Positions 1 to 23,852 are shown, counted from the stretch's first letter. The stretch is DNA of 23,852 bases from Endozoicomonas acroporae (GCF_002864045.1 NZ_PJPV01000073.1:1-23852); one strand, 5' to 3'. Made by a program: numbers and translations. Notes: generated by a model from the sequence alone, not told the origin.

Positions 1-2214
1 ACCCACGGTTTCGACCGTGCTGTCCACCGCCATGATGTTGGCAATCATTCCTTTAACCTCACCCCCCCCGATGCCGGCGTATTTTTGTTTACCATTGGTG
101 AGAATATGAATATTTTCCGCCCGGATATTACTGACTGTGCCAGTATCATCAACAACACAGGCTGCTAACCCGGTCGGCTTCGCGGAATTTGTTATATTGG
201 CACGAGTAAACTGAAGGTCACTGATGCTGCCTTCCAGAGTGTCAACAAAACAGTCAGACAGGCCGCTGATGGTACGGCACTGCCCATAGAACTCCCCGGT
301 GAATGGATGGGTATGATTGCCAATGGATTGAAAGTCTTTAGTGACAACAATATCCGCTGTCTGTTGATAGGTACCGTTTAGTGGATAGTCGGGATGTCGG
401 CCAATCTTGCCCAGGGTTTCTGCATCATTAATCTTTATGGGTGTTGATGCTGTAGTGGGTGTTGACTCTTTAGCGGCTGTTGATTCTGTAGCGTCTGTTG
501 ACACTGTAGCGGCATTTACCGGACAAACCGATAAATCCAACGCATCCCGAAATTCAGTTCTCGAAGAGCAATTGGCTGTTAACACACGTGGGTCTGCATT
601 TTGGCAAAGAAGCTGATCATTGGGGATAGATCCAAAATCCTTTTTATGGCCATTGACAAAGCTGTTCACCGCCGTGGTTTTGTCAACCGTTCCTAAATTG
701 TACCCACCCCCGATGCCGGCGTATGCATGTTCACCCTCGGTTGTGAGATGGCTGTTCACCGCCGTGGTGTTGGCAACCGTTCCTAAATTGTACCCACCCC
801 CGATGCCGGCGTATGCATGTTCACCCTCGGTTGTGAGATGGCTGTTCACCGCCGTGGTGTTGGCAACCGTTCCTATAACCCCCCCCCCACCGATGCCGGC
901 GAATGAAGCATAACCCGAAGTTGTGACATGGCTGTTCACCGCCTCGGTGTTGGCAACCGTTCCGTCAACCCGCCCCCCGCCGATGCCGCCTTCTGCACGC
1001 CAACCCACCGTTTCGACCGTGCTGTTCACCGCTGTGGTGTTATCAACCTTTCCTCCAGTTTTAACCCCCCCCACCCCGATGCCGGCGTATGCACGGTCAC
1101 CCTCGGTTGTGACATGGCTGTTCACCGCCGTGGTGTTGCCAACCTTTCCTCCGGCTTTAACCTGCCCCCCCCCGATGCCGGCGTGTGCAAAATCACCCTT
1201 GGTTTCGACCGTGCTGTTCACCGACATTATGTTGCCAACCGTTCCTTTAACCTCACCCCCCCCGATGCCGGCGTCTGCAAGCCGACCCTCGGTTTTGACA
1301 TTGCTGTTCACCGCCATGGTGTTGGCAACCGTTCCTCCACCGTCAACCACGCCCGCGCCAATGCCGGCGTGTGCATCGTCACCCGAGGTGGAAATATGAA
1401 CATTTTCGGCCCGGATATCACTGACTGTGCCATCGGCAGTACAGGCTACCAACCCGGTCGTCTTCGTTGAATTTATATGGGTATCAGTAAAGCCAAGGTG
1501 AGTGATGTTGCCTTGTTTCAGAGTATCAACTAAACAGTCAGGCAGGCCGCTGATGGTACGGCACTGCCCATCGTAATCACCGGTGAATGGGTGGGTATCA
1601 TTGCCAATGGATTGATAGTCTTTAGTGACAACAATATCCGCTGTCTGTCGATATTTGCCGTTCAGTGGATAGGCGGGATCTCGACCAATCTTATCCAGGG
1701 CTTCTGCATCATCAATGGCAATGGATTGCGAATTCGCATACTGAAAAGAGCTGGCCAGCGTGCCAAGGGCAAGCAGTCCTTTGGCTCCCTGACTCCCTTG
1801 ATCGCGGGCCGTGGATGGCTGTTGAAGGGGTACGGTTTTCGAGCCGGATTCTTTTTCCTGAGCCTCTTCCCGGGTTTCTTTTGATGTCTGTGGTAATTCC
1901 GGTTTTGCATCCGCCCCGGACAAACCGCTCCCGGACCAGGCATTGGCCATATCTTTCGCCATGAAAAGGATGGAACTCGACGGCAGGATAGTTGTTGTGG
2001 CCAGTCGCAAAAGATCTTTCACTGCTTTGCGGGAATTGAAACTGAGGCAAGGGTCTTCCATTGGAATCAATGATTTCACAAATGCTTTAGAAACAGCAAC
2101 GCCATGGCCGAGCCAGGAATATTCGGCACCATTCCCTGAACATTGGGAAGCGCTGTCGCAAATTGGTTGCTGAATTGATTGCTGAATGGGTTGCTGATTG
2201 GATTGCTGAATCAT
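1..2214 (-). CDS. Large repetitive surface/secreted protein, N-terminal 738 codons only (3' end lies beyond the window). It has two modules, each a conserved cap followed by 30-32 aa Gly-rich GLUG-like repeats.
   Basis: Hand translation of the minus strand from ATG 2214..2212 (SD aggag 8 nt upstream) is stop-free for 738 codons down to position 1. It is absent from the ORF track because it has no in-window stop. The repeat consensus is GTVANTTAVNSHVTTEG..AYAGIGGG. The cap motif D.E.L.KIGR.P.YPLNG.Y.QTADIVVTKD.QSIGN.THPFTG...GQCRTISGL occurs twice (encoded at about 1500-1725 and 200-445). All track ORFs between 407 and 2173 lie inside it in other frames. Confidence 0.8.
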   Translation of the reverse strand, partial: MIQQSNQQPIQQSIQQPICDSASQCSGNGAEYSWLGHGVAVSKAFVKSLIPMEDPCLSFNSRKAVKDLLRLATTTILPSSSILFMAKDMANAWSGSGLSGADAKPELPQTSKETREEAQEKESGSKTVPLQQPSTARDQGSQGAKGLLALGTLASSFQYANSQSIAIDDAEALDKIGRDPAYPLNGKYRQTADIVVTKDYQSIGNDTHPFTGDYDGQCRTISGLPDCLVDTLKQGNITHLGFTDTHINSTKTTGLVACTADGTVSDIRAENVHISTSGDDAHAGIGAGVVDGGGTVANTMAVNSNVKTEGRLADAGIGGGEVKGTVGNIMSVNSTVETKGDFAHAGIGGGQVKAGGKVGNTTAVNSHVTTEGDRAYAGIGVGGVKTGGKVDNTTAVNSTVETVGWRAEGGIGGGRVDGTVANTEAVNSHVTTSGYASFAGIGGGGVIGTVANTTAVNSHLTTEGEHAYAGIGGGYNLGTVANTTAVNSHLTTEGEHAYAGIGGGYNLGTVDKTTAVNSFVNGHKKDFGSIPNDQLLCQNADPRVLTANCSSRTEFRDALDLSVCPVNAATVSTDATESTAAKESTPTTASTPIKINDAETLGKIGRHPDYPLNGTYQQTADIVVTKDFQSIGNHTHPFTGEFYGQCRTISGLSDCFVDTLEGSISDLQFTRANITNSAKPTGLAACVVDDTGTVSNIRAENIHILTNGKQKYAGIGGGEVKGMIANIMAVDSTVETVG
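661..1392 (-). repeat. About eight tandem 90-96 bp (30-32 codon) repeats inside the repeat-protein gene
   Basis: Units start with gctgttcacc at 661, 751, 841, 931, 1021, 1117, 1213 and 1303. Units 661-750 and 751-840 differ at only 2 positions. Confidence 0.9.
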
Positions 2215-2237
2215 AAACAGGACTCCTGCTGTTGTAG

Positions 2238-2425
2238 TACATGGTTTCAATGAGTTTGACGGGTTGTAGTTATCACAAGCCTCTGCACTCCGTTCGTCCT
2301 GAGTACTGAGCTTGTCGAAACATCGAAGGGCGCAAACTCCGGGCCATGATAGATCGTGCCAACACCCTTCGACTCCGCTCAGGATGAACGGAGTTGGTAC
2401 ACGTCAATCTCCTTGAAATGATGTA
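2238..2425. mobile_element. MITE family 1 copy (IR termini tacatggtttcaatgagtttgac; internal ccgttcgtcctgag...gtcgaaggg hairpins), flanked by a GTAG duplication
   Basis: GTAG occurs at 2234-2237 and 2426-2429. The sequence is co-linear (inverted) with the copies at 3155-3376 and 6063-6240. It sits 20 nt upstream of the ATG at 2214. Confidence 0.8.
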
Positions 2426-2848
2426 GTAGTGCATAACAGTACATTAGAAAGCGCACAAAAAATGACGGCGCACTCCCTTGTTCGTTTATGCATTGACGTA
2501 AAAGTTCCCGGGTTATATTTTTTTTAGTGGACGCGATGCCTACGTTAAAAGTGTCGTGTTATCTTTATACTTGAATGGTGGTAAAACTAATTAAAATTAG
2601 CGAAAAAAGTAGCGTTTTAATCCTTCTAGCTTATTGATGGCCGTTTATTCAGATGTAATTTTGTATTCCTATTCGTCTATGCAGTGACGTAAAATTTTTG
2701 AGTTATTTTTTTTATTTTAGGGTATAAAAAGTCACATCGTCGTTTATCCATTAACCATTTTTTTTGCACCATCGAAAACCAACCCATCAACCGCCCAAAA
2801 AAGAAGTATTCCTGATCAGCAGGGCAGTCTATTCTCGGCCAACTACTT

Positions 2849-3009
2849 ATACCAATTCCACCTTCTAAATATGAACTGCGCAGCCATTTTGAACAGCTGG
2901 ATCTTCGTTGGAATTCCTCGCAATAGCCCTGCTATTACTCGTCATTCCGCCTTGCCCAGCTGTCCAAAATGACTTGCTCGATCTCATATTTAGAAGGCGG
3001 AATTGGTAT
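2849..3009. repeat. About 160-bp imperfect palindrome (MITE-like, family 5)
   Basis: ataccaattccaccttctaaatatga (2849-2874) is the reverse complement, with 1 mismatch, of tcatatttagaaggcggaattggtat (2984-3009). A second inner inverted pair is gccattttgaacagctgg / ccagctgtccaaaatgac. Confidence 0.6.
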
Positions 3010-3011
3010 TA

Positions 3012-3421
3012 GGAATTGTCCCGAAATAATTTCCACATTTTGGACTCGATCTCCGTTCATCCTGAGTGCTGAGCTTGTCGAAGCATCGAAGGGTGATTGG
3101 CACAATACATGAGGCCGGAGTTCACGCCCTTCGACAGGCTCAGGACGAACGTAGTACATGGTTTCAATGAGTTTGACGTGTACGATCTCCGTTCACCCTG
3201 AGCGTCCTTCGGCTCCGCTCAGGATGCACGGACGAAGGGTGCTTGGCACGATCTATCAGAGTCCGGAGTTTCCGCCTTTAGGCCCTATGGGTCCTTCGAT
3301 GCTTCGACAAGCTCAGCACTCAGGACGAACGGAGTGCGGAGGCACGACAACCCGTCAAACTCATTGAAACCATGTAGTAGTTTTGAAACTCAGAAATATG
3401 GAAATTATTTCAGGACAGCTC
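3012..3421. mobile_element. MITE family 2 copy (termini ggaattgtcccgaaataatttcc / ggaaattatttcaggacagctc) carrying a nested family 1 MITE
   Basis: The terminal inverted repeats are visible. The right half is co-linear with the truncated copy at 9372-9482, which lacks the nested insert. Confidence 0.7.
3155..3376. mobile_element. MITE family 1 copy, best preserved (perfect 24-bp terminal inverted repeats), nested in family 2 with a GTAG duplication
   Basis: The left end tacatggtttcaatgagtttgacg equals the reverse complement of the right end. GTAG occurs at 3151-3154 and 3377-3380. The empty site gaacGTAGttttgaaact is present at 9433-9450. Confidence 0.9.
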
Positions 3422-3437
3422 ATCAGCCATTGGGGAA

Positions 3438-4442
3438 TCAGCGCTCTGGTGCAGTGGTCAGGCCAAAATGCTGCTGTGAAAAAGCAACCCGTTCTTCAAT
3501 AGGCAGGTCATGCTTGCGCAGGGATTCAATCATTTTCAGCCTGGGCTCGATCCCCTGGCCATTGGCAATCTGAATCGCCAGCCCCGGTCGGGCGTTGAGC
3601 TCCAGAATCAGAGGGCCAAGATGTTTGTCCAGCACCAGATCGACACCCAGGTAGCCCAGGTTGGTCATCTCATAGCAGGTAGCCGACAGGCATAATATCT
3701 TATGCCAGTGGGGCACATTGAGGGTTGAGAAATTGTGGCCCGTATCCGGATGAAGGCTGACCGGCAAATCATGCTGCACACTTCTCAGGCTGTTGCCGGT
3801 TGCCATGTCCAGGCCGACGCCGACTGCCCCCTGGTGCAGGTTGGCCTTGCCATCGGATTTCCGGGTGGCCAGACGCATCATTGCCATAACGGGAAAGCCC
3901 CGGAACACAATGACGCGGATATCCGGTACACCTTCAAAGCTGTAGTCATTAAAAATGGGGTCAGCGACGATCAGGCTTTCGATAACGGCGACGTCTGATT
4001 TGCCGCCCAGACTGTAGAGACCGCCGAGAATATTGGACACATCACGGCTAATGGCGTCAAAGGATAAGCTGTCGCCGCTGGCCTTGACGTATCGATCACC
4101 ATCACGGCCGGTAATCACCAGAATGCCTTTGCCGCCACTGCCCTTGGCCGGTTTGATAACAAACTTCTCCAGTGGTTCCAGAATGCCTTTTAACTTGCGG
4201 ATATCGGACTGGTATTCAATCACGCCAATCAGTTTTGGTACATCAACACCGGCTTTCTCGGCCATGCGTTTGGTGGTCAGTTTGTCGTCCACCAGGGGCA
4301 TGAGGCGTCTGGGGTTATATCGGGAGATATAATTCAGGTTGCGGTTGTTCATGCTGAGTATCCCGGACTCTCTGAGCCGGGAGGGTGTGGTAATTGAGTT
4401 TTTTGTCAGCGTGTTGTGCACCAGGCTTGTTAACCATCCCAT
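3438..4442 (-). CDS. RimK-related ATP-grasp ligase (alpha-L-glutamate ligase-like protein)
   Basis: This is a 334-aa ORF with the Gly-rich ATP-grasp loop FVIKPAKGSGGKGILV and the C-terminal GVDLVLD...GPLILELNARPG (E-x-N metal site). SD gaggt lies 8 nt before the ATG, which is 12 nt after the upstream stop. Confidence 0.8.
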   Translation of the reverse strand: MGWLTSLVHNTLTKNSITTPSRLRESGILSMNNRNLNYISRYNPRRLMPLVDDKLTTKRMAEKAGVDVPKLIGVIEYQSDIRKLKGILEPLEKFVIKPAKGSGGKGILVITGRDGDRYVKASGDSLSFDAISRDVSNILGGLYSLGGKSDVAVIESLIVADPIFNDYSFEGVPDIRVIVFRGFPVMAMMRLATRKSDGKANLHQGAVGVGLDMATGNSLRSVQHDLPVSLHPDTGHNFSTLNVPHWHKILCLSATCYEMTNLGYLGVDLVLDKHLGPLILELNARPGLAIQIANGQGIEPRLKMIESLRKHDLPIEERVAFSQQHFGLTTAPER

Positions 4443-4454
4443 GGAAACCGACCT

Positions 4455-5987
4455 CTACTTATCCGAATGAACCAGTGGATAGAACCGCTTGAGTTCAAGC
4501 AGTCGATAGCCAGTGTACTGACCAAGCAGCAGAACAATGCCCAACAAGGTGAGCATCAGTTCAGGGAAGTTGAAGGTGAGCTGTTCGACAATGGGGTTGG
4601 ACATCAACAGGTAACTCAGGGTGGCTACCAGAAGACTGCCGCCGCCTTCTTTCACGACATCGCCGGGGCCTTCTTCTTCCCAGAGGATGGACATCCGCTC
4701 AATGGTCCATGCCAGAATGATCATCGGGAAGAAAGTGACCGTCAGTGCCTGGGTAATGCCCAGTTTCCAGCTGAAGATGCTCATGGCGGCCATGATCAGA
4801 ATGACAACAATGATGACAGCCCCCAGCCGCGCCACTAGCAGCATGTTTTGCTGACTAAGGAAAGATCGTATCCATAAACCAATGGATACCAGGGAGGTGA
4901 AAATCACCAGCCCGGGTATTAATTGAGTTTGCAGGAAAGCCATGGCAATCAGCACCGGCATAAAGGTGCCGGAGGTGCGCAGACCAACGATGATGCGCAT
5001 AAATAGCACAACCAATACCCCGATCGGTATCAATAGAATGATCTTAAAGGCGTTCTGGACTTCCAATGGCAGGGAGTAGATGGAAAAGTCTATTAAGGCA
5101 GCACCATCCTGGTTTGCCTGGGTGAGTGCCAGCTCCCGGGTCGGGGCATTCTGGGAAATGATAGAGAACCGGACGTCAGAGTTAACCCCGCCCATCACAT
5201 CCAGCAGTGATTTGGCCCCGCGCTGCCAGAGAAAGAAGGCGTCCGGATTGCCTGCTTTACCGGTTTTGGGATCAAAGAGCTGCCATTCGGTGCCATCATA
5301 CACCTCTATCATGTCGATAATGGGTTGTCTGCGTCGGCCATCTTCCAGGTGCAGGCCCCGGACAATGCGAGCGGGGATATTACCCATATGGAGTAGATTG
5401 ACCAGCAAGTCCGGAAGCTTAACCCCTTCTTCCACCATGCCGAGCAGCATATTGGTGTTCTGGCCGGGTTCTTTGGCATTAAACTGGCTGATCATGGTGT
5501 CGGCAAAACTGACCGTGTCTGCTGAGTGTTCAGTCACCTGTTTTAACAGGCTTTTGGCGGCGGTTTGATAGGGTTCGGGCAGCACGGGCGCAATGAACGG
5601 TTCGGGCTGGTCATGCACGTTGGGGTTGATGCCGGGCTCCAGACGGATCTTAACCTTATAAAACAGATCCTGGCGACCATCCGCTTTGCGGATACTCCAG
5701 ACCGCACGGCGCTGACCGCCATCGTTGGTCTGGTTAATGCCATAGCCGGGTGAGGCAAAGGATTCATCGAGAATTCTTACATCGGACTGCTGATCCGGAA
5801 GGGTCAGGCTTGCCTGGGCAGCCTGTCCCCGGGCTTTGAAGCTCACCCAGGCTTCAATACTCCAGACAGTAGAGACATCCTTGCCCAATAGCGGAAAACC
5901 CAGTGCAAAGTGTTTGTACAGGGTTAATCCAAGGCCGGCGACAATCAGTCCGGCAATCATAAGGCCAAGCTGAAAACGACCTTTCAT
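4455..5987 (-). CDS. Membrane protein with an N-terminal helix, a large external domain containing an inactive transglutaminase-like core, and about 7 C-terminal TM helices
   Basis: This is a 510-aa ORF with SD gaggaa before the ATG. The segment NIPARIVRGL...IEVYDGTEWQLFDP resembles a transglutaminase core, but I see no Cys or His at the expected nucleophile positions. Residues about 315-500 are hydrophobic helices. Confidence 0.75.
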   Translation of the reverse strand: MKGRFQLGLMIAGLIVAGLGLTLYKHFALGFPLLGKDVSTVWSIEAWVSFKARGQAAQASLTLPDQQSDVRILDESFASPGYGINQTNDGGQRRAVWSIRKADGRQDLFYKVKIRLEPGINPNVHDQPEPFIAPVLPEPYQTAAKSLLKQVTEHSADTVSFADTMISQFNAKEPGQNTNMLLGMVEEGVKLPDLLVNLLHMGNIPARIVRGLHLEDGRRRQPIIDMIEVYDGTEWQLFDPKTGKAGNPDAFFLWQRGAKSLLDVMGGVNSDVRFSIISQNAPTRELALTQANQDGAALIDFSIYSLPLEVQNAFKIILLIPIGVLVVLFMRIIVGLRTSGTFMPVLIAMAFLQTQLIPGLVIFTSLVSIGLWIRSFLSQQNMLLVARLGAVIIVVILIMAAMSIFSWKLGITQALTVTFFPMIILAWTIERMSILWEEEGPGDVVKEGGGSLLVATLSYLLMSNPIVEQLTFNFPELMLTLLGIVLLLGQYTGYRLLELKRFYPLVHSDK

Positions 5988-6062
5988 TCTTTTCCTCGCT
6001 TTTAACTGTCTATCTTGGGTTCAGTTGATATAAGGGAGCCTGGCTAAACTGTGCCCGGCTAG

Positions 6063-6240
6063 TACATGGTTTCAATGTACAGGATGGGTTCCCTCTATCA
6101 ATGACGCTCAAACTCCATTCGTCCTGAGCGGAGTCGAAGGGCGTAAACTCCGTGCCCTGAATAAAGACTGTGCCAATCACCCTTCGACTCCGCTCAGGGT
6201 GAACGGAGATGGTACACACCAAACTCATTGAAATGGTGTG
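6063..6240. mobile_element. MITE family 1 copy with a CTAG duplication, inserted in the intergenic spacer of the three-gene module
   Basis: CTAG occurs at 6059-6062 and 6241-6244. The termini are degenerate but recognisable (tacatggtttcaatg / cattgaaatggtgtg). Confidence 0.8.
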
Positions 6241-6256
6241 CTAGGCTGTATGCCGC

Positions 6257-7420
6257 TCAGGGCTGTTTGGTATCCGCTGTGTATTCTCTGGATACATCCA
6301 CAAGCGCTCGTTTCTCAAGGAAACGGGCACCGATCAATGCCGGGAATTCATAGTTTTCCCGGCTGCGCAAAGTGAATTGTGTCGGTACAAGGATGTCACC
6401 AATGCTGGCATTCAACGTGATCACCGGGCGTCGTTCAGGCTCTTCTCCATGACGTTTGATCCGAACAAACCGGGTGACCGGCTCCTGCATGGAGATAAGA
6501 TCACCAGTGGAGTTTGCCAATCGGAAGCGAACCCAGTCTTGGCCATCTTTTTCGAAAAACTCAATCTCCCGTGCATCAATGGATGAGGTCAGGGCACCGG
6601 TATCAATTCGGGCTTTGAGGACCGTATCGGCATCAGGCAGCGTCATATGTTCAACAGCGCCCACGGTGACCAGACCTTTAATGCTGACCGGTTTGATGAT
6701 CGCCCTGGTGTAGGATTTCTGGGTAACGGGAACCAGGGCTTTACGGTTATTGGAGCTGATCACCGTTTTAGTGGCAATATGCTTCTGATTGACGTCGATA
6801 ACGGCCAGATCCTGCATAAAGCTGCGCCCGATCAGCAGCGGTGACTCATAGTTGCTGCGATCAGTCAGTGAAACAGGCACTGACTGGGTAATGTCACCGA
6901 TGGTTATGGTCATCATGACAATCGGGCGCTCCACCGATGGGAGCCCCGGACGTTTGATCCGGGTGACACTTTTCAGCGGTAACTCCATCAGCTCAGTCCC
7001 TTTGGACGTACGATGGAGCTCAAACCTGACCCACTTTTTGCTATCACGCTCAAAAAACTGGATCTCTCTGGCATCCACGGAACTGTTTTCCGCGCCAGTA
7101 TCCAGCTTTGCCTCCATTTTGAGGTTCAGGTTTGGCAGGGTAGCGGTTTCGTTGATGCCAAGAACGAGCAGGCCATCCTGGTGAGCCGGTGTCTGGATGG
7201 TCTGCTCACGAATGGTAATCGTATGGGTGTCGGCAGGAGGCTTTGTTTGTGCCTCGGGCTTTGCTGGCACCATGGGGTGTTCCGACGTCTCCGGAACCGG
7301 AACGGGTTGGGTAGTACGAGAATCGTCCCTGGCGGGACGCTCTTTATAAAAAGCTGTCTGGCATCCGGTTAAAATCATGGTTAAAACAAATAAAGCAGGC
7401 AGAGCCAAGTTGCGGAACAT
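6257..7420 (-). CDS. Lipoprotein with two tandem DUF785 / 'ATP-dependent zinc protease'-type retropepsin-like domains
   Basis: I moved the start to ATG 7420 (MFRNLALPALFVLTMILTGC, lipobox LTG|C). The 111 extra codons of track ORF 6257..7753 read through the 137-bp repeat. There are two D-T-G-A motifs in parallel contexts: KLDTGAENSSVDAREIQFFERDSKKWVRF and RIDTGALTSSIDAREIEFFEKDGQDWVRF. Confidence 0.75.
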   Translation of the reverse strand: MFRNLALPALFVLTMILTGCQTAFYKERPARDDSRTTQPVPVPETSEHPMVPAKPEAQTKPPADTHTITIREQTIQTPAHQDGLLVLGINETATLPNLNLKMEAKLDTGAENSSVDAREIQFFERDSKKWVRFELHRTSKGTELMELPLKSVTRIKRPGLPSVERPIVMMTITIGDITQSVPVSLTDRSNYESPLLIGRSFMQDLAVIDVNQKHIATKTVISSNNRKALVPVTQKSYTRAIIKPVSIKGLVTVGAVEHMTLPDADTVLKARIDTGALTSSIDAREIEFFEKDGQDWVRFRLANSTGDLISMQEPVTRFVRIKRHGEEPERRPVITLNASIGDILVPTQFTLRSRENYEFPALIGARFLEKRALVDVSREYTADTKQP

Positions 7421-7639
7421 GTGACAAGCACTACGTTTTTTGGGGACTATTGAAGGCGCACACATTTTATGCGTGCAGCCATGGCGGTTGCCTGTCATCA
7501 ACAAAACCGTAGTGCCTGAAGGAGTCCGGTGATAGTGGCTGAAGTATTGGCAACTAAAAGCGAGGAAGCTTACTTGATCTGCCTTCGCTTGCCAATTGTT
7601 AATCTTGACTAAATTCTGAGATGTGACGGGAGCCGAATG

Positions 7640-7776
7640 TTTGCCGTGAAAGAAAATTGCCACGGAGGCAAAGAGACACGGAGAACAGAAAAACGCTTTT
7701 CCTCTGTGTCTCCGTGACTCTGTGGCTAAAGCTTTCATGACAGAGGGTAACAAACCATCGTCATGAACATTTGTGT
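7640..7776 (+). repeat. 137-bp hairpin-containing repeat (family 6), copy 1
   Basis: It differs at 2 positions from 22282-22418. The core inverted repeat is gagacacggag...ctccgtgactctgtgg. Confidence 0.9.
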
Positions 7777-7860
7777 CCTAACGGGTTCAAAGTAAGAAAA
7801 AGGGATGTGTTGAAAATAACTCTTTTTTTAAAGAACCACTTACATTTGAGACTGGTAGCC

Positions 7861-7898
7861 GCTAAATAAGCTCGCCCGGATAGCCAGACTATCCGGGC
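7861..7898 (-). terminator. Probable rho-independent terminator of brnQ
   Basis: There is a perfect 10-bp stem gcccggatag / ctatccgggc with a 5-nt loop, 22 nt after the brnQ stop. On the minus strand it is followed by gagcttattt, which is only a modest T tract. Confidence 0.5.
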
Positions 7899-7919
7899 AC
7901 AATGGTTGTAACTGTTTTA

Positions 7920-9251
7920 TTACGGCGCTTGACAGTTCGATGCGGGTTTGAGGAACAGGCCAATTAGAACGGTAATGATTAATACAGCCAGAGACGGAAT
8001 TACCCAGACCATGTGTGCTTCAAAGCCGGGAATCATGCTAAAGGGCTGTAGAAAAGGCTGTAGCGCGGCAAACTCTTTTATCCGCAGAACATCAATGATA
8101 CTGAAGATGAAAATGACCGCCAGTGTGGCCCGGTAAGTCAGGACGGGCCTGGGCAGCCAGTCACGAATAAGCCCCAGGAAAATCAACGTTATGGAGATTG
8201 GATAGAGAATCAGCAGTACCGGAATAAAAAGATCAATAATCTCGTTTAACTCCATGTTGGCAAAAAAGATACAGACAATGCTGATGATGGTGACGATGGT
8301 TCGATAGCTGACCCTGTCGAACATTTCATCAAAGTACTCACTGGCGGCGGTGATACAGCCAATGGCAGTAGTCAGGCAGGCCAGGGTGACCACAGCCGCG
8401 AGCAGTGCTATCCCGGTGGTTCCGAACAGTGTCTCGGCATAAAGGGTCAGGATTTGCCCGCCGTTGTCCGGATCGGGGGCTATCTCCCGGCTGGTGGCTC
8501 CCAGGTAGAAAAGAGAGAGGTACACCAGGGCAAGCCCGGCCGCTGCGATGATGCCGGTAATGATACTGTAACGAAACAGGCTGGACTTATCTTTAATACC
8601 ATGGGACTTGAGATTGGTGATGATGACAATGCCGAACATCAGTGCTGCGAGGGCATCCATGGTCATATAACCCTCAAGGAATCCCTTGATAACCGGTGAT
8701 TCGGTATAAGTTCCCATGGCCTGCCCGGGAATGCCGAGCGGTGAAAAAATGGGTGAGAGGCCGAGAATGACCAGCAGGGCAATTAATGCCGGAGTGATCA
8801 GTTCGCCTACCGACTCCAGCAGTTTTCCGGGCCGGATAGACAGATACCAGGAGATACTGAAAAAGATCAGGCTGAATATCAGCTGGCTGAGCTTGCCGGG
8901 TTCCGCCAGAAACGGTGTGATTCCCACTTCAAAAGAGACCAGGGCGGTCCTTGGAACGGCATACAGGGGGCCAATAATCAGGTAAATGCAGGAGCCAAGG
9001 GCGATGATCAGGGCTCTGGGCATTTCGCCACTGATTTCGTTGAATCCGCCACCCACTCTGGCGATGGCAACAATGCCCAATAGTGGCAGGCCGACGCCGG
9101 TAAGCAGGAAGCCCGCAGCGGCATACCACATATCCTGACCTGCCAGTTGTCCCACCATGGGTGGGAAAATCAGGTTTCCTGCCCCGAGAAACATGGCAAA
9201 TACCATAAACCCCATACCGACAATATTCTGTAAACTCAGTTTTTGTTTCAT
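7920..9251 (-). CDS. brnQ: Branched-chain amino acid transport system II carrier (LIVCS family)
   Basis: This is a 443-aa polytopic membrane protein. The N-terminus GFMVFAMFLGAGNLIFPPMVG is typical of BrnQ. Confidence 0.85.
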   Translation of the reverse strand: MKQKLSLQNIVGMGFMVFAMFLGAGNLIFPPMVGQLAGQDMWYAAAGFLLTGVGLPLLGIVAIARVGGGFNEISGEMPRALIIALGSCIYLIIGPLYAVPRTALVSFEVGITPFLAEPGKLSQLIFSLIFFSISWYLSIRPGKLLESVGELITPALIALLVILGLSPIFSPLGIPGQAMGTYTESPVIKGFLEGYMTMDALAALMFGIVIITNLKSHGIKDKSSLFRYSIITGIIAAAGLALVYLSLFYLGATSREIAPDPDNGGQILTLYAETLFGTTGIALLAAVVTLACLTTAIGCITAASEYFDEMFDRVSYRTIVTIISIVCIFFANMELNEIIDLFIPVLLILYPISITLIFLGLIRDWLPRPVLTYRATLAVIFIFSIIDVLRIKEFAALQPFLQPFSMIPGFEAHMVWVIPSLAVLIITVLIGLFLKPASNCQAP

Positions 9252-9371
9252 ATCTTCAGCTTCCGGGATCCCCGATTATTGATGTTTTACCGGGATCGGC
9301 TCCTTAATTACCTTACTTGAATAGCTTTTCTGATGACAGGCTCCTAATGCAGAAAAGCGTTAATAACCGTA

Positions 9372-9482
9372 CACCCCGTTCATCCTGAGCTTGTCGAAGG
9401 ATGGTGCCACCGTACTTCGACAAGCTCAGTACGAACGTAGTTTTGAAACTCAGAAATGTGGAAATTATTTCAGGACAGTTCC
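9372..9482. mobile_element. Truncated MITE family 2 copy (right half only)
   Basis: ccgttcatcctgagcttgtcgaagg...cttcgacaagctcagtacgaacgtagttttgaaactcagaaatgtggaaattatttcaggacagttcc is co-linear with 3047-3151 plus 3377-3421. Confidence 0.7.
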
Positions 9483-9570
9483 TAACCAGCTGCCTGCTAT
9501 CAGTATGGACGCTATCTGTGAAAGTGGTAGCAGGGCAGTCGACGAGCCCGAACAGCGTGGCGGCAATCAT

Positions 9571-10068
9571 TTAATGATTTCCCGGTGGTGCTGAACAAAG
9601 GTCATCATGGGGCTGATCATTGCTGATTTGCTGCAAGCTTTCCTGCAACAGGCAGATCAGGGTTTCATGATCACCGGCTTCCAGGAAAACATCCGGGCTT
9701 TGGCTCAGCCGGTTGTCCCAGAGCACTGGCATATTGTAGGGTTCACCAAAGGGTGGAATGGCTCCGGGTTCGCAGTCTTTGAACTTGGAGTTCAGTTCGT
9801 GTTCTGTGGCGAACTGCAGTTTTGCGTTGGTGATTTGGCTCACCTGGTGAATATTGACCCGGTTGGCCGCAGGTAAAATGGCCATCAGGTAGTGATCAAG
9901 ACTATCTTTCAGGACCACTGCCTTGGCCAGCTGGTGCAATGGAATCCGGGCGGCGATGGCGCTCTGCACGGAACTTTTGCTGGGTTGATGTCGGATGGTT
10001 TGATAGGGAATATGTTGTCTGGCAAGGTAATCGTAAACTGTGTTGGCAATGCTCATGATGGAAATCAC
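9571..10068 (-). CDS. YbaK/ProX-type aminoacyl-tRNA trans-editing (deacylase) domain protein
   Basis: This is a 165-aa ORF. The pattern LAKAVVLKD...YLMAILPAANRVN...EPGAIPPFG matches the YbaK-domain layout from memory. The start may instead be the ATG at 10056. Confidence 0.55.
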   Translation of the reverse strand: MISIMSIANTVYDYLARQHIPYQTIRHQPSKSSVQSAIAARIPLHQLAKAVVLKDSLDHYLMAILPAANRVNIHQVSQITNAKLQFATEHELNSKFKDCEPGAIPPFGEPYNMPVLWDNRLSQSPDVFLEAGDHETLICLLQESLQQISNDQPHDDLCSAPPGNH

Positions 10069-10140
10069 CCCAGTAAATTTTGGCTTGAGGTGAAAGGAGT
10101 ATAGCCGCTGATGGTTGTATTTCAGTGGCTATCGGTATTA

Positions 10141-10348
10141 AGTAGTTGGCCAAATGGAATCGTATATTTCTGGCTAAGTGGGCAGTTGCTATGCAAGGCG
10201 CAACGTAGGGAGCATAGCCGTAGCTATGTGACCGGAGTTGCAACGCCGCACGACTGCATGGATGCAGGAGATAGAGCAACGCAGGAGCAGTTGCCGGGAG
10301 TGACTGACAACTTAGTCAGAAATATATGATTTCATTTGGTTAACTACT
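10141..10348 (+). mobile_element. MITE family 3 copy A (termini agtagttggcc / ggttaactact, TA duplication), with a 47-bp internal extra segment
   Basis: TA occurs at 10139-10140 and 10349-10350. It is co-linear with copy B (11526-11686) and inverted copy C (23553-23713). Confidence 0.85.
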
Positions 10349-11301
10349 TACAACCAGCCTTTACGTTTAAAAAACAGAAAGGTGGCTAACGCGCTCAACA
10401 ACATCAGTCCGAGTGCAATTGGATAGCCGAACTCTATCGAGAGCTCTGGCATGATTTTGAAATTCATCCCGTAAATACTGGCAATCAGTGTCGGCGGAAG
10501 GAACATAACGGCGGCCACTGAGAAAATCTTGATTATGTTGTTCTGCTCAAGATTGATGTAGCCCATGGTGGACTCCATCAGAAAGTTGATTTTCTCGAAC
10601 AGGAAGCCGGTGTGTGGTGTCAGGGATTCAATATCCCGAAGCATATCCCTGATATTGTCTTTCTGTTGATCATTGAGCATGTGGCTGCATGCACGCATCA
10701 GGTAACGAAGTGAGCGCTGGGTATCCAGCAGGTTCAACCTGACTTTGCCATTCAGGTCCTCCTGAAGTGTGATGGTGCGCAGCTGCTCATCAACATCTTT
10801 ATACTGCTCTGACAGCGCATTCTGGCTGACTTCTTCCAGGTCTTCGTAAACTTCTTCCAGAGTATCAGCAAGGTATTCAACCTTGGCATCAAACAGCGCA
10901 ATGATCACCTCCAGAGGCGTTGTTGCCTTGATATGCTGGGTTTTAAGGTGTTTGCGCATCAGCCTGAATAAACCGGTGGGCTCATCCTGAAGGGTGATCA
11001 GTTTATCGGGTCTGAGATTGAATGCGACGTTAATATTTCTCAGCTCGTGGCCGGACCTGTGGGGAAACAGGGAGCGAATATGAATACCGCTTTCGGTTTC
11101 AAAGTAGCGGGAGGAAATTTCAATCTCTCCCAGATCTTCTTCTTCGGGCAGGCAGCCCGGGAAATGGGTTGTTAACCATTGGTGCTCAGCACTGTCCGGC
11201 TCTGTTGCTTCCAGCCATATAGTGCCCTTGGCCGACGGGAAATCTGGCGTCACCCGGTCAATGGAAAACTGGTCATCCTGAGCACTATAGGCAAAGATCA
11301 T
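10348..11301 (-). CDS. corA: CorA-family Mg2+/Co2+ transporter
   Basis: It has the YGMNF signature (IASIYGMNFKIMPEL) followed by two C-terminal TM helices. Starting at ATG 11301 gives 317 aa, the usual CorA size. The track start at 11364 is a TTG extension. Confidence 0.8.
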   Translation of the reverse strand: MIFAYSAQDDQFSIDRVTPDFPSAKGTIWLEATEPDSAEHQWLTTHFPGCLPEEEDLGEIEISSRYFETESGIHIRSLFPHRSGHELRNINVAFNLRPDKLITLQDEPTGLFRLMRKHLKTQHIKATTPLEVIIALFDAKVEYLADTLEEVYEDLEEVSQNALSEQYKDVDEQLRTITLQEDLNGKVRLNLLDTQRSLRYLMRACSHMLNDQQKDNIRDMLRDIESLTPHTGFLFEKINFLMESTMGYINLEQNNIIKIFSVAAVMFLPPTLIASIYGMNFKIMPELSIEFGYPIALGLMLLSALATFLFFKRKGWL

Positions 11302-11525
11302 AGTTACTGCCTTATTGATAACGAAATAGATTGGCCGACTCGAAGTTATAGTGCCAGCCACCAAATTATCTATCTGAACGACCAGACCCTGAATATTTTA
11401 AAAAACAACGGAGGATATTGTCATTTCAGATTTCAGAGGGTTGCACCGTTTGGTAACAAAAAAGGGGAGGGATTGTACGATAATTGACTTCTATTAGGAT
11501 AGTGGGAATGTGCCAGGTGCTAATA

Positions 11526-11686
11526 AGTAGTTGGCCAAATGGAATCGTATATTTCTGGCTAAGTGGGCAGTTACTATGCAAGGCGCAACGTAGGGAGCAT
11601 AGCCGTAGCTATGTGACCGGAGTTGCAACGCCGCAGAGTGACTGACAACTTAGTCAGAAATATATGATTTCATTTGGTTAACTACT
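11526..11686 (+). mobile_element. MITE family 3 copy B (161 bp, TA duplication)
   Basis: TA occurs at 11524-11525 and 11687-11688. It has the same orientation as copy A. Confidence 0.85.
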
Positions 11687-11729
11687 TAACCTGCCAGGGC
11701 AGTATCAGGAAGGTTACGGGGCTGAACAA

Positions 11730-11927
11730 CCTGCACACATTCAGTGAGTGTTTGCAAAAGGTATAAAAGCTTTAAACCACAAAGACACAGGCACAAAGGA
11801 AGCCTCTTTTGTTTACTGAGCGTAGCTCAGGCTAGCCCGAAAAAAACTTTGTGTCTTTGTGCCTTTGTGGTTCCCTTCTTTTTAAGGCCTTTCGCAACAC
11901 CCTCATTCTGTGTGGGCAGTGTGCAGG
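11730..11927. repeat. About 200-bp palindromic REP/MITE-like element related in architecture to family 6, 4 nt downstream of the glnD stop
   Basis: The outer inverted repeat is cctgcacacattcagtgagtgtttgcaaaagg / cctttcgcaacaccctcattctgtgtgggcagtgtgcagg. The inner pair is ccacaaagacacaggcacaaagg / ctttgtgtctttgtgcctttgtgg. Confidence 0.65.
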
Positions 11928-11931
11928 CTAT

Positions 11932-14643
11932 TTACGGTGTAATGGCATCATGGCTTGACGCTTCACGCAGTACACGGATTAATGCACTGCATATCTCGCT
12001 ACAGCTCGCCGCCTCCTGAATGGCCTCACCATTACAGTCAGCTATGATAAAACTGTCTTCGACCTTTTCCCCAAAGGTGGCAATTTTGGCACCGTGTACT
12101 TGCAGATCCAGTCTGGCGAAGGTTTTGCCGATCAGGGCAAGCAGTCCGGGGCGGTCTGTGGCGGTAATATCCAGCACTGTTTGCCTGGGTTCAATCTGGT
12201 TGCTGATCAGCACCGCAGGCTCCCGGTTAAAATAGCGCAGTTGCCGTGGTGTTCGACGGCGAATAAGGTCCGGGAATGTGTCCGGTGCAGACAGGGTATT
12301 CTGCAGGTGCGTTTTGATGTCCAGTATCCGTTCGGCATTGGGCCCGATGGCAGAGCCATCTTCTTCAAGCACGGTGTAGGTATCAAGGCTGTAGTTACTT
12401 CTGGAGGTAATGATACGGGCATCCTGAATGGCCAGTCCCAGTTGATGAAACGCCGCTACCGTGGCGGCAAACAGGTTGGACTGGTCATGGGTATAGACAA
12501 ACACGCTTGACCCCTGGTGCTCATAACCATCGGCAATTTCCGGAATCACGATCAGCGGCTTTTCTGAGTCATGCTGGAGAATACCTTCGGTCTGCCAGCT
12601 GATTTCATCACTTTGATGACGGAGAAAATACTCATCATTAAACTGATCCCAGAGATAGGATATGTCTTCCTCTTTCAAGCCTTGTTCGATTAACAGAGCC
12701 ATTGCCCGTTGTTTGGTGTTGGCGATCTGCTCATTCATTTCCGGCAGATTATCAACGCCCCGTTTCAATAGCTGGTGGGTTTGCGAGAAAAGCTGTTGCA
12801 ACAGAGAGGCTCTCCAGCCATTCCAAAGCCCGGGATTGGTGGCATTAATATCCGCTACAGTGAGAAGGTAAAGGTATTTCAGTCGTTCCCGGGTACCGAC
12901 ACGTCGGGCGAAGTCCTGAATCACTTTCGGGTCGGACAGATCTTTTTTCTGAGCGGTGACGGACATGGTCAGGTGTTCCTGCACCAGCCAGACAATCAGC
13001 GCAGTATCTTCCTTATTCAGGCCATGAACACGACAGAACTGCTGTGCATCCACGGCACCGAGCTGGGAGTGATCGCCTCCACGGCCTTTACCGATATCAT
13101 GGTAAAGGCCTGCCAGATAAAGTAATTCCGGTTTGGGAATTCTATGGATGATTCTTGAGGCAATAGGAAACTGCGGGTGGCTCTTTTGATAGGAAAAACT
13201 TCGCAGGTACTTTATCAATAACAGGGTATGGGCATCCACCGTGAGTGTGTGGAAAAGATCGTACTGCATCTGCCCTATGATGCGACCAAACTCCGGAAGG
13301 TAACGACCCAGTATGCCGTAGCGGGCCAGCCTTCTTAACGACGCTGTTAAAGCATAGGGGGCACGCATGAGTTCCAGAAACAGTCTTGTGCATCGTGGGT
13401 CTTTGCGAAAAGTACCGTCTACCAGGTGGCGGTAATCTCTCAGCAGTCGTATGGTTTCAGCGGTGGGACCGTGGATTGTCTGATCCCGGGTGAGCAGCAC
13501 AAACATCTCCAGAATAGCGGGCGGGTATTCGGCAAAGACTCTATCGTGGACGGTTTCAATATAGTAATTGCATACCTGGAAGCGTTCATTAATGGCATGA
13601 ACTTTATGAACGATGCCTGCGCTGAGGATATCGTCGTCAAAATGTTGCAGCAGCAGGTCTTTTAGCTGGCTGACAATCATAACCGTGCGAAAGTAGCTCT
13701 GCATAAACTGCTCTACCGCCAAAGCGCCTGTGTGGTCGTGATAACCGAACTGGCTGGCCAGCGTTCGCTGGTGGTCGAACAGCAGACGATCTTCTCCCCG
13801 CCCAGTCAGGGAGTGCAGTGCCCAGCGGATTTTCCAGAGAAATGCCCGGCACCTCTGCAGCTGCTGATATTCAACATTGCTGAGGAATCCAAGCTCCATA
13901 AGCTCAGCGGGATCATGAGTTCCGTAGTGGCGACGGGCCACCCATCCCAGCATATGCAGATCCCGAAGGCCGCCCGGTGAACCCTTGATATTTGGCTCCA
14001 GATCATATTCGGTATCATTATATTTACGGTGTCGTTTACGTTGTTCATCGAATTTTGCCTGAAGATACCGTTGACTGGGCCACATATTTTCAGTGTCAAT
14101 CAGGTCCAACAGGTGTTCGTGCAGAAATGCCGGACCGGATATCACCCGGGACTCTATCAGGTTGGTGATGATGGTCAGATCGTCAGCGGCCTGGCTGGCA
14201 CACTCATCAAGGGAGCGGACACTGGAGCCGACTTTTAATCCGATATCCCAGAGTAAAGTCAGGAAATGTTCGATCGCATCCTGGTGCTCATGGTAATGGT
14301 CTTTTTCCAGCAGTATCAGAATGTCAATGTCGGATCCGGGGTGCAGTTCCCCTCTGCCGTAACCGCCAACGGCCAGTAGGGCAATGGGACAGCTGTCACT
14401 CCAGTTCAGATGTTCCCAGGCCAGGCGCAGAATCTGATCCATCAACCATGCCCTGGCAAATACCAGTTGCTCTATATCCATACCATCCAGAAACCATTGA
14501 TCCATTTTGGATGTGGCTTCCTTGAGGCATTTCTTATAGGCCGGAATCGGGGTTTTGGAAATTGTTAAGTCCGCCCGGAACTGACTCTTGTTGAAAAGAT
14601 GGTCCTGAACAGAGGCTGGGATTTTCTGAAACGGATTGCTCAT
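11932..14643 (-). CDS. glnD: Bifunctional [protein-PII] uridylyltransferase/uridylyl-removing enzyme
   Basis: This is a 903-aa ORF. It has the nucleotidyltransferase motif GGYGRGELHPGSDIDILIL, the HD domain LYHDIGKGRGGDHS, and two C-terminal ACT-like segments. It lies immediately downstream of map, as in enterics. Confidence 0.95.
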   Translation of the reverse strand: MSNPFQKIPASVQDHLFNKSQFRADLTISKTPIPAYKKCLKEATSKMDQWFLDGMDIEQLVFARAWLMDQILRLAWEHLNWSDSCPIALLAVGGYGRGELHPGSDIDILILLEKDHYHEHQDAIEHFLTLLWDIGLKVGSSVRSLDECASQAADDLTIITNLIESRVISGPAFLHEHLLDLIDTENMWPSQRYLQAKFDEQRKRHRKYNDTEYDLEPNIKGSPGGLRDLHMLGWVARRHYGTHDPAELMELGFLSNVEYQQLQRCRAFLWKIRWALHSLTGRGEDRLLFDHQRTLASQFGYHDHTGALAVEQFMQSYFRTVMIVSQLKDLLLQHFDDDILSAGIVHKVHAINERFQVCNYYIETVHDRVFAEYPPAILEMFVLLTRDQTIHGPTAETIRLLRDYRHLVDGTFRKDPRCTRLFLELMRAPYALTASLRRLARYGILGRYLPEFGRIIGQMQYDLFHTLTVDAHTLLLIKYLRSFSYQKSHPQFPIASRIIHRIPKPELLYLAGLYHDIGKGRGGDHSQLGAVDAQQFCRVHGLNKEDTALIVWLVQEHLTMSVTAQKKDLSDPKVIQDFARRVGTRERLKYLYLLTVADINATNPGLWNGWRASLLQQLFSQTHQLLKRGVDNLPEMNEQIANTKQRAMALLIEQGLKEEDISYLWDQFNDEYFLRHQSDEISWQTEGILQHDSEKPLIVIPEIADGYEHQGSSVFVYTHDQSNLFAATVAAFHQLGLAIQDARIITSRSNYSLDTYTVLEEDGSAIGPNAERILDIKTHLQNTLSAPDTFPDLIRRRTPRQLRYFNREPAVLISNQIEPRQTVLDITATDRPGLLALIGKTFARLDLQVHGAKIATFGEKVEDSFIIADCNGEAIQEAASCSEICSALIRVLREASSHDAITP

Positions 14644-14645
14644 TA

Positions 14646-15440
14646 TTAGAAGTTTTCTTCTTTTCGTTTGGTGAGCACTTCATAGCCTGTAGCGGTTACA
14701 GCAATGGTGTGTTCCCACTGGGCAGAAGGGCGCCGGTCTCTGGTTACTGCTGTCCAGCCATCGCCCAGAAGTTTGGTTCCTTTCTTGCCAGCATTGATCA
14801 TTGGTTCGATAGTAAATGTCATGCCCTCTTGCAGGACACAGTCATTTCTGTCGTTATAACCTTCATAGTGGATGACCTGTGGATCTTCATGGAACACACT
14901 GCCAATGCCATGGCCGCAGTACTCTTCGACAACTGAGAAATGATTGCCGTGGGCATGTCTGGCAATTACACGACCGATATCACTTAGACGGTTGCCGGGT
15001 TGCACTTGCTCAATACCCAGATAGAGGCACTCCTGAGTCACCTGTACCAGCCTCTGGTTAAACGGTTGAACGTCACCAACCAGGAACATTTTGCTGGTAT
15101 CGCCATGGTAGCCATCTTTGATCACAGTGATATCGATATTGACAACGTCGCCGCTTTTCAGAAATTTTTTGTCACTGGGAATACCGTGACAAACGACCTG
15201 GTTGATGGAAATGCAGGTGGACTTGGGGAAGCCGGGTCTGCCCGGGGCTGCGCCGTAGTTCAATGGGGCAGGAATTGCCTTCTGCACATTGACAATATAA
15301 TCATGGCATAGGCTATCCAGTTCGCCGGTTGAGACGCCGGGCTGCACATGGGGTTCGATCATTTCCAGCACTTCAGCGGCCAGACGGCCAGCGATGCGCA
15401 TCTTTTCAATTTCTTCAGGGGTTTTGATGGTTACATTCAT
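14646..15440 (-). CDS. map: Type I methionine aminopeptidase
   Basis: This is a 264-aa ORF with VVCHGIP, DIDITVIKDGYHGD, GHGIG and TIEPM metal-site motifs. Its stop lies 2 nt before the glnD ATG. Confidence 0.95.
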   Translation of the reverse strand: MNVTIKTPEEIEKMRIAGRLAAEVLEMIEPHVQPGVSTGELDSLCHDYIVNVQKAIPAPLNYGAAPGRPGFPKSTCISINQVVCHGIPSDKKFLKSGDVVNIDITVIKDGYHGDTSKMFLVGDVQPFNQRLVQVTQECLYLGIEQVQPGNRLSDIGRVIARHAHGNHFSVVEEYCGHGIGSVFHEDPQVIHYEGYNDRNDCVLQEGMTFTIEPMINAGKKGTKLLGDGWTAVTRDRRPSAQWEHTIAVTATGYEVLTKRKEENF

Positions 15441-15578
15441 TGTCAGGTCAGGCCACTTAAAGATGCGAAAGTCAAATGATAATTCTTATTATCTTACCAG
15501 AATCCCCTAGCGAAGTATTTACAATATTATATCCGTCAGGTGTTGCTCAAAACGAGCGGTGACTTCTGCGTTTAAGTC

Positions 15579-17219
15579 CTAAAGCAGGTAAGATGCCGAT
15601 AAAGCCACAGCCCCTACCGGTACTGCAATTTGGGCATATCTGACCAAGTGCCAGAAAGAAGATAGCCAGGTTCTCTGGTCTACTTTGGGGTTTGACCTGA
15701 ACCTGACGTCAAGGCTTTTCTTGGAAAAATAATTATCTTCATAGCGCTTGGAACTGAAGAGCCCCCACAAGGTATACCACTGGCAATCCCAGGCGTCAGG
15801 ATCGGATTCGCAGGACTGATGGTAGAAAGGCAGGTTTTTCTGATAAACCGTTAACTTCAGTGTGTAAATTGTGTTCGGAGCCAGCTGGTCGTCGTAGCTG
15901 AGGGCCTCGTTGGACAGGAAGATTTTTCCGGGGTAGTAGAACAGTGTGGGCACATAACTCCGGTAAATATTTTTGTCAGGGTTATCACCATTTTTCAGTT
16001 TGAACTCCCAAAGCGTGGACCGTCGAATTTTCTGGTCGCTGGAAATGGCGTTCAATGTTTGCTGAATACCTTTTGCTTCATCTATATAAATAGTGGACTT
16101 CAATCTGTCGCCAAATATGGAGGGTTCGTAGAGCTGGACTCTGACGATGATATTTTTCAGCTTTTCAGTGACATCTTCTGATACCTCGTTGAGTGCTGCG
16201 GCAGAGAAGTCCTGAGCCCTCATGATGAATGGGTAGCCTTTCTCTTGCCTTGAGCCATCCAGACCAGGGGCCGACTGCCATACCAGTGGGTCAATCTGCT
16301 CGTTGTCAAAAGTTTTGGGAAGCGAAAAAGCGTTGGGAGAGTCTGAAGCAATTCTTTTTCGTGTGGTTACGGTAAAGCTGACTTCGTCTTCACCCTTGAA
16401 GCGACAGGAAAGGCTATCCGGTTGCGGGTTGTGGATATGCTCGTTGAAGATGTACTCGTTTTTGGGGTCTTCAATAAACAGGGTTGGCGCTAATCTGGCA
16501 GATTGTGAGGTACGCGCGATGTTTTTCAGATTGCTGACAGTGACCACTTCCTCTTCACCCGGTAGCAGATCATAGCCATTGGCAAGACGGTCAATAAAGC
16601 CGGGGGAATCAGGGCTCCAGCGGGCTTTGTCTTTTTTCAGAAACTCAACGTCAAAGACCATTTTTCCCTCACCATCCTGACAGTAACGGCTTTCGTGCAT
16701 GGTGATATCGGCGTAACAGGTTTTTGCCTTCCAATGGCAATGTTCGACTTGTTTCATGCCACCGTCCGAGGTGGGCAGGTATGTCTTTTCACATACATGG
16801 TAAGAACCACAGTGATGTGCATCGGTGACCAGCTGGCACTCCTGCCAATTCCAGTGAAGGTATGTGCGGTAGTTAATAACACCTTTCCAGGCTGGTGACG
16901 GCTGTTGCCGCAAAATATCTGCCGCATCGTGGCGGCTGATATTTTTCAAGTCCTGCCATGCTTCTTCGTCAAAGGATTCCGGTAAGCGAACATGGGTATA
17001 GTGGTTGGCCGAACATCTTAACTCTTCAGAGTGGAGGTTGCGGGTTTGGTCGGCAGGGATAACGTGTCCGGGACATGACTGGCTTGCTGTTATCCTCGGA
17101 GCAGACACTTGCAGGCAATGGTTGTTAATAAGAAAAGGCACGGCATAAGAGGTGTATGGCTTTGAAAATAAAAGTATGAGCAGCAAAGCCACATACACAA
17201 GTTGCTTTTTGATAGCCAT
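15579..17219 (-). CDS. Orphan Cys-rich exported protein with a C-terminal hydrophobic anchor
   Basis: This is a long ORF (the track gives 553 aa from 17240). ATG 17219 gives a clean signal peptide, MAIKKQLVYVALLLILLFSKPYTSYA|VP. There are 12 Cys, 9 of them in the first about 170 mature residues. The last 16 residues, IAVPVGAVALSASYLL, are hydrophobic. I recognise no catalytic motif. Confidence 0.75.
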   Translation of the reverse strand: MAIKKQLVYVALLLILLFSKPYTSYAVPFLINNHCLQVSAPRITASQSCPGHVIPADQTRNLHSEELRCSANHYTHVRLPESFDEEAWQDLKNISRHDAADILRQQPSPAWKGVINYRTYLHWNWQECQLVTDAHHCGSYHVCEKTYLPTSDGGMKQVEHCHWKAKTCYADITMHESRYCQDGEGKMVFDVEFLKKDKARWSPDSPGFIDRLANGYDLLPGEEEVVTVSNLKNIARTSQSARLAPTLFIEDPKNEYIFNEHIHNPQPDSLSCRFKGEDEVSFTVTTRKRIASDSPNAFSLPKTFDNEQIDPLVWQSAPGLDGSRQEKGYPFIMRAQDFSAAALNEVSEDVTEKLKNIIVRVQLYEPSIFGDRLKSTIYIDEAKGIQQTLNAISSDQKIRRSTLWEFKLKNGDNPDKNIYRSYVPTLFYYPGKIFLSNEALSYDDQLAPNTIYTLKLTVYQKNLPFYHQSCESDPDAWDCQWYTLWGLFSSKRYEDNYFSKKSLDVRFRSNPKVDQRTWLSSFWHLVRYAQIAVPVGAVALSASYLL

Positions 17220-17305
17220 CACATCAACCTGCAAAAACATTTAGTGAGTTTATTGTGAAAATGAGTATCCCGTCACAGATACTCATTGCTTTGTATTGAT
17301 GTTTC

Positions 17306-23852: not shown

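What the first reader, a model, noticed from the sequence alone, without database searches (positions are those of the whole stretch)
3438..7420. RimK-like ATP-grasp / 7TM inactive-transglutaminase / tandem retropepsin lipoprotein triad of unknown function
Seen in sequence:
- There are three co-directional genes. The last two are 12 nt apart.
- The first gap (269 nt) is mostly a later MITE insertion with a CTAG duplication, so the ancestral spacer was under 100 nt.
- Gene 1 is a lipoprotein (LTG|C) with two tandem DUF785-type domains, each carrying D-T-G-A. That makes it a single-chain pseudo-dimer of a fold that normally dimerises to form an aspartic-protease site.
- Gene 2 has one N-terminal helix, a large external domain with a transglutaminase-like core lacking the Cys/His pair, then about 7 helices.
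- Gene 3 is a cytosolic ATP-grasp ligase.

Established: RimK adds C-terminal glutamates to ribosomal protein S6, and DUF785 (RimB) proteins partner with RimK in pseudomonads. This triad is annotated by homology in many marine gammaproteobacteria, but I know of no defined substrate or phenotype.

Inference: this is a trans-envelope peptide ligation and trimming system.
Basis: partly seen in the sequence, partly recalled or inferred. Interest (0 to 1): 0.72.

Follow-up and report, generated by a model that had tools for sequence, protein, structure and literature searches.

The report
rloABC operon with fused retropepsin
The three genes are the rloABC envelope-stress operon already described in Pseudomonas in 2025, here in a coral-associated Endozoicomonas, and the only new feature is that its normally two-chain protease is fused into one chain with two active-site halves.

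Summary
Every sequence observation holds. Three minus-strand genes lie 269 and 12 nt apart, and a MITE sits in the first gap that four close relatives lack.

- Gene 1 is a lipoprotein with two PF05618 domains, each carrying DTGA.
- Gene 2 is a cysteine-free transglutaminase-like domain followed by 7 TM helices.
- Gene 3 is an ATP-grasp protein of family TIGR02291.

The triad is not unknown. It is the rloABC operon of Lormand et al. (mBio 2025). In that work RloA is a secreted homodimeric retropepsin that cleaves poly-Glu. Loss of all RloA paralogues is lethal at low osmolarity, and deleting rloB or rloC rescues it.

In 80 species loci found through RloB:
- RloA lies directly upstream in 80 of 80.
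- RloC lies downstream in 79 of 80.
- The two-domain RloA occurs in only 10, all Endozoicomonas or Spongorhabdus.

Both halves keep invariant catalytic and basic residues across 52 homologues. AlphaFold2 gives a confident two-domain model (pTM 0.74). Neither paper I read mentions a fused form.

Verdict: a known system with a lineage-specific single-chain protease variant. The physiological substrate and the role of RloB remain unknown.

The parts
6257..7420 (-). rloA: a lipoprotein made of two fused retropepsin-like (PF05618) domains, 387 aa
   Evidence: Pfam gives two stretches at 1.9e-67. NCBIfam RloA1/2/3 models score 180-194 bits, below their Pseudomonas-specific cut-offs. PDB sequence search matches 9g58 to domain 1 and 9g59 to domain 2. 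AlphaFold2 gives pLDDT above 90 for most of residues 65-384 (lower at the two flaps) and pTM 0.74. Foldseek matches 2pma, 9g59 and 9g58 with TMt 0.79-0.85.
7361..7420 (-). Lipoprotein signal peptide, MFRNLALPALFVLTMILTG|C
   Evidence: Translation checked. M1 and C20 are invariant, and R3, G19 and Q21 nearly so, in 52 homologues.
7235..7360 (-). Tether of 42 residues rich in Pro, Glu and Thr, predicted disordered
   Evidence: pLDDT is below 50. Mean pairwise identity is 21.8%, while length stays at 34-55 residues (mostly 39-47) in 13 sampled homologues.
6767..7177 (-). Retropepsin-like domain 1, residues 82-218, with DTGA at nt 7091-7102
   Evidence: K105, D107, T108, G109, A110, R165 and R188 are invariant. 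Mean identity within the clade is 62.6%.
6680..6766 (-). Inter-domain linker, residues 219-247, modelled as beta strands
   Evidence: Strands at 219-231 and 237-244 have pLDDT of 90 or more. Mean identity is 33%.
6269..6679 (-). Retropepsin-like domain 2, residues 248-384, with DTGA at nt 6593-6604
   Evidence: R271, D273, G275, A276, R331 and R354 are invariant, and T274 nearly so. Mean identity is 56.3%. Identity to domain 1 is 39-40%.
6059..6244 (.). MITE inserted in the rloA-rloB spacer, CTAG at both ends
   Evidence: Repeat families D10, D11, I6 and I17. Copies aligned. The site lacks the element in four relatives and is filled in ALB091. The 269-nt spacer folds as RNA at -106 kcal/mol, z = -6.9.
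4455..5987 (-). rloB: N-terminal TM helix, periplasmic cysteine-free transglutaminase-like domain (nt 5073-5900), helical membrane module (nt 4521-5066) and conserved cytoplasmic tail
   Evidence: Pfam. NCBIfam RloB scores 368 bits over the full length, below its 900-bit cut-off. No cysteine. AlphaFold2 pLDDT 78. Foldseek matches 3isr at E 2e-9 over 277 columns for the outer domain and finds nothing for the membrane module.
4443..4454 (-). 12-nt rloB-rloC junction; AGAGG overlaps the rloB stop codon
   Evidence: Sequence read.
3438..4442 (-). rloC: cytoplasmic ATP-grasp protein of the alpha-L-glutamate ligase-like family
   Evidence: ATPgrasp_ST 1.3e-96. TIGR02291 454.7 bits against a cut-off of 314.2. 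The sequence is identical to WP_101747030.1 of Endozoicomonas acroporae.
7421..7919 (-). Upstream intergenic region: a terminator-like hairpin after brnQ (7873-7899) and a repeat copy (7640-7776)
   Evidence: Terminator scan. Repeat D6 is 99% identical to 22282-22418. Sequence read.

Best explanation
Identity, shown here. This is the chromosomal rloABC operon of Endozoicomonas acroporae or a near-identical strain.

Variant, partly shown. RloA is a homodimer of single-domain chains in Pseudomonas. Here it is one chain carrying two diverged copies of the domain. Each copy keeps its catalytic Asp-Thr-Gly-Ala motif and the basic residues that line the poly-Glu channel. The most likely arrangement is that the two halves pack against each other to form one active site, as the two lobes of pepsin do. 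A roughly 40-residue flexible tether then holds the enzyme to a membrane through its lipid anchor.

Mechanism, inferred from Pseudomonas genetics and biochemistry.
- Cytoplasmic RloC uses ATP to build an acidic peptide, probably poly-alpha-glutamate.
- RloB is the only membrane component. It has an almost invariant cytoplasmic face and charged residues within the membrane. It passes or presents that product to the periplasm.
- RloA cuts the product down.
- Without RloA the product builds up and damages the envelope. This explains why loss of rloB or rloC rescues RloA-less cells.

The MITE between rloA and rloB is a recent passenger shared with one close strain. It adds a strong RNA hairpin to the transcript.
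For: Identity.
- Family hits; PDB hits to RloA structures.
- RloC is an exact match to an E. acroporae protein.
- The neighbours glnD-corA-ybaK-brnQ-rloABC are in the same order as in E. elysicola.

Functional linkage.
- Among 80 species loci found through RloB, RloA is directly upstream in 80 of 80.
- RloC is downstream in 79 of 80; the exception is a truncated contig.

Two working halves.
- Both DTGA motifs and both Arg pairs are invariant in 52 homologues.
- The domains are far better conserved than the tether and linker: 63% and 56% against 22% and 33%.
- The D1 and D2 clades are each monophyletic across Endozoicomonas and Spongorhabdus.

Intramolecular packing.
- pTM is 0.74 even though about 60 residues are disordered. 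Two freely oriented domains of about 150 residues could not reach that value (my inference from how pTM is defined).
- Other fused forms also carry exactly two DTGA motifs per chain. These are P0275, and the Vibrio four-domain proteins in which only the first and last domains keep the motif.

Mechanism.
- RloA cleaves runs of 8 or more Glu, and deleting rloB or rloC suppresses the triple rloA deletion (PMC12239564).
- RloB carries invariant GLRTSGTFMP, WTIERMS and WEExGP motifs and a conserved C-terminal helix.
Against: - I could not read model coordinates, so the distance between Asp107 and Asp273 is unmeasured.
- Whole-length Foldseek hits to two-lobed pepsins have high probability but TM of only about 0.3 and rmsd of 11-17 A.
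- RloC is only distantly related to RimK. It scores 47 bits against a 143-bit cut-off for TIGR00768, so glutamate as its substrate is an analogy.
- RloB's membrane module resembles no solved transporter.
- Lormand et al. found no physiological substrate.
- A relative (L090) keeps the tandem rloA but has no rloBC. RloA may therefore have other substrates.
Confidence: 0.55

Rival explanations
1. Signalling model. RloB is a sensor rather than a conduit. Its periplasmic pseudo-enzyme domain binds a peptide signal and its conserved cytoplasmic face switches RloC on. RloA destroys the signal or clips RloB. Toxicity without RloA would then come from runaway RloC activity inside the cell.
For: - The same epistasis is predicted: loss of rloB or rloC rescues loss of RloA.
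- RloB's cytoplasmic loops and tail are the most conserved parts of the protein.
- Foldseek finds no transporter-like relative for the membrane module.
- Catalytically dead transglutaminase folds commonly act as binding modules (general knowledge).
Against: - RloA's channel and in-vitro specificity match the product type expected from a RimK-like ligase. That is an odd coincidence if RloA only removes an unrelated signal.
- Invariant charged residues lie inside the membrane helices, E430-R431. This is more typical of a pathway for a charged substrate.
Confidence: 0.22
2. Cell-wall model. RloC and RloB modify a peptidoglycan or lipid-linked envelope precursor with amino acids. RloA trims that modification or regulates wall hydrolases or synthases. 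Poly-Glu cleavage would be only an in-vitro proxy.
For: - The triple rloA mutant has cell-shape defects and beta-lactam hypersensitivity, and the authors themselves speculate along these lines.
- Vibrio cholerae rloABC belongs to the VxrAB cell-wall damage regulon.
- The RloC Pfam family is named 'sugar-transfer associated'.
- A Shewanella rloB-type mutant over-produces membrane vesicles (PMC12096838).
Against: - No such modification is known.
- Mutating the Glu-coordinating arginines of RloA abolishes complementation in vivo.
- No cell-wall gene is conserved next to the operon in the loci I inspected.
Confidence: 0.13
3. The two RloA domains do not pair within one chain. Each pairs with its counterpart in a second chain (D1:D1 and D2:D2, or a swapped D1:D2'). 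The protein would then carry two active sites per dimer, or form chains.
For: - The parental fold is an obligate homodimer.
- I have no coordinates or PAE for the model.
- The 29-residue linker is long enough for either arrangement.
Against: - A pTM of 0.74 implies a confident inter-domain geometry within one chain.
- P0275 has a linker of only 7 residues.
- The Vibrio four-domain proteins keep exactly two DTGA motifs.
- D1 and D2 have diverged to about 40% identity and are conserved as distinct types. That is expected for fixed partners.
Confidence: 0.15

Closest known systems
rloABC operon of Pseudomonas aeruginosa and P. fluorescens (Lormand et al., mBio 2025; PDB 9g58, 9g59)
   Same: - Same three families in the same order on one strand.
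- RloA is secreted, has DTGA followed by Ala, and keeps the basic channel residues.
- RloB is an inactive transglutaminase with 7 TM helices.
- RloC is an ATP-grasp protein of family TIGR02291.
   Different: - RloA here is a two-domain single chain rather than a homodimer.
- It has no disulphide pair; its only Cys is the lipid-anchor Cys.
- Its flaps are about 8-11 residues shorter. Single-domain RloA of Kistimonas, Aeromonas and others share the short flap.
- A MITE lies in the rloA-rloB spacer.
RimABK ribosomal protein S6 polyglutamylation system (RimK ligase, RimB retropepsin-like protease)
   Same: It pairs an ATP-grasp ligase with a PF05618 aspartic protease that cuts poly-alpha-Glu. A domain fusion is also known in that system, the RimB-RimK hybrid (PMC11957791).
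   Different: - RimB and RimK are both cytoplasmic and act on RpsF.
- Here the protease is exported and a membrane protein sits between the two genes.
- RloC fails the RimK models: 47 bits against 143, and 20.7 against 331.
Pepsin family A1, including the bacterial pepsin homologues (Rawlings and Bateman 2009, PMC2761423)
   Same: It is a single chain with two homologous lobes, each giving one catalytic Asp. This is the architecture long proposed to have arisen by duplication and fusion of a retropepsin-like gene.
   Different: - There is no sequence membership; Pfam finds no A1 hit.
- The two lobes here are still about 40% identical, so the fusion is much younger.
- Structural matches are weak, with TM about 0.3.
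Multi-domain PF05618 proteins of Vibrio (about 600-630 aa, e.g. P0066)
   Same: Several copies of the same domain sit in one chain, with exactly two DTGA motifs.
   Different: - They have four domains, and the middle two are degenerate.
- The one Vibrio locus I looked at (L003) is not in an rlo operon; the gene sits next to a Peptidase_M15_4 gene.
- Most show no lipobox.

Membership tests
rloABC operon (Lormand et al. 2025) | Exported PF05618 retropepsin-like peptidase with the D-T-G-A active-site motif | tested here: met
rloABC operon (Lormand et al. 2025) | RloA is a single-domain chain that homodimerises | tested here: not met
   There are two domains in one chain. This is the point of difference.
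rloABC operon (Lormand et al. 2025) | Basic residues that coordinate poly-Glu (K46, R92, R114, R137 of P. aeruginosa RloA) | tested here: met
   The matching K/R-x-D, IKR, RP and (D/S)R positions are present in both halves and are invariant or nearly so. The numbering equivalence is inferred from alignment to 9g58, not taken from the P. aeruginosa sequence itself.
rloABC operon (Lormand et al. 2025) | Disulphide pair said to be conserved in periplasmic orthologues | tested here: not met
   Cys20 is the only cysteine. The in-domain Cys seen in the two Pseudomonas sequences is also absent from the five other single-domain RloA sequences aligned.
rloABC operon (Lormand et al. 2025) | rloB (inactive transglutaminase plus 7 TM helices) immediately downstream of rloA | tested here: met
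   The NCBIfam RloB model aligns over its full length at 368 bits, below its strict 900-bit cut-off.
rloABC operon (Lormand et al. 2025) | rloC ATP-grasp gene immediately downstream of rloB | tested here: met
   TIGR02291 scores 454.7 against a cut-off of 314.2. The gap is 12 nt.
rloABC operon (Lormand et al. 2025) | Co-conservation of the three genes across genomes | tested here: met
   80 of 80 loci have RloA upstream and 79 of 80 have RloC downstream. The loci are the 80 most similar RloB hits, so the sample is biased towards relatives.
rloABC operon (Lormand et al. 2025) | Poly-Glu cleavage, and the hypo-osmotic phenotype suppressed by loss of rloB or rloC | not testable with these tools
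   This needs biochemistry and genetics. It is known only for Pseudomonas.
RimABK system | RimK equivalog ligase and a cytoplasmic RimB without a signal peptide | tested here: not met
   TIGR00768 scores 47.3 against 143.4. PRK10446 scores 20.7 against 331. RimB scores 112 against 200. A signal peptide is present.
Pepsin family A1 | Sequence match to the A1 family | tested here: not met
   Pfam gives no A1 hit.
Pepsin family A1 | Bilobal fold with both Asp residues in one cleft | tested here: inconclusive
   Foldseek aligns 360-390 columns to Sap5, renin and plasmepsin with probability 0.98-1.0, but TM is about 0.3.
Catalytic transglutaminase / papain-like fold | Cys-His-Asp catalytic triad | tested here: not met
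   The protein has no Cys. No Cys or His column is invariant. The fold itself is present, matching 3isr at E 2e-9.
MITE | Short non-coding element with terminal inverted repeats, several copies, and absence from the orthologous site in relatives | tested here: met
   The length of the target-site duplication is not resolved.
Anti-phage defence systems (PADLOC) | Match to any defence protein model | tested here: not met
   None of the three proteins has a hit.

The most novel reading that the evidence does not exclude
Two readings remain open, one evolutionary and one mechanistic.

Evolutionary. The Endozoicomonas RloA may be a young, natural replay of the duplication-and-fusion route proposed for the origin of pepsins. 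A homodimeric retropepsin would have become an obligate single-chain enzyme whose halves have specialised. Similar fusions with exactly two DTGA motifs have arisen in other lineages: P0275, and the Vibrio four-domain proteins.

Mechanistic. The enzyme may serve a pathway in which RloB is a new kind of 8-helix exporter, with no solved structural relative. RloB would deliver RloC-made poly-glutamate to the periplasm, where it acts as a tunable polyanion.
Probability: 0.3. Interest if true: 0.6.

Novelty: new variant of a known kind. Interest (0 to 1): 0.33.

Why it matters
The triad itself needs no discovery claim, because it was named and given phenotypes in 2025.

The fused RloA has practical use. 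A single chain lets each catalytic Asp and each half of the substrate channel be mutated separately, which a homodimer does not allow. That would show whether the enzyme reads its substrate asymmetrically, for example at the junction between an anchor and a poly-Glu tail. This bears on the open question of the physiological substrate.

It also gives a dated bacterial example of a retropepsin-to-bilobal transition in which the two halves are still about 40% identical.

Endozoicomonas is a major symbiont of corals and other marine invertebrates, so an envelope-stress operon there may matter for life in the host.

Current RefSeq annotation hides all of this. The gene is named a zinc protease or a RimK/LysX protein, and its called start removes the signal peptide.

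Tried and rejected
- Defence-system reading: PADLOC finds nothing.
- RNA genes or riboswitches in the window: no tRNA and no Rfam match.
- Structural clue to RloB's membrane module: PDB sequence search is empty. Foldseek matches only the outer transglutaminase-like domain. Transport therefore remains an inference.
- Origin of the two halves, either fusion of RloA1-type and RloA3-type paralogues or an in-gene duplication. Per-domain NCBIfam scores lean weakly that way (D1: 97, 92 and 91 bits for A1, A2 and A3; D2: 87.5, 100 and 108). Neighbour-joining trees place the D1 and D2 clades next to each other without resolution. This stays unresolved.
- Promoter inside the MITE: one sigma-70-like site lies at 6101-6074, but such sites are no more frequent than in shuffled sequence.
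- Earlier literature on the Pfam families: Iyer et al. 2009 is not held. Searches for UUP1, 7TM_transglut and TIGR02291 found nothing relevant.
- Whether Endozoicomonas also has single-domain RloA paralogues could not be settled.
- I considered the lack of the disulphide and the short flaps as consequences of the fusion and rejected this. Single-domain RloA of other genera share both features.

Full report
**What is in the sequence**

The region holds three minus-strand genes.
- 6257-7420, 387 aa.
- 4455-5987, 510 aa.
- 3438-4442, 334 aa.
- They are separated by 269 nt and 12 nt.

The longer TTG-started ORF listed for gene 1 (to 7753) runs through an upstream repeat. The ATG at 7420 is the supported start, because M1 is invariant, R3 nearly so, and the lipobox Cys20 invariant in 52 homologues.

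**Family assignments**

Gene 1 has two PF05618 domains (E 1.9e-67).
- DTGA lies at residues 107-110 and 273-276.
- By sequence, domain 1 best matches the crystal structure of P. fluorescens RloA (9g58). Domain 2 best matches P. aeruginosa RloA2 (9g59).

Gene 2 carries Transglut_i_TM and 7TM_transglut.
- It has no cysteine at all.
- It shows no invariant Cys or His in 67 homologues.

Gene 3 is an ATPgrasp_ST protein.
- It passes the curated cut-off of TIGR02291, 'alpha-L-glutamate ligase-like protein' (454.7 against 314.2).
- It fails the RimK models.
- It has no hydrophobic segment.

**It is a known system**

NCBIfam returned models named RloA1-3 and RloB. These led to Lormand et al., mBio 2025 (PMC12239564). 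That paper reports the following.
- It names the operon rloABC.
- It solves RloA structures as C2 homodimers with DTG at the interface.
- It shows cleavage of runs of 8 or more glutamates.
- It shows that the R114A and R137A channel mutants fail in vivo.
- P. aeruginosa lacking all three RloA paralogues dies in low-salt medium. It also has defects in biofilm formation, beta-lactam resistance and cell shape.
- Deleting rloB or rloC rescues these defects.
- The physiological substrate was not found.

The proposed trans-envelope ligation-and-trimming logic is essentially the working model that those genetics suggest, and it remains unproven.

**Source and context**

- RloC is identical to WP_101747030.1 of Endozoicomonas acroporae.
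- RloA is 80% identical to that of E. elysicola.
- RloB is 95% identical to that of Endozoicomonas sp. YOMI1.
- The neighbours (glnD, corA, a ybaK-type editing protein, brnQ) are housekeeping genes in the same order as in E. elysicola.
- A terminator-like hairpin follows brnQ, so rloA probably has its own promoter.

**Co-conservation**

I scanned one genome per GTDB species with an RloB profile and kept the 80 best loci. I then searched their six-frame ORFs with a domain HMM built from the tandem clade and with RloB and RloC.
- An RloA-type gene lies directly upstream on the same strand in 80 of 80.
- RloC lies downstream in 79 of 80; the exception is a 3.6-kb contig that ends there.
- The loci include Nitrosomonas, Aeromonas, Photobacterium, Marinobacter, Methylophaga, Microbulbifer and a Lentisphaeria MAG.
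- The sample is biased towards relatives of the query, but the linkage is clearly not chance.

**What is different here**

In the same census RloA has two domains in only 10 loci. All are Endozoicomonas or strain XeTr1 (Spongorhabdus). It has one domain in the other 70, including Kistimonas and Sansalvadorimonas, which are named as Endozoicomonadaceae in some records.

Across 1.84 billion representative proteins, 3433 match at E of 0.001 or better. Only a handful of 50%-identity clusters align collinearly over the whole tandem protein.

Within the clade:
- Both DTGA motifs are invariant.
- The Lys or Arg two residues before each Asp is invariant.
- The Arg of each 'RP' and each '(D/S)R' motif is invariant.

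These positions correspond, by alignment to 9g58, to the poly-Glu-coordinating residues of the Pseudomonas enzyme.

The domains are well conserved, with mean pairwise identity of 63% and 56%. The tether (22%) and linker (33%) are not.

D1 and D2 form separate monophyletic groups spanning Endozoicomonas and Spongorhabdus. This indicates one old event. They are only 39-40% identical to each other, no closer than either is to Kistimonas RloA. I therefore cannot tell an in-gene duplication followed by rapid divergence from a fusion of two paralogues.

**Structure**

AlphaFold2 with the 52-sequence alignment gives:
- pLDDT above 90 for most of residues 65-384, dipping to 75-83 at the two flaps;
- a disordered signal and tether;
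- pTM of 0.74.

About 60 of the 387 residues are disordered. Two independently oriented 150-residue domains could not reach that pTM, so the model is confident about the inter-domain geometry. This is my inference.

The segment before D1 (65-77) and the linker (219-244) are modelled as strands. That fits a beta-sheet platform.

Foldseek matches each half to 2pma, 9g59 and 9g58 with TMt of about 0.8. It also aligns the whole chain to bilobal pepsins (Sap5, renin, plasmepsin), but with TM of only about 0.3.

I could not obtain coordinates.

**Other fused forms**

- P0275 is a 382-aa lipoprotein with two DTGA domains joined by only 7 residues. Its gene overlaps by 4 nt an rloB that is 43% identical to this one, in a different genomic neighbourhood. 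Its domains do not fall in the Endozoicomonas D1 or D2 clades. It is probably an independent fusion.
- Vibrio proteins of 600-630 aa have four PF05618-like domains. Only the first and last keep DTGA. The one locus examined is outside an rlo operon.
- The recurrence of exactly two DTGA motifs per chain is indirect support for one shared active site per chain.
- Neither the RloA paper nor the RimB paper contains the words 'tandem' or 'lipoprotein', and no gene duplication or RimB-RimB fusion is described. The RimB paper describes a RimB-RimK hybrid.

**Features that are not special**

- A lipobox-like motif occurs in 72 of 80 operon-linked RloA proteins by a simple pattern.
- The short flap occurs in single-domain RloA of other genera as well.
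- The in-domain cysteine of the Pseudomonas disulphide is also absent from the five other single-domain RloA sequences aligned.

**RloB**

The AlphaFold2 model (pLDDT 78) shows:
- an N-terminal helix;
- a beta-sandwich plus transglutaminase-like domain;
- a helical bundle;
- two short C-terminal helices.

Foldseek matches the outer domain to the putative cysteine protease 3isr (E 2e-9). It finds nothing for the membrane module.

With positive residues at the N-terminus, and one plus seven helices, both termini should be cytoplasmic. This is inferred.

The strongest conservation lies on the predicted cytoplasmic face and inside the membrane:
- GLRTSGTFMP;
- WTIERMS, with an intramembrane Glu-Arg pair;
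- W-E-E-x-G-P;
- the tail GQYTGYRLxELxRF.

This fits docking of RloC and passage of a charged substrate, but it also fits a signalling role.

**The MITE**

- The element at 6059-6244 has inverted ends shared with copies at about 2234-2430 and 3151-3380.
- It is missing from the spacer of E. elysicola (53 nt), MAG83fe (about 71 nt), SESOKO1 (110 nt) and YOMI1, whose ~186-nt spacer holds unrelated sequence.
- It is present at the same site in Endozoicomonas sp. ALB091.
- Short-read assemblies carrying this rloA break at the flanking repeats.
- The spacer RNA folds very strongly, at -106 kcal/mol with z = -6.9.
- I cannot say whether this uncouples rloA from rloBC.

**Verdict**

The system is already known. 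The fused, lipid-anchored RloA is a lineage-specific variant worth a short experimental follow-up. The mechanism of the whole system is still inferred.

Noticed in passing
window 7361-7420 (rloA start): RefSeq records for this protein cluster call the gene at 373 aa (e.g. WP_163373339.1). That length fits a start at Met15 (MILTGC), which would remove the n- and h-regions of the signal peptide. The 387-aa start is conserved in 52 homologues. The RefSeq names 'ATP-dependent zinc protease' and 'RimK/LysX family protein' are misnomers for a retropepsin-like aspartic peptidase.
   Followed up: partly
L090:3761-4765: A metagenomic relative keeps the tandem rloA between brnQ and a GGDEF gene, with D1 and D2 in the Endozoicomonas clades, but has no rloB or rloC. 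Its called N-terminus has no recognisable signal peptide, and D1 sits on a long branch. This may be decay after loss of rloBC, or an RloBC-independent role.
   Followed up: partly
L091:5001-7447: A second, probably independent tandem RloA (P0275) has a lipobox and a 7-residue inter-domain linker. Its gene overlaps by 4 nt an rloB that is 43% identical to the window's. PFK and pyruvate kinase genes lie upstream.
   Followed up: partly
L003:6001-7881 and proteins P0061, P0066, P0083, P0097, P0279-P0335: Proteins of about 600-630 aa, those with names from Vibrio, have four PF05618-like domains. Only the first and last keep DTGA. In the one locus examined (L003, V. splendidus) the gene stands alone next to a Peptidase_M15_4 gene, not in an rlo operon.
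   Followed up: partly
window 4455-5066 (rloB membrane module and tail): Several motifs are invariant: GLRTSGTFMP, WTIERMS (an intramembrane Glu-Arg pair), W-E-E-x-G-P on a predicted cytoplasmic turn, and a conserved C-terminal helix. Their function is unknown. The two invariant glutamates next to an ATP-grasp partner are intriguing.
   Followed up: no
window 10139-10350, 11524-11688, 23551-23715; 7640-7776 and 22282-22418; 17306-17473 and 19810-19977; 9377-9437: At least three further families of short repeats or MITE-like elements are scattered through the intergenic regions at 83-100% identity (most copies 95% or more). One copy lies in the rloA upstream region. The genome seems heavily colonised by small repeats.
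   Followed up: no
window 1-2229, minus strand: A large open reading frame runs off the start of the window (more than 743 aa). It contains 30-residue 'AGIGGG..GTVANTTAVNS' repeats encoded by a 90-nt tandem array at 654-1336, and gives a weak Peptidase_M26_N hit. It is probably a surface repeat protein. In E. elysicola a GGDEF gene occupies the position after rloC instead.
   Followed up: partly
window 15579-17240 and 17470-19014, minus strand: Two adjacent ORFs of 553 and 514 aa have no Pfam match.
   Followed up: no
window 20756-21673, minus strand: A 305-aa ORF matches only positions 84-275 of the 446-position alpha-amylase catalytic-domain profile. It is probably a truncated gene.
   Followed up: no
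protein P0153 (Capitella teleta CAPTEDRAFT_216699): An 'annelid' protein on a 1176-nt contig is 95% identical to this RloB. It is almost certainly Endozoicomonas contamination in the worm assembly.
   Followed up: no
L005-L084 (RloA genes upstream of RloB): 72 of 80 operon-linked RloA proteins carry a lipobox-like motif after a hydrophobic N-terminus. RloA may therefore generally be a lipoprotein, although the 2025 paper speaks only of signal peptides. This rests on a simple pattern match, not a trained predictor.
   Followed up: partly
L088:3646-3720: Endozoicomonas sp. ALB091 has four tandem copies of an approximately 16-nt unit (consensus CAGCCCTGAGCGGAAAAA) at the rloA stop codon and just downstream, immediately before its copy of the MITE.
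   Followed up: no
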